In this document: piece after piece, positions 1 to 64,000 of the stretch
Layout of the letters: every line of letters starts with the position of its first letter
How positions within the stretch are numbered: the stretch's first letter is position 1
NCBI GenBank assembly: GCA_964581365.1
Contig: CAZOOF010000002.1
Coordinates: 9,826 to 73,825, forward strand
Reading direction: 5' to 3'
DNA from: an uncultured Chromatiales bacterium
GTDB taxonomy: Bacteria; Pseudomonadota; Gammaproteobacteria; SZUA-140
DNA: 64,000 nucleotides
Notes under the pieces: model-generated
What the model saw: only the letters and a program-made list of their open reading frames with translations
What the model was told of the DNA's origin: nothing
Databases searched by the model: none
Program-made: the position numbers and the translations under genes

Positions 1-1
1 C

Positions 2-148
2 GCGGCGGCAAGCCAGGCTCAGGACGATAGCGGCGACGATGCTTTCCCCGAAGGCTCGCAGCTCTGCACCAAGTGCCAGACCAAGGCGATGATCCGCATG
101 GACAACTGCCTGACCTGTCTGAATTGCGGCGAATCCAAGTGCGGCTGA
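2..148 (+). CDS. 3' end of an upstream gene running off the window edge. The Cys-rich tail (…LCTKCQTKAMIRMDNCLTCLNCGESKCG*) resembles the CxxC…CxxC zinc-ribbon C-terminus of ribonucleotide reductases, possibly class II/NrdJ-like.
   Basis: Frame 2 is open from the window edge to TGA at 146-148. Two CxxC pairs sit 14 residues apart. The family assignment is from memory of RNR C-termini and was not verified. Confidence 0.35.
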   Translation, partial: AAASQAQDDSGDDAFPEGSQLCTKCQTKAMIRMDNCLTCLNCGESKCG

Positions 149-245
149 CCCGGCAGCAGCGGGAGGCTCGGATCACCGCACGCAATTCATTGAAATTGGT
201 CGAGCTTTCCGCCGCTATCAGAACATTTTCTTTGCGCCGCGAGCC

Positions 246-262
246 GCTGCTATAATCGGTTC
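246..262 (+). promoter_or_regulatory. Extended -10 promoter (TGcTATAAT at 248-256) upstream of the small ORF. The -35 element is weak.
   Basis: Perfect TATAAT hexamer with a TG at -15/-14, in a locally AT-richer pocket. A GAGG RBS sits about 8 nt before the ATG at 293. Confidence 0.3.
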
Positions 263-292
263 AGTCTCAATCTCGAGAGAGAGGGGCAATAT

Positions 293-526
293 ATGGCAGT
301 CAAGCAGAAGCCGGTAGTTGGTAACTGGTACATGAACGTGGCTGGCCAGTTGATCAAAGTCTGGGCACTCGGATATTCCTCGGGCCTACTGTCCCACGTA
401 GTCCTCGAACACCTCAACGGCAAGCGCAAGATCATCAGTTCCGCCGATTGGTGGTCCCTGGATCTCGAAGCACACCTCTATCGGGCCGCGCGCCGGCGCC
501 GGGACGGTGAGGGCGTTCATCGCTGA
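293..526 (+). CDS. Hypothetical small protein (77 aa).
   Basis: ORF preceded by an extended -10 promoter and a GAGG RBS. Codon usage is protein-like. I recognise no family. Confidence 0.4.
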   Translation: MAVKQKPVVGNWYMNVAGQLIKVWALGYSSGLLSHVVLEHLNGKRKIISSADWWSLDLEAHLYRAARRRRDGEGVHR

Positions 527-532
527 GTCGCC

Positions 533-557
533 TTTCCGGGGCATGATGCCCCGGAAG
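533..557. other. GC-rich hairpin (ccggggc-atgat-gccccgg) between the small ORF and the convergent regA. Possible bidirectional terminator, though no U-run is present.
   Basis: A 7-10 bp inverted repeat read directly from the sequence. It lies between the convergent gene ends at 526 and 609. Confidence 0.3.
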
Positions 558-608
558 CGCGCCAGCGCAAACTGCTCGGCAGACACCCGCGCTCAGGATG
601 GGCCTGTT

Positions 609-1139
609 TCATCGCCTGACCGGCCTCTTCTGCAGCTTCCGCTGCAGGGTGCGACGATGCATACCCAGACGCTGCGCCGTCTGTGAAATATTGCCCCCGC
701 ATTCCATCAGCACCTTCTGAATGTGTTCCCATTCGAGCCGGTTCACGGACATCGGCTGAGGCTCGGTGCTGACACCGGGATCCCCTTCTTTACGATCGAA
801 GGCCGCAATGATGTCGTCGGTCTGCACCGGCTTGGTGAGATAATAGGTTGCTCCCAGCTTCACCGCCTCCACCGCGGTGGCGATACTGGCGTACCCCGTC
901 AGCACCACGATGCGGGCCTGCGGGCGGGCCGCTGCCAGACGTGACACGAGGGTGAGACCGGACGGTCCAGGCAGACAGAGATCGATGACGGCGAAATCAG
1001 GCGGATCTTCGCTGACGAGGGTCCACGCGCTTTCCACGTCTTCCGCCGTCTGAACCTGATAGCCTCTGCGCGTCAATGCCTTGGCGAGCACATCGCGGAA
1101 CACGGCATCATCATCGACCAGCAGCAGTTTCGCTTCCAT
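609..1139 (-). CDS. regA: Response regulator RegA/PrrA/ActR (redox-responsive, Fis-type HTH).
   Basis: N-terminal receiver domain (LLLVDDD…) and C-terminal HTH 'NISQTAQRLGMHRRTLQRKL', which is the hallmark RegA/PrrA helix. An alternative start is M at 1160. The gene overlaps the 3' end of regB. Confidence 0.85.
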   Translation of the reverse strand: MEAKLLLVDDDAVFRDVLAKALTRRGYQVQTAEDVESAWTLVSEDPPDFAVIDLCLPGPSGLTLVSRLAAARPQARIVVLTGYASIATAVEAVKLGATYYLTKPVQTDDIIAAFDRKEGDPGVSTEPQPMSVNRLEWEHIQKVLMECGGNISQTAQRLGMHRRTLQRKLQKRPVRR

Positions 1140-2493
1140 CTCCACCTCCCTCGGGAGCATCCTTGTCCTCGTGCACCAGCAGTTGCGTCAAGGGAAGCGT
1201 CAACCAGGTGCATGCCCCTCCTTCTTCGCGATTGAACAACAGCATCTCCCCACCCAGGCGATCGACCACCGAATAGGCGAGATACAGGCCCAGCCCCAGG
1301 CCTTCGCCCGGAGGCTTGGTAGAGAAAACCCGCTTGCCCGCCGCAGACAGCGCAGCCGGCGCCAGGCCGGTTCCGTGGTCACAGACCTCAAGCGTCAGGC
1401 GCTCCCAGTCCCAGCGTGCCTTGAACTCGATGCGCTCAGGGGAAGCATCCGCGGCATTGTTGAGGATGCTGATGATCGCTTGGCTCAGGGTCTGTTCAGC
1501 CACGATCACCGGTGCAGGCCGGTCTCCCGCGAGATCGACCCGCACCTTGGTCGCTGGCCGCAGAGTGCGCCAACGCTCGATGACATCCCTGAGATAATCG
1601 TCGACGGAAAGGCGGTGACCCGATGCCGCCTGACTCTGGCCGGCAGACAGGGAAAGCATGGCGAGAGTGTGCTTGCAACGACTGACCTGTTCGCGCAGCA
1701 CGCGGAGACGCTCCTGGAGAACCTGGTCGTCCTCATGATCCAGACCGAGCTCCTCGGCGATCAGTGCGATAGTCCCCAGCGGAGTTCCCAGCTCATGGGC
1801 GGCGCCGGCCGCAAGTGCGCCCAGGGCTACGATGCGCTCATCTCGCAGCGCCCGCTGCTTGGTTTCCGACAGCAGGCGATCGCGCTCGCGCAGGGTACTG
1901 CCCATCTTCGCCACGAAGGCTACTATCATGCCTGCGCTCAAGACGAACCCCAGCCACATTCCCGTGACATGGAGCTCGAAGTCATGGACGCCATGGTCAT
2001 GCGCCGGAATCGGCAGTGGCACATAGCGAAACAGCAGGAGGGTGTAACAGGCGATGATCGCAACCGCGATCACCCAGCTGTAGATACCGGGAAGCAGCGC
2101 CGCGGACACGATAAGCGGCAGAAGCAGCAGCAGCGTCAGAGGATTGGTGGATCCGCCGCTGAGATAGAGCAGCAGCCCAAGCATCGCCACATCGAGCAGC
2201 AACTGGAGAACGAAGACGCGGTCTCCGATGTCCTCCCGATCGCGCAGCCAGGCCCAAGAAACCAGGCTGAAAAGGCACCAGAAGGCAAGCAGCGCCGACA
2301 TGGTGACGAACGGCAGCTCGATACCCAGCCGCCAGCCGACGAACAACAAAGCCAGCACCCAGCCGGTCACCGCACCGGCCCTCAGCAACAGCAGCCGCTG
2401 CAGATTCAAGGCAGACAGTGAGCCAAGGGCGGACGCCGGGCGATCACTGACACGATGTGGAAACAAACTTTTTCCCCGATGCGGCGAATTCAT
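1111..2493 (-). CDS. regB: Sensor histidine kinase RegB/PrrB/ActS (membrane redox sensor).
   Basis: 460 aa with multiple N-terminal TM helices. It has the GGxxNPL quinone-binding-type motif (SGGSTNPLTLL), the H-box 'AAHELGTPLGTIALI', and an HATPase C-terminus. It is co-oriented with and overlaps regA. Confidence 0.85.
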   Translation of the reverse strand: MNSPHRGKSLFPHRVSDRPASALGSLSALNLQRLLLLRAGAVTGWVLALLFVGWRLGIELPFVTMSALLAFWCLFSLVSWAWLRDREDIGDRVFVLQLLLDVAMLGLLLYLSGGSTNPLTLLLLLPLIVSAALLPGIYSWVIAVAIIACYTLLLFRYVPLPIPAHDHGVHDFELHVTGMWLGFVLSAGMIVAFVAKMGSTLRERDRLLSETKQRALRDERIVALGALAAGAAHELGTPLGTIALIAEELGLDHEDDQVLQERLRVLREQVSRCKHTLAMLSLSAGQSQAASGHRLSVDDYLRDVIERWRTLRPATKVRVDLAGDRPAPVIVAEQTLSQAIISILNNAADASPERIEFKARWDWERLTLEVCDHGTGLAPAALSAAGKRVFSTKPPGEGLGLGLYLAYSVVDRLGGEMLLFNREEGGACTWLTLPLTQLLVHEDKDAPEGGGDGSETAAGR

Positions 2494-2504
2494 TAATGAT
2501 AATT

Positions 2505-2535
2505 ATTTACATTCAGGGGCCGCGATGGCTATACT
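2505..2535 (+). promoter_or_regulatory. Sigma70-like promoter (TTTACA-N19-TATACT) driving a short + strand transcript.
   Basis: Hexamers read from the sequence. The 19-nt spacer is on the long side. It sits in the regB-rubredoxin intergenic region. Confidence 0.3.
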
Positions 2536-2542
2536 TTGATCA

Positions 2543-2606
2543 TCACGCGTCCCCCTCCCTCCTCAACGCGTGTATCTTGGAGCGCAGCTGCGCTCCTTTT
2601 TTTTTT
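2543..2606 (+). ncRNA. Candidate small RNA of about 65 nt: a 7-bp stem (cACGCGU/ACGCGUg) with a 15-nt loop (CCCCCUCCCUCCUCA), followed by an intrinsic terminator.
   Basis: A promoter upstream and a canonical terminator downstream define a short transcript with no ORF. Both the rubredoxin gene and regB are on the minus strand, so this + strand terminator serves neither. Confidence 0.35.
2579..2606 (+). terminator. Rho-independent terminator: 9-bp perfect palindromic stem GGAGCGCAG/CTGCGCTCC followed by T10.
   Basis: Perfect GC-rich hairpin immediately followed by ten T residues on the + strand only. On the minus strand it is preceded by an A-run, so it is unidirectional. Confidence 0.65.
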
Positions 2607-2649
2607 ATCTTTTTGCGAGTTACTTTGCGAGCCGGCAGCAGATGCCCGA

Positions 2650-2814
2650 TCAGACTTCGATCATCTCGAAGTCATCGCGCGAAGCACCGCACTCCGGACA
2701 GCGCCAGGTCAGCGGCACATCTTCCCAACGGGTACCGGGGGCAATACCGTGCTCAGGCAAACCCGCTGCTTCGTCATAGATGAAGCCGCAGATCACGCAC
2801 ATGTACTTCCTCAT
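2650..2814 (-). CDS. Rubredoxin (54 aa).
   Basis: [15 protein letters not shown]…[17 protein letters not shown] has two CxxCG knuckles and the classic rubredoxin fold signature. An AGGA RBS precedes the ATG. Confidence 0.9.
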
Positions 2815-3013
2815 AGATCCTGTTTCGTCCATAACTGGATGGCGAGGCAGATGCAATGTAACACAGCAACGATGCTAGAATGAACCGCAATCGGGCGCAT
2901 TCGCGTCCACTGCAAGCACTGATCTCCAAGCCGACGACGCCTTGAAACAGCAACGCCAACCCCGCGACTGCCGACCGAATGGCGGCGAATCACCAAACGC
3001 GGTTCCCACCGTC

Positions 3014-3793
3014 ATGGCGATATCCGGACTCGATCCGAGCGGCGGCGCCGGCATTCAGGCCGATATCGAGGCGCTGGCCAGCATGGGCTGTCACACGGCC
3101 CCGCTGGTTACCGCACTGACCGTACAGAACACACGTCAGGCGAGCGGCTATGTCGCCACCGACGCCGCGCTGCTCGAGCGCCAGATGCGCGCAGTCTGCG
3201 CCGACATGACGGTGGCCGCGTGCAAGATCGGCATGATCGGCAGCGCCGCGGTCGCGACGGCGGCGGCACGCGTGCTGACCGAACACACCGACATACCGGT
3301 GGTGCTCGATCCGGTTCTGGCAGCAGGCGGCGGAGGTTCGCTCGCGGACGAAACGACGAGTCGCGCGATATTACGCGAACTGCTGCCGCTGGCCACGGTG
3401 GTGACACCGAATACGGTCGAAGCGCGACAGCTTGCCCCTGCGGCCACCACTCTCGAAGACTGCGCGCTGGCGCTGCTCGATGGCGGAGCCGAGTACGTGC
3501 TCCTCACCGGCAGCCATGAAGAAACCGAACAGGTGGTCAACTCCTTATATGGAGATGGCCGGCTGCTCGAATCCTGGTCCTGGGAACGGCTGCCCGGCGG
3601 CTATCACGGATCCGGCTGCACGCTGGCTGCGGCAATTGCCGGACTTCTCGCCAGCGGATCGCTCCCAGAGGAAGCGATCAGGCAGGCCCAGGAATACACC
3701 TGGGAAAGCCTGCGCCAGGCCTATTCCATCGGCTCCGGTCAGCGGATCCCCAACCGTTTCTTCTGGGCGCACGAGCGGGAAGGACGCCGATGA
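3014..3793 (+). CDS. thiD: Hydroxymethylpyrimidine/phosphomethylpyrimidine kinase ThiD.
   Basis: MAISGLDPSGGAGIQADI…TPN…GSGCTL are ThiD/PdxK-family motifs. The stop overlaps the thiE start (ATGA). Confidence 0.85.
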   Translation: MAISGLDPSGGAGIQADIEALASMGCHTAPLVTALTVQNTRQASGYVATDAALLERQMRAVCADMTVAACKIGMIGSAAVATAAARVLTEHTDIPVVLDPVLAAGGGGSLADETTSRAILRELLPLATVVTPNTVEARQLAPAATTLEDCALALLDGGAEYVLLTGSHEETEQVVNSLYGDGRLLESWSWERLPGGYHGSGCTLAAAIAGLLASGSLPEEAIRQAQEYTWESLRQAYSIGSGQRIPNRFFWAHEREGRR

Positions 3794-4458
3794 ACCGGTA
3801 TGCTATCCGCGGACTTTATGTCATCGCCGATACCGGGGTGATTCCCGACGGCAGACTCACCGAGCATGTGCGCCTGGCCGTCCGCGGCGGAGCTCAGATC
3901 GTTCAGTATCGCAACAAGCGCGCGCGCAGCGATAAGCTGATGCGCGAGCTGCAGGAGCTGCGGGAACTGTGCCGTGCCTGCCAGGTTCCGTTGCTGATCA
4001 ACGATGATGTGGCGCTTGCTCTGACCATCGATGCCGATGGCGTCCATCTCGGCCGCGATGATGGCAGCGTGGCAGCCGCCCGCTCGCTGCTGGGGAAAAC
4101 CAGGCTGATCGGCGCCTCCTGTTATAATGACCTCGCTCTGGCCAACCAGGCGCGTGCAGAAGGGGCGGATTATGTCGCCTTCGGCAGTTTCAATGCCTCA
4201 CCGACCAAACCGGACGCCGTGAAGGCGAGTCCCATGCTGCTGGTCCGGGCGCGCAGGGAGCTCGATCTGCCGATCGTCGCCATCGGCGGCATCACTCCCG
4301 AGAATGGCACCCTGCTGATCGAAGCCGGCGCCGATGCGCTAGCGGTGATCAGCGGTGTTTTTGCTCAACCCGACATCGCGACCGCCGCCGCGCGCTACAG
4401 CCGCCTGTTCGAACCCGCCGCCGATGAGGCGGAACCACTTCAGGAAGATCTGACATGA
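3790..4458 (+). CDS. thiE: Thiamine-phosphate synthase ThiE.
   Basis: 222 aa matching the ThiE TIM-barrel pattern (YVIAD…VQYRNK…INDD…VHLG…IAIGGI). It is translationally coupled to thiD and hemL. Confidence 0.85.
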
Positions 4459-5735
4459 CGCAATCGCACTCCATGTTCAAGAACGCCCAACGGGTCATCC
4501 CCGGCGGAGTCAACTCACCGGTACGCGCCTTCCACGGCGTCGGCGGTGAGCCGGTATTCATCCGCCGCGGCGCCGGCGCGCAGCTGTTCGATGTCGACGA
4601 CAAGGCTTACGTCGATTACGTCGGATCCTGGGGCGCAGCCGTCCTCGGGCATGCGCATCCGGCCGTAGTGGCGGCAGTAAAGCGCGCGGTGGAGGACGGA
4701 CTCGGCTTCGGCGCGCCGACGGAGATCGAGACCCGCATGGCCGAAACCCTGTGCCGCCTGGTGCCCTCACTGGAGATGGTGCGCATGGTGAATTCGGGCA
4801 CTGAAGCCACCATGAGCGCGATCCGCCTCGCGCGCGCGCATACCGGACGCGACAAAATCCTTAAGTTCGAGGGTTGCTATCACGGTCATGGGGATTCGCT
4901 GCTGGTCAAGGCCGGATCCGGTGCTCTGACCCTGGGCGTGCCGAGTTCACCGGGGGTGCCACTCGCGCTCGCGGAGCACACCATCACCGTTCCGTACAAT
5001 GATCTGGAAAGAGTGGAAGAGGTGTTCGCGCGCATCGGAGGGCAGATCGCGTGCATCATCGTGGAACCGGTCGCGGGCAACATGAACTGCATCCTGCCCA
5101 AGGAAGGCTTCCTCGCCGGCCTGCGCCGGCTGTGCGATCAGTACGAGTCGGTACTGATCTTCGACGAGGTGATGACCGGCTTTCGTGTCGCACTGGGTGG
5201 CGCACAGCAGCGCTTCGGCATCCGCCCTGACCTGACCACGCTCGGCAAGGTAATCGGCGGTGGCATGCCGGTGGGCGCCTTCGGCGGCAAGCGGGAAATC
5301 ATGGAAAAACTGGCGCCGCTCGGCGGCGTGTATCAGGCCGGCACGCTCTCCGGCAACCCGGTGGCGATGGCTGCCGGACTGGCCACGCTGCAGGAAGTGG
5401 AGAAGGGAGACTTCTATCAGGAGCTGGCGGCAACCACCAAGCGCATCGCCGACGGCCTGGTAACGCGCGCGAAGGCGTTCAATGTACCGCTGGTCGTCAA
5501 CCACGTGGGCGGCATGTTCGGGCTGTTCTTCACCGAGCAACAGACCGTGGACAGCTTCAACGCGGTCACCCGTTGTGACCTCGATCGCTTCCGTCTGTTT
5601 TTCCACGGCATGCTGACGCAGGGCGTGTATCTTGCGCCGTCCGCGTATGAAGCCTGCTTCGTCTCTGCGGCGCACGGCCAGGCCGAGATCAAGCAGACCC
5701 TGATCGCGGCAGAGCAGGTCTTCTCGCAGTTGTGA
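4455..5735 (+). CDS. hemL: Glutamate-1-semialdehyde 2,1-aminomutase HemL.
   Basis: 426 aa. N-terminus …[14 protein letters not shown]… and a class-III aminotransferase PLP-lysine region (TLGKVIGGG). Confidence 0.9.
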
Positions 5736-5778
5736 TCGCGCCGTAACACAGATCCCGCGCAGGCAGGCAATCGGGAGT

Positions 5779-6825
5779 TTGGTAATGAAGTACAGCCAGC
5801 TCGGAACCACCGGCGTCCAGGTAAGCCGTATCTGCCTGGGCACGATGACCTTCGGCGAACAGAATACCGAAGCGGAGGCCCATGCCCAGTTCGATGCCGC
5901 GTTCGATGCAGGCATCAACTTCATCGACACGGCGGAAATGTATCCGGTTCCGCCGAAGGCGGAGACCTACGGTGACACCGAGCGCTATATCGGCAGCTGG
6001 CTGCGCCGCAGCGGACGCCGGGATCGCGTGATCCTCGCCACCAAGGTGATGGGGCCTTCCGAAGATCTGCGTTACGTGCGTGACGGATCGACCCGGCTCG
6101 ACCGCCGCAACATCGAAGCCGCGATCGATGCCAGCCTGGAGCGCCTTGGCACCGACTACATCGACCTCTATCAGCTTCACTGGCCGGACCGCCGCAGCAA
6201 CTTCTTCGGCAAGCTGGGTTACGTGCACGATCCGCAGGACGACCCGATCCCGCTGGAGGAAACGCTGGCTGCGCTGGGACGCCTGGTGGAAGCGGGCAAG
6301 GTGCGTTTCATCGGCGTTTCCAATGAAACACCCTGGGGCGTAATGCGCTACCTGCAACTCGCCGCCGAGCGCGGTCTACCGCGCATCGTCAGCATCCAGA
6401 ACCCGTACAATCTGCTCAATCGCAGCTTCGAAGTCGGCCTGGCCGAGATCGCGCACCGCGAATCGGTCGGCCTGCTGGCGTATTCCCCGCTCGGCTTCGG
6501 CGTGCTCAGCGGCAAGTACCTCGATGGCCAGCGTCCCGAGGGCGCGCGCCTGAGCCGCTTCCAGCGTTTCCAACGCTATACCAAGGAAGCCGCGCAGGAT
6601 TCGATCCGCGCCTACGTGGAAGCCGCGCGCAAGCATGGCCTCGATCCCGCGCAAATGGCGCTGGCCTACGTGAATACTCGCTCATTCCTTACCAGCACTA
6701 TCATCGGCGCAACTGATCTGCAGCAGCTCGCCGCCAACATCGCCAGCATCGATGTGGAATTGCCGGAGGAAGTGCTGGCTGAGATCGAAGCCGTTCATCT
6801 GCGCCACCCCAATCCGTGCCCCTGA
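5779..6825 (+). CDS. tas: NADP(H)-dependent aldo/keto reductase (Tas-like).
   Basis: 348 aa. ICLGTMTFG…IDTAEMYP…LYQLHWPD…IGVSNE… are AKR-family motifs. Length and N-terminus resemble E. coli Tas. Confidence 0.8.
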   Translation: MVMKYSQLGTTGVQVSRICLGTMTFGEQNTEAEAHAQFDAAFDAGINFIDTAEMYPVPPKAETYGDTERYIGSWLRRSGRRDRVILATKVMGPSEDLRYVRDGSTRLDRRNIEAAIDASLERLGTDYIDLYQLHWPDRRSNFFGKLGYVHDPQDDPIPLEETLAALGRLVEAGKVRFIGVSNETPWGVMRYLQLAAERGLPRIVSIQNPYNLLNRSFEVGLAEIAHRESVGLLAYSPLGFGVLSGKYLDGQRPEGARLSRFQRFQRYTKEAAQDSIRAYVEAARKHGLDPAQMALAYVNTRSFLTSTIIGATDLQQLAANIASIDVELPEEVLAEIEAVHLRHPNPCP

Positions 6826-9731
6826 ACACAGTCATCGCCCGCCGTCGCTGGCTGGCATGCGGGCTGGCGGCGGCGATCACCGGCGCGACCCAGGCCGCCA
6901 CCCTGCCTGAGGGGCGGGGCGGCACCGTCCAACTGCCGGTCACGACGGACCTTGTCGATCCTTGGCTGCGACCGGCGAGTCCGCGCCTGCTGTTTTCGCA
7001 CGAGCTCGAAGCAGCGGGACACGATCTGGCCCAGGCAGACAGCGCGCTTCTGATCGCAACAGAAGACAGCGTGCTGATACTGGATAGCAGCACTGTCCCG
7101 CCCCGAGTCATAGATCGCCTGACTCTCCCGGAATCCGTGCTCGAGATCGCGGCGGAAGGCAACACCGCCTGGCTGCTGACCCGGTCTCGCCTGTACACCC
7201 TGGATATCCGCGATCCCACCCGCGCGCTGTTGCGCAGCAGCCTGGCGCTGAACGCACCGGCGCGCAGCTTCACGGTCGCCAATGGCCGCGGCTACCTGCT
7301 TTCCCCCCGCAGCCTGCATGTACTCGAACTGACACCGTCCGGGCCTGCCCGGTTTATTCTCGAGCACGCGTTCGATTTCGAGCCCGGCGCCATCGCAAGG
7401 GATGGCCGGGCAACCTATGTCGCCGCCGGCGAGCGCGGTCTGCTGGTCATCGATGACAGTGGCCAGGTGGAAGGCTTCTCCGGCACCGGCCCGGTGCTCG
7501 ACGTCGCTATCGGTGATGACGGCCGCATCTATCTGGCGCAGGGTGAGCATGGGCTGACCGTGCTTGATCGCGGCGATCAGGATGAGCTGCGCTGGCGGGG
7601 CAGCCTGCGCGGCACGGGCGCGGTGGACGCGATCAGCCTCACCGGCTCCCGTGCGGTGATCCGCGATGGGGATGCACTCTATCTGCTCGAGGCGGAGAAT
7701 CCGGCGGCAACCGAACGCAGCGCTCTGCTGTGGCGTGCCGACGATTGTTGCGCTGCCTGGATGGCGCGGGAGAATCGTATTCTGACTGTCGCCGGCGATC
7801 GCTTCATCGGTATCGATCCACGCCGGGTGCCTCGGACCGGTAACGAAGGACTGGCGTTCGGTCAGGGCGTTAACTTCGGCGGCCAGCGCCGCATTTTTAT
7901 CGAAGGCGATACGGCCTACGTCGCCGACTGGTTCGCCGGCATGCACATATACGATCTGAGCGAACCGCGGCGCCCCGCATTGCTCGCCAGTGTACGCAGT
8001 GATGGTTCGCCCAAAGGCGTGGTCGTTCGCGACGGTATCGCTTTCGTCGCCGATGATGATCATGGTCTGCTGGTGGTGGATGTCGTCGACCCGAGCAAAC
8101 CGAGGGCGCTCGGCCGGCTGCCGCTGCCGGGTCTCGCCTACACTCCGGTACTGGACGGCGACCTGCTCTACCTGGCAGCCCATCACGGCGGCGTGATGAT
8201 CATCGACGTCAGTAATCCACGTCTGCCATCCCTGCTGACTCATCTCGACACACCCGGCAAGGCCTGGTCGTTGCGTGTGCGCGACGGCATTGCCTGGGTC
8301 GCGGACGATGACGCCGGCCTCGCGATCATCGACGTGAGCAATCCGCGCGCACCACAGGAGATCACCCGCTATCGTCCCGGCGGGCGCGTGGAAGAGGTCC
8401 TGCTCGATGGCGACGTCGCTTATCTCGCGCTCTATGACGATGGCGTGCATGTGCTGGATATCGCGGATCCTGCCTCGCCTCGACTCCTGACGCGAATACC
8501 GACTCCCGGCAACGCGCGCGGGCTGGCGCTGCGCGATCGGCTGCTGCATGTGGCCGACTGGATGGCGGGGATCCAGGTATTCGATGTCTCGGATCCGGCG
8601 CGGCCGCGTCATCTCGGTTCGCGTGACACCGACGGCGCGGCCTGGGGACTGGCCTTGCGCGAAGACACGGTGGTGGTCGCCGACTGGTGGGGCGGCTTAC
8701 TGCTGCTCGAAACCGGAACCTCGGCCCAGACCCTCGCCGTCTATCCGCGGCGCGAACGCATCCGGTCGATAGCGATCCGCGGCAGTTTCGCCTTCGTTTC
8801 TCAGGGCGATGCTGGCCTGCAGGTGTTCGATATCCGCAATCCGCTCAATCCGACCTGGGTGACCGGCATCGACCTGGCGGACGCGGATGCAGTCGCGCTC
8901 GAACAGCATCGAGCCTGGGTGCTGCACTCAGGAGGCAGACGGGTCGCTGCCGTCGATATCAGTGAACCTTTCCAGGCGCGCGTTGAGAAGCACCTCGAAG
9001 CGCCGCTGCAGGCAAGCATGCTGCGCGCCCTGGACGGCGCCATTCTGCTTGCGGGAGACGGAGACGTTGCGCTGATCGATACGCATTCGGGCGCGGTGAG
9101 GCAGGTATCGCCCCGGATTACCGACGCCACATCGGCGGCCGGTATCGCGCTGATCGCCGATACCGATGGGAACATCTGCGAACTGCATGACGATGTGAGT
9201 GAAGGTCGGGTGCTGGCATCGATCGACAGCCCCATCGTCCGCCTGCTCGCAAATGATGAGCGGGTGATCGCCCAGACCACCGATGAGAAGCTGCATGTAT
9301 TCGCCTGGCACACGGGCGGAGCACTGCGCAAATTGGCAGAAATCCCGGTGCCAGGCGGAATCAACGCGCTTGCGATCGACGGCACCCGCATCCACCTCGC
9401 CCGCGGGCGCAGTGTGCAGACAATCGAATCAGGCGTCGATCGCTGGCGCCTCGCCGCAGCCTACGAAACGATGGCGCCGGTCACTTATCTCGCTCCCGGA
9501 GAGGAAGCCATCTATCTCGCCGGCACCCAGGTGCTGCGGGCGCTGTCACGTCTGCCGGAAGCCCGGGCCGAAAGCAGGGGCCCGGACGGGCTGCTGCTCC
9601 ATGTCCCTGCCGGCCTGCCTCCCGGCGCCTATGATCTGCTACCCGGCCAGCCTCTGGGCGCCGCCGCGCTGATCGAGGACGCGATCCACATCGAGCCGCT
9701 CCGCTTCGGCCGCGGCCCGCGGAATCAGTAG
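6816..9731 (+). CDS. Large secreted LVIVD-repeat (beta-propeller) protein, 971 aa, with a possible Tat signal peptide (ARRRWLACGLAAAITGATQAA).
   Basis: At least eight repeats of the form hydrophobic-x-[IV]-[IVF]-D-[VI]-S-[ND]-P-x-x-P (LVIVD-type). The start overlaps the tas stop. Confidence 0.75.
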   Translation: MPLNTVIARRRWLACGLAAAITGATQAATLPEGRGGTVQLPVTTDLVDPWLRPASPRLLFSHELEAAGHDLAQADSALLIATEDSVLILDSSTVPPRVIDRLTLPESVLEIAAEGNTAWLLTRSRLYTLDIRDPTRALLRSSLALNAPARSFTVANGRGYLLSPRSLHVLELTPSGPARFILEHAFDFEPGAIARDGRATYVAAGERGLLVIDDSGQVEGFSGTGPVLDVAIGDDGRIYLAQGEHGLTVLDRGDQDELRWRGSLRGTGAVDAISLTGSRAVIRDGDALYLLEAENPAATERSALLWRADDCCAAWMARENRILTVAGDRFIGIDPRRVPRTGNEGLAFGQGVNFGGQRRIFIEGDTAYVADWFAGMHIYDLSEPRRPALLASVRSDGSPKGVVVRDGIAFVADDDHGLLVVDVVDPSKPRALGRLPLPGLAYTPVLDGDLLYLAAHHGGVMIIDVSNPRLPSLLTHLDTPGKAWSLRVRDGIAWVADDDAGLAIIDVSNPRAPQEITRYRPGGRVEEVLLDGDVAYLALYDDGVHVLDIADPASPRLLTRIPTPGNARGLALRDRLLHVADWMAGIQVFDVSDPARPRHLGSRDTDGAAWGLALREDTVVVADWWGGLLLLETGTSAQTLAVYPRRERIRSIAIRGSFAFVSQGDAGLQVFDIRNPLNPTWVTGIDLADADAVALEQHRAWVLHSGGRRVAAVDISEPFQARVEKHLEAPLQASMLRALDGAILLAGDGDVALIDTHSGAVRQVSPRITDATSAAGIALIADTDGNICELHDDVSEGRVLASIDSPIVRLLANDERVIAQTTDEKLHVFAWHTGGALRKLAEIPVPGGINALAIDGTRIHLARGRSVQTIESGVDRWRLAAAYETMAPVTYLAPGEEAIYLAGTQVLRALSRLPEARAESRGPDGLLLHVPAGLPPGAYDLLPGQPLGAAALIEDAIHIEPLRFGRGPRNQ

Positions 9732-10354
9732 AGCGAGAAGGACAGTCCGAGCGAGAAGAAGTCGACGTCGAATTCTCCGCTGAAACTGTCGAGTATATTT
9801 TTGTAGCGCTCCCACTCCAGATGCACGGAGGTGAGATAGTTGATCTGGTAGGAGACGCCCGCGCCGAAAGCAAGTTCGGTATCGGATTCGCTGTCCCGGA
9901 ACGTACCGCAGGAATCGCTCTCGCGCGCATCCCAGTCCCAGGCGAAGATGCCGAACTTGCCGTAGATGTTGAAGTCACGACCGACCGGCACATTGCCGAT
10001 CAGAGACGCACCAAAGCCGTCGACCTCGACCTCGCTTGATACCGGGCCTTCGCACCAGTGATCGACCTGCGCGCCGGCATCGCCGCGAAACGAGCTGTCC
10101 CCAAGATTCGCGTAATAGAATTCCGCGCCAATGTTGGGCGTGATGCGATAGCCACCAAACAGCTTGTAGCCGGTATCCGAATCATCGACGGAGTTGGAAT
10201 TGCCGATCAGGTTGCCGTCGTTGTAGTCGGAGACACTCAGATCGTAGCTGGTGCCGCCGAACGCGAAGCCCAGATAGGGGCCCGGTTCCCAGGCATGGGC
10301 CGCCCCCGCCATGGCCGCGCACACAACGATGCCGCCACTTAGAATTCGTTTCAT
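9725..10354 (-). CDS. Outer-membrane beta-barrel protein (OmpA-like barrel/OmpW-type small OMP).
   Basis: Signal peptide MKRILSGGIVVCAAMAGAAHA, amphipathic beta-strand periodicity, and a C-terminal …LSFSLY aromatic. Confidence 0.7.
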   Translation of the reverse strand: MKRILSGGIVVCAAMAGAAHAWEPGPYLGFAFGGTSYDLSVSDYNDGNLIGNSNSVDDSDTGYKLFGGYRITPNIGAEFYYANLGDSSFRGDAGAQVDHWCEGPVSSEVEVDGFGASLIGNVPVGRDFNIYGKFGIFAWDWDARESDSCGTFRDSESDTELAFGAGVSYQINYLTSVHLEWERYKNILDSFSGEFDVDFFSLGLSFSLY

Positions 10355-10454
10355 GGCTTCGTCCTCCTGATGCCTCACCACACCATATTACGCAGAGGAA
10401 GGCGCAAGATACAGAAGAAAAGCGAGCGTCGTTCCCAGTCCAAGCCAAGCTGCG

Positions 10455-11255
10455 TCACATCAGCAACTGCACCGCCACCACCGCCAGAAGCAGAGCAAAC
10501 AGCTGCTTCAGCAGCGCGACCGGCAGTACGTGAGTGAGACGCGCACCGATCGGTGCAGTAATGATGCTGCCCGCGCCGATGGCGAACATGGCCGGCCAGT
10601 ACACATAGCCGCTGGCCGCATCCGGAAGCGCGTGGCCGCCCGCGCCGCCCATGAAGATATAGCCGATGCTGCCGGCAACAGCGATCGGCAGCCCGCAGGC
10701 CGCTGAGGTAGCGATGGCGTTGCGAATGGCGATGCCGCGCGCGAGCAGAAACGGGGTGGTCAGGGAGCCGCCACCGATGCCGACCAGGGCCGACACCAGA
10801 CCGATCACGGTACCGGCGCAGGCAGCCAGACCCCGCCCTACATGACCGGCGCCGTGAGCAACTCGCGGCATCAGCCCGAAGGCGATCTGCAGCGACATCA
10901 CCAGCATGAAGATCGCAAACACGTAGCGCAGCGTTGTGGTATCGAGCTGCGCCGCGCACCAGGCGCCGCCCAGCGTCCCGAGCACGATACTGGGACCGAG
11001 TTGCCGCCAGACTGGCCACAGAATGGCGCCGCGACGCTGATGTCCCCACATCGAGGCGATCGACGTCGGCACGATGGACGCAAGCGATGTACCGATGGCG
11101 ACATGCATGAGCGCCTCCGCCGGAATCGACGGCTGCGCCGCGGTCCAGATGCAGACCAGCGCGGGAACGATGATCAAGCCACCGCCGACGCCGAACAGCC
11201 CGGCGAGCAGGCCGGTGGCCGCGCCGAGCGACAGATAATGAATCCATTCCTGCAT
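10455..11255 (-). CDS. TSUP-family (TauE/SafE) sulfite/anion exporter, membrane protein.
   Basis: 266 aa, multi-TM. The internal duplication with GxGGG motifs (FGVGGGLIIVPAL…GIGGGSLTTPFL) is typical of TauE/SafE. Confidence 0.8.
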   Translation of the reverse strand: MQEWIHYLSLGAATGLLAGLFGVGGGLIIVPALVCIWTAAQPSIPAEALMHVAIGTSLASIVPTSIASMWGHQRRGAILWPVWRQLGPSIVLGTLGGAWCAAQLDTTTLRYVFAIFMLVMSLQIAFGLMPRVAHGAGHVGRGLAACAGTVIGLVSALVGIGGGSLTTPFLLARGIAIRNAIATSAACGLPIAVAGSIGYIFMGGAGGHALPDAASGYVYWPAMFAIGAGSIITAPIGARLTHVLPVALLKQLFALLLAVVAVQLLM

Positions 11256-11277
11256 GCGAGCCGGCTACGGCGCCCGC

Positions 11278-12636
11278 TTAACGGACCCAGACCGAGGTGA
11301 AGTTGACGAACTCGTGGATGCCGTGGTGGGAAAGCTCCCGCCCGTAACCGGAATGACCCACACCGCCGAAAGGCAGGCGGGGATCGCTTTTTACCATACC
11401 GTTGACGAATGCGCAGCCACAGCGCAGGCGCAGCGCCAGGCGCTCACCGACGGTGACGTTGCGGGTCCACACGCTGCCACCAAGCCCGTAACGGGAATGG
11501 TTGGCAAGCTCCACCGCCTCATCGGCGCTGCCGGCGCGAGTGATGCTCGCGACCGGACCGAAAGTTTCCTCATCGAAAACCGGCATGCCCGGTTTGACGT
11601 GATCGAGAATCGAAGCCGCGTAGTAGGCGCCTGGCCCATCGAGTGGGCGACACCCGGTGACGGGCACAGCGCCTTGCGTGATGCTCTGCTCAACCAGGCG
11701 GTGAAGCGAGTCGCGCAAATCGGCACGTGCCAGCGGCGCCAGCGTCGTGTCGGGCGCCGAAGGATCACCTGGACGCAGCGCCTCCACGCGGTCTTTCAGG
11801 CGCGCGACGAATTCATCGACGATCCCGCCGACCACGATGAACCTCTTGGCGGCGATGCAGCTCTGCCCGGCGTTGCCATAGCGCGAACTCATGGCCCCGT
11901 CGACAGCCTGCTCGAGATCGGCGTCGGGAAGCACGATGAACGGATCCGCCCCCCCCAGTTCGAGCACGGTCTTCTTCAGCGCCGCCCCCGCGATCGCCGC
12001 TACTTGCCTGCCTGCCTCTTCGCTGCCGGTCAGGGTGACCGCATGCACGCGCGGGTCGCGTATCACCGCTTCGACCCCCGAGGCGGGAATCATGAGGGTA
12101 ATGAATACGCCTTCGGGAAGACCCGCTTCGCGCAGCACTTCCTCCACCGCCAGCGCACACTGGGGCACGTTCGAGGCGTGCTTGAGCAGCACGGTATTGC
12201 CTGCCGCCAGCGCCGGTGCCGCGAAACGGAACACCTGCCAGAAAGGGAAGTTCCACGGCATGATCGCCAGCACCGTGCCCAGAGGCCGGCAAGCGACATA
12301 ACTGCGCCTGGCCTCGGTGGCGACGTATTCATCGGCGAGAAAGGCAGCGGCATGCTCGGCATAGTATTCGCAGCCAAGCGCGCACTTTTCTATCTCGGCC
12401 TGAGCTTCGCCGGTCAGCTTGCCCATTTCCATGGTAGCCAGGCGCGCCAGGCTGTCGCGGCGCGACAGCAGCACTGCGGCCGCGCGCCGCAGGATCTCGC
12501 AGCGCTCGGCAAGCGGGGTGTCGCGCCACCTCGCGGATGCGCGCGCGGCCTGCGCCAGCATCGTTTCGATATGCTCGGCGTCCCAGGGTTCGAACGTGGC
12601 CAGCAGACGGCCATCGGCGGGATTGACGGACTTCAT
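11278..12636 (-). CDS. NAD(P)-dependent succinate-semialdehyde dehydrogenase (short GabD-like aldehyde dehydrogenase).
   Basis: About 452 aa. Has the ALDH catalytic Cys (GQSCIAAKR) and the Glu motif (LELGGADP). The start ATG is at 12636. Confidence 0.8.
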   Translation of the reverse strand: MKSVNPADGRLLATFEPWDAEHIETMLAQAARASARWRDTPLAERCEILRRAAAVLLSRRDSLARLATMEMGKLTGEAQAEIEKCALGCEYYAEHAAAFLADEYVATEARRSYVACRPLGTVLAIMPWNFPFWQVFRFAAPALAAGNTVLLKHASNVPQCALAVEEVLREAGLPEGVFITLMIPASGVEAVIRDPRVHAVTLTGSEEAGRQVAAIAGAALKKTVLELGGADPFIVLPDADLEQAVDGAMSSRYGNAGQSCIAAKRFIVVGGIVDEFVARLKDRVEALRPGDPSAPDTTLAPLARADLRDSLHRLVEQSITQGAVPVTGCRPLDGPGAYYAASILDHVKPGMPVFDEETFGPVASITRAGSADEAVELANHSRYGLGGSVWTRNVTVGERLALRLRCGCAFVNGMVKSDPRLPFGGVGHSGYGRELSHHGIHEFVNFTSVWVR

Positions 12637-12797
12637 GATGGCGTTCAGCTTACCATGACGCTGCCGGGATGCCAGCCGTCGATTCGGGACACCGCGGCTC
12701 CCGCTTGGGTACAATCTTGAATCGCGACCCGAATTCGCGTCCCCGGGCGCAAAGCGGGCCGGCGAAACGGCACGCCGATCAGGGACACACGAACGTA

Positions 12798-13787
12798 ATG
12801 GAAGAAGCGATGGAAGTCACAATCGAACCGGCGATCAAACCCAAGGTCTGCATCCTGGGTGGCACGGGCTTTGTCGGCGAGCACCTGGCCGCCGAGCTGG
12901 TGGAACACGGTTTCACGGTGCGCATTCCGACGCGCCGCCCCGTCCGCAGCCGCAGTCTGACCGTGCTGCCGGGCGCCGAGCTGGTAAACGCCAGCATTCA
13001 CCAACCGGGCGTGCTCGAGAATGTGCTACGCGGATGCGATGCCGTGGTCAATCTGGTCGGGATCCTGAATGAGGAACGGCGGGGAGATTTCCAGCGGGTG
13101 CACGTCGACCTGGTGGACCGGCTGATCGCGGCCTGTCGCGCCACGGGGGTGCGCCGACTGCTGCACATGAGCGCGCTGAACGCCGCGCCGCAGGCGAAAA
13201 GCGCCTACCTGCGCAGCAAGGGCGAGGGCGAAGAGCACGCCCATGCCGCCGGCGATCTGCAGGTCACCAGCTTCCGTCCCTCCGTCATCTTCGGGCCGGA
13301 CGATCACCTGTTCAATCGCTTCGCGTGCCTGCTGCGCTGCGCTCCGTTGATGCTTCCGCTCGCCTGCCCCAACGCCCGGATGTCGCCGGTGTTCATAGGC
13401 GATGTCGTGCACGCGATGCGCATCGCTCTGATCGATCCCGACACCACGGGTCAGCGCTACGATCTGTGCGGCCCACGCGCAATGACGCTGGAAGAGATCG
13501 TGCGCTACACCGCTGAGACCCTGAATATCGACAAGCGCATCGTGCCGCTCGGCGACGGGCTCTCCAGGCTGCAGGCACGCATTCTCGGACTGCTGCCTGG
13601 CCAGCTTTTCACCATGGACAATTATTTGTCCCTGAGCGTCGACGCCGTCTGTCGCGACCGGTTCCCGACCATTTTCGGCATCGACCCCCAGGATGTGGAA
13701 GCCGTGATCCCGATCTATCTCGGCGCCGCCAATCAGCGCGCCCGGCTCGATGAGGCCAGGCGCGCGGCCAGGCGATCGCCGAACTGA
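12798..13787 (+). CDS. NAD(P)H-binding NmrA/NDUFA9-like atypical short-chain dehydrogenase/epimerase.
   Basis: N-terminal Rossmann motif ILGGTGFVG plus YxxSK (YLRSK). Confidence 0.7.
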
Positions 13788-13815
13788 GCTCCGGGGCGAT
13801 GCATCGGGGCCGCTC

Positions 13816-15045
13816 GTGAAAAGCTATATCGTCGGCGGCGCGGTGCGTGATCGCCTGCTCGGAATACCAGTAAAGGATCGCGACTGGGTGGTGGTCGGCG
13901 CAACTCCCGAGCAGATGCTGTCGCGGGGCTTCCGTCAGGTCGGGCGGGACTTTCCGGTGTTTCTACATCCGCGCACCCACGAAGAGTACGCGCTCGCCCG
14001 TACCGAGCGCAAAGTGGCTGCAGGCTATCACGGCTTCACGGTGCATGCGGCGCCGGAGGTGACACTGGAGGAGGACCTGGCGCGTCGCGATCTCACCATC
14101 AACGCCATGGCAGAGACGGAAACCGGCGAGCTGGTGGATCCCTACGGCGGCGCGGACGATCTGAAGCGCCGTGTTCTGCGTCACGTGTCGCCCGCTTTTG
14201 CCGAGGACCCGGTGCGCATCCTGCGTCTTGCGCGTTTTGCCGCGCGCTTTTCGTCGCTCGGGTTCACGGTCGCGCCGGAAACCATGGAGCTGATGCGGAA
14301 CATGGTGACTGCCGGGGAAGTCGCCGCCCTGGTGCCCGAACGCGTGTGGCAGGAGCTCGATCGCGCGCTCGGTGAGGAGCGGCCTTCCGCCTTTTTCGAG
14401 GTACTGCGTGAATGCGGCGCTCTCGCCGTGCTGATTCCCGAGCTCGATCGCCTGTGGGGTGTGCCGCAACCGGAGAAATGGCATCCCGAGATCGACACCG
14501 GCATCCATACGATGATGGTGCTGGAAGCCGCGGCCCGCCTCACCAGCGACCGGAGCGTACGCTTTGCCGCCCTTACCCATGACCTCGGCAAGGGAACGAC
14601 ACCGCCCGAGCAGTGGCCCCGTCACATCGCACACGAACGCCGCAGCGCGCGTCTAGTCCTGGAGGTTTGCGCCCGGCTTCGCTGCCCGGGCGAGTACCGC
14701 GACCTGGCGCTCGTCACCGCGCGTTTTCATGGCCAGTGTCACTCTGCCCTCGAACTGCGGCCGCGTACCGTGCTGCGGCTGCTCAATGCGCTCGACGCCT
14801 TCCGCAGACCGCAGCGCCTGGAGCGGTTCCTGCTGGCCTGCGAAGCGGATTTCCGCGGACGCCCGGGCTATGACATCAAAGACTATCCACAGGCCGATCG
14901 GTTGCGGCGTGCCCATGCCGCAGCCGCGGCGATCAGTGGCGGCGCGCTGCGAGACGAGGGATTCGAAGGCCGGGCGCTCGGCGCGGAACTCAACCGGCGT
15001 CGAATAGCGGCAATCGCCGCGCTGGGAGATACAAAGGCACAGTAA
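13816..15045 (+). CDS. cca: Multifunctional CCA-adding tRNA nucleotidyltransferase with HD phosphohydrolase domain.
   Basis: [16 protein letters not shown]…DRD… N-terminus as in E. coli Cca (MKIYLVGGAVRD). HD-domain residues (H…HD…D). A GTG start at 13816 is assumed. Confidence 0.85.
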
Positions 15046-15090
15046 CCCGGGTGGCTCAGGACAGCGGGCGCTTCGGCAAAAGCTTGTCCG

Positions 15091-15702
15091 CTACTCCTCC
15101 CCCCAGCGCGGCACCAGTTCGTGCGGAACGTCCAGATGGTCCAGAATCCGGGCGACGACGAAATCGACCAGACCCGCGACATCCGTCGGCCGGTGATAGA
15201 AGCCCGGACAGGCCGGCATGATCACCACGCCGAGGCGCGCCAGCTTCAGCATGTGTTCCAGGTGAATGGCTGACAGCGGCATCTCGCGCGGCACCAGGAT
15301 CAGCTTGCGCTGCTCCTTCAGCGCCACATCGGCGGCCCGTTCGAGCAGGTTGTCGCTGCTGCCATTGGCGATGGCCGCCAGCGTGCCGCTGGTGCAGGGA
15401 CACACCACCATGGCGCGCGGCGCCCCTGAGCCGCTTGCCACCGGCGCGGTCCACTGATCCCTGCCGTAGACCTTGAGCTGCTCGTCGCGGGCGCCGAAAC
15501 GGGAGGCAAAGAAGGCGGCCATGTCACGCGGCGCCGATGGAACACGCAGATCGGTTTCCATGGACAGCACCACTTGCGCCGGCTGTGACACCATCAGCGC
15601 CACCTGCTCGCCGGCCGCGAGCAGGCATTCGAGCAGCCGCAGACCATAGGGCATGCCCGAAGCGCCGGTCCAGGCGAGAGCGATTGCTCTAGAGCTCGCC
15701 AT
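15091..15702 (-). CDS. ubiX: Flavin prenyltransferase UbiX.
   Basis: 203 aa, IALAWTGASG…VVCPCT…, the UbiX/Pad1 flavoprotein family. It overlaps the mpl 3' end. Confidence 0.85.
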   Translation of the reverse strand: MASSRAIALAWTGASGMPYGLRLLECLLAAGEQVALMVSQPAQVVLSMETDLRVPSAPRDMAAFFASRFGARDEQLKVYGRDQWTAPVASGSGAPRAMVVCPCTSGTLAAIANGSSDNLLERAADVALKEQRKLILVPREMPLSAIHLEHMLKLARLGVVIMPACPGFYHRPTDVAGLVDFVVARILDHLDVPHELVPRWGEE

Positions 15703-17062
15703 GACCGGCCAGCGCCGCAAGCAGACGATCGTGGATGCCTTCGAATCCGCCGTTGCTCATGATGAGGATATGGTCACCCGGCGATGCCTGGGCGGCAATA
15801 CGGGTCACGATGTCGGCGACGGTATCGAGCACCGCGCAGCGCGGTCCGATGGCCTCCGCTACCTCTTCCAGCGGCCAGCCGAGCCCTGGAGAGCGCAACA
15901 GGATGACCTCGTCGGCACCGGCGAGCGCGGGCGCCAGCGTCTCGCGGTGCACGCCCATTTTCATGGTGTTCGATCGCATCTCCAGCACCGCCACGATGCG
16001 ATTGCGTCCGATCCGCCGCCGCAGGGCATCGACCGTGCTCGCGATCGCGGTCGGATGGTGAGCAAAATCGTCGTAGACGCGAACGCCGTGAACCTCGCCG
16101 CGCAGCTCCAGCCGGCGCCGCACACCGCGAAACTCCGCCAGCGCGGCAAGCCCGGCAGCGAGCGGGACGCCGGCGTGGCGAGCGGCGAGCAAAGCGGCCA
16201 GGGCATTATCGACATTGTGCACGCCGGGAATATTCCAGCACACCTCGCCCCGGACCTCATCGCCTTCATAGAGCGTGAAGCCGCGCTCATTCAGACGCGC
16301 CCCCCATTCTCCTGCCCGCGGCTGTCGGCCGCCGCGCCGGAAGCGCTGCAGGGGCGTCCAGCACCCGCTCTCGATCACCTCCATCAGGGCTTCGTCGTCG
16401 GAGGGCATGACGATCATGCCATTGCCGGGCACGGTTCTCACCAGATGATGAAATTGCCGCTTGATGGCATCGAGATCGGGAAAGATATCGGCGTGGTCAT
16501 ACTCGAGATTGTTCAGGATCAGGGTGCGCGGACGGTAATGCACGAACTTCGACCGTTTGTCGAAGAAGGCGGAATCGTATTCATCGGCCTCGACGACGAA
16601 GAACGGCGTATCACCGAGACGCGCCGGGGCAGCGAAGTTGGCGGGCGCGCCCCCGATCAGATAGCCCGGACGCAGCCCGGCATGCTCCAGAATCCAGGCC
16701 AGCATGCTGGAGGTGGTGGTCTTGCCATGAGTGCCGGCAACGCCAAGCACCCAGCGTCCCTGCAGCACATGGCGCGCAAGGAACTCCGGACCGGACATAT
16801 AAGGAATATCACGCTCCAGCGCGTACTCCACCAGCGGATTGCCGCGCGAGAACGCATTGCCGATGACCAGCACATCGGGCGCCGGATTGAGCGTTGCCGG
16901 ATCGTATCCCTCGCTCATCGGGATACCGCTGGCACGCAGGAGCTCACTCATCGGCGGATAGGCTCCGAGATCCGAACCACTGACCTCATGGCCGAGTTCA
17001 CGGGCGAGCAGCGCCAATCCGCCCATGAAGGTACCGCAGATTCCAAGCACGTGAACGCGCAT
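15689..17062 (-). CDS. mpl: UDP-N-acetylmuramate:L-alanyl-gamma-D-glutamyl-meso-DAP ligase Mpl (murein peptide ligase).
   Basis: 457 aa. MRVHVLGICGTFMGGLA… with the Mur-ligase P-loop GTHGKTTT. It has the Mpl-like rather than MurC N-terminus. Confidence 0.85.
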   Translation of the reverse strand: MRVHVLGICGTFMGGLALLARELGHEVSGSDLGAYPPMSELLRASGIPMSEGYDPATLNPAPDVLVIGNAFSRGNPLVEYALERDIPYMSGPEFLARHVLQGRWVLGVAGTHGKTTTSSMLAWILEHAGLRPGYLIGGAPANFAAPARLGDTPFFVVEADEYDSAFFDKRSKFVHYRPRTLILNNLEYDHADIFPDLDAIKRQFHHLVRTVPGNGMIVMPSDDEALMEVIESGCWTPLQRFRRGGRQPRAGEWGARLNERGFTLYEGDEVRGEVCWNIPGVHNVDNALAALLAARHAGVPLAAGLAALAEFRGVRRRLELRGEVHGVRVYDDFAHHPTAIASTVDALRRRIGRNRIVAVLEMRSNTMKMGVHRETLAPALAGADEVILLRSPGLGWPLEEVAEAIGPRCAVLDTVADIVTRIAAQASPGDHILIMSNGGFEGIHDRLLAALAGHGEL

Positions 17063-17063
17063 G

Positions 17064-17576
17064 TCAGCCTCCGGGAAAGAAGATGGTGCGTGTCACGCTG
17101 AAGGACACGAACAGATAGAGCAGTGCGAGCAGCGTTCCCAGCGGCAGAATGGTGTTTACCGCATGACGCAGGACATGCCCGACGACCAGCAGATGCCACA
17201 ACAGCCAGATCCAGAGCAGCAGCGCGGCCATGCCTTGCGCGGGCGCCGCCACGCCCGCAGTTTGCCAGAGAACGATAGGGAGCGCGATCAGCTGCATGAC
17301 CGTACCGGAGCCATACAGCGCGATCAGCGTCTGGGGAAAGCGATTCAGCAGATCGCGTATCCACAGCAGGATCCACAGCAGGCCGGCGACCAGTCCGGCA
17401 TCGAACAGGGCGAGGAGGAACGCGGGCAGAATCGGCAGGCTGAGCACCGCCGCACCGAAGGCCAGGGTGGCGTACATGATGAAGCTCAAGCCGAGCAGAA
17501 AGCTGGAACCCGGCAGATCCTGCGGCGCCAGGCGCAGCAGACAGATGTCCAGAAATCTCAGCAGCAGCCTGATCAT
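17064..17576 (-). CDS. Hypothetical integral membrane protein (about 170 aa, 4-5 TM).
   Basis: Strongly hydrophobic helices. Lies immediately downstream of mpl on the same strand. Confidence 0.5.
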   Translation of the reverse strand: MIRLLLRFLDICLLRLAPQDLPGSSFLLGLSFIMYATLAFGAAVLSLPILPAFLLALFDAGLVAGLLWILLWIRDLLNRFPQTLIALYGSGTVMQLIALPIVLWQTAGVAAPAQGMAALLLWIWLLWHLLVVGHVLRHAVNTILPLGTLLALLYLFVSFSVTRTIFFPGG

Positions 17577-17598
17577 GGATCCGCCATCGGGCGTGCCT

Positions 17599-18474
17599 TC
17601 AGGCGCTGAAGTATTTCGCTTGGGGATGATGCACGACGATGGCGCTGGTGCTCTCCTCCGGCCAGAGCTGAAATTCGTCTCCGAGCACGACGCCGATGCG
17701 GGAGGCATCCAGCAGGTTCAGGATCTTGTCCTGATCGGCGAGCTCGGGACAGGCGGGGTAACCGAAGGAATAACGAGAACCCCTGTAGCCCTGTTTGAGC
17801 ATGTCGGCGATGGTGCGCGCATCTTCGCGGGCAAAGCCGAGTTCGGCCCGGATCCGTTTGTGCACGAATTCGGCCAGCGCCTCGGTGGTTTCCACATTGA
17901 GGCCATGGAGGTAGAGGTATTCCTGATACTGGTCGGCGGCAAACAGCGCGCGCGCGACGTCGGACGCATGCTGCCCTACGGTGACCACCTGGAATGCCAC
18001 GACATCCTTCATGCCCGATTCGACGGAACGGAAGAAATCCGCGATGCACAGCCCGCGCCCCTTTTTCTGCCGCGGGAACTGAAAACGGCAAATCTCCCGG
18101 TTATGGTCTTCCGCATCGTAAACGATCAGATCATCGCCGTCCGATTGACACGGAAAATAGCCGTAGACGGCCTGCGGTCGGATGATGTCTTCGCGTTCGG
18201 CGCGTTCGACGATGCGATTGAAGATCGGATCGACCTCGGTCCGCGCCCAGGCCTGGTACTCGGCCTCACCGCGGCCCGCGGCCTTGAAACCCCACTGGAA
18301 TCGATAAAGCGTCCGGCGGTTGATATAGGGCAGAACCGCGCGCAATGGCACACGTTCCAGACAGCGGCCGCCGTAAAATGGCGGCACAGGCACCGGATTG
18401 TCGGTCACCGGCCAGCGCGCGCCCGCGATGGCTTCCCTGTCATCATCCTGATTTTCCGGAGTCGTCTCGCTCAT
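17599..18474 (-). CDS. Standalone vitamin-B12-dependent methionine synthase activation (AdoMet-binding/reactivation) domain protein.
   Basis: Aligns along its length with the MetH C-terminal module (…FPYINRRTLYRFQWG…AVYGYFPCQSDGDDL…FPRQ…YLYLHGL…YRGSRYSFGYPACPEL…STSAIVVHHPQAKYF). Confidence 0.8.
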   Translation of the reverse strand: MSETTPENQDDDREAIAGARWPVTDNPVPVPPFYGGRCLERVPLRAVLPYINRRTLYRFQWGFKAAGRGEAEYQAWARTEVDPIFNRIVERAEREDIIRPQAVYGYFPCQSDGDDLIVYDAEDHNREICRFQFPRQKKGRGLCIADFFRSVESGMKDVVAFQVVTVGQHASDVARALFAADQYQEYLYLHGLNVETTEALAEFVHKRIRAELGFAREDARTIADMLKQGYRGSRYSFGYPACPELADQDKILNLLDASRIGVVLGDEFQLWPEESTSAIVVHHPQAKYFSA

Positions 18475-18524
18475 CGGGACATGATAACGTGACCCGCGCA
18501 AGGAAACGAGGCCACAGCGAAACC

Positions 18525-19418
18525 ATGCCGAAAGACGATATCTGGGCCACGATTTCGCGGCACGTGGAAACCGTGAGCGGCAAGCGCTTCGCCATCTCGC
18601 AGCGCGCTTCCGCGAGCGGTGGCTGCATCAATACCGCTCATGTCATTCATGGCCAGGATGGCTCGCGCTATTTCATCAAGCTGAACGATGCTGCGCATGC
18701 GGATATGTTCGCCGCCGAGCATGATGGACTGTTGGAGATTCAGCGCTCCGGCGCCATTCGCGTGCCGGAACCTCTGTGCCATGGCATGGCAGGAAGCCAT
18801 GCCTATCTGGTGCTCGAATATCTGGAACTTGGCCGCGGCACCGCGACCTGCGCCGCCCGGCTGGGCAGAGATCTGGCAGCCATGCACCGCCACACCCGGA
18901 ACGCGTACGGATGGCGCCGGGACAACACCATCGGCACGACGCCTCAGCCAAACGGGATACTCGAGGACTGGCCGACCTTCTGGAGACAGCGCCGCCTCGG
19001 CTTCCAGCTGGACCTGGCGGACCGCGCCGGATACTCACGTCTCGCGCGCGCAGGCGAACGGTTGCTCGATGCCCTGCCCGCGCTGTTCCAGGATCACCGG
19101 CCGGCCGCCTCCCTGCTGCATGGCGACCTGTGGTCGGGGAATCAGGCCTGCCTGAGAGATGGCACTCCGGTAGTCTATGACGTCGCCGTCTACTACGGCG
19201 ATCGGGAAACCGATATCGCCATGACCGAACTCTTCGGCCGCTTCCCGGATGCGTTCTATGCCGCATACCAGGAAGCATGGCCCCTGCCGCCCGGTTACGC
19301 GCTGCGCCGCGAGGTCTACAATCTCTACCATGTGCTCAACCATCTCAATCTGTTCGGCGGGGGCTATCTGGCCCAGGCCGAACAGATCATCCGGCATCTC
19401 CTGGCGAGCGCGGGCTGA
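18525..19418 (+). CDS. Fructosamine/ketosamine-3-kinase family protein (YniA-like).
   Basis: About 297 aa. Has the kinase-fold catalytic HGDLWSGN motif and the C-terminal …YNLYHVLNHLNLFGGGY typical of the FN3K family. Confidence 0.8.
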   Translation: MPKDDIWATISRHVETVSGKRFAISQRASASGGCINTAHVIHGQDGSRYFIKLNDAAHADMFAAEHDGLLEIQRSGAIRVPEPLCHGMAGSHAYLVLEYLELGRGTATCAARLGRDLAAMHRHTRNAYGWRRDNTIGTTPQPNGILEDWPTFWRQRRLGFQLDLADRAGYSRLARAGERLLDALPALFQDHRPAASLLHGDLWSGNQACLRDGTPVVYDVAVYYGDRETDIAMTELFGRFPDAFYAAYQEAWPLPPGYALRREVYNLYHVLNHLNLFGGGYLAQAEQIIRHLLASAG

Positions 19419-19459
19419 GCCGGTTGGCCACGGCGATGGGCCCGGATACAATAGCCGCG

Positions 19460-19804
19460 ATGAACGCCAAGCGCCTCTACCGTATCGCGTTTCTCAATGG
19501 CGGCAAGCTTTACGAGATCTACGCCCGCTCTGTTTCACAGAGTGAGCTGTACGGATTCGTCGCGATCGAGGAGATCGTTTTCGGCGAAAAATCGGCCCTG
19601 GTGGTCGATCCCGCCGAGGAACGGCTGAAGAGCGAATTCGCCGGAGTCCGTCGCAGCTACGTCCCGCTGCATGCCGTGGTCCGCATCGACGAGGTCGACA
19701 AGCAGGGGACGGCGAAAATCAGCGCCACCGGCGAGGGCAAGATCACGCCGTTCCCAGGCACCTTCTATGGCGCGGGCAAGCCGCCGGAATCGGGTGACGC
19801 CTGA
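19460..19804 (+). CDS. DUF1820-family small protein.
   Basis: [22 protein letters not shown]…VVRIDEV is a conserved hypothetical widespread in gammaproteobacteria. The family name is recalled, not searched. Confidence 0.55.
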
Positions 19805-20784
19805 TCGCCGTCGCGCGCGCAGCGGAAACCCAGATCGAGAAACCGCGCCGCAGGATGCAGCGGATAGCGATAGGCCGCGCGGTAAAAGTGGCTGATGACG
19901 TAGTGACCGAGCCCGCCCCAGCCGCCGCCACGGGCGACCTTGAGCCTTTCACCCTCAGGTAGTTCGAACTCAGAGCCTTCGTACGGTGCATACCAGTCGT
20001 CCACCCACTCCATGACGTTTCCGGCCATATCGTAGGCGCCGTAATATGATTTTCCGGCTTCGATTGAACCGACCGGACGCAGGCCCGCTTCCTGACCGGC
20101 GATCACCCGCTCCCGGCTCCAGGTATCTCCCCAGGGAAACTCACGCCCGTCGGGCCCCCGGGCCGCTTTCTCCCACTCCTTTTCGGTCGGCAACCGCTTT
20201 CCGGCCCACTCGCAATACAGGCGCGCGTCCTGCCAACCGACTCCGGCGACGGGCAGCGAATCCTGTTCCCGGCGCTTGCGCTCGATGAGGTCAAGCACGG
20301 CGCCCCGATCCAGGTCTGCGAGTTCGCCTTCAATGCCGAACATGTCGAGCGCCAGCCCCCGCAATTCCTCCACACCGAGATCGGCGGCTTCGAGAATCTC
20401 ACGCGTCAGCAGATAACCGCTGCTTTGCCAGCCGTCCGGCACCCAATGATCGGTCTCGATCACGAAACGGCTGTATTCGAGATTCGTCACCTCATGACGA
20501 TCGATGAAGAAGGTATCGAGATGGAGACGGCGCTGAGGCGTCTCGTCGAGGTATGGCGCCTTGTTGAGCCCGAATTCCGCGAGATCAGGGCCGCCCGCGG
20601 CGCTCGCCGGGGTTCCAAACAGAAACCCGCCGGCCGGCACCGGAACCATGTCGCCGGCGCTTGCCCCGGTCGCCGCCATGAGGAGCCCCGCCGCAACGAT
20701 CAGGGCTCGAGCACCGGTATGATCGGCGGTGTTCGGGGTCACCACTTCCTCCTCTAGCGCCATCGGGCGGGCCGCGCGAAGCAC
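19765..20784 (-). CDS. Formylglycine-generating-enzyme (FGE/SUMF1) family protein, exported or membrane-anchored.
   Basis: FGE-sulfatase domain motifs (…[11 protein letters not shown]…[18 protein letters not shown]…RGGGW…). N-terminal hydrophobic segment. Confidence 0.8.
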
Positions 20785-20933
20785 AGTCCGGGAATCAGAT
20801 GGATCAGATTACCTGTCACGCCTGCATGGTGAAAGAAGAATCAGACACCCGGAGCCATCCGGCAGCGCAGAGATCACGGTCCAAGTCAGGCGGATGAGCA
20901 AAACACTCCTGCGTGGCGCCTGCACTGGTCGTC

Positions 20934-21971
20934 TCAGTCCTGCGCGTCGCTGGCGCAACGGAAACCGAAGGTATCGTTTCGGACCCGTGCACTGAAGAAG
21001 CCGCGGTTGTAGACCGGGGCAGAAATACCACATTTGTAGAAGGAGCAATCCCACCAGGAACCGCCCTTGAGCACCCGATAGATTTCGCCGTAGTTCTCGG
21101 ACGGGCGGTCATTTCCCGGATACGGCTTATACCAAGAAGCGGTCCACTCCCAGACGTTACCGGTCACATCGTGCAGCCCATAGGGACTGGCGCCCTGCGG
21201 AAACGCGCCGACCGGCGTCGTATCTCCCCTGCGCTCGAGCGCCGACCAGCGCACAGGCGTATTGGCGCGGACGATATCGAAGTACTCACCCCAGGGGAAC
21301 GGCCGCCCATCGGTGCCGCGCGCAGCCTTCTCCCATTCGGTTTCGGTGGGCAGGCGCTTGCCTGCCCATGCACAGTAATCTCTGGCATCGAACCAGGAGA
21401 CCTGCACCACCGGATGATCCGCCTTCCCCGGCGGATGGCCGCGCCCCTCGAAATGTGCCGGCGCTCGCCGGTGGGTGGCCTCGATGAACTGCTGGTACTG
21501 AAGATTGGTCACCGGATAGCGATCGATGAGGTAATCGCCCAGGTAGACGACATGCTGCGGACCTTCGTCGGAAAAGCGCTCGTCGGTGCCCATGATGAAT
21601 TCACCGGCGGGAATGCGGATCATCGGGCCCGGATCGGCGCCGAAGCGGGAGCCTTCGTAATATTGAGGTCCTTGCAGACCCATGGCGTCATCAGCTCCAC
21701 CCCCGCCGGCGGCGACACCCTCCGCAACCGGCAGCGAAGACGCAGGGATGCCATCGGTGTGGCAAGCCAGGCAACCGCGGCTCTTCAGTTCTGGCGCAAA
21801 CACGCTGGCGGTATGACACTGCTCGCAGCGGGAAGCCTCTCCGCCGTGGTGTTCGATATCGTGGCCACGGGAGCCGGCCGGCGTCGTATCGGCGGCGAGC
21901 ACCGCCACCCCCGGCCCAACCGCCAGAGCGCAAGCAATGTACAGATGAAGGGTCAGCAGAGTTCGAGTCAT
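20934..21971 (-). CDS. FGE/SUMF1-family protein fused to an N-terminal di-heme c-type cytochrome region (CEQCH, CLACH), secreted.
   Basis: Signal peptide MTRTLLTLHLYIACALA, two CxxCH motifs, then an FGE domain (…YPVTNLQYQQF…[18 protein letters not shown]…GGSW…). Paralogous to the neighbouring gene. Confidence 0.8.
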   Translation of the reverse strand: MTRTLLTLHLYIACALAVGPGVAVLAADTTPAGSRGHDIEHHGGEASRCEQCHTASVFAPELKSRGCLACHTDGIPASSLPVAEGVAAGGGGADDAMGLQGPQYYEGSRFGADPGPMIRIPAGEFIMGTDERFSDEGPQHVVYLGDYLIDRYPVTNLQYQQFIEATHRRAPAHFEGRGHPPGKADHPVVQVSWFDARDYCAWAGKRLPTETEWEKAARGTDGRPFPWGEYFDIVRANTPVRWSALERRGDTTPVGAFPQGASPYGLHDVTGNVWEWTASWYKPYPGNDRPSENYGEIYRVLKGGSWWDCSFYKCGISAPVYNRGFFSARVRNDTFGFRCASDAQD

Positions 21972-22046
21972 CGCCAGCCAGATGCACGAGGCCTCGCGAA
22001 CGGCCCGGCAAGCCGCAATGATATCATGCGCTCCGCCGGGCATCGG

Positions 22047-22718
22047 TCAGCGGCGGGAGGCAAGGCGATGTGCGGCGCGCGTCGTTTCCGGCAACCGGTA
22101 CCGGCTGACGCAGCGCAGCACGAAGCCGATCGCGCTTGCGAGCGTGATGCGATGGCCAGCCGACACGAAAACCGGGCTGACACCGGCCCTGGTTCGCAGC
22201 ACCGCACCGATGCACTCGCCCCGGTCGAGCAGCGGACACCAGCCCCCCTTTTCCTGCGGCACCTCACCGTGCGTTCCGATCAGCCGGCTCTTGGCGACAC
22301 CGATCGTCGGCAGATCCAGCCACAGGCCGAGATGCGCGGCAATGCCCAAACGACGGGGATGAGCGACGCCGTGACCATCGCAGAGCACCAGGTCCGGCAT
22401 TTCGCTGACGCGCCCGAAGGCCTCCAGCACCGCAGGAAGCTCGCGAAACGAGAGCAGACCGGGCACGTAGGGAAAGGAAGTGGGGCGACGTGAAACGATG
22501 CTTTCGAGCGGCTGCAAGTCCGGAAACGACAGCACGGCGAGTGCCGCGCGGGTGATCGCCCCCTGCTCCTCGAAGCCGACATCGACTCCGGCGACGCGCC
22601 GCACGGAACCGAAATCATCGACATTGGTCCGAACGCTCCCTGCAAGTTCGCGCTGCAGGGCAATCGCCGCCTTCGGCGTCAGATCCCAGCCATGAAGCGG
22701 TTCGCGCCGCTTACTCAC
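22047..22718 (-). CDS. nfi: Endonuclease V (deoxyinosine 3' endonuclease).
   Basis: 224 aa aligning with E. coli Nfi (…AGVDVGFE…[11 protein letters not shown]…[19 protein letters not shown]…[10 protein letters not shown]…YRLPE…). GTG start at 22718. Confidence 0.85.
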
Positions 22719-23265
22719 GCGCCCCAACGCTGCGCAGGTAGAGCACCACCTCGTTATTGCTCGCCAGCGTCGCCAGATGCATCGGCGTGGAGCCGTCAGC
22801 ATTGCGCAGGGTGTGATCGGCGCCGCCTGCGAGCAGCGCCCGGACGACCTCCAGATGCCCGCGCTGCGCCGCCCAGTGCAGAGCAGTGGTGCCGGTCTTC
22901 TCGGTCTGGTTCGGTTCGGCGCCACGCGACAGCAGCAGCTTCACCGTCTCGACCTGACCACGATGCGCAGCCCGCATCAACGCTGTCCAGCCGTCATCGT
23001 CGGCGGCATTGACATCGGCCCCGTTGTCGATCAGTAAGGAGACAATGTCGTCGTTGCCCAGGCGTGCCGCGTGCATCAGCGCAGTCCAGCCAAAATTGTT
23101 GCGCTCGTCGACCGCGGTGCCGGCTTCCAGCGCACTCCTCACCTCATCGGCGCGATCATGCATCGCCGACTTCATCAGCTCGGTGTTGCCGTCACAGCCG
23201 GCGAGCAGCAGCGCAAAGGCAAGGAGCGCCGGGATACAAAGCAGCCGTGTGCGACAGTTCTTCAT
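22711..23265 (-). CDS. Ankyrin-repeat lipoprotein (184 aa).
   Basis: Lipobox LLAGC after a signal peptide, then about 4 ANK repeats ([20 protein letters not shown]…[21 protein letters not shown]…). Confidence 0.75.
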
Positions 23266-23494
23266 CGCGCCCGATTCTATCATGAAGCGCCTGCCCGCCC
23301 GCGCCCAGCGACGCGCGCCGGCCAGCTCGTGGCCACGCCCGCTATGAATTACCGGCGCCATGCGGCTATCATCTTCCGGAGCTGTCCGCCCGACACCGCT
23401 GTTCCCGCAGATCCCGATACCGGCGCCCATTCGGTTACCGGCAGCGATGAAGCGATCGACAGCAGCGAACTGAACCGCTCTCCGGATGCCATCA

Positions 23495-23794
23495 ATGAAG
23501 CTTTTCCCTTGTCCCAAGTGTCGCCAGAATGCCATTCCCCTCAAGGACAAGTATCTGGCGGCCATCTGGATGAGCGTGCACTGCCCGCGCTGCGGCACGC
23601 GCCTGTGCGCGCATCCGCTACTGATGACGCTTCTTTATTTCATCTACTTCTGGATTGCCGCTGCCTGCATTTTCCTTGCAGTGGCATGGAGCAGCTGGGT
23701 ACCGCTGCTGGCGATGCTGGCGCTGTGGCTGCTGGTGGATCTGGCCAGCATCGCGTGGATGCCGCTGCGCGCCATGCGTCCGCGGATGGGCTGA
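23495..23794 (+). CDS. Small zinc-ribbon membrane protein (about 99 aa), hypothetical.
   Basis: N-terminal CPKC…CPRC zinc ribbon followed by two TM helices. Confidence 0.5.
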   Translation: MKLFPCPKCRQNAIPLKDKYLAAIWMSVHCPRCGTRLCAHPLLMTLLYFIYFWIAAACIFLAVAWSSWVPLLAMLALWLLVDLASIAWMPLRAMRPRMG

Positions 23795-23803
23795 CAAGCT
23801 CCC

Positions 23804-24679
23804 ATGGCATCCATCCTGGGCATCGGCGTCGCGGTTCTGGACGTCATTCTCAGCGTAGAAAGCTATCCCGCCGAGGATGCCAAGCTGCGGGCGACTGCGC
23901 GCCGCAGCTCTTGTGGCGGCAATGCGGCGAACACCCTGAGTGTGCTGACGACGCTGGGACATCGCTGCGGCCTCGCCGGCGCCCTTGCCGCCGACGCCGA
24001 TGGTCAGCGCCTCGCGGAAGAGTTGCGCAAACGCAACATCGACCTGTCGCCGGCCCGCGTCCACGCCGCGGGAAGCACGCCCGTGTCCTACATACTGCAC
24101 AGCCTGGCGAACGGTTCACGCACCATCGTGCATCACCGGACCCTGCCCGAGTTCACGCTGGAAGACTTCCTGCGCATAGACCTCGACGGCTGGGACTGGC
24201 TGCATTTCGAAGGGCGCGAAGTCGAGGCGACCGCCAGGATGATGGAGCACGCCCTGGCGCAGGGGAAAACGATTTCGCTGGAAGTCGAGAAGCCGCGTCC
24301 GGATATCGAGCGCCTGTTTCCCTTGGCGTCAGTGCTGATCTTCAGCCGCGAATATGCGGAATCCACCGGCACAGGAGCGAGCAGGTTTCTCACCCTGATG
24401 CATGGACGTCTGCCCGGCCGCAGGCTGTTCTGCGCCTGGGGCGCGGAGGGCGCCTGGACCGTCGACGCCGGCGGAACACCGGTCCACACCCCACCCTGGA
24501 CTCCGCCACGCATCGTTGACACGCTTGGGGCAGGCGATACTTTCAACGCAGGCATCATCGACGGACTGGTGCGCGGTCTCGGACCGGCCGAGACGCTGGC
24601 CGCAGCCTGCCGCCTCGCCGGCGAGAAGTGCGGCGCCGTCGGACTGCCGCCCGCACGCACGGAGACAATGAACCGATGA
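23804..24679 (+). CDS. PfkB-family carbohydrate kinase (ketohexokinase/ribokinase-like).
   Basis: 291 aa. N-terminal GxGxxxxD…GGxxxN and C-terminal [11 protein letters not shown] (the DTxGAGD-type anion hole). Confidence 0.75.
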
Positions 24680-25044
24680 TCAGAATCTATGATCGCAAAG
24701 GATTCGACGAACTGCTGTGTGTTGCTCTGCCCACACTGCACTCTGCTGATCTGTCGACTGCACAGCTGCCGCAAGCCTCCCTGGTGGAAATGGATCTGCG
24801 CTGCGCCGACCTGTCGAGGGCGAACCTCGAGCACGCGGACCTGCGCCTGGCGCGGCTGGAAGGCGCGAACCTGTCCCAGGCCAATCTCACCGGCGCGGAT
24901 CTCTCCGGCAGCGATCTGCGCAATGCGGATCTCTCCGGCGCGCGACTGGAGGGCGCCCGTCTCGACGGCGCGCTGCTCGACGGCGCGCGCCTCCCCGCGG
25001 GGGGGTTGAAAGGTATCGGAATCCGGGTGGAAACCCGCGAATAA
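24676..25044 (+). CDS. Pentapeptide-repeat protein (122 aa).
   Basis: Tandem A(D/N)LSxA(N/D)LxxA repeats. The start ATG overlaps the PfkB stop (ATGA). Confidence 0.8.
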
Positions 25045-25121
25045 CCCGGATCCGCCGCCGGAGCGAGACCGGAACTGTTACAATCCGGTGATCCCCGTAT
25101 CCGCCACTATCGGTTTCTCCC

Positions 25122-27356
25122 ATGGATGTGAACCAGCTTCTGGAATCTCTCAACGACGCTCAGCGTGAAGCGGTGGCCATGCCGCCCGGCCACGCGCTGA
25201 TACTGGCCGGCGCCGGCAGCGGAAAAACCCGCGTGCTGGTGCACCGTATCGCCTGGCTGGTCCGCGCCCACGGCGTGTCACCGTTTGCGATTCTGGCCGT
25301 CACCTTTACCAACAAAGCGGCCGCTGAAATGCGCGGCCGTATCGAGCAGATGCTGGGAATGCCCGCCAGCGGCATGTGGGTCGGCACTTTCCATGGCCTG
25401 GCTCATCGCCTGCTGCGCACTCATTACCGCGAAGTCGGACTGCCGCAGACTTTCCAGATTCTGGACTCCGAAGATCAGTATCGCCTGATCCGCCGCCTGC
25501 TCAAGGGGATGGAGCTCGATGAGGCCCAGTGGCCACCCAAGCAGGTCCAATGGTTCATCAATGGCCGCAAGGATGAAGGCCAGCGTGCCCGTCATATCGA
25601 CGATCGCGGCGATCCGTACATGCGCCAGATGCTGCGCATCTATCAGGCGTATGAAGAGGCATGCCAGCGCGCCGGCGTGGTCGACTTCGCGGAGCTGCTG
25701 CTGCGCGCCCACGAACTGTGGCGCGATCATCCCGAGGTTCTCGCGCACTATCAGGGGCGCTTCAGACACGTGCTGGTCGATGAGTTCCAGGACACCAACG
25801 CGATCCAGTATGCATGGCTGCGCCTGCTGACGGGCGGTGAAAACCATCTGTTCGTCGTCGGCGATGACGATCAGTCGATCTATGGCTGGCGCGGCGCCCG
25901 AATCGAGAACATCCAGCGCTTCAGCCAGGATTATCCCGGCACGCGCACCATCCGGCTGGAACAGAATTACCGTTCGACCGGCAATATTCTGCGCGCTGCC
26001 AACGCGCTCATCGACCACAATCAGGGTCGCCTGGGCAAAAAGCTGTGGACTGATGGCCGGGACGGCGAACCGATCCGCCTTTACGCCGCCTTCAATGATC
26101 TGGATGAGGCGCGATTCGTGGTGGATCGCCTGCGGCGCTGGATCGCCGACGGGAATCGGCGCGATGAGGCTGCCGTACTCTATCGCTCCAACGCCCAGTC
26201 GCGCGTGATCGAAGAAGCGCTCATTGCCGCCAGCATACCGTATCGGGTCTACGGCGGCTTCCGCTTCTTCGAGCGGGCCGAGATCAAGGATGCGCTCGCT
26301 TATCTGCGCCTGGTAGCCAACCGCAATGATGATCCATCGTTCGAGCGCGTGGTGAACATGCCGACCCGCGGCATAGGCGATCGCACACTCGATCAGCTGC
26401 GCGAGCACGCACGCGCTACTGGCAGCTCCCTGTGGCGCGCGGCGGAAGCGCTCTGCGAATCAGACGATCTGGCGGCACGGGCGGCATCGGCGCTGCGCGG
26501 CTTTCTCGGCCTGATCGAGCGGCTGGAACACGACGCGGCCGAGTTGCCGTTGTTCGAACAGGTCGATCTGGCGATTCGCCTGAGCGGGCTGATTTCCCAT
26601 TACTCCAAGGAAAAGGGTGAACGCGGACAGGCCCGGGTCGAGAACCTGGAGGAACTGGTATCTGCAGCCCGCGGCTTCGAATACTCGGCGGAAGAAACCG
26701 ATATGTCGCCGCTCGCCGCCTTTCTTGCTCACGCAGCGCTGGAGGCCGGCGAGGGCCAGGCGGATGAACACTCCGATTGCGTACAGCTGATGACGCTGCA
26801 TTCGGCCAAAGGTCTGGAGTTTCCGCTGGTGTTCATGGTCGGCATGGAAGAAGGCCTGTTCCCCAACGGCCGCTCGGTGGAAGAACCCGGACGCCTCGAG
26901 GAAGAGCGCCGCCTGTGCTACGTCGGCATCACGCGGGCACGGCGGCTGCTTTATGTCAGCCACGCCGAGGTGCGCCGACTGCACGGCTCGGAAATGATGC
27001 AATCGCCTTCGCGCTTCATCGGCGAGCTTCCCGCCGAGGTGATCGAGGAGGTACGCAGCCGGAGCCCGCGCGTGATCCCATCCGGCCACCGCTCGGGCGA
27101 GCGCCCCATGTATCCACAGCGCACCGCCCCCGCGTATCCGGCACCACATACGCCGCCCCGGCGCCCGACGGTCTCCGGGCAGCCCGGACTGCCCGGCGGC
27201 CTGCGTCTCGGCCAGCGGGTAACCCATCCCAAGTTTGGGGAGGGTGTGATCATGGACCACGAAGGCGAGGGCGCGCAGGCCCGCGTCCACGTGAACTTCC
27301 GCAATGCCGGCAGCAAATGGCTGGTGATGGCCTACGCCCGTCTGGAAGCCCTCTGA
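25122..27356 (+). CDS. uvrD: DNA helicase II UvrD (SF1 3'-5' helicase).
   Basis: 744 aa. N-terminus LNDAQREAV…LILAGAGSGKTRVL, helicase motifs I-VI, and a C-terminal extension as in UvrD. Confidence 0.9.
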   Translation: MDVNQLLESLNDAQREAVAMPPGHALILAGAGSGKTRVLVHRIAWLVRAHGVSPFAILAVTFTNKAAAEMRGRIEQMLGMPASGMWVGTFHGLAHRLLRTHYREVGLPQTFQILDSEDQYRLIRRLLKGMELDEAQWPPKQVQWFINGRKDEGQRARHIDDRGDPYMRQMLRIYQAYEEACQRAGVVDFAELLLRAHELWRDHPEVLAHYQGRFRHVLVDEFQDTNAIQYAWLRLLTGGENHLFVVGDDDQSIYGWRGARIENIQRFSQDYPGTRTIRLEQNYRSTGNILRAANALIDHNQGRLGKKLWTDGRDGEPIRLYAAFNDLDEARFVVDRLRRWIADGNRRDEAAVLYRSNAQSRVIEEALIAASIPYRVYGGFRFFERAEIKDALAYLRLVANRNDDPSFERVVNMPTRGIGDRTLDQLREHARATGSSLWRAAEALCESDDLAARAASALRGFLGLIERLEHDAAELPLFEQVDLAIRLSGLISHYSKEKGERGQARVENLEELVSAARGFEYSAEETDMSPLAAFLAHAALEAGEGQADEHSDCVQLMTLHSAKGLEFPLVFMVGMEEGLFPNGRSVEEPGRLEEERRLCYVGITRARRLLYVSHAEVRRLHGSEMMQSPSRFIGELPAEVIEEVRSRSPRVIPSGHRSGERPMYPQRTAPAYPAPHTPPRRPTVSGQPGLPGGLRLGQRVTHPKFGEGVIMDHEGEGAQARVHVNFRNAGSKWLVMAYARLEAL

Positions 27357-27416
27357 GCACGAGAGCGCTCCTCTCCTCAGCTCGGACAGAACGGCGTGAC
27401 TAGCGGAGACAAGCCG

Positions 27417-27986
27417 ATGGAACGCCCGCGCTGCGGCTGGTGCGGAAGTGATCCGCTCTACATCGCCTACCACGACCATGAGTGGGGCGTACCCTTGCAC
27501 GACGAGCGCAGGCTGTTCGAAATGCTGCTGCTGGAAGGCGCTCAGGCGGGCCTGGCCTGGATCACGGTACTGCGAAAGCGGGAGAATTATCGCCGCGCCT
27601 TCGAGGGCTTCGATCCGCAACGCATCGCAGCCTGGTCGGACGCCGATGTAGAGCGCCTGATGAACGATCCCGGGATCATCCGCAATCGCCGCAAAATCGA
27701 AGCTGCCATTCGAAACGCGCGGGGCACGCTCGAGATCATCGAGCGCCATGGATCCCTGGGAGACTGGCTATGGCGCTATGTGGACCACGAACCCGTCCAG
27801 AATGCCTGGCGCCACCTGAGCGACATCCCCGCCAGTACTCCCACCTCGAACGCCATGAGCCGCGATCTTCGCCGGCTGGGCTTCAATTTCGTCGGACCGA
27901 CGATCTGCTATGCCTTCATGCAGGCGACAGGAATGGTGAATGATCACCTCGTCGACTGCTACCGGCATGACGAGCTGAAAGGCTGA
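27417..27986 (+). CDS. tag: DNA-3-methyladenine glycosylase I (Tag).
   Basis: RCGWCGSDPLYIAYHDHEWGVPLHDERRLFEMLLLEGAQAGLAWITVL… is the Tag signature including the zinc-binding Cys/His. Confidence 0.85.
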   Translation: MERPRCGWCGSDPLYIAYHDHEWGVPLHDERRLFEMLLLEGAQAGLAWITVLRKRENYRRAFEGFDPQRIAAWSDADVERLMNDPGIIRNRRKIEAAIRNARGTLEIIERHGSLGDWLWRYVDHEPVQNAWRHLSDIPASTPTSNAMSRDLRRLGFNFVGPTICYAFMQATGMVNDHLVDCYRHDELKG

Positions 27987-27995
27987 TCCCTATCC

Positions 27996-28738
27996 TCACG
28001 TTCGCAGCAGGCCTTCCTGCTCGAGAATCGCCCGCACCGGCTCTGCCCAGCCGCGGTTCGCGACGGGGCTTGCCGGACTGGGGTGAGGAATACAGATGAT
28101 GCGAAGCCCGCCGTCCGCCAGCGTGTCCTGCAGGCGCCTGGCTGCGAAGCCGCCGATACCCACAGCGGCCTCCGGCTGCAGAATGTCCACGACATCGCGC
28201 AGGTGGGCATCGCATGCCGCCTGCAGCGCTGTCCGCTCCGTCTTCGGCAGTTTATCGGGAGTCAGATTGCGCCCTCCCTCGTCCATGAATACCAGCGGAC
28301 AGTAGTTGACGACGAAGTGCTCGGCGAAGAATCTCTCCGCCGTGCCGAATTCATCGCGGAAGAACCCCCACAGCCTGCGGCCGCTGACCTCGCTGCGCGG
28401 GCAGTCGAAGCCAGTGACCGGTCTTTTCGGATGCTCCCTCGGCGGTTTGCCCACCGGCGCGTCGATACCCAGCCAGTCCCGCACGGCTGCCACCTCTCCG
28501 AACGGCACGCCGGTCTGCGCCATGCCAAACGGGCCCGGATTCATGCCCATGAAAATCACCCGCTTGCGCCCCGCACCATAACGCCGCAGATAAAGCTCGT
28601 GCGGCGCCCAGGCATATCGCAGCGGATTGTAGACATACGCCACCGGCGGCGCGAAGCTGAGCGATTCGACCCGATCGCGCAGTGCGGCGGCTGCCTGCAC
28701 CAGTTCTGCGGCCGTATCAGTGCGGATATCGAGAGACA
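27996..28738 (-). CDS. SMUG1-like single-strand-selective uracil-DNA glycosylase (UDG family 3).
   Basis: …YNPLRYAWAPH…GMNPGPFGMAQTGVPFGEV…HPKRPV…SEVSGRRLWGFF…HPSPASPVANRGW… is a near-identical motif set to SMUG1. A GTG start at 28738 is inferred. Confidence 0.75.
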
Positions 28739-28845
28739 CGGGTAATTCCCCCCAAAAAATAAAATGCGCCACGCGGGTGAGACGCTTTCCCGGCAAACTG
28801 CGACGTATTAATCTCACACGATCGAAGATTCTGGCCGGAACCGTC

Positions 28846-29544
28846 ATGCGCGTCCACATCCTGCAGCACGTCGATTTCGAAGGCCCCGGCGCCATCACCG
28901 CCTGGCTCACCGCGCAGGGCGCGCGGGTGGGCTATACCCGATTCTTCGAGCCTGACCCGGAAATCCCGGATCCTCACGCACTCGACCTCATCATTGCCCT
29001 CGGCGGCCCGATGAGCGTCAACGATGAACAGGTCTACCCCTGGCTGAGCGAAGAGAAACGCCTGCTGGGGGAGGCCATCCAGAGCGGCACCCCGGTGCTC
29101 GGCATCTGCCTGGGAGCCCAGCTCATCGCCGCCGCTTGCGGCGCGCAGGTGAAAACCGCCCGGACGAAGGAAATCGGCTGGTACCCGATCACTGCAGTGG
29201 CCGGCGATGACCCGGACCGGTTCGCCTTCCCGCAGCAGATCACAGTCCTTCATTGGCACGGAGAAACCTTCGACCTGCCGGCCAACGCCGTCCAGCTGGC
29301 GCGCAGCGCCGGGTGTGAAAACCAGGCATTTCAGCTCGGCCGCTCGGTCGTCGGACTGCAGTTCCATCTGGAAGCGACCCCCGACAGCGTCGACCAGCTC
29401 ATCCGCAACTGCGGCCACGAGCTGGCCGATGATGGCCCCTGGGTCCAGACTGAAACCGAGATCCGGGGTGAACCGCCTTCAACCTACCAAACCATCAATG
29501 CCCTGCTGGGAGACCTGCTCTACTATCTGTTGGCTCGATCCTGA
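28846..29544 (+). CDS. Class I glutamine amidotransferase-like protein.
   Basis: 232 aa. GICLGAQL (nucleophile elbow Cys) … HWHGETF (His). Confidence 0.75.
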   Translation: MRVHILQHVDFEGPGAITAWLTAQGARVGYTRFFEPDPEIPDPHALDLIIALGGPMSVNDEQVYPWLSEEKRLLGEAIQSGTPVLGICLGAQLIAAACGAQVKTARTKEIGWYPITAVAGDDPDRFAFPQQITVLHWHGETFDLPANAVQLARSAGCENQAFQLGRSVVGLQFHLEATPDSVDQLIRNCGHELADDGPWVQTETEIRGEPPSTYQTINALLGDLLYYLLARS

Positions 29545-29565
29545 GCCATCAATGAGGCTGGTGCC

Positions 29566-29823
29566 ATGAGCACTCGCGCGTTTGCTGCCATGCTACCCCT
29601 CCTCGCACCGTCGCTGGCGGTCGCGGAGCTTGAGCTGCCGCCGGAAAACGCTCGCCCGCTGTCGGAAATCGTGGAAGCAGTAGAGAGCCAGGGCTTCGTT
29701 CCTTTCGAGCTGGAGTTCGAAGACGGTCGCTGGGAAATCACGGCATTTCGGGAAGGCAAGCCGGTGAGGTTGTACGCTGATCCGCGCAGCGGCGGCATTT
29801 CCGAGCGGGACAGCCGCCGCTGA
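29566..29823 (+). CDS. PepSY-domain small periplasmic protein.
   Basis: Signal peptide, then the …EIVEAVESQGFVPFELEFEDGRWEITAFREGKPVRLYADPRSG PepSY pattern. Confidence 0.6.
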   Translation: MSTRAFAAMLPLLAPSLAVAELELPPENARPLSEIVEAVESQGFVPFELEFEDGRWEITAFREGKPVRLYADPRSGGISERDSRR

Positions 29824-29830
29824 GCTCCTG

Positions 29831-32800
29831 TCAGGAGGCGCGTAGCTGACGTTCGAATTCGTCCGGCGTCAGCGCCGGACTGCGCAGGAAGCCCTGATAA
29901 CGGTCGCAGCCGAGGGCTGCGAGGAAGGCAAGCTGACGCTCGTTCTCGACCCCTTCGGCGAGAATCCTGAGGTTCAGCGCCTGACCCATAGCGACGATGG
30001 CGCGCACCAGTTCGCAGTCACTGGGATCATCTGGAATTCCTTCGATGAAGCGCCGGTCGATTTTCAGCACATCCAGCGGGAAACGCTTGAGATGGGCAAG
30101 GGAAGAGTAACCGGTGCCGAAATCGTCGATCGCCAGCCGGATACCGAGATCACGCAAACGGCCCAGTATGATTTCGGCCTCCTCGGCATGGGTCATGATC
30201 GCGGTTTCGGTGAGCTCGAACTCCAGATGCCGGGGTGGGAAACCGGTATCCTTCAGGAGGCGATCCACCTGCTCATGAACATCCGAGTGCAGTAACTGGC
30301 GCGGAGACAGATTGACTGCCAGCGTCAGCGGCGGCAGGCCCTCATCCAGCCAGCGCCTTCCTTGCCGGCATACTTCACGCAAGGCCCAGCTGCCAATCTG
30401 CGCGATCATCCCCGTTTCTTCGGCGAGCGCGATCCATTCCGCGGTCGGCATCAGCCCGCGCTCGGGATCGTACCAGCGCAGCAGCGCTTCGGCGCCTATT
30501 ATCCGCCCGCTGGCAACCTCCACCTGAGGCTGATAGCAGACCTGCAATTGGCCCGCCCCGAGGGCGCGGTGCAACTGTGACTGCATCTCCACCCGCATTC
30601 GGGACGCTTCGGTCATTTCGTCGGAGTAGAACCGGACCTGCCCCTGTCCTTCGCCCTTGGCCCGATAAAGCGCGGCGTCAGCCTGTTGCAGCAGCAGCTC
30701 GGCGGTACGGCCATGCTCCGGGCACAGACTGACGCCGACACTGACATTGATCCGCACCTCCGAACCGTTGGACAGGTGCAGGGGTTCCGCAAGCTGGCGA
30801 ATGATCTTGGAGGCGATGCCGCTCACCTCACTGACCCCGCTGATGTCCTCCAGCAGGATGCAGAACTCGTCGCCGCTGAATCGCGCGACGGTATCGGCTG
30901 AACGCACGCAACGGCGCAGGCGCTCCGCCGACAGCCGCAGCAACTCATCGCCGGCCAGATGACCGAAGCTGTCGTTGATTTCCCCAAAGCCGTCCAGATC
31001 GAGCATGAGCACTGCCAGTCCGCCACCCCGCCTGATACGGACTTCTATCGAATGTTCCAGCCGGGTACGCATCAGCAGGCGATTGGGAAGGCCGGTGAGG
31101 GCATCGTGATGCGCCTGATGAGCAAGCTTGGCTTCAGATGCCTTGAGCCGCGAGATATCGGTGAACACCCCGACGTATCCGCTGATGCGTCCGCCCTGAT
31201 CGCGCAGGACGCTGATGCTGAGCAGGGAAGGAAAGATCTCTCCGCTCTTGCGCCGATCCCATACCTCGCTGCGCCAGTGACCGGTCTCGCGCAACCCACT
31301 CCACAGCTCGCGGTAGAAATCGAGGCCATGCCGACCGGAGCGGAACATCTCCGGGGTATTCCCCAGGATCTCCGCTTCCTCGTAACCCATCATGCGGCAG
31401 AGGGCTGGATTGACCATGGTGATCCGACGATCGGCATCAGTGACCAGAATACCGTCACCACTCCTTTCGAAGACCATCGCCGCCTGACGCAATCGTTCTT
31501 CGTTGCGCCTCCGCTCGGTGATATCCTGTGCCGTTCCGATGCCTTTCAACAGGGCACCGTGCTCATCGAAAGTCAGGTTCGCGCGCTCGCGTATCCATTT
31601 CTCCTCGCCGTTTACGACGATCCGGTGCTCCAGATCGTACTCCTCACCCCGGAGTGCCCGTTTCCAGGCCTCGTCCACCATGCGCTGGTCGTCGACGTGC
31701 ACGCAGCCGAGAAAGCGCTCATAGGTAAGCGTCTCACCAACCGGGATGCCGAAGATGCGATAGCATTCGGGTGACCAGATCAGAACGTTCCGGCGGATAT
31801 CCAGCGACCAGCTTCCGATGCGGGCGACTCTCTGCGCGCGATTGAGATCTGCCTCGCGCTCCCGTAGCGTTTCCTCATAGGCCCGGCGTTCGCTCACATC
31901 CTGGATGCTCGCAATCAGATACTCGGGGACGCCGGCCTCGTCGACCAGACACTGCACATGAATAGACGCGTAAACAGGGGTTCCGTCGCGATGCAGCAGC
32001 CGCAGCTCTGCCTGTGAGCCCGCGACATCACCCGCCAGGACACGGCGCAGGCGAAGCGGATCACCCCGGCGATCAGCAGGGTGCAGAAGGGTTCTCCAGT
32101 CGCATTGCAGCAGCTCCTTCTCCGAGCGGCCGAGCATCTGGCACAGACAGGCATTGACGTTGACCGGCCTTCCCGTACGCGTGGAGAACATCGCGATGCC
32201 GGTGAAAGGCATATCGTGAAACGCCTGCACCAGACGATTCTTTTCCGCCTGCGCTGCCATGAGCGCGTCCTGGGTGCGCCGGCGATAGCGGCGCTGCACG
32301 TAGAAGACCGCGCTGACCAGCGGAAACATCGCTGCCAGGGCCGCCAGCGTTACCCACATGACGAAGCGGCGCAGCGGCGCCATGATTGCGCCCTGGTCGA
32401 TCAGCGTCATCACCAGCCAGTCGGTCGTCCCCACCGGATGATATGCTGCAAGGATCGCAGCGCCATTGCCATTGCGACCTGAAACCAGCCCCGGTCTGCC
32501 GGGATGCGCCTCCGCAAGCAGTCCTGGCGCAGAAAAACGCCTCGATTCGCCCAGTATCCTGATTCCGCCTTCACCCTGACGATAGACGATCGCGGTGCGA
32601 TCGGAGCCCGCCGGGAAAGCCTGCTCCAGCAACTGGCGAAGGCGATGCGCGTCACTCCGCATCACCAGCGTGGCCACCGGTACGCCGGGACGCGCACTGT
32701 CACTCAACGGCACTATCCAGTCGAGGTACGGCACGTTCGCTTCGCTGTAATGCAGGAACGGTCCAACACCGGCACCGCCACGCACCAGATTCATCAGCTG

Positions 32801-33427
32801 GGGTGGAACGCCTACGTAAGCTCCGCGCAGCAGGACTGCATTCCCGTCCGGATTGAACAGCAGCATCGCCCGATAGCGGTCGCCTCGCAGCATCGAATCG
32901 AGACGATCGACCACCGGCTCGAATCTGGCGCGGGTACCGTCATAGAAGAAGTCCGCGATCTGGCGCGCGAAGCCAGAACTTCCCATCAGCATCTCAGCGT
33001 CAGCGCTCCGTTCGTCGAGCCAGTTCTCCATTTCGCTGGCTATGCGCGCGGCATCGGCCGCCAGCGTACGCTGCGCCTCCCACTCGAGCTGCTCGGAGTG
33101 CTTGCGTGCCATACCGATATCGGTCACCGGCACGATCATGGCAAGACCGATCAGAATTGCGGTGAGGTGCCTGGGAGAGGCCCAGATCGGACCATCGCTG
33201 GAGGAGTGGCGCGTCCAGCGATGAAGGAGGTAGAGCACGCCGGCAGTTACGGAAACGAAGATGAGGGCCTTCGCCACTCCGATGCGCGGCAGCGCGCTTT
33301 GGTTGCCTACGACGACGGTGGTAAGCCAATCGGCACTGGCTGCCCAGAGGGCGACGAAACAGGCATACAACACCACGACGGCTGCGGGGCCGTAGACGCG
33401 GACTTGTGTGCCTGAAGAGGAGTGCAT
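29831..33427 (-). CDS. Multidomain c-di-GMP sensor protein: N-terminal multi-TM region with a periplasmic sensing domain, three PAS/PAC domains, GGDEF (…FSGDEF…) and EAL (…EGVEN…, …KIDRRFI…) domains. About 1198 aa.
   Basis: Domain motifs read from the translation. AGGAGA RBS before the ATG at 33427. Divergent from the decaheme gene with 113 bp between starts. Confidence 0.85.
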   Translation of the reverse strand: MHSSSGTQVRVYGPAAVVVLYACFVALWAASADWLTTVVVGNQSALPRIGVAKALIFVSVTAGVLYLLHRWTRHSSSDGPIWASPRHLTAILIGLAMIVPVTDIGMARKHSEQLEWEAQRTLAADAARIASEMENWLDERSADAEMLMGSSGFARQIADFFYDGTRARFEPVVDRLDSMLRGDRYRAMLLFNPDGNAVLLRGAYVGVPPQLMNLVRGGAGVGPFLHYSEANVPYLDWIVPLSDSARPGVPVATLVMRSDAHRLRQLLEQAFPAGSDRTAIVYRQGEGGIRILGESRRFSAPGLLAEAHPGRPGLVSGRNGNGAAILAAYHPVGTTDWLVMTLIDQGAIMAPLRRFVMWVTLAALAAMFPLVSAVFYVQRRYRRRTQDALMAAQAEKNRLVQAFHDMPFTGIAMFSTRTGRPVNVNACLCQMLGRSEKELLQCDWRTLLHPADRRGDPLRLRRVLAGDVAGSQAELRLLHRDGTPVYASIHVQCLVDEAGVPEYLIASIQDVSERRAYEETLREREADLNRAQRVARIGSWSLDIRRNVLIWSPECYRIFGIPVGETLTYERFLGCVHVDDQRMVDEAWKRALRGEEYDLEHRIVVNGEEKWIRERANLTFDEHGALLKGIGTAQDITERRRNEERLRQAAMVFERSGDGILVTDADRRITMVNPALCRMMGYEEAEILGNTPEMFRSGRHGLDFYRELWSGLRETGHWRSEVWDRRKSGEIFPSLLSISVLRDQGGRISGYVGVFTDISRLKASEAKLAHQAHHDALTGLPNRLLMRTRLEHSIEVRIRRGGGLAVLMLDLDGFGEINDSFGHLAGDELLRLSAERLRRCVRSADTVARFSGDEFCILLEDISGVSEVSGIASKIIRQLAEPLHLSNGSEVRINVSVGVSLCPEHGRTAELLLQQADAALYRAKGEGQGQVRFYSDEMTEASRMRVEMQSQLHRALGAGQLQVCYQPQVEVASGRIIGAEALLRWYDPERGLMPTAEWIALAEETGMIAQIGSWALREVCRQGRRWLDEGLPPLTLAVNLSPRQLLHSDVHEQVDRLLKDTGFPPRHLEFELTETAIMTHAEEAEIILGRLRDLGIRLAIDDFGTGYSSLAHLKRFPLDVLKIDRRFIEGIPDDPSDCELVRAIVAMGQALNLRILAEGVENERQLAFLAALGCDRYQGFLRSPALTPDEFERQLRAS

Positions 33428-33540
33428 GGGTCTCCTATCGGCACTTACGAGCGAGGATATGAATGACGTGATGCGAGTAAACCAGCGTAACCCTTTGCTT
33501 GCATCGGTCGATATCTTGGGCAACCCACCGGATTCATGAC

Positions 33541-34404
33541 ATGCCTTCGCTTATTCTTATAGTTATTCTGCTGGCGCTGTCTTCTCTTGCTTCAGCCGGA
33601 GATCGCGCTCCGGAGTACGTCGGAGACCGCGAATGCAGCTATTGCCACAAGCTGGAAGCGCGTCAGCACGCGAACAGCGATCACGGCCGCCTGGTCAGCG
33701 GACGCGTCGGCGAAGCTCGCAGTTGTGAAGCTTGCCACGGCCCGGGCAGCCGCCATATCACCGTAGTGGGTGACCCCTTGTACCGCGGACCGCTGCATAT
33801 CCGCACCGGCGCGGACCTGAAACGCGATCCGGAAGCCACATGCCTGGCCTGCCACGAGAACGGCTCGCGACTGCACTGGCATGTCAGCGCCCATGCGGCA
33901 TCCGATCTCGGCTGCACGAGCTGCCACAGCATACATGATTCCGGCAAGACCACCGACTGCGGCGCCTGCCACCGTCGCGAGAGTACCCGATTGCAGCGCT
34001 CCGCACACATGCCGGTGCGGGAAGGATCCATGCAGTGTGCCGACTGCCACGACCCTCACGGCGGCGACGGACCAGCGGCGCTGCGTGCGGGATCGGTCAA
34101 CGAGATCTGTCATCGCTGTCATGCTGACAAGCGTGGCCCCATGCTGTTTGAACATCTTCCGGTACGGGAGGACTGCACGCTGTGCCATGACCCCCATGGA
34201 TCCAGCCATCGCAGCATGCTGGTCCGGAAACCGCCGACGCTGTGTCAGCAGTGCCATATGCTCGGCGGACATCCGAGCTGGCTTTACGATAGCGCCGAGC
34301 TCGCCAACGCCGATATCAGCCAGTACGGCGCGCGGAACTGTCTGAACTGTCATTCACGAATCCACGGCTCCAATCATCCCTCGGGATCACGGTTTCAGCG
34401 CTGA
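33541..34404 (+). CDS. mtoA: Decaheme c-type cytochrome of the MtrA/DmsE/MtoA/PioA family (periplasmic component of a porin-cytochrome conduit).
   Basis: Signal peptide MPSLILIVILLALSSLASA, then exactly ten CxxCH motifs in about 260 residues (CSYCH, CEACH, CLACH, CTSCH, CGACH, CADCH, CHRCH, CTLCH, CQQCH, CLNCH). The stop overlaps the start of the downstream barrel gene (TGATG). Confidence 0.85.
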   Translation: MPSLILIVILLALSSLASAGDRAPEYVGDRECSYCHKLEARQHANSDHGRLVSGRVGEARSCEACHGPGSRHITVVGDPLYRGPLHIRTGADLKRDPEATCLACHENGSRLHWHVSAHAASDLGCTSCHSIHDSGKTTDCGACHRRESTRLQRSAHMPVREGSMQCADCHDPHGGDGPAALRAGSVNEICHRCHADKRGPMLFEHLPVREDCTLCHDPHGSSHRSMLVRKPPTLCQQCHMLGGHPSWLYDSAELANADISQYGARNCLNCHSRIHGSNHPSGSRFQR

Positions 34405-36614
34405 TGCAGCCCGGGTTTCCACCACTCATCCTTCATCCCTTCCGGCGCCGGCGGCTTCGCCTGGCGATCGGCGCCATGCTTCTGTGCGCTGACGCGGCTG
34501 CGGCCGTACAGCTGAGCGGCCTGATCGAAATCGGCGGACTGTATCTCACCGACGAACGCTCCGGCGCGCAGGGCTCATACGGTCCGGCGATTCATCAGGG
34601 AATACATCCGCTCGGCAGCCTCGATCTGAGTGTCGATGGCGAGGGCAGTCGGACCCGCATCCAGGGATCCATGACCAGCCCGGACTTTGGAGACTTCGGC
34701 GTCACGCTGCTCGCGAAGGATGGCGATAGCGTCCGCCTCGACTACCAGCGAATGGCTCGCCGGGGAGACGACGGACTTTCATTATTGCAGAGCGGCGCAG
34801 ACATTCTGACCCTGCCCCCAGGCTTCGTGCCCGCGAACACGACTCAGGATTTCGATCTGAGTGTCCTGCAACCGGTGGAGCTCGGTACCAACCGGGAGCG
34901 CTATGGGATTGCGGCGCGTCTGTTTGCGGGAAACGACTGGAGAACGGATGTCTCGGTACGCGAGGAACGGCGCCGCGGGGTGCAGGAAATCGGTGCAATG
35001 GTTGGCGTCGATCCGCTCGAGGCGCGCTCCATCATTCTTCCCGCACCCGTGGATCAGCAGTTGCGTGAGCTGGATGCCGCCCTGTCCTGGGAGCGGGACG
35101 GCCGTCAGTTGCGCATTGCGTATCGCGGATCTCTGTTCACCAACCAGCACCAGGCGCATCGCTGGGAGGTACCCTTCCTGGCTGCAGGCGACGATCCGCT
35201 TCCCGATACCGGTCGGCTCGGCACATCGCCGGACAATCATCATCACAGCATTTCCATCGATGCGGGCACCCGTCTCGGCAAGACGTCCCGTCTTAGTGCG
35301 AGCGCCAGCCTGTCGCGCATGCAGCAGGATGAGGACCTCCTCCCATACTCGACCGGCGCATCGCTCACGGCGCTGCCGCGCAACTCGGCCGAGGCCCGTG
35401 TCGATGTGCTTCGCCTGGCGCTGAACGCAAGTGCCCGCCCCCTGGATCGGCTGACACTGAGCGCCCGCCACCGCTACTACCGCAGCGACGACCGTATACC
35501 GCGGACCCGCTTCGAGCCCGTGCTTGCCGATACCATAGCGGGTCGCGCCACCATCAGCCGGCCCTACGACCACTTTCAGGCCAAAACACTTGTGCGGGCA
35601 GTGTATCGGGCAGCGACCGGATCGCGGATCCTGACGGAATGGACCCATGACATCGTCGGCCGCGATCTCCCTGGCAATGGGGGACACACCCGTGAAAACG
35701 GTCTGAAACTTGGTCTGCAACAGACGATCACGAGCCGGGCTCGTGCCCGCCTGTCCTTGCTGCATGCCGATCGCAACCGGCACGGACACGACGCCGTAAT
35801 CATCGACCCCACTGCTGCGGCCTCCTGTCCTGAAATAGTACTGGTGGATCCGGATCCCGATGGCGGAGCGCCGCGGGAGATCGATCGTTGCATCGGACAG
35901 CATCCGGATATGAGGCGGTTCATGCTGGGCGACCGCATCCGCCAGCGGCTCCAGACCGCAATCGACTGGTGGCCAACGGACGATGTGGATTTCGAACTGG
36001 GCTGGAGCATCAGCCGGGATCGGTACCGCGATCAAGCGGTATTCGACGATACTGTCTTCGGTCTGAGGGACAGCCGGGAAAGGATGCTGTACACCAACCT
36101 CAATTGGTCAGCACATGAATCATGGTCGATCAGCATTGCTTATTCCCGCGAGTATCTCGATGCGGCGCAGACCGGGCGGGACATGGCGCATGACCAGCCG
36201 TCAGCGCCGATCGACTCCAGCACCAACTGGCGGGCCCGCTCACATGACCGCGCCGATACCATCAGCGCGGGCCTTCGTCTCGACCTCCCCGACGGACGCA
36301 CCCGCCTGGCGCTGGATCTGGCTCACATTCGCGAACGCAATCGAATCCGGCTCGAAAGCCGCCTGCCTGCAGCCCAGCTTCCCGATGATGGCGCCAGGCG
36401 GCAGTACGCAGAGCTTCATGGAGAGCACGAGCCCGATGACCGGATCCTGCTGAAGGCGGGAGTGCGCTGGGAAGCGGTCATGGCGACCGACCGCAGCGAC
36501 AGTGGCATCGAAGTCGGAGAGATGCCCGGATTGAACGGAGTGCTGGCCTTGCGCAGTGGTGACACCGACTACGATGTCCTGCTGATCTGGAGTTCGATCA
36601 CATACCTTTGGTAG
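34404..36614 (+). CDS. mtoB: MtrB/MtoB/PioB-family outer-membrane beta-barrel porin partner of the decaheme cytochrome.
   Basis: 736 aa. N-terminal signal peptide, amphipathic beta-strand periodicity throughout, and a C-terminal …SITYLW aromatic terminus. Translationally coupled to mtoA. Size matches MtrB/PioB. Confidence 0.75.
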   Translation: MQPGFPPLILHPFRRRRLRLAIGAMLLCADAAAAVQLSGLIEIGGLYLTDERSGAQGSYGPAIHQGIHPLGSLDLSVDGEGSRTRIQGSMTSPDFGDFGVTLLAKDGDSVRLDYQRMARRGDDGLSLLQSGADILTLPPGFVPANTTQDFDLSVLQPVELGTNRERYGIAARLFAGNDWRTDVSVREERRRGVQEIGAMVGVDPLEARSIILPAPVDQQLRELDAALSWERDGRQLRIAYRGSLFTNQHQAHRWEVPFLAAGDDPLPDTGRLGTSPDNHHHSISIDAGTRLGKTSRLSASASLSRMQQDEDLLPYSTGASLTALPRNSAEARVDVLRLALNASARPLDRLTLSARHRYYRSDDRIPRTRFEPVLADTIAGRATISRPYDHFQAKTLVRAVYRAATGSRILTEWTHDIVGRDLPGNGGHTRENGLKLGLQQTITSRARARLSLLHADRNRHGHDAVIIDPTAAASCPEIVLVDPDPDGGAPREIDRCIGQHPDMRRFMLGDRIRQRLQTAIDWWPTDDVDFELGWSISRDRYRDQAVFDDTVFGLRDSRERMLYTNLNWSAHESWSISIAYSREYLDAAQTGRDMAHDQPSAPIDSSTNWRARSHDRADTISAGLRLDLPDGRTRLALDLAHIRERNRIRLESRLPAAQLPDDGARRQYAELHGEHEPDDRILLKAGVRWEAVMATDRSDSGIEVGEMPGLNGVLALRSGDTDYDVLLIWSSITYLW

Positions 36615-38133
36615 CCCGTACCGCAGACCTCCGGTCGCCTGCGCTGGCCGAGGCCATGACTACCCGGTTGCGTCCATCGCTCTTGGCCATGTAGAGCGCC
36701 ATGTCGGCGGCCCGGATCAGTTCCTCACCGGCGCCGGCGTGACGCGGCAGCTCGGCCACGCCGATGCTGACGGTCAGATGCAAGGTATCACCCGCGCGAT
36801 CATCCAGAGGACGAGCCGAGATCGCCATCCGCAGCCGCTCAGCGATCGCCAGAGCGGTTTCGGCGCGGGTGTCGGGAAGCGCAATGATGATCTCCTCGCC
36901 ACCATACCGCGCCACCAGATCCTGCTGACGGGCTTTCTCGCGAACGACCGCACTGACCATGCGCAGTGCGTCGTCGCCGACCTGGTGCCCGAACGAATCA
37001 TTGATGTTCTTGAAGTGATCGACATCCATCATCAGCACCGATAGCGGCCGATCCGGCCCATGTGCGGCAATCAGACGATCGAATTCCGAATTGAAACTGG
37101 TGCGATTGAGCAGGCCGGTGAGTCCGTCATGATTTGCCAGGCGTTCCAGCTTGCTCTGGTCCTCCTGCAGTTTGTTCGCCATGTCATTGAACCCGATGAC
37201 GAGGTCATCGATCTCGTCGCCGCTCAGGCGGCGCCGGGGCAGTTCGAAGCGCGCGCCCAGGTCGCCGGCCGACAGACGCTCCATGGCACCGCGCAGCTTG
37301 TTGATGTTGCGGAACACCAGGCGATCGAATACGACGAAGATCAACACCAGGCTTGCCAGGCTTGCCAGGATCTTCAGCACCAGCTGTGACAACAGGGTGC
37401 CGTGGATGTCACGGTTGACCTCGGCGATGGAAAACTTCAGCTCGACCGCTCCAAGCACCTCGCCTTCACGCGCATCGAAGTGGCAACCGGTGGCCTCGGA
37501 GCAACCGCTCCTGCGCACCTGATAGGGCGCAACCATGCGCATGAGATCGCCATCTATGGTGAACTCCGTCTGCGCCGTTTCCAGCACTCTTCGTTCGAGT
37601 TCATCATGCGGTCGCGAACGGGGATCCACCTCGAGCGGCTGATTATAGCTGCGGACCAGGTCCCGGGAACGCGCGATCTCGAAGCTCAGCTCGTTCATCG
37701 CGACGATCATGTCGGCTCGCTCGTCGGGATCTCTCACCTCCACCAACTCGCGCTCCAGGCGAGCCAACTCAGCTTCACTATCATGTATATAGTTGAGTTC
37801 TCTCGGGAGATCGATTTCCCGGCGAACCCGCTCGAAGATCTCGTTGACCCGGGGTCCGCGGATGACACGTATGGACTCAACCTCCGAGAGTTCGCGCGAA
37901 AGATCCTCGAAGTAGGAAAACCGGGCGCTCATCTTGCCCTCACGCATCAGCGCATTGAGGGCGACGCGGACACCCTCGCCGGCGGCCCCCCCCCAGCGCT
38001 GCACCTCCTGCATCACCAGCTGACGTGCCTGCTGCACCTCCAGCCATACCGCCGTCACCACGAATGGCAGCCAGATCAGCCCGATCGTCAGGATCAGCTT
38101 GGTGCTCAGGCGGCTTGAGATCGGTCTTTTCAC
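36598..38133 (-). CDS. Membrane diguanylate cyclase: periplasmic sensor domain (about 230 aa, contains C-x5-C-H 'CSEATGCH'), TM, HAMP, then GGDEF (RYGGEEI).
   Basis: N-terminal TM (LILTIGLIWLPFVVTAV), periplasmic region, second TM (LVLKILASLASLVLIFVVF), HAMP, and GGDEF motifs (DGLTGLLNR…DVDHFKNIND…RYGGEEI). It lies 7 nt downstream of the tetraheme cytochrome gene. Confidence 0.85.
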   Translation of the reverse strand: MKRPISSRLSTKLILTIGLIWLPFVVTAVWLEVQQARQLVMQEVQRWGGAAGEGVRVALNALMREGKMSARFSYFEDLSRELSEVESIRVIRGPRVNEIFERVRREIDLPRELNYIHDSEAELARLERELVEVRDPDERADMIVAMNELSFEIARSRDLVRSYNQPLEVDPRSRPHDELERRVLETAQTEFTIDGDLMRMVAPYQVRRSGCSEATGCHFDAREGEVLGAVELKFSIAEVNRDIHGTLLSQLVLKILASLASLVLIFVVFDRLVFRNINKLRGAMERLSAGDLGARFELPRRRLSGDEIDDLVIGFNDMANKLQEDQSKLERLANHDGLTGLLNRTSFNSEFDRLIAAHGPDRPLSVLMMDVDHFKNINDSFGHQVGDDALRMVSAVVREKARQQDLVARYGGEEIIIALPDTRAETALAIAERLRMAISARPLDDRAGDTLHLTVSIGVAELPRHAGAGEELIRAADMALYMAKSDGRNRVVMASASAGDRRSAVRATKGM

Positions 38134-38140
38134 GCGAGCA

Positions 38141-38722
38141 TCACCGGTAGCTGCGATGGTAGCTGCGGGTCTTTGTTAGGCGCTCCTCGAAATCGAATTC
38201 GTATTTCCCGTCGAGCGCGGGCTGGAACGGGGTGTCTTCGTGCTCATGACAGGCGGTACATACCGACGGATCATCCGACCCATAGCGCTGCCCGGCGCTT
38301 ATCAGCTCATCGCGATCGAGACTGCCACGGCGGGTTTTGTGGATCTCCCGATATTTCTCCCCAGCGCCGTGGCACATCTCACAACCGATGCCGGCGCGAT
38401 TGGGCGTTTCGCGCGCGCTCACATAGCCACCAGGCAAGCGAAAGCCCGTCGTATGACAGCGCAGGCAATCCTCTTCGGTCGTGTAGTCGCGCGACGGATC
38501 GAGATCTGCTTTTTTCTTCGGAGCACGACGCTGCCCCGGCTTGAGCAGCTCGAAGGCGCGTGCATGCGAACTCCGGCGCCAGTCTTCGTATTGGGCCTTG
38601 TGACACATGGCACAGCTCTCATGACCGACATACTCTGGACCCGGACCCGAAGCGGCGTTCAGACCGGAATGAGCAGCCGCAGTCCCGGCAACCACCAAAG
38701 CCAGGACCACCCAGCGGGCCAT
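38141..38722 (-). CDS. Periplasmic tetraheme c-type cytochrome (193 aa).
   Basis: Signal peptide MARWVVLALVVAGTAAA, then four CxxCH motifs (CAMCH, CLRCH, CEMCH, CTACH). Its N-terminus (PEYVGHESCAMCHK) parallels that of the decaheme protein (PEYVGDRECSYCHK). Confidence 0.8.
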   Translation of the reverse strand: MARWVVLALVVAGTAAAHSGLNAASGPGPEYVGHESCAMCHKAQYEDWRRSSHARAFELLKPGQRRAPKKKADLDPSRDYTTEEDCLRCHTTGFRLPGGYVSARETPNRAGIGCEMCHGAGEKYREIHKTRRGSLDRDELISAGQRYGSDDPSVCTACHEHEDTPFQPALDGKYEFDFEERLTKTRSYHRSYR

Positions 38723-38892
38723 GGCCACCGAGGCCTTTACGCTTCCCGCGACGATATGCGTTATCTTCCCTTGAATGTGTATAGCCACAGGATGTTATCG
38801 TTATACCTGTGCTGGGACTTGAATAGGCCCAATGGGTGAGGAGCCGCCATGGAGTGCATGTGCCTGATCGGCGCGATGGACGAGGCAGGGCC

Positions 38893-39732
38893 ATGGACAC
38901 CACGGCGCGACTGAGACGTCTGACTCCGGCGGGCGTCGAGGTCGCGCTGCACGGGTGCTTCCTGAGTCACCGGCTGCATGAGCGCGGGGCATGCGGAAGA
39001 CCGTTCGTCTACACCAATTTCATCGCCAGTCTGGATGGACGCATTTCATGGAAGAACCCCGCGGGCTTTCGTGAGGTACCGCCGGCGTGCAGCAATGACC
39101 ATGACCAGCGCCTCTACCATGAGCTGGCGGCCCAAGCAGATATCCTGATTACCAGCTCACGCCACCTGCGCGCAGTCGCTGCCGGGCGCGGGGCTGGAAT
39201 GTTGACACTTGGAGAGCATGCGGCGGAGCTGGCGAACTGGCGCCGCGCCAGCGGTCTGACGGAGCGCCCTCGCGTGGCGGTCGTGAGCGCGAAGCTGGAT
39301 CTCCCGCCCAGGGAGCAGCTGCCGGATATCGCCGGCGAAATCACAGTACTTACCTGGGGCCACGCCGAACCGCGCCGGCTCGCCGAGGCTCGCGCTCGGG
39401 GCTACGAGGTTCAGGTGTGCGGCGGTGGTCCGCACATCGATGGTCTGCAGCTGCTGGCCGCATTGAACCAGTGTCAGGCGATCTATTCAGTGGCGGGTCC
39501 GCAACTGCACACGGCCCTGCTCCGGGCCGGACGGATGGATCGGATCTATCTGACCCTGGTGCCGCTGCTCCTCGGCGGAGACGACTATGACACCCTGACC
39601 GCGGGTACTCCGCTATCTCCCCCGCCTTGCTACGAGCTTAGCGAACTGTGGCAAGACGAATCGGAGCCGAAGGGTTGTGGTCAGCTGTTCGCGGTTTTCG
39701 ACTACCGCACCAGCGCCCGGGATCAGAAATAG
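38893..39732 (+). CDS. RibD C-terminal domain/dihydrofolate-reductase-like family protein.
   Basis: …FIASLDGRISW…LYHELAAQADILITSSRHL… matches the RibD_C/DHFR-like reductase fold pattern. Substrate unknown. Confidence 0.6.
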   Translation: MDTTARLRRLTPAGVEVALHGCFLSHRLHERGACGRPFVYTNFIASLDGRISWKNPAGFREVPPACSNDHDQRLYHELAAQADILITSSRHLRAVAAGRGAGMLTLGEHAAELANWRRASGLTERPRVAVVSAKLDLPPREQLPDIAGEITVLTWGHAEPRRLAEARARGYEVQVCGGGPHIDGLQLLAALNQCQAIYSVAGPQLHTALLRAGRMDRIYLTLVPLLLGGDDYDTLTAGTPLSPPPCYELSELWQDESEPKGCGQLFAVFDYRTSARDQK

Positions 39733-40208
39733 AGGCGAGCGCCAATCGCCAGATTGATGTCCAGATCCGTATCCGGAGCAACATCGAGAATCGGCACGAA
39801 CTCGCCAAAGAGTTCGACCGGCTGCCGGGGGAAGTGGTAGGTGATGCCGAGGGGAATGCGTATTCCAAACAGCGTGTCGTCCTTGTTCCGGCCGCGACCA
39901 TCGTCGTCTTCGAACTTGATCCTGCCGCCGAGCCCGTAGAACAGGGATACCCGGCCTTCAAAGTCCGCGGGGCGGAGCATGTTGAAGTCGTGAATCAGAT
40001 AATCGGCATGGAACTGAAACGAGTCGTTCTCGGAGAACGACCACGCCGCGCCGGCGTCAACCGCATGGGTATTATTGAGCCAGCTCTTGACGGTCAGACC
40101 GGTAGGTTCGCCGATGATGATGCCGGCACCGAAAGTCCCCTGCGCCTGTGCGCTGCCCCAGCCCAGACCGAACGCCAGCGCAACGATGATTCCCGTCCTG
40201 TTCTTCAT
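39723..40208 (-). CDS. Small outer-membrane beta-barrel protein (OmpW-like), 161 aa.
   Basis: Signal peptide MKNRTGIIVALAFGLGWGSAQA, alternating hydrophobic strands, and a C-terminal …GARLYF. Confidence 0.65.
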   Translation of the reverse strand: MKNRTGIIVALAFGLGWGSAQAQGTFGAGIIIGEPTGLTVKSWLNNTHAVDAGAAWSFSENDSFQFHADYLIHDFNMLRPADFEGRVSLFYGLGGRIKFEDDDGRGRNKDDTLFGIRIPLGITYHFPRQPVELFGEFVPILDVAPDTDLDINLAIGARLYF

Positions 40209-40312
40209 TGGTTGCTTCTCCCCGCGAAGCGCAAGAATACCGGAGGGCGGAAACAAGGGAAAGGGCAGAGGGATGTGAGCAAGCCCGCGTGATGCGTCCT
40301 CATCCCCGCCAA

Positions 40313-40795
40313 TCAGTCGGTCCTCTTCCCTTTCTCGCCTTCGCGCCGCGGCGGCTGATTGATCAACAGCCAGTACATGCCGAGCTTTTGCACGGCCGCC
40401 GAGAAGCGCTCGAAATTCACGGGCTTGACGATGTAGCTGTTGACTCCCAGCTCATACGAGCCGACCACGTCCTGCAGCTCCATCGATGAAGTCAGGATGA
40501 CCGTGGGGATCATGCGCGTGCGGTCGTCGCTCTTGATCCGCCGCAAGACGTCCAGCCCGTCGACCTTCGGCAGCTTCAGATCCAGCAGGATCACCTTGGG
40601 CGTGTCATTGATGCTGCGCCCGGCGTAGCTGCCCTCGCAGAAGATGTAATCCAGCGCCTCCTGGCCATCGCGCGCAACGATGATCTCATTGCTCAGACCA
40701 GCCCTCCTCAGCGCACGCAAGGTAAGCTCGATGTCGTCAGGATTATCCTCGACCAGCAGAATCTCGATGGCCGGATTGAGCTTTGCATTATTCAT
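40313..40795 (-). CDS. Single-domain (receiver-only, CheY-like) response regulator.
   Basis: ILLVEDNPDD…ILLDLKLPKVDG…KPV… gives the receiver Asp pocket. No output domain. Confidence 0.8.
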   Translation of the reverse strand: MNNAKLNPAIEILLVEDNPDDIELTLRALRRAGLSNEIIVARDGQEALDYIFCEGSYAGRSINDTPKVILLDLKLPKVDGLDVLRRIKSDDRTRMIPTVILTSSMELQDVVGSYELGVNSYIVKPVNFERFSAAVQKLGMYWLLINQPPRREGEKGKRTD

Positions 40796-40954
40796 GGTGC
40801 CGGATCCTCAGTGCGGGTCACGCCGCGCCCCGGTCAGTCCGGGACGCTGCAAGCATGACGGCAACGTTTCGCCCACGCGTCGCCCTCAGGAAAGCACTGC
40901 CCGTTCCTTGGGGCAGCGACCGGTTGCTGGATCCTGCGGGTTGGTTTCCTTGCG

Positions 40955-41446
40955 TCATCTTGCAGCTGGACGGCCGCAGGCGCATTGCGGATTATCAATG
41001 CCTCCGCTCCAGGATTGTGCGGCGGCGCTGGCGGCAGCGAGCAATGCCCCGGGCAGTGCGCCATCGCGCGGGAATGCAGCAGTCCCCCAGCGCAGCACCG
41101 GAGCACCGGCGGCAAACCGTGATGCCGTTCGGGCGGCGCAGCTCAGCGCCCGGATCCGGATGGGAAGACGGTCGGCGGGTATTCCCGGAAGGAGTATCAG
41201 GATGTCGCCGGCGTCACGGAGGCAGACACGATCTCCGGCGCGCACGGCCAGACCGATGGCATACAGCAGTTCGCACCGATATTCGCCGCCACGAGGATGG
41301 ACACCGGGATCGAGGAGCACGACACCGAGCGGGTATCGATGGCGCGATGCCCGCGCCAGCTCTTCCCGGAGGATGCGGCGTACCGATGGCCCGACCATCT
41401 CCGGCCACGCCCCCCGGACAGAAAACCCATGGACTTCAATGTCCAT
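40955..41446 (-). CDS. Hypothetical protein resembling a degenerate or truncated GGDEF domain.
   Basis: …LGVVLLD…DRVCLRDAGDILILLPGIPADRLPIRIRAL… parallels …LSVLMLD…DLVARYGGEEFVVLLPET…AERIR… with the GG(D/E)EF motif replaced by AGDIL. Coding call chosen over the overlapping + strand R-rich ORF. Confidence 0.4.
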   Translation of the reverse strand: MDIEVHGFSVRGAWPEMVGPSVRRILREELARASRHRYPLGVVLLDPGVHPRGGEYRCELLYAIGLAVRAGDRVCLRDAGDILILLPGIPADRLPIRIRALSCAARTASRFAAGAPVLRWGTAAFPRDGALPGALLAAASAAAQSWSGGIDNPQCACGRPAAR

Positions 41447-41542
41447 CGCACGGCGGCCCTCGCCATCCGCTTCTCCGTGTAATCAAATAACTATACCGTG
41501 AAACGATTCGTGTCAACGCCTTTTTGTCTAGAATCAGGCGCC

Positions 41543-41830
41543 ATGTCACGGAAAATCAATCCCTTCGGTTTGCGTATGCCGGCGGAACTCCGCCGTCATC
41601 TGGAAGAATCGGCCCAGGCGAACCGGAGAAGCATGAATGCCGAGCTGGTACTGCGCTTGCAGGAAAGCCTGGATGCACACCCGCTCCTGATCCCGGAAAT
41701 ACGGGAGCCGGCGGAGAATTACGCGCTGACGGCGAAGGAAGCCGCGCTGCTCTCGGCCTGGGAGTCCCTCAACCGGAGAGGCCGACGGGCGCTGCTCGAC
41801 CTGCTGCCCACACTCGAGACGAAACGCTGA
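41543..41830 (+). CDS. Arc/MetJ-type ribbon-helix-helix DNA-binding protein (orphan).
   Basis: …FGLRMPAELRRHLEESAQANRRSMNAELVLRLQESL is an Arc-like RHH motif. Confidence 0.6.
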   Translation: MSRKINPFGLRMPAELRRHLEESAQANRRSMNAELVLRLQESLDAHPLLIPEIREPAENYALTAKEAALLSAWESLNRRGRRALLDLLPTLETKR

Positions 41831-41852
41831 TCCCTGCCGCGACGGCTGCGGA

Positions 41853-42281
41853 TCAGTTCAGGTCGGCGGCGTAACGCCGCAACAACTCCAGCGGTACGAG
41901 TTCCAGCGCGCGGCGATGGGTGCTGCGCAGGTATACGCGCGGCGCCATTCCGAGCTGCTGCGCTTCGAGCCAGCGCGCGGCGCAGAGACACCAGCGATCG
42001 CCGGGCTTCAGACCCGGAAAGCCGAATTCAGGCACCGGCGTACTGAGATCGTTGCCGCGAAAGCGTGAAAACTCGAGAAACTCGCGCGAGGCTTCGATGC
42101 ACACTGTATGAGAGCCGGTATCCTCGGCGCTGGTGTTACAGCAGCCGTCGCGAAAGAATCCGGTCAGCGGGCGGGCGCTACAAAGCTCGAGCGGTTCGCC
42201 AAAAACGTTGAGGGATTCGTCGATCTGCGCTTTCAGGCTCACACCATCTCTCCGGATCACCGCATCGGCAGGATCGGTCAT
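41853..42281 (-). CDS. DUF2237-family protein.
   Basis: …PLTGFFRDGCCNTSAEDTGSHTVC…FLEFSRFRGNDLSTPVPEFGFPGLKPGDRWCLCAARW… is a conserved Cys-rich DUF2237 core. The N-terminal extent is uncertain. Confidence 0.65.
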   Translation of the reverse strand: MTDPADAVIRRDGVSLKAQIDESLNVFGEPLELCSARPLTGFFRDGCCNTSAEDTGSHTVCIEASREFLEFSRFRGNDLSTPVPEFGFPGLKPGDRWCLCAARWLEAQQLGMAPRVYLRSTHRRALELVPLELLRRYAADLN

Positions 42282-42371
42282 TATACGATCGCCGCCGAGG
42301 ACCAGCGAGGATTCCCGGCTGGAAATCGGCACGCCGAGCACATAGACTTCTCCAAACGCCGGAGTTTTCCT

Positions 42372-42662
42372 GTGTGGTCTGTCTATATCATCCAGTGCGC
42401 CGACGATACGCTCTACACCGGCGTCACCACCGCTGTCGATCGCCGTATGCGCGAGCATGCCAGCGGCGGACGGCGCGCGGCACGCTATCTGCGCGGCCGC
42501 GGGCCGCTGCGCCTGGTGTTTACCTGCGCCGTCGCCGATCGCGGCACGGCGCTGCGCATGGAGCATCGCATCAAAAAGCTGCCGAGACAATTCAAGGACA
42601 TGCTTATCTCCGGCAGCATTGCGCTGGATGCACTGGAACGGGACCATGATGGCTGTCGATGA
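42372..42662 (+). CDS. GIY-YIG nuclease-superfamily protein (YhbQ/UPF0213-like), 96 aa.
   Basis: VWSVYIIQCADDTLYTGVTTAVDRRMREHASG… versus E. coli YhbQ ([31 protein letters not shown]). GTG start at 42372 with GGAG 7 nt upstream. Confidence 0.7.
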   Translation: MWSVYIIQCADDTLYTGVTTAVDRRMREHASGGRRAARYLRGRGPLRLVFTCAVADRGTALRMEHRIKKLPRQFKDMLISGSIALDALERDHDGCR

Positions 42663-43452
42663 GTCCGGGACTTTGAGCGACGCCCCTTGGTGGACGACGC
42701 GGCACGTGAGTTCAGGGCGCACGCTGACGCTGCGGCTGGGGCCGCTCATACTCAGAGCGCATCGCAGTGCCAGCGAGTGGCTGCTATCCACCGAGGAGAT
42801 CGATGAAGCTGAAGCCGAGCCGCTAGCCACCCTGAAAATGAGCGATGAACGGCCGGATGAGCATGTGCGTTATGTGTGCCGCGATCCCGAGGACCGGATC
42901 ACTTTCCGCCCCATGCTCGCCGATCGCCCCATGGTCGTACGCCCTCGCCAGGCCGTCTACGTGCTGCCTGGCGAGGAAACGATCCTTTATATAAGCACAC
43001 CGGTATGGGTCGGCATAGTCGCCGGCGAGAAGGAGCTGTTGCTGCGCGAGATTCCCGTCTCCCGGCCATCCGACACCTGGTTCGGGCCATCGACGCTCAC
43101 CGGCGAGATCTGCTATGCGGCCCGCACCCAGGCCCGCAATGCGCTCACCGAAGTGCCGCTGCGCGCCCATCGCGTCCTAACCGCCCTGCGCATCGAAAAC
43201 CGTGCGGATACACCGCTTCCGGTGGAAAAACTCAGCCTTCCGGTACCCCTGCTTTCCACCTGGGGGCGGAGTGATGGCAGCCTTTGGTCCGATACAGTGC
43301 ATCTGCAGCGGGTAACCGACAGCGATATGGCGGCTGTGCGCGTGGAACGGGGACCGCCGGCTTATGCCAGCGACGCCACTCTGCTCGCCAGTCCCCGTAT
43401 GCAGGCCGGCAAGGGCGGTCTGGTACGCGCATTCTCCGGCCTGTTCAGCTGA
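42646..43452 (+). CDS. Conserved hypothetical protein (about 268 aa).
   Basis: Long ORF with protein-like composition. It overlaps the end of the GIY-YIG gene. No family recognised. Confidence 0.5.
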   Translation: MMAVDESGTLSDAPWWTTRHVSSGRTLTLRLGPLILRAHRSASEWLLSTEEIDEAEAEPLATLKMSDERPDEHVRYVCRDPEDRITFRPMLADRPMVVRPRQAVYVLPGEETILYISTPVWVGIVAGEKELLLREIPVSRPSDTWFGPSTLTGEICYAARTQARNALTEVPLRAHRVLTALRIENRADTPLPVEKLSLPVPLLSTWGRSDGSLWSDTVHLQRVTDSDMAAVRVERGPPAYASDATLLASPRMQAGKGGLVRAFSGLFS

Positions 43453-43453
43453 T

Positions 43454-44323
43454 ATGGAAAACGCTCTCGTCGACGGCCTGACCTCGATCTTCACCGGCGA
43501 TCGCGCACTGGCGGTTCTGCGCGCGGTCGTTCTGATGGTGGCGGGACTGGTGGTTGCCGCCCTGGTATCGCGACTGCCGCAACGGATCATGGGCAAGCGC
43601 CTGACGCCGCACCAGGCCATGCTGACCAGGCGCCTCCTCTACTACCTGATACTGGCTTTGTTCATCGCCTCGGCGCTGCATGAGCTCGGTTTCAGTCTCG
43701 GCGTGCTGCTGGGCGCCGCCGGCGTACTGTCGGTAGCGATCGGCTTCGCTTCCCAGACATCGGTCTCCAATCTGATCAGCGGCCTGTTTCTCATCGGAGA
43801 GCGACCATTCGAGATCGGCGATCTCATTCGCGTCGGCACCACCACCGGCGAGGTGCTGTCGATCGATCTGCTGTCGGTCAAGCTGCGGACCTTCGACAAT
43901 CTGTATGTCCGCATTCCGAATGAGCAGCTCATCAAAGGTGAAGTCACCACGCTCACGCGCTTTCCGATCCGTCGCTTCGATCTCAAGATCCGGGTCGCCC
44001 GCAAGGAAGACATCAGCCGTGTGCGCGAAGTGCTGATGGAAGTGGCGGATCGCAATCCGCTCTGCCTGGACGAACCAAGGCCGCTGTTCATCTTCAGAGG
44101 CTTCGGTGAATCCTCGCTCGACATACAATTTTCCGCATGGGCCAGGCGCGAGAACTATCTCGATCTGCTCAACACCCTGCAGGAGGACGTGAAGCGCGCC
44201 TTCGACGAAGCGGGCATCGAGATTCCGTTCCCGCATCGCGCCCTGTATACCGGCGAGGAAACCAGACCCTTCCCGGTCATCGTGCACGGCGCTCCGTCAG
44301 ACTCGCGCTCCGAAAAGGCATGA
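43454..44323 (+). CDS. Small-conductance mechanosensitive channel (MscS family).
   Basis: 3 TM helices, then the conserved MscS beta-domain (…IGDLIRVGTTTGEVLSIDLLSVKLRTFDNLYVRIPNEQL…). Confidence 0.8.
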   Translation: MENALVDGLTSIFTGDRALAVLRAVVLMVAGLVVAALVSRLPQRIMGKRLTPHQAMLTRRLLYYLILALFIASALHELGFSLGVLLGAAGVLSVAIGFASQTSVSNLISGLFLIGERPFEIGDLIRVGTTTGEVLSIDLLSVKLRTFDNLYVRIPNEQLIKGEVTTLTRFPIRRFDLKIRVARKEDISRVREVLMEVADRNPLCLDEPRPLFIFRGFGESSLDIQFSAWARRENYLDLLNTLQEDVKRAFDEAGIEIPFPHRALYTGEETRPFPVIVHGAPSDSRSEKA

Positions 44324-45315
44324 AGCAGAACCGTCCCCTTCCGGCGCCCGCCGCGCTGGCGCTGTGTCTCGTGCTCGCCTCGCCATCGATGGCCGTCTGG
44401 TCTAGCGAGGAGACGAACGCCTGCCTGAGCGCGACCTCGCGCACGGCGCCCGATGAGATGACCGTCGGCGAACTGCGGCGAATGTGCGAGCTCGACCGCC
44501 CCGGCTCGGGACCGACGCCGCGCAGCGTCATGGGAGCCCGTCTGGCCTTCGAACGCGCCAGCTGGCACAACCCTTTCGTCCTGACGGCGCATCGCCCCAA
44601 CTACGTCATGCCGCTGACCTGGGTACGTTTACCGTCACGCCCGGATGGCACCGGACGACACGACTTCGAGTTGCAGTTCCAGCTCAGTCAGAAGGTGCTC
44701 CTGGCGGAAGGCGCCATCGCCGGCCACGGTGCACTCTATGTCGCCTACACCAACCGCTCGTACTGGCAGGCCTACAGCCGGGAACGATCGGCGCCGTTTC
44801 GGGAAACGAATCACGAGCCGGAACTCATACTCAGCTTCGATAGCGGACTGAGCGCGCTCGGAGTGCAGCTGACCACCTACCAGCTGATTTTCAACCATCA
44901 ATCGAACGGGCGCAGCGGCGATGATTCGAGGAGCTGGAACCGCGTCATCCTCAATGCGCTGTTCGAGAAGGACGATTTCGTCTTTGCTCTGCGACCCTGG
45001 TGGCGGATTCCGGAAGATGCGAAATCCTCGCCCGAGGACGCTGCGGGTGACGACAATCCGGATATCGAACGTTACTACGGACAGATGGAGATCGGAGGCG
45101 CCTGGATGCGCGGCTCCAATCTGTACAGCTTCACGGTGCGCAACAATCTTCGCAGCGATAATCGGAGTGCGATCGAACTGAGCTGGAGCTTTCCGGTCTA
45201 CCGCAGCATTCGCGCCTCGATCCGTTACTTCAATGGTTACGGAGAGAGCCTGATCAACTACAACCGCTCGAGCCAGAGCCTGGGCCTGGGCTTTCTGTTT
45301 ACCGACTGGCTGTGA
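44320..45315 (+). CDS. pldA: Outer-membrane phospholipase A (PldA/OMPLA).
   Basis: Signal peptide and OMPLA motifs (…YTNRSYWQ…ETNHEPEL…IFNHQSNGRSG… catalytic His-Ser-Asn). Start overlaps the mscS stop (ATGA). Confidence 0.8.
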   Translation: MKQNRPLPAPAALALCLVLASPSMAVWSSEETNACLSATSRTAPDEMTVGELRRMCELDRPGSGPTPRSVMGARLAFERASWHNPFVLTAHRPNYVMPLTWVRLPSRPDGTGRHDFELQFQLSQKVLLAEGAIAGHGALYVAYTNRSYWQAYSRERSAPFRETNHEPELILSFDSGLSALGVQLTTYQLIFNHQSNGRSGDDSRSWNRVILNALFEKDDFVFALRPWWRIPEDAKSSPEDAAGDDNPDIERYYGQMEIGGAWMRGSNLYSFTVRNNLRSDNRSAIELSWSFPVYRSIRASIRYFNGYGESLINYNRSSQSLGLGFLFTDWL

Positions 45316-45359
45316 GACCGCGGTTTCACAGCGTGACCCGCATGCGGTAAGATCGCCGC

Positions 45360-45746
45360 ATGGATGTAAGGACCAGCAGAAACGGCGGCTCCCGGCTGGC
45401 GCTCGCAGGAGCGCTGCTGTCATTTTTTCTCGCGCCGGCGGCACAGGCCGAGTGCATCGTGGTCACCGCCAGCGATTATCAGGCCGGCAGCGCTGACATG
45501 GGAGTGACGCCGGTCGAGTGGCTGGCGGAACTGAGCAACGAATGCCCGGCGAGCTACGACGCAGACCTGGAGATCGCCTTTGTCGATGAAGGCGGCAACA
45601 CGATATACAAGGTGAGCGAGCTGGTCACGGTGCCGCGCCATGGCAACACCACGGCACAACGGGAAATTTATATTCCCGCGCCCGATTTCGAGCGGATTCA
45701 CGACCTGCAGGTGAAGATCCTCGCGGAGCGCGAACGGCCGTTCTAG
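45360..45746 (+). CDS. Hypothetical secreted protein (128 aa).
   Basis: Signal peptide …LAPAAQA. No family recognised. Confidence 0.5.
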   Translation: MDVRTSRNGGSRLALAGALLSFFLAPAAQAECIVVTASDYQAGSADMGVTPVEWLAELSNECPASYDADLEIAFVDEGGNTIYKVSELVTVPRHGNTTAQREIYIPAPDFERIHDLQVKILAERERPF

Positions 45747-45793
45747 CGTCCGGTACCCTCAGGCGGGCATTCGGTTCCCGCCGGCTCCGGGCA

Positions 45794-46297
45794 TCAGCGG
45801 GCTTCCAGAGGAGCCGAACGCGCCGCCCCCACGGCCCGCAGATGCCGGCCGAGTTCCTGTGCCTCCGTCCGGTCGACGCTGGCCATCTCGAAATGGACGC
45901 CACGAAACTCCCCATCGAACGGGCGGAAAACGATGAAATAGGTCTGGCCGGGAGCGAGGTCGAAGCGCCGCTCGCGGGTCATTTCCCGGATCTGATGTGA
46001 ATGTCCCCAGCTGGTATCGGAATGCGCGGCCAGAAAAACCGGTCCCGGCTGGAGGCGGACCAGCGTGTACTCGCCCTTGCCCAGCTTGAGCAGGAACGTG
46101 CGGTCGGCATCCACGGCGATCGCATTGTCGGCAAATCCCATATAGCGCTCGGTCCAGGGCCGGATGAAATAGACCGAGGCGGCCTCGGAATCGGACGCCA
46201 GCCGGGCATGGCCCTCGTCTATCCGCGTGACAGCGCAGCCGGCGAGCAGCAATACGGATATCAGCGACAGACAGGCAGTTGCACGCAGCAGATACAT
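45794..46297 (-). CDS. Hypothetical lipoprotein (167 aa).
   Basis: Lipobox LLAGC at the N-terminus. No family recognised. Confidence 0.55.
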   Translation of the reverse strand: MYLLRATACLSLISVLLLAGCAVTRIDEGHARLASDSEAASVYFIRPWTERYMGFADNAIAVDADRTFLLKLGKGEYTLVRLQPGPVFLAAHSDTSWGHSHQIREMTRERRFDLAPGQTYFIVFRPFDGEFRGVHFEMASVDRTEAQELGRHLRAVGAARSAPLEAR

Positions 46298-46579
46298 CGT
46301 TGGATTCCCTCCGGATTGCGATCATGACATCAGGATCGGGCGGCGACAAGCCCGTCCGGCCGCCCGCCACCAGCGGAAGCGGATGAAACCGGTCAGCTTT
46401 TTCTGTAAAATTCCGTCGCATAAAAAAGCGGTCTGGCCGGTCGCCGGCAAGGATCGCGCATGAGCCGGACCAACGGGGATCCATCCATACCCAGCAGCGA
46501 ACATCGTCACCTGCGCCCGATGCCGTGGGCAGGCCGATCCGGCCCCGAATCACCAATGTCTTTTGAGGAGATCTGCAGC

Positions 46580-47446
46580 ATGTCAGTCAAACATCCGGTC
46601 GTTGCCGTCACCGGTTCCTCGGGCGCGGGCACCAGCACGGTAAAGGCCTCGTTCGAGCACCTTTTCCGGCGTGAAGGTATCAAGGCCGCCATCGTCGAAG
46701 GCGATGCCTTCCATCGTTATGACCGCAACGAAATGAAGAAGGCGGTCGAGGAAGCGGCGCAGCAGGGCAGGACGCTGAGCCACTTCGGATCGGAAGCCAA
46801 TCTGTTCGAGGAATTGGAAGCGCTGTTCCGCAGCTACAGCGAAACCGGCACGGGCAAGGTCCGCAAGTACCTGCATGACGAGGAAGAGGCGGCCCCCTAC
46901 AAGCAGAAGCCCGGCACATTCACCCCCTGGGAAGATCTGCCCGGCGGCACCGATCTGCTGTTTTACGAAGGCCTTCATGGCGGCGTGGCCACCGAAACGG
47001 CCAATGTGGCCAAGTGGGTGGATCTGCTGATCGGCGTGGTGCCGATCGTCAACCTGGAGTGGATCCAGAAGATCCACCGCGATACATCCATGCGCGGCTA
47101 CTCGGCCGAAGCGGTGACCGATGCGATCCTGCGTCGCATGCCGGACTACGTGAAGACGATCACCCCGCAGTTCTCGCGTACCGACATCAACTTCCAGCGC
47201 GTGCCGGTGGTCGACACCTCCAACCCATTCATTGCTCGCGATATCCCCACGCTGGATGAAAGCTTCGTCGTCATCCGCTTCCGCTTCCCGGAAAAGCACG
47301 ACTTCCCGTACTACCTGTCGATGCTGAAGGATTCCTGGATGTCGCGTCCGAACACCATGGTCGTACCGGGCGGCAAGATGGGAGTGGCGATGGAGATCGT
47401 CCTGCGTCCGATCATCCACGACATGATGGAAAAGAGCCGCCGCTGA
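46580..47446 (+). CDS. prk: Phosphoribulokinase (Calvin-cycle PRK/CbbP).
   Basis: MSVKHPVVAVTGSSGAGTSTV… P-loop N-terminus, 289 aa as in bacterial PRK. Confidence 0.9.
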   Translation: MSVKHPVVAVTGSSGAGTSTVKASFEHLFRREGIKAAIVEGDAFHRYDRNEMKKAVEEAAQQGRTLSHFGSEANLFEELEALFRSYSETGTGKVRKYLHDEEEAAPYKQKPGTFTPWEDLPGGTDLLFYEGLHGGVATETANVAKWVDLLIGVVPIVNLEWIQKIHRDTSMRGYSAEAVTDAILRRMPDYVKTITPQFSRTDINFQRVPVVDTSNPFIARDIPTLDESFVVIRFRFPEKHDFPYYLSMLKDSWMSRPNTMVVPGGKMGVAMEIVLRPIIHDMMEKSRR

Positions 47447-47520
47447 GTCGGACACCCGGACCGCCACTTCGGTGGCGGTCCATTCTTCCTCTCCTCGCCC
47501 GCCGCCAGCGGCACCCTCTC

Positions 47521-48927
47521 TCAGTTTTCCGCTATCAGCTCCCGCACGGACTCGATGCGCCGCGCGAAGGGTTCATTCCTGCGTAATGCCTGAGGAAGCC
47601 CCGCGATGGCCTGCCGGGCATCGGAGTGAGTAGCAAAACTGCCGTGCAGCACGATGTAGGAACCGCGGACCGTGGCCAGCGCGATGGTACGGCCGGACAG
47701 CGTGTGCCTGCTGATGAACTGCCTGGCTTTCTCCTCGTCCGGAGCACTGGCCAGCTGGATCGTGTATCGCCGGGGATCCTGCCCGAGCAGCCAGGTTACA
47801 TCATCGATCGGTCCAGCAGCCGCCCGAGCTGAAACGGCTGGCGTCGCCGGCTGAGCCGGCGGTGTGGGCGACGGTGACGCCGGTGGTGTGGAGCCGGTCG
47901 CGGCAGAAGCCGGGGACGACGGCGGTGACACAGGAGCCACCGGCTCGGGTGCTGGAGTCTCCGCTTCGAGCGCATCCAGGCCGGACAGCGGTTCGGTCAT
48001 CGTATCCGTCGCCATCGGCTCGATTCGCACCAGCGGTGCCGATGTCTGCTCCTTCGCAGGCGTGAACAGTATCTGGTATCCCAGGACTGTAGCGGCAACC
48101 ACCGCTGCGCCGATGACCGCCGGCGCCCACCACTCGGTATGCAGCAGGCGCCGCCGATTCGACTGCGCGCGTGTTTTGCGCCAGGGCCGCGGCTGAACTC
48201 CGCGCAACACATCCGCGGCAATGCGATCGAGTTGCCCGGGTATGCCGCGCGCCAGTCTGGCCAGGGCGCGCGTCTGTTGGGTCTCGAGCGGCGGACGCCC
48301 CGGGCCATCTACCAGGGCGCGGAGATATTCTTCGGCTTCCGCATCGCTCAAGGCGGGCAGGGAGAAAACGGCAAGAGCATCGGACCTGAACGGAGCGAAG
48401 GCAGGGAGCAGCTGGATCCGCCGCTGCAGTTCGCCCGGCGGTGCCGACAGCACTAGAGAGAGAACGCCGCCCTGCTGCGCCACCATCCGCTGCAGATCTA
48501 GCAGCGCCCGCAAGGCAAACGGCGAAAGATTATGAGCATCGTCCACCGCGATGAGCACGCCATGATCCGCGCGCCGGGAAATAACGGCAGCAAGCTCCGC
48601 CGTTCCTTCGCGCGTGGCACCGAATGCCTGCGCGAGCCTGGAGCATAGCGCCGCCTCTCCAAACGGATAGCGCAGTTCGAGAACGCAGGCGGAAGAGACG
48701 GTAGCTGCCAGGCGCGACAGAAACACCGATTTGCCGGAACCGCTATCACCTTCGACCAGAACCGCCTTGGTACCTTCCCGCATGGCGGCGAGCACGGCGG
48801 CCATAACCTCACTCCAGGCCTCGGTCTCCAGGAAGAACTCGGACCGCCCCGGTGCGACAGACGGTCGCGTGTGCGCGCTTTTATCGCCCTGCTCCGCGCC
48901 GATGCCCCGGTGGCTGCTCGCCTCCAT
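47521..48927 (-). CDS. ExeA-like AAA ATPase with single TM, Pro-rich linker and C-terminal SPOR peptidoglycan-binding domain.
   Basis: Walker A LVEGDSGSGKS. TM WWAPAVIGAAVVAATVLGYQILF. P/A/S-rich linker. SPOR-like C-terminus (YTIQLASAPDEEKARQFI…IVLHGSFATHSDARQAIAGLP). Confidence 0.7.
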   Translation of the reverse strand: MEASSHRGIGAEQGDKSAHTRPSVAPGRSEFFLETEAWSEVMAAVLAAMREGTKAVLVEGDSGSGKSVFLSRLAATVSSACVLELRYPFGEAALCSRLAQAFGATREGTAELAAVISRRADHGVLIAVDDAHNLSPFALRALLDLQRMVAQQGGVLSLVLSAPPGELQRRIQLLPAFAPFRSDALAVFSLPALSDAEAEEYLRALVDGPGRPPLETQQTRALARLARGIPGQLDRIAADVLRGVQPRPWRKTRAQSNRRRLLHTEWWAPAVIGAAVVAATVLGYQILFTPAKEQTSAPLVRIEPMATDTMTEPLSGLDALEAETPAPEPVAPVSPPSSPASAATGSTPPASPSPTPPAQPATPAVSARAAAGPIDDVTWLLGQDPRRYTIQLASAPDEEKARQFISRHTLSGRTIALATVRGSYIVLHGSFATHSDARQAIAGLPQALRRNEPFARRIESVRELIAEN

Positions 48928-49114
48928 GTCCAGAATCTCTGTGTCCTGATCGTGCACTGTCGTTACCTGTCGCCGCCACACTGGACGAACGACCCAGTTT
49001 AAGGCAAAACAGCACTCGGGTCAGGTCGTTGGCGGGCAGCGATTCCCTTTTTTCGCGCGCTGCGCGATGCTGTCCCCATTGCCCGGCGGGCAGGGAACCG
49101 ATTTCTCGACGACC

Positions 49115-49729
49115 ATGGACGCATTGCTCAGCACTTTCGTCGTACTCTTCGTGGTCGTCGATCCGATCGGCCTGGCACCGATATTTGCCGGACTGACACG
49201 GGGCATGGATCCTTCGCGCCAGCGACGCCAGGCCATCCGCGGCACCCTGCTCGCCGGTTTCATCCTCTTCGCGTTTTTCTTCACTGGAGACACCTTGCTG
49301 CGTTTGCTCGGGGTCGGCTTGCCGGCCTTTCGCATCGCCGGAGGTATTCTGCTCTTCCTGCTCGCCATCGATATGATCTTCGCGCGCCGCTCGGGCCTGC
49401 GATCGACAACCGTGCGCGAACAGGCCGAGGCCGCTTCCAAGCAGGATGTGTCGGTATTCCCGCTGGCCTTCCCGCTCATCGCCGGACCGGGCGCACTGAC
49501 GACCGTACTGCTGATGGCCAACGCGCCGTCATCAGCCGCCGAATTCGCCGGCATGCTCGCGCTGCTCCTGCTGGTCCTGGTCATGACGCTCGCGTCCCTG
49601 CTGAGCGCCCCGCTGATCATGCGCCTGCTCGGCGAAACCGGCGCCAACGTCATCAGCCGCCTGCTCGGGCTGGTGCTTGCGGCGCTGGCAGTACAGTTCG
49701 TACTCGATGGAATCAAGGAAAGTCTCTGA
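49115..49729 (+). CDS. MarC-family (UPF0056) integral membrane protein.
   Basis: About 204 aa, 6 TM, with the conserved …FVVVDPIG…FPLAFPLIAGPGA… motifs. Confidence 0.75.
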   Translation: MDALLSTFVVLFVVVDPIGLAPIFAGLTRGMDPSRQRRQAIRGTLLAGFILFAFFFTGDTLLRLLGVGLPAFRIAGGILLFLLAIDMIFARRSGLRSTTVREQAEAASKQDVSVFPLAFPLIAGPGALTTVLLMANAPSSAAEFAGMLALLLLVLVMTLASLLSAPLIMRLLGETGANVISRLLGLVLAALAVQFVLDGIKESL

Positions 49730-49783
49730 CCGCCGGCAACAGACCGCTTTGCACTTTCTCCTGCGCCCTGTTAGCGTGACCAC

Positions 49784-51853
49784 ATGGCCGCAGAACAGGC
49801 GTATCGCAATCGTCTCGCCGGGGAAACCAGCCCTTATCTCCTCCAGCACGCGCACAACCCGGTTGAGTGGTATCCATGGAGCGAAGAAGCGCTGACGCGT
49901 GCGCGCGCGGAAGACCGTCCCATCCTGCTGTCGATCGGCTACTCAGCGTGCCACTGGTGTCACGTGATGGCGCACGAATCCTTCGAGGACGCGGCCACAG
50001 CCGAGGTCATGAACGGTCTGTTCATCAACATCAAAGTCGATCGAGAGGAGCGCCCGGATCTCGACCGGATCTATCAGCTGGCGCTGCAACTCATCACGCA
50101 TCGCAACGGCGGCTGGCCGCTCACCATGTTTCTGGACCCGGATGGACTGGCACCGTTCTATGGCGGCACCTATTATCCGAAGGAATCCCGCTACGGCCTG
50201 CCCGCCTTCGCCGATGTGCTGGAACGCGTCGCGGCCTACTTCCGGGAGCATCGCGCCGAGCTTCGCGAACATGGCCAGGCGCTGCGCGAGCAGATGAGCT
50301 CGCTCGGCCGCGGGGGGTCACCCACCGCCTCCACCCCTTCGGCCGTGGCACTCGACACGGCGCGCCACCAGCTGGCGCACAGCTTCGATCCGCGGCTCGG
50401 CGGCTTTGGAGGCGCGCCCAAGTTTCCGCATCCGCCCCATCTGGTGCGCTTGCTGCGCCACTTGGCTGGCGCCCGTCGACGTGGAGCGGACGATCCCGAG
50501 GCGCTGCACATGGCGACTTTCACGCTGGCGCGAATGGCGCTGGGCGGAATCCATGATCAGCTCGGCGGAGGGTTCTGCCGCTATGCGGTCGATGCCCAGT
50601 GGATGATCCCTCACTTCGAGAAGATGCTCTACGACAACGCCCAGTTGCTGCCCTTGTATGCGGATGCCTGGCAGATCACTGGCGATGAACGCTACGCGCG
50701 CGTCGCGTCCGGCATTGCTGAATGGATCATGCGCGAAATGCAGAGTCCGGACGGCGGCTATTATTCATCGCTCGATGCCGACAGCGAGGACGAAGAAGGG
50801 CGCTACTATGTGTGGACGCGGGAAGAGGTACTGGCTCTGCTCGATCAGGACGAATACGCGGTATTCGCCCCCCGTTACGGTCTCGATCACGCGCCCAACT
50901 TCGAGCGCGCCTGGCACCTGCACTGCCACGCCGATCTCGAGGAGATCGCGCAGGCTCAGGGCCGGCCGCTTGCGGAGGTGCAGCGACTCATCGACGGCGC
51001 GCGCGTGCGGCTGCTCCGGGTCCGGGAACGGCGTCAGCGTCCCGCCCTCGATGACAAGATTCTCACCTCGTGGAACGCGCTGGCCATACGCGGCATGACC
51101 AGCGCCGCGCGGACGCTCGGCCGCGACGATCTGCTCGACTCCGCCCTGCGCGCGGCAAATTTTGTCCGGACACACCTGTGGCGCGATGGCAGGCTGCTGG
51201 TCAGCTGGCGCGAAGGCCGGGCGACGCTCGATGCCTATCTGGACGACTATGCGTTTCTGCTCGACGCTCAGCTCGAACTGCTGCAGACCTCCTGGCGCGA
51301 CAGCGATCTTGCATTCGCGATCGAGCTTGCCGATGGTCTGCTCGAGCGCTTCGAAGACCCGGCGGGCGGATTCTTCTTTACCGCTCACGATCACGAACGC
51401 CTGTTCCATCGGTCCAAGACCTGGGGCGACGATGCGCTGCCTTCGGGCAATGCGGTGGCGACTCGCGCCCTGCTGCGCATCGGCCACCTCCTCGGCGAGA
51501 CCCGCTATCTCGACGCTGCCGAACGCGCGATCCACGCCGCATGGCCGGAAGTATCCGAGCTCGCCTATGCCCACAATGCCATGCTGGATGCGCTCGAAGA
51601 GTATCTGGATCCGCCCCAGCTGGTGATCCTGCGCGGCGAATCGGAGGCCGTGCGGGAATGGCAGAGGATCTGCCGCGAGAGCTATCGCCCGAACCGGCTG
51701 GCGTTCGCTATACCAGCGGATGCCGCCTTGCCGGGTATTCTGGCGACCCGCGATGTTCCGGCACGCGGCGCGCGAGCCTGGCTCTGCGCCGGAACCCATT
51801 GCCTGCCAGCGGCGTCGACCGAAGATGAGTTGCGGCACGCCCTGTCGAACTGA
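49784..51853 (+). CDS. Thioredoxin-domain protein YyaL (DUF255 N-terminal thioredoxin-like domain plus six-hairpin glycosidase-like domain).
   Basis: …[22 protein letters not shown]…[20 protein letters not shown]… is the hallmark YyaL N-terminus. 689 aa. Confidence 0.85.
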
Positions 51854-51994
51854 GCAGACATTCCCGGCGGCATCGACACGGCTGTACTGCCGGCATTCGG
51901 CGCTTTTCGCTAAACTGGCAAAGGCGCCGCCTGTACTGCAGACCCGTTCTGCCGGGCGCGACGCCCATCCCGGGTTCGATTTCGGAGCTAGTGC

Positions 51995-52681
51995 ATGAAA
52001 ACTCTGTCTGCCGCTGTAGTCGTGCTGTCAGCATTGCTGTTGCCGGGCGCCTCATCGGCGCTTGCCGATGATCGTGATCAGGTGCTGAACCGGGTGGAAT
52101 TTCAGGTCCAGGTACAGCGCGAAGTTCCGAATGAAATCACACGCGCGGTGATGGTGGTAGAGCGGGAGAATATCGATCCCACCGTGCTGGCCCGCGACAT
52201 CAATTCAGTGATGAGCACAGCGCTCGACACTGCGCGCGGCGTCAGCGAAGTTCGCGTCAGCACCGGAAACTACCGGACGTGGGCTGTTCAGAAGGACCAG
52301 CGTATCCTGCGCTGGCGGGCATCACAGGAACTGATTCTCGAGTCGGCCGACCCCGCTGCCCTGCACTCGCTGCTCGGACGACTTCAGCAGCAACAGATGC
52401 TGCTCCGCTCACTGGATTATCAGGTTTCCCGAGCGCGCATGGCGCAGCTCGAGGACGAGCTCACCGCCGAGGCGCTCAAGGCCTTTCGCGAACGCGCCGA
52501 GCTCATTCAGGCGAGCCTGGATGCTACAGGCTATGACATCGTGCAACTGCGCATCGATCACAGCGGCGCGCCGCAGCGGCCGCTGCGCATGATGGCGATG
52601 GCGGAGGATGCGACGGTAGTCGGCGAACCTGGCACCGGACAGATCACCGCAAGCGTATATTCGGTAATCCAGCTCAAGTAG
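51995..52681 (+). CDS. SIMPL-domain (DUF541, YggE-like) periplasmic protein.
   Basis: Signal peptide with a SIMPL-like two-repeat architecture. Family assignment is from pattern memory. Confidence 0.6.
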   Translation: MKTLSAAVVVLSALLLPGASSALADDRDQVLNRVEFQVQVQREVPNEITRAVMVVERENIDPTVLARDINSVMSTALDTARGVSEVRVSTGNYRTWAVQKDQRILRWRASQELILESADPAALHSLLGRLQQQQMLLRSLDYQVSRARMAQLEDELTAEALKAFRERAELIQASLDATGYDIVQLRIDHSGAPQRPLRMMAMAEDATVVGEPGTGQITASVYSVIQLK

Positions 52682-52804
52682 TCCCCGCGCGAAGCGCCGC
52701 TGACGCCCGTCGGTCGATCGCCAATCGGATCACATGCGCATGCGCAAATGCACGCTTGCGGGCGGCTCCGTTCTTCCCGGCACGGCTGCTGCCCGCCCGC
52801 GTTT

Positions 52805-53443
52805 TCAGAGCTTCTCATCCAGCCAGCGCGCGGCTCTTGTCCATCTGCTCGCCGCAGCGCCGCAGTCCCGGTCTATATCGATCACCAGAGTTTCCTTGCC
52901 GCCCGGAACGATACGCGGTTCCGCGCGGACGATGAGCCCGGACTGGGTGCGATAGACCCGGTAAAGCAGACCGGGATCCATCTCGCGATAAACGGAACTC
53001 CCGTAGCTCGCATCGAGCAGGAAATTGAACCGTCCCAGCGCTTCGGCGACCGCCACGAGATCGATGCTGGTGCTCTGCACCAGATCGTGCGCGCTCACCG
53101 GCTGCGTGCTCTGCTCGACGCTGTCCCGATAACGGCCTTCCAGGCGATCCAGGCGATACATCGCATCGAAGCCCAGCAGTGTTGCCCAATACTTCCATTT
53201 GACGAACTCGGCATCGAGCCGCCACTGATCGCCCCGAACCACATAAGTGTGCGTCACGCAAAGATCCCCGGTGGTCAGGCTGGCACGATAGTGGCGCGCG
53301 CCGATCGCGTCGAAGGCAAGCTCGGCGATCAGCTTTTCATCGGTGAGGCGGTGATAGGTATGGAGCCAGGAAGTAAAGAGCAGCGCGGTCAGCGTCAGAA
53401 TCGGGAGCAGGAGCAGAAGAACGATCTTCAGAGGACGCCGCAT
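52805..53443 (-). CDS. Hypothetical membrane-anchored protein (about 212 aa).
   Basis: N-terminal TM anchor (LKIVLLLLLPILTLTALLF), then a soluble domain. No family recognised. Confidence 0.5.
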   Translation of the reverse strand: MRRPLKIVLLLLLPILTLTALLFTSWLHTYHRLTDEKLIAELAFDAIGARHYRASLTTGDLCVTHTYVVRGDQWRLDAEFVKWKYWATLLGFDAMYRLDRLEGRYRDSVEQSTQPVSAHDLVQSTSIDLVAVAEALGRFNFLLDASYGSSVYREMDPGLLYRVYRTQSGLIVRAEPRIVPGGKETLVIDIDRDCGAAASRWTRAARWLDEKL

Positions 53444-53539
53444 GGACGTGCCCCTGGAAACGCCCGCCGGAGCGGAGACGAATGCACGCGCCGGTGCGAA
53501 CTCCGGCGCGCGCAAGATCGCACGCGACTCCGCGCGGAG

Positions 53540-54472
53540 TCAGAAGGCCGCGCCGAAAGTCTGCCGGTAACGGTCGCGGAACTCATCGATGGTATAGCGG
53601 TGATTCTGCGTTCCCGCGGTTTCGATCTTGGTGGTTCCCATGAGCGAGGCGATACGCCCGGTCGTCTCCAGATCCATCCCGTTCATGATGCCGTAGAGCA
53701 GGCCGGCGCGATAGGCATCGCCACAACCGGTCGGATCCACCACGCTCGATGCCTTGCCCGGCGGAATGTCGACGACACGGTCTTTCGTGTAGATGCGCGA
53801 ACCTTCCGCGCCTCTGGTAACGAATACGGCTTCGAGACGTTCAGCGAGCTGAGACGGAGTCAGGCCGGTTCGCTCCTGCACCAGTTGCATCTCATAGTCG
53901 TTCACCGCAAGGTAAGCGGCCTGATCGATGAAACGGCGCAGATCGTCGCCATCGAACATTGGCAGACCCTGGCCCGGATCGAAGATGAACGGTATTCCCG
54001 CCTCGTGAAACTGGCTGGCATGCTGAATCATGCCTTCACGGCCATCGGGTGAAACGATGCCCAGGGTGATGCCTCGATCCCGGGGCACGGCATTCTCGTG
54101 CGCGCGCTCCATTGCGCCCGGATGAAACGCGGTTATCTGATTGTCGTCGAGATCGGTGGTAATGTACGCCTGCGCGGTGTACATGTCCTCACACACACGC
54201 AGTAACTCGCGGCTCATGCCGTTTTCGTCCATCCAGCGCGCATAGGGATCGAAGTCCCTGCCCACCGTTCCCATGGCAATGCCATCGCCACCGATCAGGC
54301 GCAGATTGTAGGCAATATTGCCGGCACAGCCGCCGAACTCACGGCGCAACTGCGGCACCATGAAGGACACATTCAGCATGTGTATCTTGTCGGGCAGGAT
54401 GTGACGCTTGAAACGATCGGGAAACAGCATGATCGAGTCGTAGGCAAACGACCCGCAGATGAGGGCGGTCAT
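53540..54472 (-). CDS. PfkB-family carbohydrate/nucleoside kinase (adenosine-kinase-like).
   Basis: 310 aa. N-terminal GG motif (GGCAGNIAYNL) and C-terminal DPTGCGDAYRAGLL anion-hole motif. Confidence 0.75.
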   Translation of the reverse strand: MTALICGSFAYDSIMLFPDRFKRHILPDKIHMLNVSFMVPQLRREFGGCAGNIAYNLRLIGGDGIAMGTVGRDFDPYARWMDENGMSRELLRVCEDMYTAQAYITTDLDDNQITAFHPGAMERAHENAVPRDRGITLGIVSPDGREGMIQHASQFHEAGIPFIFDPGQGLPMFDGDDLRRFIDQAAYLAVNDYEMQLVQERTGLTPSQLAERLEAVFVTRGAEGSRIYTKDRVVDIPPGKASSVVDPTGCGDAYRAGLLYGIMNGMDLETTGRIASLMGTTKIETAGTQNHRYTIDEFRDRYRQTFGAAF

Positions 54473-54568
54473 CGTTGTTATGGCTCCTCTAGTCGCAGCG
54501 GCCGTACCGCCTCTTGATCCGGGCGCGCAGGCGACAGCCTTTCACGCCTCCCCCCATGTCCGCCAGCG

Positions 54569-56032
54569 TCAACCCTCGGGGCCTGCTCGCCAGGCGACGT
54601 CCAGTTCCCGCGCTGCGCGAACATCATCCAGACGGCGTACGGGCAGAGTGTGCGGCGCCTGGCGGACGCAATCCGGATCGTTTTCCGCTTCATCGCGGAC
54701 ACGCACCATCGCCTCGATGAAACGATCCAGCGTGTCCGGATCTTCGGTCTCGGTCGGCTCGATCAGGAAGCACTCCGGCACGAGCAATGGAAAGTAGGTC
54801 GTCGGCGCATGGAAGCCATAGTCGAGCAGACGCTTGGCAAAGTCCATGGCGTTGACACCGTAGCGCTTGGCTTCACGCCGCAAGGTGACGATGAATTCGT
54901 GCGTCGCCCGACGCTGCGGAAAGGCAAGCTCGAATCCGGCCTGCTGCAGCCGGATCGCCATGTAGTTCGCGTTCAGCGTTGCAAAATCGGCGACACGCTG
55001 CATGCCTTCTCGCCCCAGCATGCGCGCGTAAACATAGGCGCGCAGCAGAATGCCCGCATTGCCGGCGAACGCCGACAGGCGACCGATCGTCTGCGGACAG
55101 TCCGATTCGGTGAGCCAGCGATATCTGCCATCTTCCAGCGTCACCATGGGCACAGGCAGGAAGGGCCGCAGGCGCTCGCTGACGCCGACCGGACCCGAAC
55201 CTGGGCCGCCGCCGCCATGGGGTGTAGAAAAGGTCTTGTGCAGATTGAGGTGCACGACATCGAAACCCATGTCGCCCGGCAGCACCTTGCCGAGAATGGC
55301 GTTGAGATTGGCGCCATCGTAGTACAGCAGGCCTCCCGCCTCGTGCACGATCCCAGCGATCTCGCGAATGCGCCGTTCGAATACACCGAGCGTGGAAGGA
55401 TTGGTCAGCATCAGGCCCGCCGTCTGTGGCCCCACCGCCTTGCGCAAGGCCTCGATATCAACATCGCCATGCTCATCGGTCGGGATTTCGCGCGCGCGAT
55501 AGCCGCACATCACCGCGGTAGCCGGGTTAGTGCCATGCGCGGCATCCGGCACCAGGATCTCGGTGCGCTGCGTATCGCCGCGCGACAGATGATAGGCACG
55601 GATCATCGCCACACCGGCGAATTCGCCCTGCGCGCCCGCCATCGGCGTCAGCGACACCGCTTTCATGCCGGTCGCCGCCTTGAGGATTTCCTGCAGATCA
55701 TACAGACATGCAAGGAATCCTTGGCTGAAGCGGTCCGGCGCGTGCGGATGACGCCCGAGCAGGCCCGGCAGATTCGCCAGCCGGTTGCAGGCCCGCGGGT
55801 TGTACTTCATCGTGCATGAACCCAGCGGATAGAAGTGCGTGTCGATCGAGAAGTTCTTCTGCGACAGGCGGGTGTAGTGGCGAACCACCTGCAGTTCGGA
55901 TACCTCTGGCAGTCCCGGAGGATCCTGACGCAGCCAGGCGGCCGGAATATCGTCGCAGTCCGGCAGCGTACCAGGCGTCTGGGCGCGGGCGCGACGCCCG
56001 GCGCTCGAATGTTCGAAGATCAGTTCACTCAT
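54569..56032 (-). CDS. gcvPB: Glycine dehydrogenase (decarboxylating) subunit 2 (P-protein C-terminal subunit).
   Basis: 487 aa with the PLP-lysine region (…[16 protein letters not shown]…). Two-subunit P-protein organisation. Confidence 0.9.
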
Positions 56033-56562
56033 GGCCAGTTGGGGCCGCTCCTGTCGGCCGATACTTTGTCGAGCGCCACCAGGGCGGCCTCGTAGTCAGG
56101 CTGCCGGGAAATTTCCGGCACCAGTTCGGTATAGAGCACGCGGTCGTCGGCTCCGAGAACGATGACGGCCCGAGCCGCGATGCCTGCGAGCGGACCATCT
56201 TCGATGAGCAAACCGTAGTCGCGCGCAAAGTCGCGCGAACGCATCATCGAAAGCGTCACGATGTTCTTGAGATCCCCGGCCTCACAGAAGCGCTTCTGGG
56301 CAAACGGCAGATCGGCGGAAACGACGATTACCTGCGCATTCTTCCCCGCTGCCAGCTCGTTCAGACGCCGGGTCGAAGCGGCGCAAACCGAGGTATCGAT
56401 ACTCGGGACGACATAGATGAGCTTCGGCCTGCCGGAGAAGTCCGCGAGTCTGCGATCGCGCAGCGCATCGTCGACGAGTTCAAAGTCCGGGGCGCGCGTC
56501 CCTGGCGCCGGCAGTTCACCGGCCAACTTCACTGGCGTTCCTTTCAAGGTCACCGTGGCCAT
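56029..56562 (-). CDS. tpx: Thiol peroxidase (Tpx, atypical 2-Cys peroxiredoxin).
   Basis: …[22 protein letters not shown]…[26 protein letters not shown]… is near-collinear with E. coli Tpx. Inserted between gcvPA and gcvPB with a 4-nt overlap onto gcvPB. Confidence 0.85.
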
Positions 56563-56572
56563 CGAATCTCCG

Positions 56573-57934
56573 TCACTGCCCCAGTGCTTTGCGAAGGACC
56601 GCGGCATACCGCTCGATGTCCTCCATGGTGCGCGTTTCGGTCGCGCAGACGAGCAGCGCTTCACCGAGTTCGGGGTAGTCGCCGCCCAGGGCATAGCCGC
56701 CGAGGATACCCTCATCGGCCAGGCGCTCGAGGACATCACTGGTCCTGTGGTTCTCGAAACGCACCGCGACCTCGTGGAAGAAGGGACCGTAGAAGCTGCG
56801 TGATACACCGGGAATGGCGCTCAGCTTCTCGAGCAGGGCGCGGGTATTGGCGTGCGAAGTGGCGGCAACCTCACGCAGGCCGGTAGCGCCCAGCATGGCC
56901 ATGTACTGCGTGGCCGCAGTCACCATCAGCCCCTGATTGGTACAGATGTTCGAAGTCGCCTTGGAGCGGCGGATGTGCTGCTCGCGCGCCTGCAGGGTAA
57001 GCGCAAAACCCTGGCGGCCTTCGCTATCCACCGTGCGGCCGACGATACGTCCCGGCATCTGGCGGATGTGCTCCATGCGACAGCACATGTAGCCGAAATA
57101 CGGACCGCCGGAGGCGAGCGGAATCCCCAGCGGCTGACCTTCGCCACAGGCGATATCCGCGCCTGCCTGACCCCAACGCCCCGGCGGGCGCAACAAGGCG
57201 AGCGAAGTCGGATTGCACACACCCACCACCAGCATGCCGTGGCGATGCGCCCAATCGGTGAGGCCATCCACATCCTCGAGCCCACCGAAGAAATTGGGAT
57301 GCTGTATCACCAGTGCCGCGGCATCGCCCGGCTCATCGCCGAGGGACGCAACATCGATCGTGCCGGTGCGCGGATCGTAGTCGATGCTCTCGAGCGTAAT
57401 GCCCTGGCTCGCCACCATCACTTCGACCACCTTGCGGTAGACGGGATGCACGCTGCGCGGCAGCAGGATGCGCCGCGACTTGGAACGTCGATTCGCGCGC
57501 ACGGCCATCAATACCGCTTCGCCGAGCGCCGATGCGCCGTCGTATAGTGAGGCGTTGGAGGCATCCAGCGCGGTGAGCTGCGTCATCATCGACTGGTATT
57601 CGTAGATGAGCTGCAAGGTCCCCTGACTGGCTTCCGCCTGATACGGGGTATACGCGGAGTAGAATTCACCGCGACTCGCCACTTCCCAGATCGCGGCGGG
57701 AACATGATGCTCGTAGGCGCCGGCGCCGACGAAGCACAGCGGCGTGCCACAGGCCGCGGCGCGCTCGCCCATCAGACGCGACACAGCCATCTCGGACAGA
57801 CCTGCGGGCACGCCCTCCAGTCCGCGCGTGCGCAACCCGGCCGGGATCTCATCGAACAGCTGTTCGATGTCTTCCGCGCCGACGGCCTTCAGCATCCGCG
57901 CGATTTCGTCTTCCGTGTGAGGAATGAAAGGCAT
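56573..57934 (-). CDS. gcvPA: Glycine dehydrogenase (decarboxylating) subunit 1 (P-protein N-terminal subunit).
   Basis: [19 protein letters not shown]… N-terminus typical of GcvPA. About 453 aa. Confidence 0.9.
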
Positions 57935-57941
57935 GCCGGGA

Positions 57942-58340
57942 TCAATCGTCGGATTCAGAGGCAATGGCTTCGGCGTAATCCGCGGAATCCATCAGTGAAT
58001 CGAGATCGCCGTCCTCGGCAAGCTGCACGCGAAACAGCCAGCCATCACCATAAGGATCCTTGTTGACCAGATCCGGGTTGTCCGCCAGCAGCTCGTTGAC
58101 CTCGACGATCTCGCCGCGAACCGGGCTGTAAACATCCGACGCGGCCTTGACCGATTCGACCACGGCGCACTCTTCGGCGGCATCCACGCTGCGGCCAATC
58201 TCCGGCAGCTCGACGTAGACCATATCGCCCAGCAGGCCTTGGGCGTGATCCGTAATACCGACCCGCACCACGCCGTCGCCTTCGTCCTCGACCCACTCGT
58301 GTGTGCCGGTATATTTCAGGTCGGAAGGAATTTCACTCAT
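57942..58340 (-). CDS. gcvH: Glycine cleavage system H protein (lipoyl carrier).
   Basis: …YTGTHEWV…[13 protein letters not shown]… contains the lipoyl-lysine motif. 132 aa. Confidence 0.9.
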
Positions 58341-58374
58341 GATCAGCCTCTTGTCTCAAGAATGATGTTAGATC

Positions 58375-59469
58375 TCAGTCGATCGTCACCCGCACCCGGC
58401 CATGCCGCACGAAAGGCGGCGTGACGATGCGGGCGGCGAGCAGGCGGCCGCGAACCTCGACCATGCAGTCACCACTGATATCCTTATCGATGCGGGCGAG
58501 ACCGATCGCGCGCCCGAGCGACGGAGAGAAGCTGCCGCTGGTGAGCTCGCCGATCTCGCGACCGCCGAACATGACCTTCTGGTGGGGACGAAGAACCCCC
58601 TTGTCGAGCAGAACCAGCCCCTTCGATGTCCGCGCCGTGCCGGCGCGCAAGGGTTCGAGCGCCTCGCGTCCGATGAAGTTCCGGTCTTCAGGCTCCCAGG
58701 CAATGGTCCAGCCCAGGCCAGCCTCGAGCGGATTCACCGCTTCGTCCATTTCCTGACCATAGAGCGCCATACCGGCCTCGAGGCGCAAGGTATCGCGCGC
58801 GCCGAGTCCCACCGAGGCGACACCGGCCTCGTGAAGGCTCCGCCAGAAAGCAGGCGCGTCGCTCGCAGGGAGCATGATTTCATAGCCATCCTCGCCCGTA
58901 TACCCGGTGCGAGCGATGAACAGATCGCCAGCCTGCACGGCGTAAAAGGGTTTGAGGGTTTCGACGACGCCGGCGACATCGGCACCGAGCACGCCATGCA
59001 CCTTGTCACGCGCAGCCGGTCCCTGTACCGCGATGAGCGCTACATCGTCACGCACGGTAAGCGCGGCATCGAAGCCGGCCGCGACAGCCCGCATCCAAGC
59101 GAGATCCTTCTCGCGGGTGCCGGCGTTGGTGATCACGCGATACTCATTCCTGTCGTTCAGGCGGTAAACGATGAGATCATCGATGACACCACCGTCTTCG
59201 CGCAGCATGCAGGAATACAGCGCCTGGCCACTGGCGAGCCGGGACACGTCATTGGCAAGCAGGCGACGCAGGAAATCTTCTGCCCCTGCACCCGTCACAT
59301 CGGTGACCTGCATGTGCGACACATCGAACATGCCGGCGGATTCGCGCACCAGCCGATGTTCATCGAGCTGCGAACCGTAGTGCAGCGGCATGTCCCAGCC
59401 CGCGAAGTCCACCATGCGCGCGCCAAGCCGCACATGTTCCTGATGCAATACTGTCCGTCGAGTGCTCAT
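58375..59469 (-). CDS. gcvT: Glycine cleavage system T protein (aminomethyltransferase).
   Basis: 364 aa. …LHYGSQ…ESAGMFDVSHM… are GcvT motifs. Confidence 0.9.
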   Translation of the reverse strand: MSTRRTVLHQEHVRLGARMVDFAGWDMPLHYGSQLDEHRLVRESAGMFDVSHMQVTDVTGAGAEDFLRRLLANDVSRLASGQALYSCMLREDGGVIDDLIVYRLNDRNEYRVITNAGTREKDLAWMRAVAAGFDAALTVRDDVALIAVQGPAARDKVHGVLGADVAGVVETLKPFYAVQAGDLFIARTGYTGEDGYEIMLPASDAPAFWRSLHEAGVASVGLGARDTLRLEAGMALYGQEMDEAVNPLEAGLGWTIAWEPEDRNFIGREALEPLRAGTARTSKGLVLLDKGVLRPHQKVMFGGREIGELTSGSFSPSLGRAIGLARIDKDISGDCMVEVRGRLLAARIVTPPFVRHGRVRVTID

Positions 59470-59550
59470 AGGCTTTTTCTTTGGGAATCGGGATGCAGGC
59501 GTATGCGACGCAGACGGATACTATAGTCCCGACGCGCGCCGGACACCATG

Positions 59551-59587
59551 TCCCTGGACGAATGGCTCAGGCCATTCGTCCAGGGGG
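59551..59587. other. Perfect 15-bp inverted repeat (CCCTGGACGAATGGC-tcag-GCCATTCGTCCAGGG) in the fbp-gcvT intergenic region. Possible attenuator or terminator-like hairpin with no U-tract.
   Basis: Read directly from the sequence. It lies between the fbp stop (59640) and the gcvT start (59469) on the transcribed minus strand. Confidence 0.4.
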
Positions 59588-59639
59588 AGCAAGGAGCCGG
59601 ATGGTGGCTCAGATGACACAGAAAGGAAGTGGAAATCCT

Positions 59640-60650
59640 TCAGAGCATTTCCTGGTGATACCCAATCAGGCGCTCGACTTCGTTGCGGGAGCCGAGGATG
59701 ACCGGGACCCGCTGATGCAGCTCGCGCGGCTGGATTTCCATGATGCGTTCGCGGCCGGTTGAGCTGACGCCGCCGGCCTGCTCGATGATGAACGACATCG
59801 GGTTGGCTTCGTACATCAGGCGCAGGCGTCCTTCCTTCTTCGGATCCTTGGTGTCCTTGGGATACATGAAGATTCCGCCGCGGGTGAGAATACGATGGAC
59901 TTCGGCGACCATCGACGCCACCCAGCGCATATTGAAATCGGTGCCGCGCGGACCGGTCTTGCCGGCCAGGCACTCGTCCACATAGCGGCGGACCGGCGGT
60001 TCCCAGAAACGGCTGTTGGAGGCGTTGATGGCGAATTCGCGGGTATCCTCAGGCACGCGCATGCCGGTGTGCGTCAGGATGAACTCACCGACGTTGCGAT
60101 CGAGCGTAAAGCCGTTCACGCCCTGACCGGTGGTCATGACCAGCATGGTCGCGGGCCCGTACAGCGCGTAACCGGCGCATACCTGCTCGGTACCCGGCTG
60201 GAGGAAATCGGCCGCGGTCGGATTGGTGATCCCGTCCGGACAGCGGAGGATGGAGAAGATCGTACCGACCGAAATGTTCACATCGATGTTCGAGGAGCCA
60301 TCCAGCGGATCGAACAGCAGCAGGTACTTGCCGCGCGGATAGCCTTCCGGGATCAGGTAGATGTCTTCCATTTCCTCGGAAGCCATGGCGGCAAGATGGC
60401 CACCCCACTGGTTGGCCTCGATCATCATGTCATTGGAAATGACATCGAGCTTTTTCTGGGACTCGCCCTGGACGTTCTCCTGGCCGGCGCTGCCGAGCAC
60501 ACCGATGAGCGCGCCTTTGTTGACGGCATTGGCGATCGCCTTGCACGCTGTCACCGTATCGTTGAGGATGGCGGTGAAGTCGCCAGTTCCGCCGACGCGC
60601 CTCTGTTCCTGGGTGATGAACTGGGTGATCGTTTCGCCTAAAGTGGCCAT
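59640..60650 (-). CDS. fbp: Fructose-1,6-bisphosphatase class 1.
   Basis: [11 protein letters not shown]… and …[24 protein letters not shown]… (metal-binding DPLDGSSN motif) are collinear with E. coli Fbp. 336 aa. Confidence 0.9.
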
Positions 60651-60851
60651 CAACTGTTTCTCCGCTTGCGTTGCGCCGTGACGGCGCGGGGATTTCTCGA
60701 TGTTCGTCGATCCGGTGCCGGGGTTTCCTGTTTCGCCCGGTCGCGACAGAGCGCGGCGCACATGATCGGGAAGCGGGCATTATGCTAAGATTCGCCATCG
60801 AAATAAACCCGGCCGATCGTTCGCATCGCGCCACACTCCGCCCGCGGCCCT

Positions 60852-62036
60852 ATGAAGACCCTGCAACTCAAGAAAAATGAAGAACGTCGCCTGCTGGCAG
60901 GGCATCCCTGGATTTTCAGCAACGAGGTGGACGTGGCTGCCACGCCGCTCACCGGGTTCCAGGCCGGTGAAATCGCCGTGGTGAGGGACAGCCGCGGCCG
61001 GCCGCTAGGGTCAGCCTACGTCAACCCGCACTCCCTGATCTGCGCCCGCCTATATGCGCGCGAGCCCGGTATCCACCTGGACGCTGCCTTGATCGCCGAG
61101 CGGGTACGGCAGGCCCAGGCGCTGCGCGGACGTCTGTTCGAGCGGCCGTACTACAGGCTGGTCTATAGCGAAAGCGACGCGCTTCCCGGGCTGGTAGTCG
61201 ATCGCTTCGGGGAACTGCTGGTGGGGCAAATCACTACCGCCGGCATGGAGTGCCGGCGTGAGGAGATCAGCGCGGCGCTTCGTGATGCGCTTGGCCCGCT
61301 ACCCCTGGTCTGGCGCAATGACACGGCGATCCGGACCCTTGAGGGGCTCGAGGCATACGTGGAGGCGCCGCCCGGCGCGCCTGAGCTGGTCCAGATAGAG
61401 GAAAACAGCTGTCGATTCGAGGTCCCCGTGGTTTCGGGACAGAAAACGGGCTGGTTCTTCGATCACCGGCTGGGACGCTCGCGGCTCCCGTTCTATGCCC
61501 GCGAGGCCCGCGTGCTCGACGTCTTTTCGTACGCCGGCGCTTGGGGCATCCAGGCCGCGGCGGCAGGCGCCAGGGAGGTGCTGTGCGTGGATTCATCTCA
61601 GGCGGCACTCGATCAGTTGCATCGCAACGCCGCGCTCAACGGCATGGAGGCCCGCGTACGCAGCGTGCGTGGCGATGCTTTCGAGGTTCTGGCCGAGCTG
61701 GCGGAGGCCGGCGAGCGCTTCGACCTGGTGATCGTCGATCCGCCGGCCTTCATCAAGCGGCGCAAGGACGTGAAGGCGGGAATCAGCGCCTACCGGCGCA
61801 TCAACCGGGCCGCCTTGCGCCTGCTCGGTGACGGCGGCGTACTCATCACCGCCTCGTGCTCGTTCCATCTGGCGGCCGACGAACTGCGCGATCTGATTCG
61901 CCTGGAAGGGAACCGTGCCGGACGGCATCTGCGCATTCTCGAACAGCATCGCCAGGGTCCGGACCATCCGGTGCATCCCGCGATTCCTGAAACCGACTAT
62001 CTGAAGACTTTCATCGTGCACGTCGGCCAGGCCTGA
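60852..62036 (+). CDS. rlmI: 23S rRNA (cytosine1962-C5)-methyltransferase RlmI.
   Basis: 394 aa. N-terminal PUA-like domain (LKKNEERRLLAGHPWIFSNEV), SAM-MTase motif (VLDVFSYAGAWG), and …DPPAF…. Confidence 0.8.
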   Translation: MKTLQLKKNEERRLLAGHPWIFSNEVDVAATPLTGFQAGEIAVVRDSRGRPLGSAYVNPHSLICARLYAREPGIHLDAALIAERVRQAQALRGRLFERPYYRLVYSESDALPGLVVDRFGELLVGQITTAGMECRREEISAALRDALGPLPLVWRNDTAIRTLEGLEAYVEAPPGAPELVQIEENSCRFEVPVVSGQKTGWFFDHRLGRSRLPFYAREARVLDVFSYAGAWGIQAAAAGAREVLCVDSSQAALDQLHRNAALNGMEARVRSVRGDAFEVLAELAEAGERFDLVIVDPPAFIKRRKDVKAGISAYRRINRAALRLLGDGGVLITASCSFHLAADELRDLIRLEGNRAGRHLRILEQHRQGPDHPVHPAIPETDYLKTFIVHVGQA

Positions 62037-62069
62037 GTCCTCACTCGCCGAGCTATACTGGTCGCCATC

Positions 62070-62873
62070 GTGTTGAAGCATCCTGCCATCGATCCTGTCG
62101 CCGTCACCATCGGCCCGATCAGCGTACACTGGTACGGACTGATGTACCTGATCGGCTTCGTCGCCGCCTGGTATCTCGGCCGGCGCCGCGCGGTTCCCGG
62201 CAGCGGATGGGATGCGCGTCTGGTCTCCGACCTGGTGTTCTATGGGGCGCTCGGCGCCGTCATTGGCGGCAGAATCGGCTACGTGCTGTTCTACGATCTG
62301 GAAGCGGTCATCGCCGAGCCGCTGCGGGCCTTGCGCATCTGGGAAGGCGGTATGTCCTTTCACGGCGGCCTGCTCGGCGCCATCGTCGCCATGGCGCTGT
62401 TCGCCCGCGGCACCGGCAAGCGTTTTTTCGAGGTCGCGGACTTTGCAGCACCGCTGGTGCCAATCGGTCTCGGCGCCGGCCGTATCGGCAACTTCATCAA
62501 CGGCGAGCTCTGGGGCCGCGTCAGTGAAGTGCCTTGGGCAATGGTGTTTTCGGACCCGCGCGCCGGCGGTCTGCCGCGCCATCCCTCACAACTCTATGAG
62601 GCGCTGCTCGAAGGAGCGGTGCTGTTTGTGTTGCTGTGGCTTTATTCGAGACGGCCGCGCCCCGTGATGGCCGTATCCGGCCTGTTTCTCGCCGGCTACG
62701 GCAGTCTGCGCTTTCTGGTTGAGTTCACCCGCATGCCCGACGATCACCTTGGCTTCATTGCCGGAAACTGGCTCACCATGGGACAGCTGCTGTCTCTGCC
62801 GATGATCGTCGCGGGAATCGTTCTGCTGACCCTGGCCCATCGGGCCGGGACAGTCTCGGGAGGGAAACCCTGA
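62070..62873 (+). CDS. lgt: Prolipoprotein diacylglyceryl transferase.
   Basis: 267 aa. Lgt signature …[11 protein letters not shown]…[10 protein letters not shown]…[11 protein letters not shown]…[14 protein letters not shown]…. Confidence 0.9.
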
Positions 62874-63667
62874 TGAAGCAGTATCTGGAATTGCTCCGCC
62901 ACATCCGGGAGCACGGCACCCGCAAGGAAGATCGCACCGGGACCGGCACGCTCAGTGTATTCGGCCATCAGATGAGGTTCGACCTGGGCGCGGGCTTCCC
63001 GCTGCTGACCACCAAGAAGGTGCACCTGCGCAGCATCATTCACGAGCTGCTGTGGTTCCTCAAGGGAGATACCAATATCGCCTATCTACGCGAGCACGGC
63101 GTCACCATCTGGGATGAGTGGGCCGATGAGCAGGGCGAACTGGGTCCGGTCTATGGTTGCCAGTGGCGCGCCTGGCCGACTGCCGATGGCCGCCACATCG
63201 ATCAGATCTCAGCCGTCGTCGACCAGATCAGGAACAACCCCGATTCCCGACGCCTGATCGTCAGCGCCTGGAACGTCGCCGATATCGAGCAGATGGCCCT
63301 GCCGCCCTGTCATCTCCTGTTCCAGTTCTATGTCGCGGACGGCCGGCTGTCATGCCAGCTCTATCAGCGCAGCGCCGACGTATTTCTCGGCGTGCCGTTC
63401 AACATCGCCTCCTATGCCCTGCTGACGCAGATGATCGCCCAGGTCACCGGGCTGCAGGCCGGGGAGTTCATCCATACACTGGGCGATGCCCACCTGTACC
63501 TGAACCATCTCGAACAGGCCGATACACAGCTCGCCCGCGACCCGCTGCCGCTTCCACATATGAGGCTCAATCCTTCCCGCCGCGACCTGTTCGATTTCGT
63601 CTATGAGGATTTCACCCTCGAAGGATACGAGTGCCATCCGGCGATCAAGGCGCCGGTCGCGGTCTGA
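62873..63667 (+). CDS. thyA: Thymidylate synthase ThyA.
   Basis: 264 aa. [11 protein letters not shown]…[12 protein letters not shown]…[12 protein letters not shown]… includes the catalytic Cys. The start overlaps the lgt stop. Confidence 0.9.
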
Positions 63668-63669
63668 TC

Positions 63670-64000
63670 ATGATTTCGCTCATTGCGGCGATGGCACGCA
63701 ACCGTGTCATCGGGAGGGATGGAGCTCTGCCCTGGCGCCTGCCGGAGGACCTGCGTCACTTTCGCGCGCTGACGATCGGCAAGCCGGTGATCATGGGACG
63801 CAAGACCTGCGAGTCACTGGGGCGCCCGCTGTCGGAGCGGCGCAACCTGGTCATTACACGTCAGCAAGATTACGAGGCGCCAGCAGGCTTCACGGTCCAC
63901 GCCAGCCTGGAAGAGGCCTTGTCGGACTGTGCCGACGCTCCCGAGATCATGGTGATTGGAGGTGCCGAGGTGTACGCGCAGGCGCTGACTCAGGCAGACC
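63670..64000 (+). CDS. folA: Dihydrofolate reductase FolA (5' part; truncated by the window end).
   Basis: MISLIAAMARNRVIGRDGALPWRLPEDLRHFRALTIGKPVIMGRKT… is the canonical DHFR N-terminus. It begins 3 nt after the thyA stop. Confidence 0.85.
   Translation, partial: MISLIAAMARNRVIGRDGALPWRLPEDLRHFRALTIGKPVIMGRKTCESLGRPLSERRNLVITRQQDYEAPAGFTVHASLEEALSDCADAPEIMVIGGAEVYAQALTQAD

Follow-up and report, generated by a model that had tools for sequence, protein, structure and literature searches.

A c554-type tetrahaem cytochrome gene linked to a putative haem-c sensor diguanylate cyclase beside mtoAB in an uncultured Chromatiales bacterium

Gene organization of the locus

The window (the whole 64,000-nucleotide stretch of DNA that was analysed) carries a cytochrome gene and a diguanylate cyclase (DGC) gene on the minus strand. 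As the preliminary description had stated, both are convergent to an mtoAB pair on the plus strand:

33499..34404 (+), mtoA/mtrA-type periplasmic decahaem cytochrome gene, the convergent neighbour (TIGR03508; ten CXXCH)
34404..36614 (+), mtoB/mtrB/pioB-type outer-membrane porin gene (PF11854, E 2e-82)
36598..38133 (-), membrane diguanylate cyclase gene, 511 aa: TM1, haem-type sensor, TM2, HAMP, GGDEF
38134..38140 (-), 7-nt spacer from the cytochrome stop to the DGC GTG start
38141..38722 (-), c554-family periplasmic tetrahaem cytochrome gene (PF13435; 193 aa from ATG)

The mtoA product scored 218.8 against TIGR03508 (cutoff 192.2) and the mtoB product 228 against TIGR03509, just below its cutoff of 240. 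The 3' ends of mtoB and the DGC gene overlap by 17 nt.

The tetrahaem cytochrome was matched by PF13435 (Cytochrome_C554; E 8e-27) and, over its full length, by Nitrosomonas europaea cytochrome c554 (1BVB) using phmmer (E 2e-32). Its score of 135.9 bits against the NCBIfam CycA equivalog is under the cutoff of 400, so the protein is a member of the family and not an orthologue. An independent gene call on an identical contig agreed with the start first proposed (ATG at 38722, 193 aa); the reading frame stays open further back, to a GTG at 38788. The product has a Sec-type signal peptide (MARWVVLALVVAGTAAA...) and four CXXCH motifs:

38600..38614 (-), haem motif 1, CAMCH
38453..38467 (-), haem motif 2, CLRCH
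38369..38383 (-), haem motif 3, CEMCH
38246..38260 (-), haem motif 4, CTACH

The N-terminal resemblance to the decahaem cytochrome noted earlier was recovered, PEYVG..C..CHK being common to the tetrahaem cytochrome (GPEYVGHESCAMCHK) and MtoA (APEYVGDRECSYCHK). At haem motif 1, C-x-C-H replaces CXXCH in nine related loci.

The cytochrome TGA ends at 38141 and the DGC GTG start is at 38133, which leaves exactly the 7 nt originally reported between the two genes. No terminator-like site was found between them, so that translational coupling is likely. Spacer lengths across related loci span -23 to +269 nt, most of them below 115 nt.

The DGC begins with TM1 (residues 13-31), and its further features are as follows:

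37393..38040 (-), periplasmic sensor domain, residues 32-247, about 216 aa, sCache/PAS-like fold
37945..37947 (-), Met63, invariant, candidate redox-switched distal haem ligand
37930..37932 (-), Met68, also invariant
37645..37854 (-), acidic antiparallel helical hairpin of about 70 residues (94-163), inserted in the sensor fold
37480..37503 (-), C211-S-E-A-T-G-C217-H218, proposed expanded haem-c attachment motif with putative proximal His218
37162..37317 (-), HAMP linker, residues 273-324 (PF00672, E 6e-7)
36664..37137 (-), GGDEF domain, residues 333-490 (PF00990, E 1e-45; TIGR00254, 177 bits)

The Cys-X5-Cys-His motif of the preliminary description was located at C211 to H218 (residues 208-220, RSGCSEATGCHFD), and the 230 residues given there for the periplasmic domain were corrected to about 216. 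The active-site motif of the GGDEF domain is GGEEI, preceded by an RxxD I-site (RQQD).

The sensor family and its Cys-X5-Cys-His motif

No Pfam or PDB sequence match was obtained for the sensor domain, and PF11845 (DUF3365/Tll0287, 'sCache_heme') did not match it even at E<=10. Haem ligation in Tll0287 is by His/Cys. That family is defined by a canonical CXXCH (PDB 5B82; Deshpande et al. 2026 preprint, PMC12889525); NO sensing is reported for those of its members that carry signalling modules, with no cytochrome partner described (PMC12889525).

The sensor family was assembled as about 25 representatives at 50% identity together with 39 fetched loci. One TM-sensor-TM unit recurs in front of three kinds of output, GGDEF, MCP or hybrid kinase, and is thus a portable module for signal input. 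All 34 complete sensor genes of the fetched loci carry C-X5-C-H. So do 21 of the 23 complete representatives, and the remaining two (P0021 and P0023) have C-X8-C-H; the motif is not a chance occurrence.

The CX5CH clade was compared by hhalign with 28 shorter relatives that carry CXXCH (probability 100%, E 8.9e-44). C217 and H218 coincide with the last two residues of CXXCH, and C211 is shifted outward by three residues. The CXXCH relatives in turn match 3B42 (GSU0935, E 2.4e-6) and 3B47 (GSU0582, E 8.4e-6), the periplasmic haem-c PAS-like sensor domains of Geobacter sulfurreducens MCPs. Met63 aligns with Met60 and His218 with His144, which are the axial ligands of GSU0935; Met60 of the Geobacter sensor binds the haem upon reduction. 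The CX5CH profile alone reached the 3B42 sequence at E 0.12 by hhalign (E 0.009 for the merged profile) and did not match the Geobacter structures by hmmsearch, so the link to GSU0582/GSU0935 is transitive, by way of the CXXCH relatives. The sensor domain belongs to a new clade, marked by CX5CH, among the relatives of the Geobacter haem-c sensors, and it probably binds haem through Cys-X5-Cys-His.

Like GSU0582 and GSU0935, the protein has a TM-sensor-TM arrangement and a fold resembling PAS/CitA. It also has a single c-type haem site (putative here) in the loop that leads to the last beta-strands, with a proximal His after the second Cys and, on the N-terminal helix, a Met (Met60 there, Met63 here). 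The Geobacter domains have been proposed to sense redox state or small ligands. It differs from them in having C-X5-C-H in place of CXXCH (an expansion of three residues), the inserted acidic hairpin of about 70 residues, a GGDEF output and the c554 gene upstream. In the AF2 prediction the hairpin consists of helices H94-132 and H136-163 (pLDDT 96-98), with a conserved tip, D135-P-D-E-R139; by profile-profile comparison it is absent from the CXXCH relatives. Its mean charge is -6 (down to -14), against a mean of +7 (up to +18) for the partner cytochromes, which are neutral to basic. The hairpin is a candidate docking arm for the cytochrome.

Met63 is invariant in the family alignments (A3/A4) and in the CXXCH relatives (A5). 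Two C..C-Tyr variants, P0028 and P0031, have lost His218, Met63, Met68 and Arg56, Arg71, Arg89 and Arg92 together, the pattern expected of axial ligands and propionate binders. Both variants keep the two Cys, which fits a haem-independent role for the pair. On the contig of the one variant examined (of the two) no c554 gene was found.

Of the roles first offered for the motif, a variant haem-c attachment site is the best supported. It is improbable that the Cys pair is instead a redox-active disulfide, or an Fe(II)/Cu(I) site with His218, Met63 and Met68, which the cytochrome oxidises or reduces or with which it is merely co-regulated. CX5CH is not an established spacing for haem attachment, the loop tolerates the longer C-X8-C-H, both Cys persist in variants that lack the His and Met, and sets of Cys, His and Met are typical soft-metal ligands. 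Such a site does not account for a C-H that is residue-for-residue homologous to the CXXCH of relatives reaching solved haem-c sensors, nor for the invariance of the His after the second Cys and of the Met at the Met60 position. The loss of four otherwise invariant Arg with the His and Met is more in keeping with a haem pocket than with a disulfide, and the hosts mature many c-type cytochromes, MtoA and c554 being encoded next door. The preliminary description had also considered a cofactor-free Cache/CHASE fold with unconserved Cys; conservation of Cys-Cys-His in all orthologues and paralogues found, and its alignment to the haem-c site of homologous sensors, the solved Geobacter structures among them, argue against such a domain.

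The attachment motifs given in a 2024 review are only CXCK, CX2CK, CX3CH, CX4CH, CX11CH, CX15CH and CX17CH, and no paper describing CX5CH or a cytochrome-sensor cassette was found in a literature search. No dedicated haem lyase is encoded near the CX5CH loci. The long CX15CH motif requires a lyase of this kind.

Linkage of the cytochrome, sensor and mtoAB genes

In 36 of 39 loci the gene directly upstream of the sensor gene, in the same orientation, encodes a c554 homologue. After dereplication to <90% identity (n=28) the adjacency was retained in 25 of 28 lineages, covering a GC content of 42-64% and three output types. The doubt raised earlier as to whether the two genes are co-conserved was settled by these counts. 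Pairwise identities of sensor and cytochrome are correlated (r = 0.94; Mantel 0/2000), which indicates co-inheritance, a result that shared phylogeny alone can yield. Unlike the CX5CH sensors, canonical CXXCH relatives had no c554 gene upstream in the three contigs examined.

MtoAB adjoins the cassette in 12 of the 28 lineages and is absent from the fetched flanks in the other 16; the tie to Mto is frequent and not obligatory, and the cytochrome-sensor linkage is the tighter of the two. In MCP and hybrid-kinase versions the order mtoA-mtoB-c554-sensor occurs in one transcriptional direction, while in the window and in loci L001, L002 and L010 mtoAB is convergent to the cassette. The cytochrome stays with the sensor even in loci flanked by housekeeping genes.

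That the cytochrome does no more than shuttle periplasmic electrons for the MtoAB pathway (as a functional analogue of MtoD, CctA or PpcA), adjacent by co-regulation to a receptor for an unrelated periplasmic ligand, is the least probable of the explanations considered. In its favour, no other periplasmic carrier is encoded beside mtoAB in the window and accessory tetrahaem cytochromes are known beside mtrAB clusters. Yet the cytochrome is more faithful to the sensor than to MtoAB, also amid housekeeping flanks, the spacers are short or overlapping, and in the variant contig examined the cytochrome is missing along with the haem-pocket residues.

Comparison with known systems

In Escherichia coli the pentahaem cytochrome TorC binds the periplasmic domain of the sensor kinase TorS. 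As in that pair, and in the pairs of H-NOX or NosP with kinases or DGCs, a separately encoded haem protein would here modulate a signalling protein. There, the sensor itself is not known to carry a haem-c site, and it is the maturation state of the cytochrome, or NO, that is signalled, whereas both partners here are predicted haem proteins, which suggests a direct electron relay between cytochrome and receptor.

The cytochrome resembles N. europaea c554 (CycA; 1BVB/1FT5) as a full-length homologue with the same four haem motifs. It differs in context, with no hydroxylamine oxidoreductase and with a receptor, often together with MtoAB, as partner.

MtoAB, MtrAB and PioAB conduits have accessory periplasmic cytochromes, among them MtoD, CctA and group-specific tetrahaems (Baker et al. 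2022, PMC8805035). The present locus likewise encodes a decahaem cytochrome, a porin and a small periplasmic multihaem cytochrome together; unlike in the known clusters, its accessory cytochrome has its primary linkage to a receptor. In the published surveys of porin-cytochrome clusters that were consulted (including PMC8805035), genes for sensors, chemotaxis or diguanylate cyclases are not mentioned.

Proposed mechanism

The observations on gene structure, family membership, conservation of motif and ligands, fold and synteny were combined into a model of a two-gene redox-signalling cassette, in which the cytochrome relays the redox state of the periplasm or of Mto to a haem-c receptor controlling c-di-GMP. 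We give this reading a probability of about 0.55; what it says of haem attachment at CX5CH, of contact between cytochrome and sensor, of a tie to Mto flux and of the sign of the response is inferred.

One haem would be held covalently by C211 and C217, the expanded C-X5-C-H replacing CXXCH, with His218 as proximal ligand and Met63 as a distal ligand bound on reduction. The soluble tetrahaem cytochrome would equilibrate with the pool of periplasmic electrons that MtoAB, as the conduit in the outer membrane, serves and would dock on the inner-membrane receptor, probably at the clade-specific acidic hairpin, so that electrons could pass in either direction between it and the sensor haem. By analogy with the Geobacter sensors, a change of oxidation state would switch the coordination and spin of the haem, moving the N-terminal helix and TM2, and HAMP would turn this movement into altered GGDEF activity. 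The level of c-di-GMP, and hence attachment and biofilm behaviour, would then track extracellular electron-transfer activity. That the redox state of the adjacent electron-transfer chain gates c-di-GMP, as first suggested, is the most economical reading of the MtoAB synteny.

It is also conceivable, at rather low probability, that the receptor is a haem-c sensor of gas (NO/CO) and not of redox state, the c554-type cytochrome keeping its haem ferrous or scavenging NO; the MtoAB link would then be indirect, for example through nitrosative stress in nitrate/nitrite-coupled Fe(II) oxidation. NO-reductase activity has been reported for N. europaea c554, and NO-to-c-di-GMP signalling is an established theme. 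GSU0582 and GSU0935 can bind NO whether oxidised or reduced, and CO in the reduced state, with displacement of Met60, and signalling-fused DUF3365/Tll0287 haem-Cache receptors are reported to act as NO sensors. However, gas sensing leaves the place of the cassette in mtoA-mtoB-c554-sensor operons unexplained, the canonical CXXCH relatives could equally bind NO and yet have no cytochrome in the three contigs examined, and no NO-metabolism genes occur near the locus in the window.

Under the redox-relay model, the same cytochrome-sensor front end would elsewhere drive chemotaxis (MCP) or a phosphorelay (hybrid kinase). In bacteria that exchange electrons with minerals, the cassette may in this way signal such exchange to the pathways governing biofilm formation, swimming and gene regulation.

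The gene pair and its position beside mtoAB

All claims made here derive from comparing sequences and from a single structure prediction. The genes and gene boundaries concerned, with strand and source, were as follows.

33499-34404 (+): mtoA, DmsE/MtrA-family decahaem cytochrome (TIGR03508, 218.8; cutoff 192.2)
34404-36614 (+): mtoB (PF11854, E 2e-82; TIGR03509, 228, marginally under the cutoff of 240)
36598-38788 (-): tandem open reading frame (ORF) pair, by ORF reading
38788 (-): GTG from which the tetrahaem cytochrome ORF is open; ATG at 38722, giving 193 aa, called independently on a public contig of identical sequence
38141 (-): end of the cytochrome stop codon, TGA, by ORF reading
38133 (-): GTG start of the sensor-cyclase, 7 nt after the cytochrome stop; 511 aa, by ORF reading
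Cyclase residues (-), by domain search: TM1 13-31; periplasmic domain ~32-247; TM2; HAMP 273-324; GGDEF 333-490

ORFs and domain matches bore out the preliminary description of a tetrahaem cytochrome gene 7 nt upstream of one encoding a TM-sensor-TM-HAMP-GGDEF protein, and no terminator-like site was found between the two genes. The cytochrome has a Sec-type signal peptide and four CXXCH motifs. It matched PF13435 (Cytochrome_C554) at E 8e-27 and 94.4 bits (cutoff 20.8), and 1BVB, the Nitrosomonas europaea cytochrome c554, showed full-length homology to it (E 2e-32). Because its score against the NCBIfam CycA equivalog NF043010 (135.9 bits) was under the cutoff of 400, it was assigned to the c554 family and not as the nitrifier orthologue. 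The start 'PEYVG..C..CHK', described as common to the tetrahaem and decahaem proteins, is real. The GGDEF domain scored 155.7 bits with PF00990 (cutoff 23.8) and 177 bits with TIGR00254 (cutoff 37.4). Its site reads RQQD-LVARY-GGEEI, with the RxxD I-site present and Ile replacing the final Phe of GG[DE]EF; judged from these residues the cyclase is likely to be active, though its motif is non-canonical at position 5.

The mtoA and mtoB genes abut at 34404 and encode an adjacent decahaem cytochrome and MtrB/PioB porin, the composition of a conduit; no MtrC was found in the window. The cassette is convergent to mtoAB as described, the mtoB and cyclase stops overlapping by 17 nt. Convergent 3' overlaps of 10-17 nt between the cyclase gene and mtoB were located at window 36598-36614, in the sister MAG L001 at 11430-11446, and in the related loci L002 (9350-9362) and L010 (~6799-6808), and so are kept down to relatives of ~47-50% identity. 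No terminator fits into such an overlap, which implies that the two genes give overlapping antisense transcripts. Divergent from mtoA and overlapping its annotated start is a gene (29831-33523, minus strand) for a 1230-aa membrane protein with a weak dCache_1 match, three PAS domains, GGDEF and EAL; c-di-GMP enzymes are thus encoded on either side of mtoAB. In L002 an HDOD-GGDEF gene occupies the equivalent position. The flank also contains genes for phosphoribulokinase (46460-47446, plus strand), a stand-alone receiver-domain protein (40313-40795, minus strand) and a small DUF3996 outer-membrane-type protein (39723-40256, minus strand), all syntenic in the identical contig L046; the phosphoribulokinase hints at a Calvin-cycle autotroph.

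The sensor domain family

The sensor domain alone had no match in Pfam (E<=10), NCBIfam or PDB sequences. A word-indexed single-sequence homologue search was also empty, a result attributed to the word index since an exhaustive HMMER search over 1.84 billion cluster representatives did find the family. There, 27 proteins matched at E<1e-16, 23 of them complete through the motif, and ~39 weaker matches covered the N- and C-terminal thirds only. In the strong matches the TM-sensor-TM module is joined to any of three outputs, GGDEF, MCP signalling domains or a hybrid histidine kinase, and is thus a portable input domain.

The Cys-X5-Cys-His reported in the periplasmic domain, within RSGCSEATGCHFD (cyclase residues 208-220), proved to be the hallmark of this family, C-X5-C-H being present in 21 of the 23 complete sequences and C-X8-C-H in the remaining two. 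Conservation in 39 loci ruled out chance or an ORF artefact as its source. The C-X8-C-H members are the MCP-type proteins P0021 and P0023 (CSGGKSLTGCH and CAGKGGQSGCH). Conservation was read from an alignment of 24-25 sequences, which share 27-49% identity with the window protein except for its sister at 88%. Residues R56, N60, L62, M63, M68, R71, E81, R92 and P110 were invariant, as were P203, G216, C217, H218, L227, G228 and S235; C211 was displaced in the two CX8CH members only. The sister MAG L001 (82% nucleotide identity, synteny over 20 kb) was more similar to the window in the sensor (90% amino-acid identity) than in the GGDEF domain (84%) or the cytochrome (80%).

Relationship to haem-c sensors

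The weaker HMMER matches come from shorter receptors, for the most part MCPs, in which a canonical CXXCH (CX3CH in one) stands at the corresponding place. A profile of the CX5CH clade (A4) was compared with a profile of 28 such relatives (A5), giving a probability of 100% and E 8.9e-44. The two profiles line up at the second Cys and at the His, but the first Cys of the CX5CH clade is set three residues further away; that clade also has ~70 extra residues (window residues ~103-170), inserted relative to A5. Compared with crystal-structure sequences, A5 matched two Geobacter sulfurreducens haem-c sensor domains, GSU0935 (3B42) at E 2.4e-6 and GSU0582 (3B47) at E 8.4e-6. Met63, invariant in both clades, was aligned with residue 26 of the chain, and the His of the motif with residue 110; with a 34-residue offset, Met63 and His218 correspond to Met60 and His144 of the Geobacter sensor. 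In the latter, Met60 is the distal and His144 the proximal haem ligand, and reduction leads to Met60 binding and a switch from high spin to low spin (PMC8396549). The window sensor likewise has a candidate proximal His directly after the second Cys and a candidate distal Met on its N-terminal helix.

Run alone against 3B42, the CX5CH profile gave E 0.12 or no match, and a merged profile gave E 0.009. The relationship to GSU0582 and GSU0935 is transitive, because the CX5CH profile alone falls short of the structures, and direct membership with GSU0935 is not claimed on a non-significant comparison. Both Geobacter domains carry a canonical CXXCH, whereas the window sensor has C-X5-C-H with the first Cys shifted by 3. 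Of the alternatives raised earlier, a variant haem-c site is the best supported, the second Cys and the His being in register with those of the CXXCH relatives; attachment itself we infer, and binding of haem c by the sensor domain is considered probable. The sensor would then be a variant of the haem-c PAS/Cache receptors, new in its motif spacing, hairpin insertion and dedicated cytochrome partner.

A sensor of NO or CO, with the cytochrome as an accessory, is an unlikely alternative. In a 2026 preprint the haem-c Cache receptors of the DUF3365/Tll0287 sCache_heme family, of which CXXCH is the defining feature, are described as NO sensors (PMC12889525). Membership in that family (PF11845) was rejected for the window sensor, which has no CXXCH and no HMM match at E<=10; five CXXCH relatives scanned had no PF11845 match at E<=0.01.

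Variants that lost the proposed pocket

Two matches, P0028 (L045 1261-2718) and P0031, form a degenerate histidine-kinase subclade. Both have C-X5/6-C-Tyr instead of C-X5-C-H, and the hairpin is halved. Their substitutions at the conserved positions were as follows.

Met63: Ile in P0028, Thr in P0031
Met68: Leu in P0028 and P0031
Arg56, Arg71, Arg89 and Arg92: each replaced in P0028 and P0031

No cytochrome gene was found upstream of P0028, the sole one of the two with a readable contig. That the cysteines form a disulfide or metal site with no haem is quite unlikely. Both Cys are kept in P0028 and P0031, the best point for a haem-independent role of the pair; that both residues proposed as axial ligands went together with four Arg has the look of a lost haem pocket, and this supports such a pocket in the intact members.

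Predicted fold

An AF2 model built on the 24-sequence alignment (pLDDT 86.8) predicted a PAS/sCache-like fold between the two TM helices. TM1 runs on into a long N-terminal helix that bears Met63 and is followed by a short helix, a strand (85-92) and a two-helix hairpin (94-132 and 136-163; pLDDT 96-98). After the hairpin come a helix (178-186), strands at 190-194 and 197-205, the motif loop (206-225) at lower confidence, and a strand (226-235) leading into TM2. Searches of the PDB with the CX5CH profile gave coiled-coil matches from the hairpin only, and Foldseek matches to the PDB were weak, the best being a WalK model (E 0.011). The Geobacter sensor structures are domain-swapped dimers, which may be why they were absent from single-chain fold matches.

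The hairpin, with a net charge that averages -6 and reaches -14, is acidic, and its tip, D135-P-D-E-R139, is conserved. The cytochromes encoded alongside range from neutral to strongly basic, averaging +7 and reaching +18 with haem propionates left out of the count, and the most basic cytochromes pair with the most acidic hairpins. The hairpin is a possible docking surface for the cytochrome, which this charge trend can only suggest because it is confounded by phylogeny.

Gene neighbourhoods

Thirty-nine CX5CH-clade loci, most of them metagenomic contigs, were collected by looking up exact proteins and from a single metagenome scan. By tblastn with the window proteins, 36 of the 39 had a c554 homologue directly upstream of the sensor gene and in the same orientation, with spacers of -23 to +269 nt (mostly <115 nt). 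Dereplication at 90% identity left 28 lineages (GC 42-64%), 25 with the cytochrome, so that the two genes are co-conserved across genomes as well as adjacent in the window. Pairwise identities of sensor and cytochrome were correlated at r = 0.94 (Mantel, 0/2000 permutations), indicating that the two are inherited together; co-evolution does not follow from r alone. None of three canonical CXXCH relatives examined had c554 upstream, so the partnership is specific to the CX5CH-plus-hairpin clade.

Adjacent MtoA and MtoB were encoded in 12 of the 28 lineages, and elsewhere MtoAB may sit at another genome site. The order mtoA-mtoB-c554-sensor, in one direction, occurs in L005 (hybrid kinase), L009 (MCP in a che cluster), L013-L018 and L023; the convergent arrangement occurs in the window, L001, L002 and L010; and in a large subgroup with GGDEF output (L022-L036) the c554-sensor pair stands alone, surrounded by housekeeping genes. 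The cytochrome-sensor link is tighter than the sensor-MtoAB link (25/28 against 12/28), and the cytochrome is very probably a functional partner of the sensor. It is very unlikely that the cytochrome is merely an Mto shuttle beside a receptor for an unrelated ligand; mtoAB does adjoin the pair in some lineages, and a primarily shuttling role was judged less likely because sensor linkage exceeds MtoAB linkage.

Several loci had further features. In L009 and L021 (JGI Ga0224495_10000547), mtoA-mtoB-c554-sensor(MCP) lies inside a complete che cluster with CheA, CheW, CheR, CheD, CheB and three further MCPs, one with a NIT domain. In L004 (1-13764) a hybrid-kinase sensor without a cytochrome lies beside an alpha-carboxysome/RuBisCO operon (CsoS2, CsoSCA and BMC shell proteins). 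The first haem motif is shrunk to C-x-C-H (e.g. GCKCHK; window CAMCH) in nine partner cytochromes, those upstream of the sensors in L012, L013, L014, L017, L023, L032, L037, L039 and L041; some lineages thus have non-canonical haem motifs in both cassette proteins. No dedicated haem lyase or ccm genes were found in the window flanks and conserved neighbourhoods. A DsbD_TM/CcdA-like gene lies ~3 kb upstream in two relatives of ~47% identity (L002 3745-4473; P0069 contig 1618-2349), with no equivalent in the scanned window flanks; its product, a thiol-transfer membrane protein, might have a part in keeping the expanded Cys pair reduced.

Proposed mechanism

The tetrahaem cytochrome would sample the periplasmic electron pool linked to MtoAB and would exchange electrons with a single receptor haem c, attached at C211/C217 with His218 as proximal ligand. 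Reduction would bring Met63 onto the iron and displace the helix, and TM2 and HAMP would transmit this displacement to the GGDEF dimer, altering c-di-GMP synthesis. Architecture, the homology chain, ligand conservation, fold class and synteny are the observations on which this chain was built; haem attachment, contact and electron transfer between the partners, the physiological signal and its sign are presumed. For the whole chain, from cytochrome through haem-c receptor to c-di-GMP, we estimate a probability of about 55%. More tentative is a general module in which a multihaem cytochrome acts as the 'ligand' of a C-X5-C-H (in some, C-X8-C-H) haem-c receptor, relaying electrons into the sensor directly from protein to protein, and wires MtoAB to chemotaxis, c-di-GMP or phosphorelay for sensing extracellular electron donors or acceptors.

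Relation to published systems and significance

Known haem-c motifs in a 2024 survey are CXCK, CX2CK, CX3CH, CX4CH, CX11CH, CX15CH and CX17CH. No description of CX5CH, CX6CH, CX7CH or CX8CH was found in the literature searched, from which subscription journals may differ. That literature also yielded no description of MtoA, MtoB and c554 in combination, and its searchable part links no outer-membrane conduit to a dedicated receptor. Baker et al., in their mtrCAB survey, describe accessory cytochromes and no sensors, and sensory haem proteins are listed in the Gallionellaceae pangenome paper, from which the cassette arrangement is absent. The earlier view that the arrangement is uncharacterised agrees with these searches.

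The finding touches the question of how electron-exchanging bacteria perceive minerals and electrodes (redox or energy taxis, electrokinesis, the choice to attach or swim). A link of the cassette to extracellular electron transfer is plausible, and the cassette is a concrete candidate, comprising a small cytochrome and a receptor domain present in many lineages and joined to all three major bacterial output types. The module could be built genetically into bioelectrochemical systems to report or actuate extracellular electron-transfer activity. If the proposal is true, CX5CH and CX8CH would be added to the haem-c attachment motifs, and one would then ask which maturation system handles them; the cassette would be a molecular device for sensing electron donors and acceptors that are insoluble or lie outside the cell.
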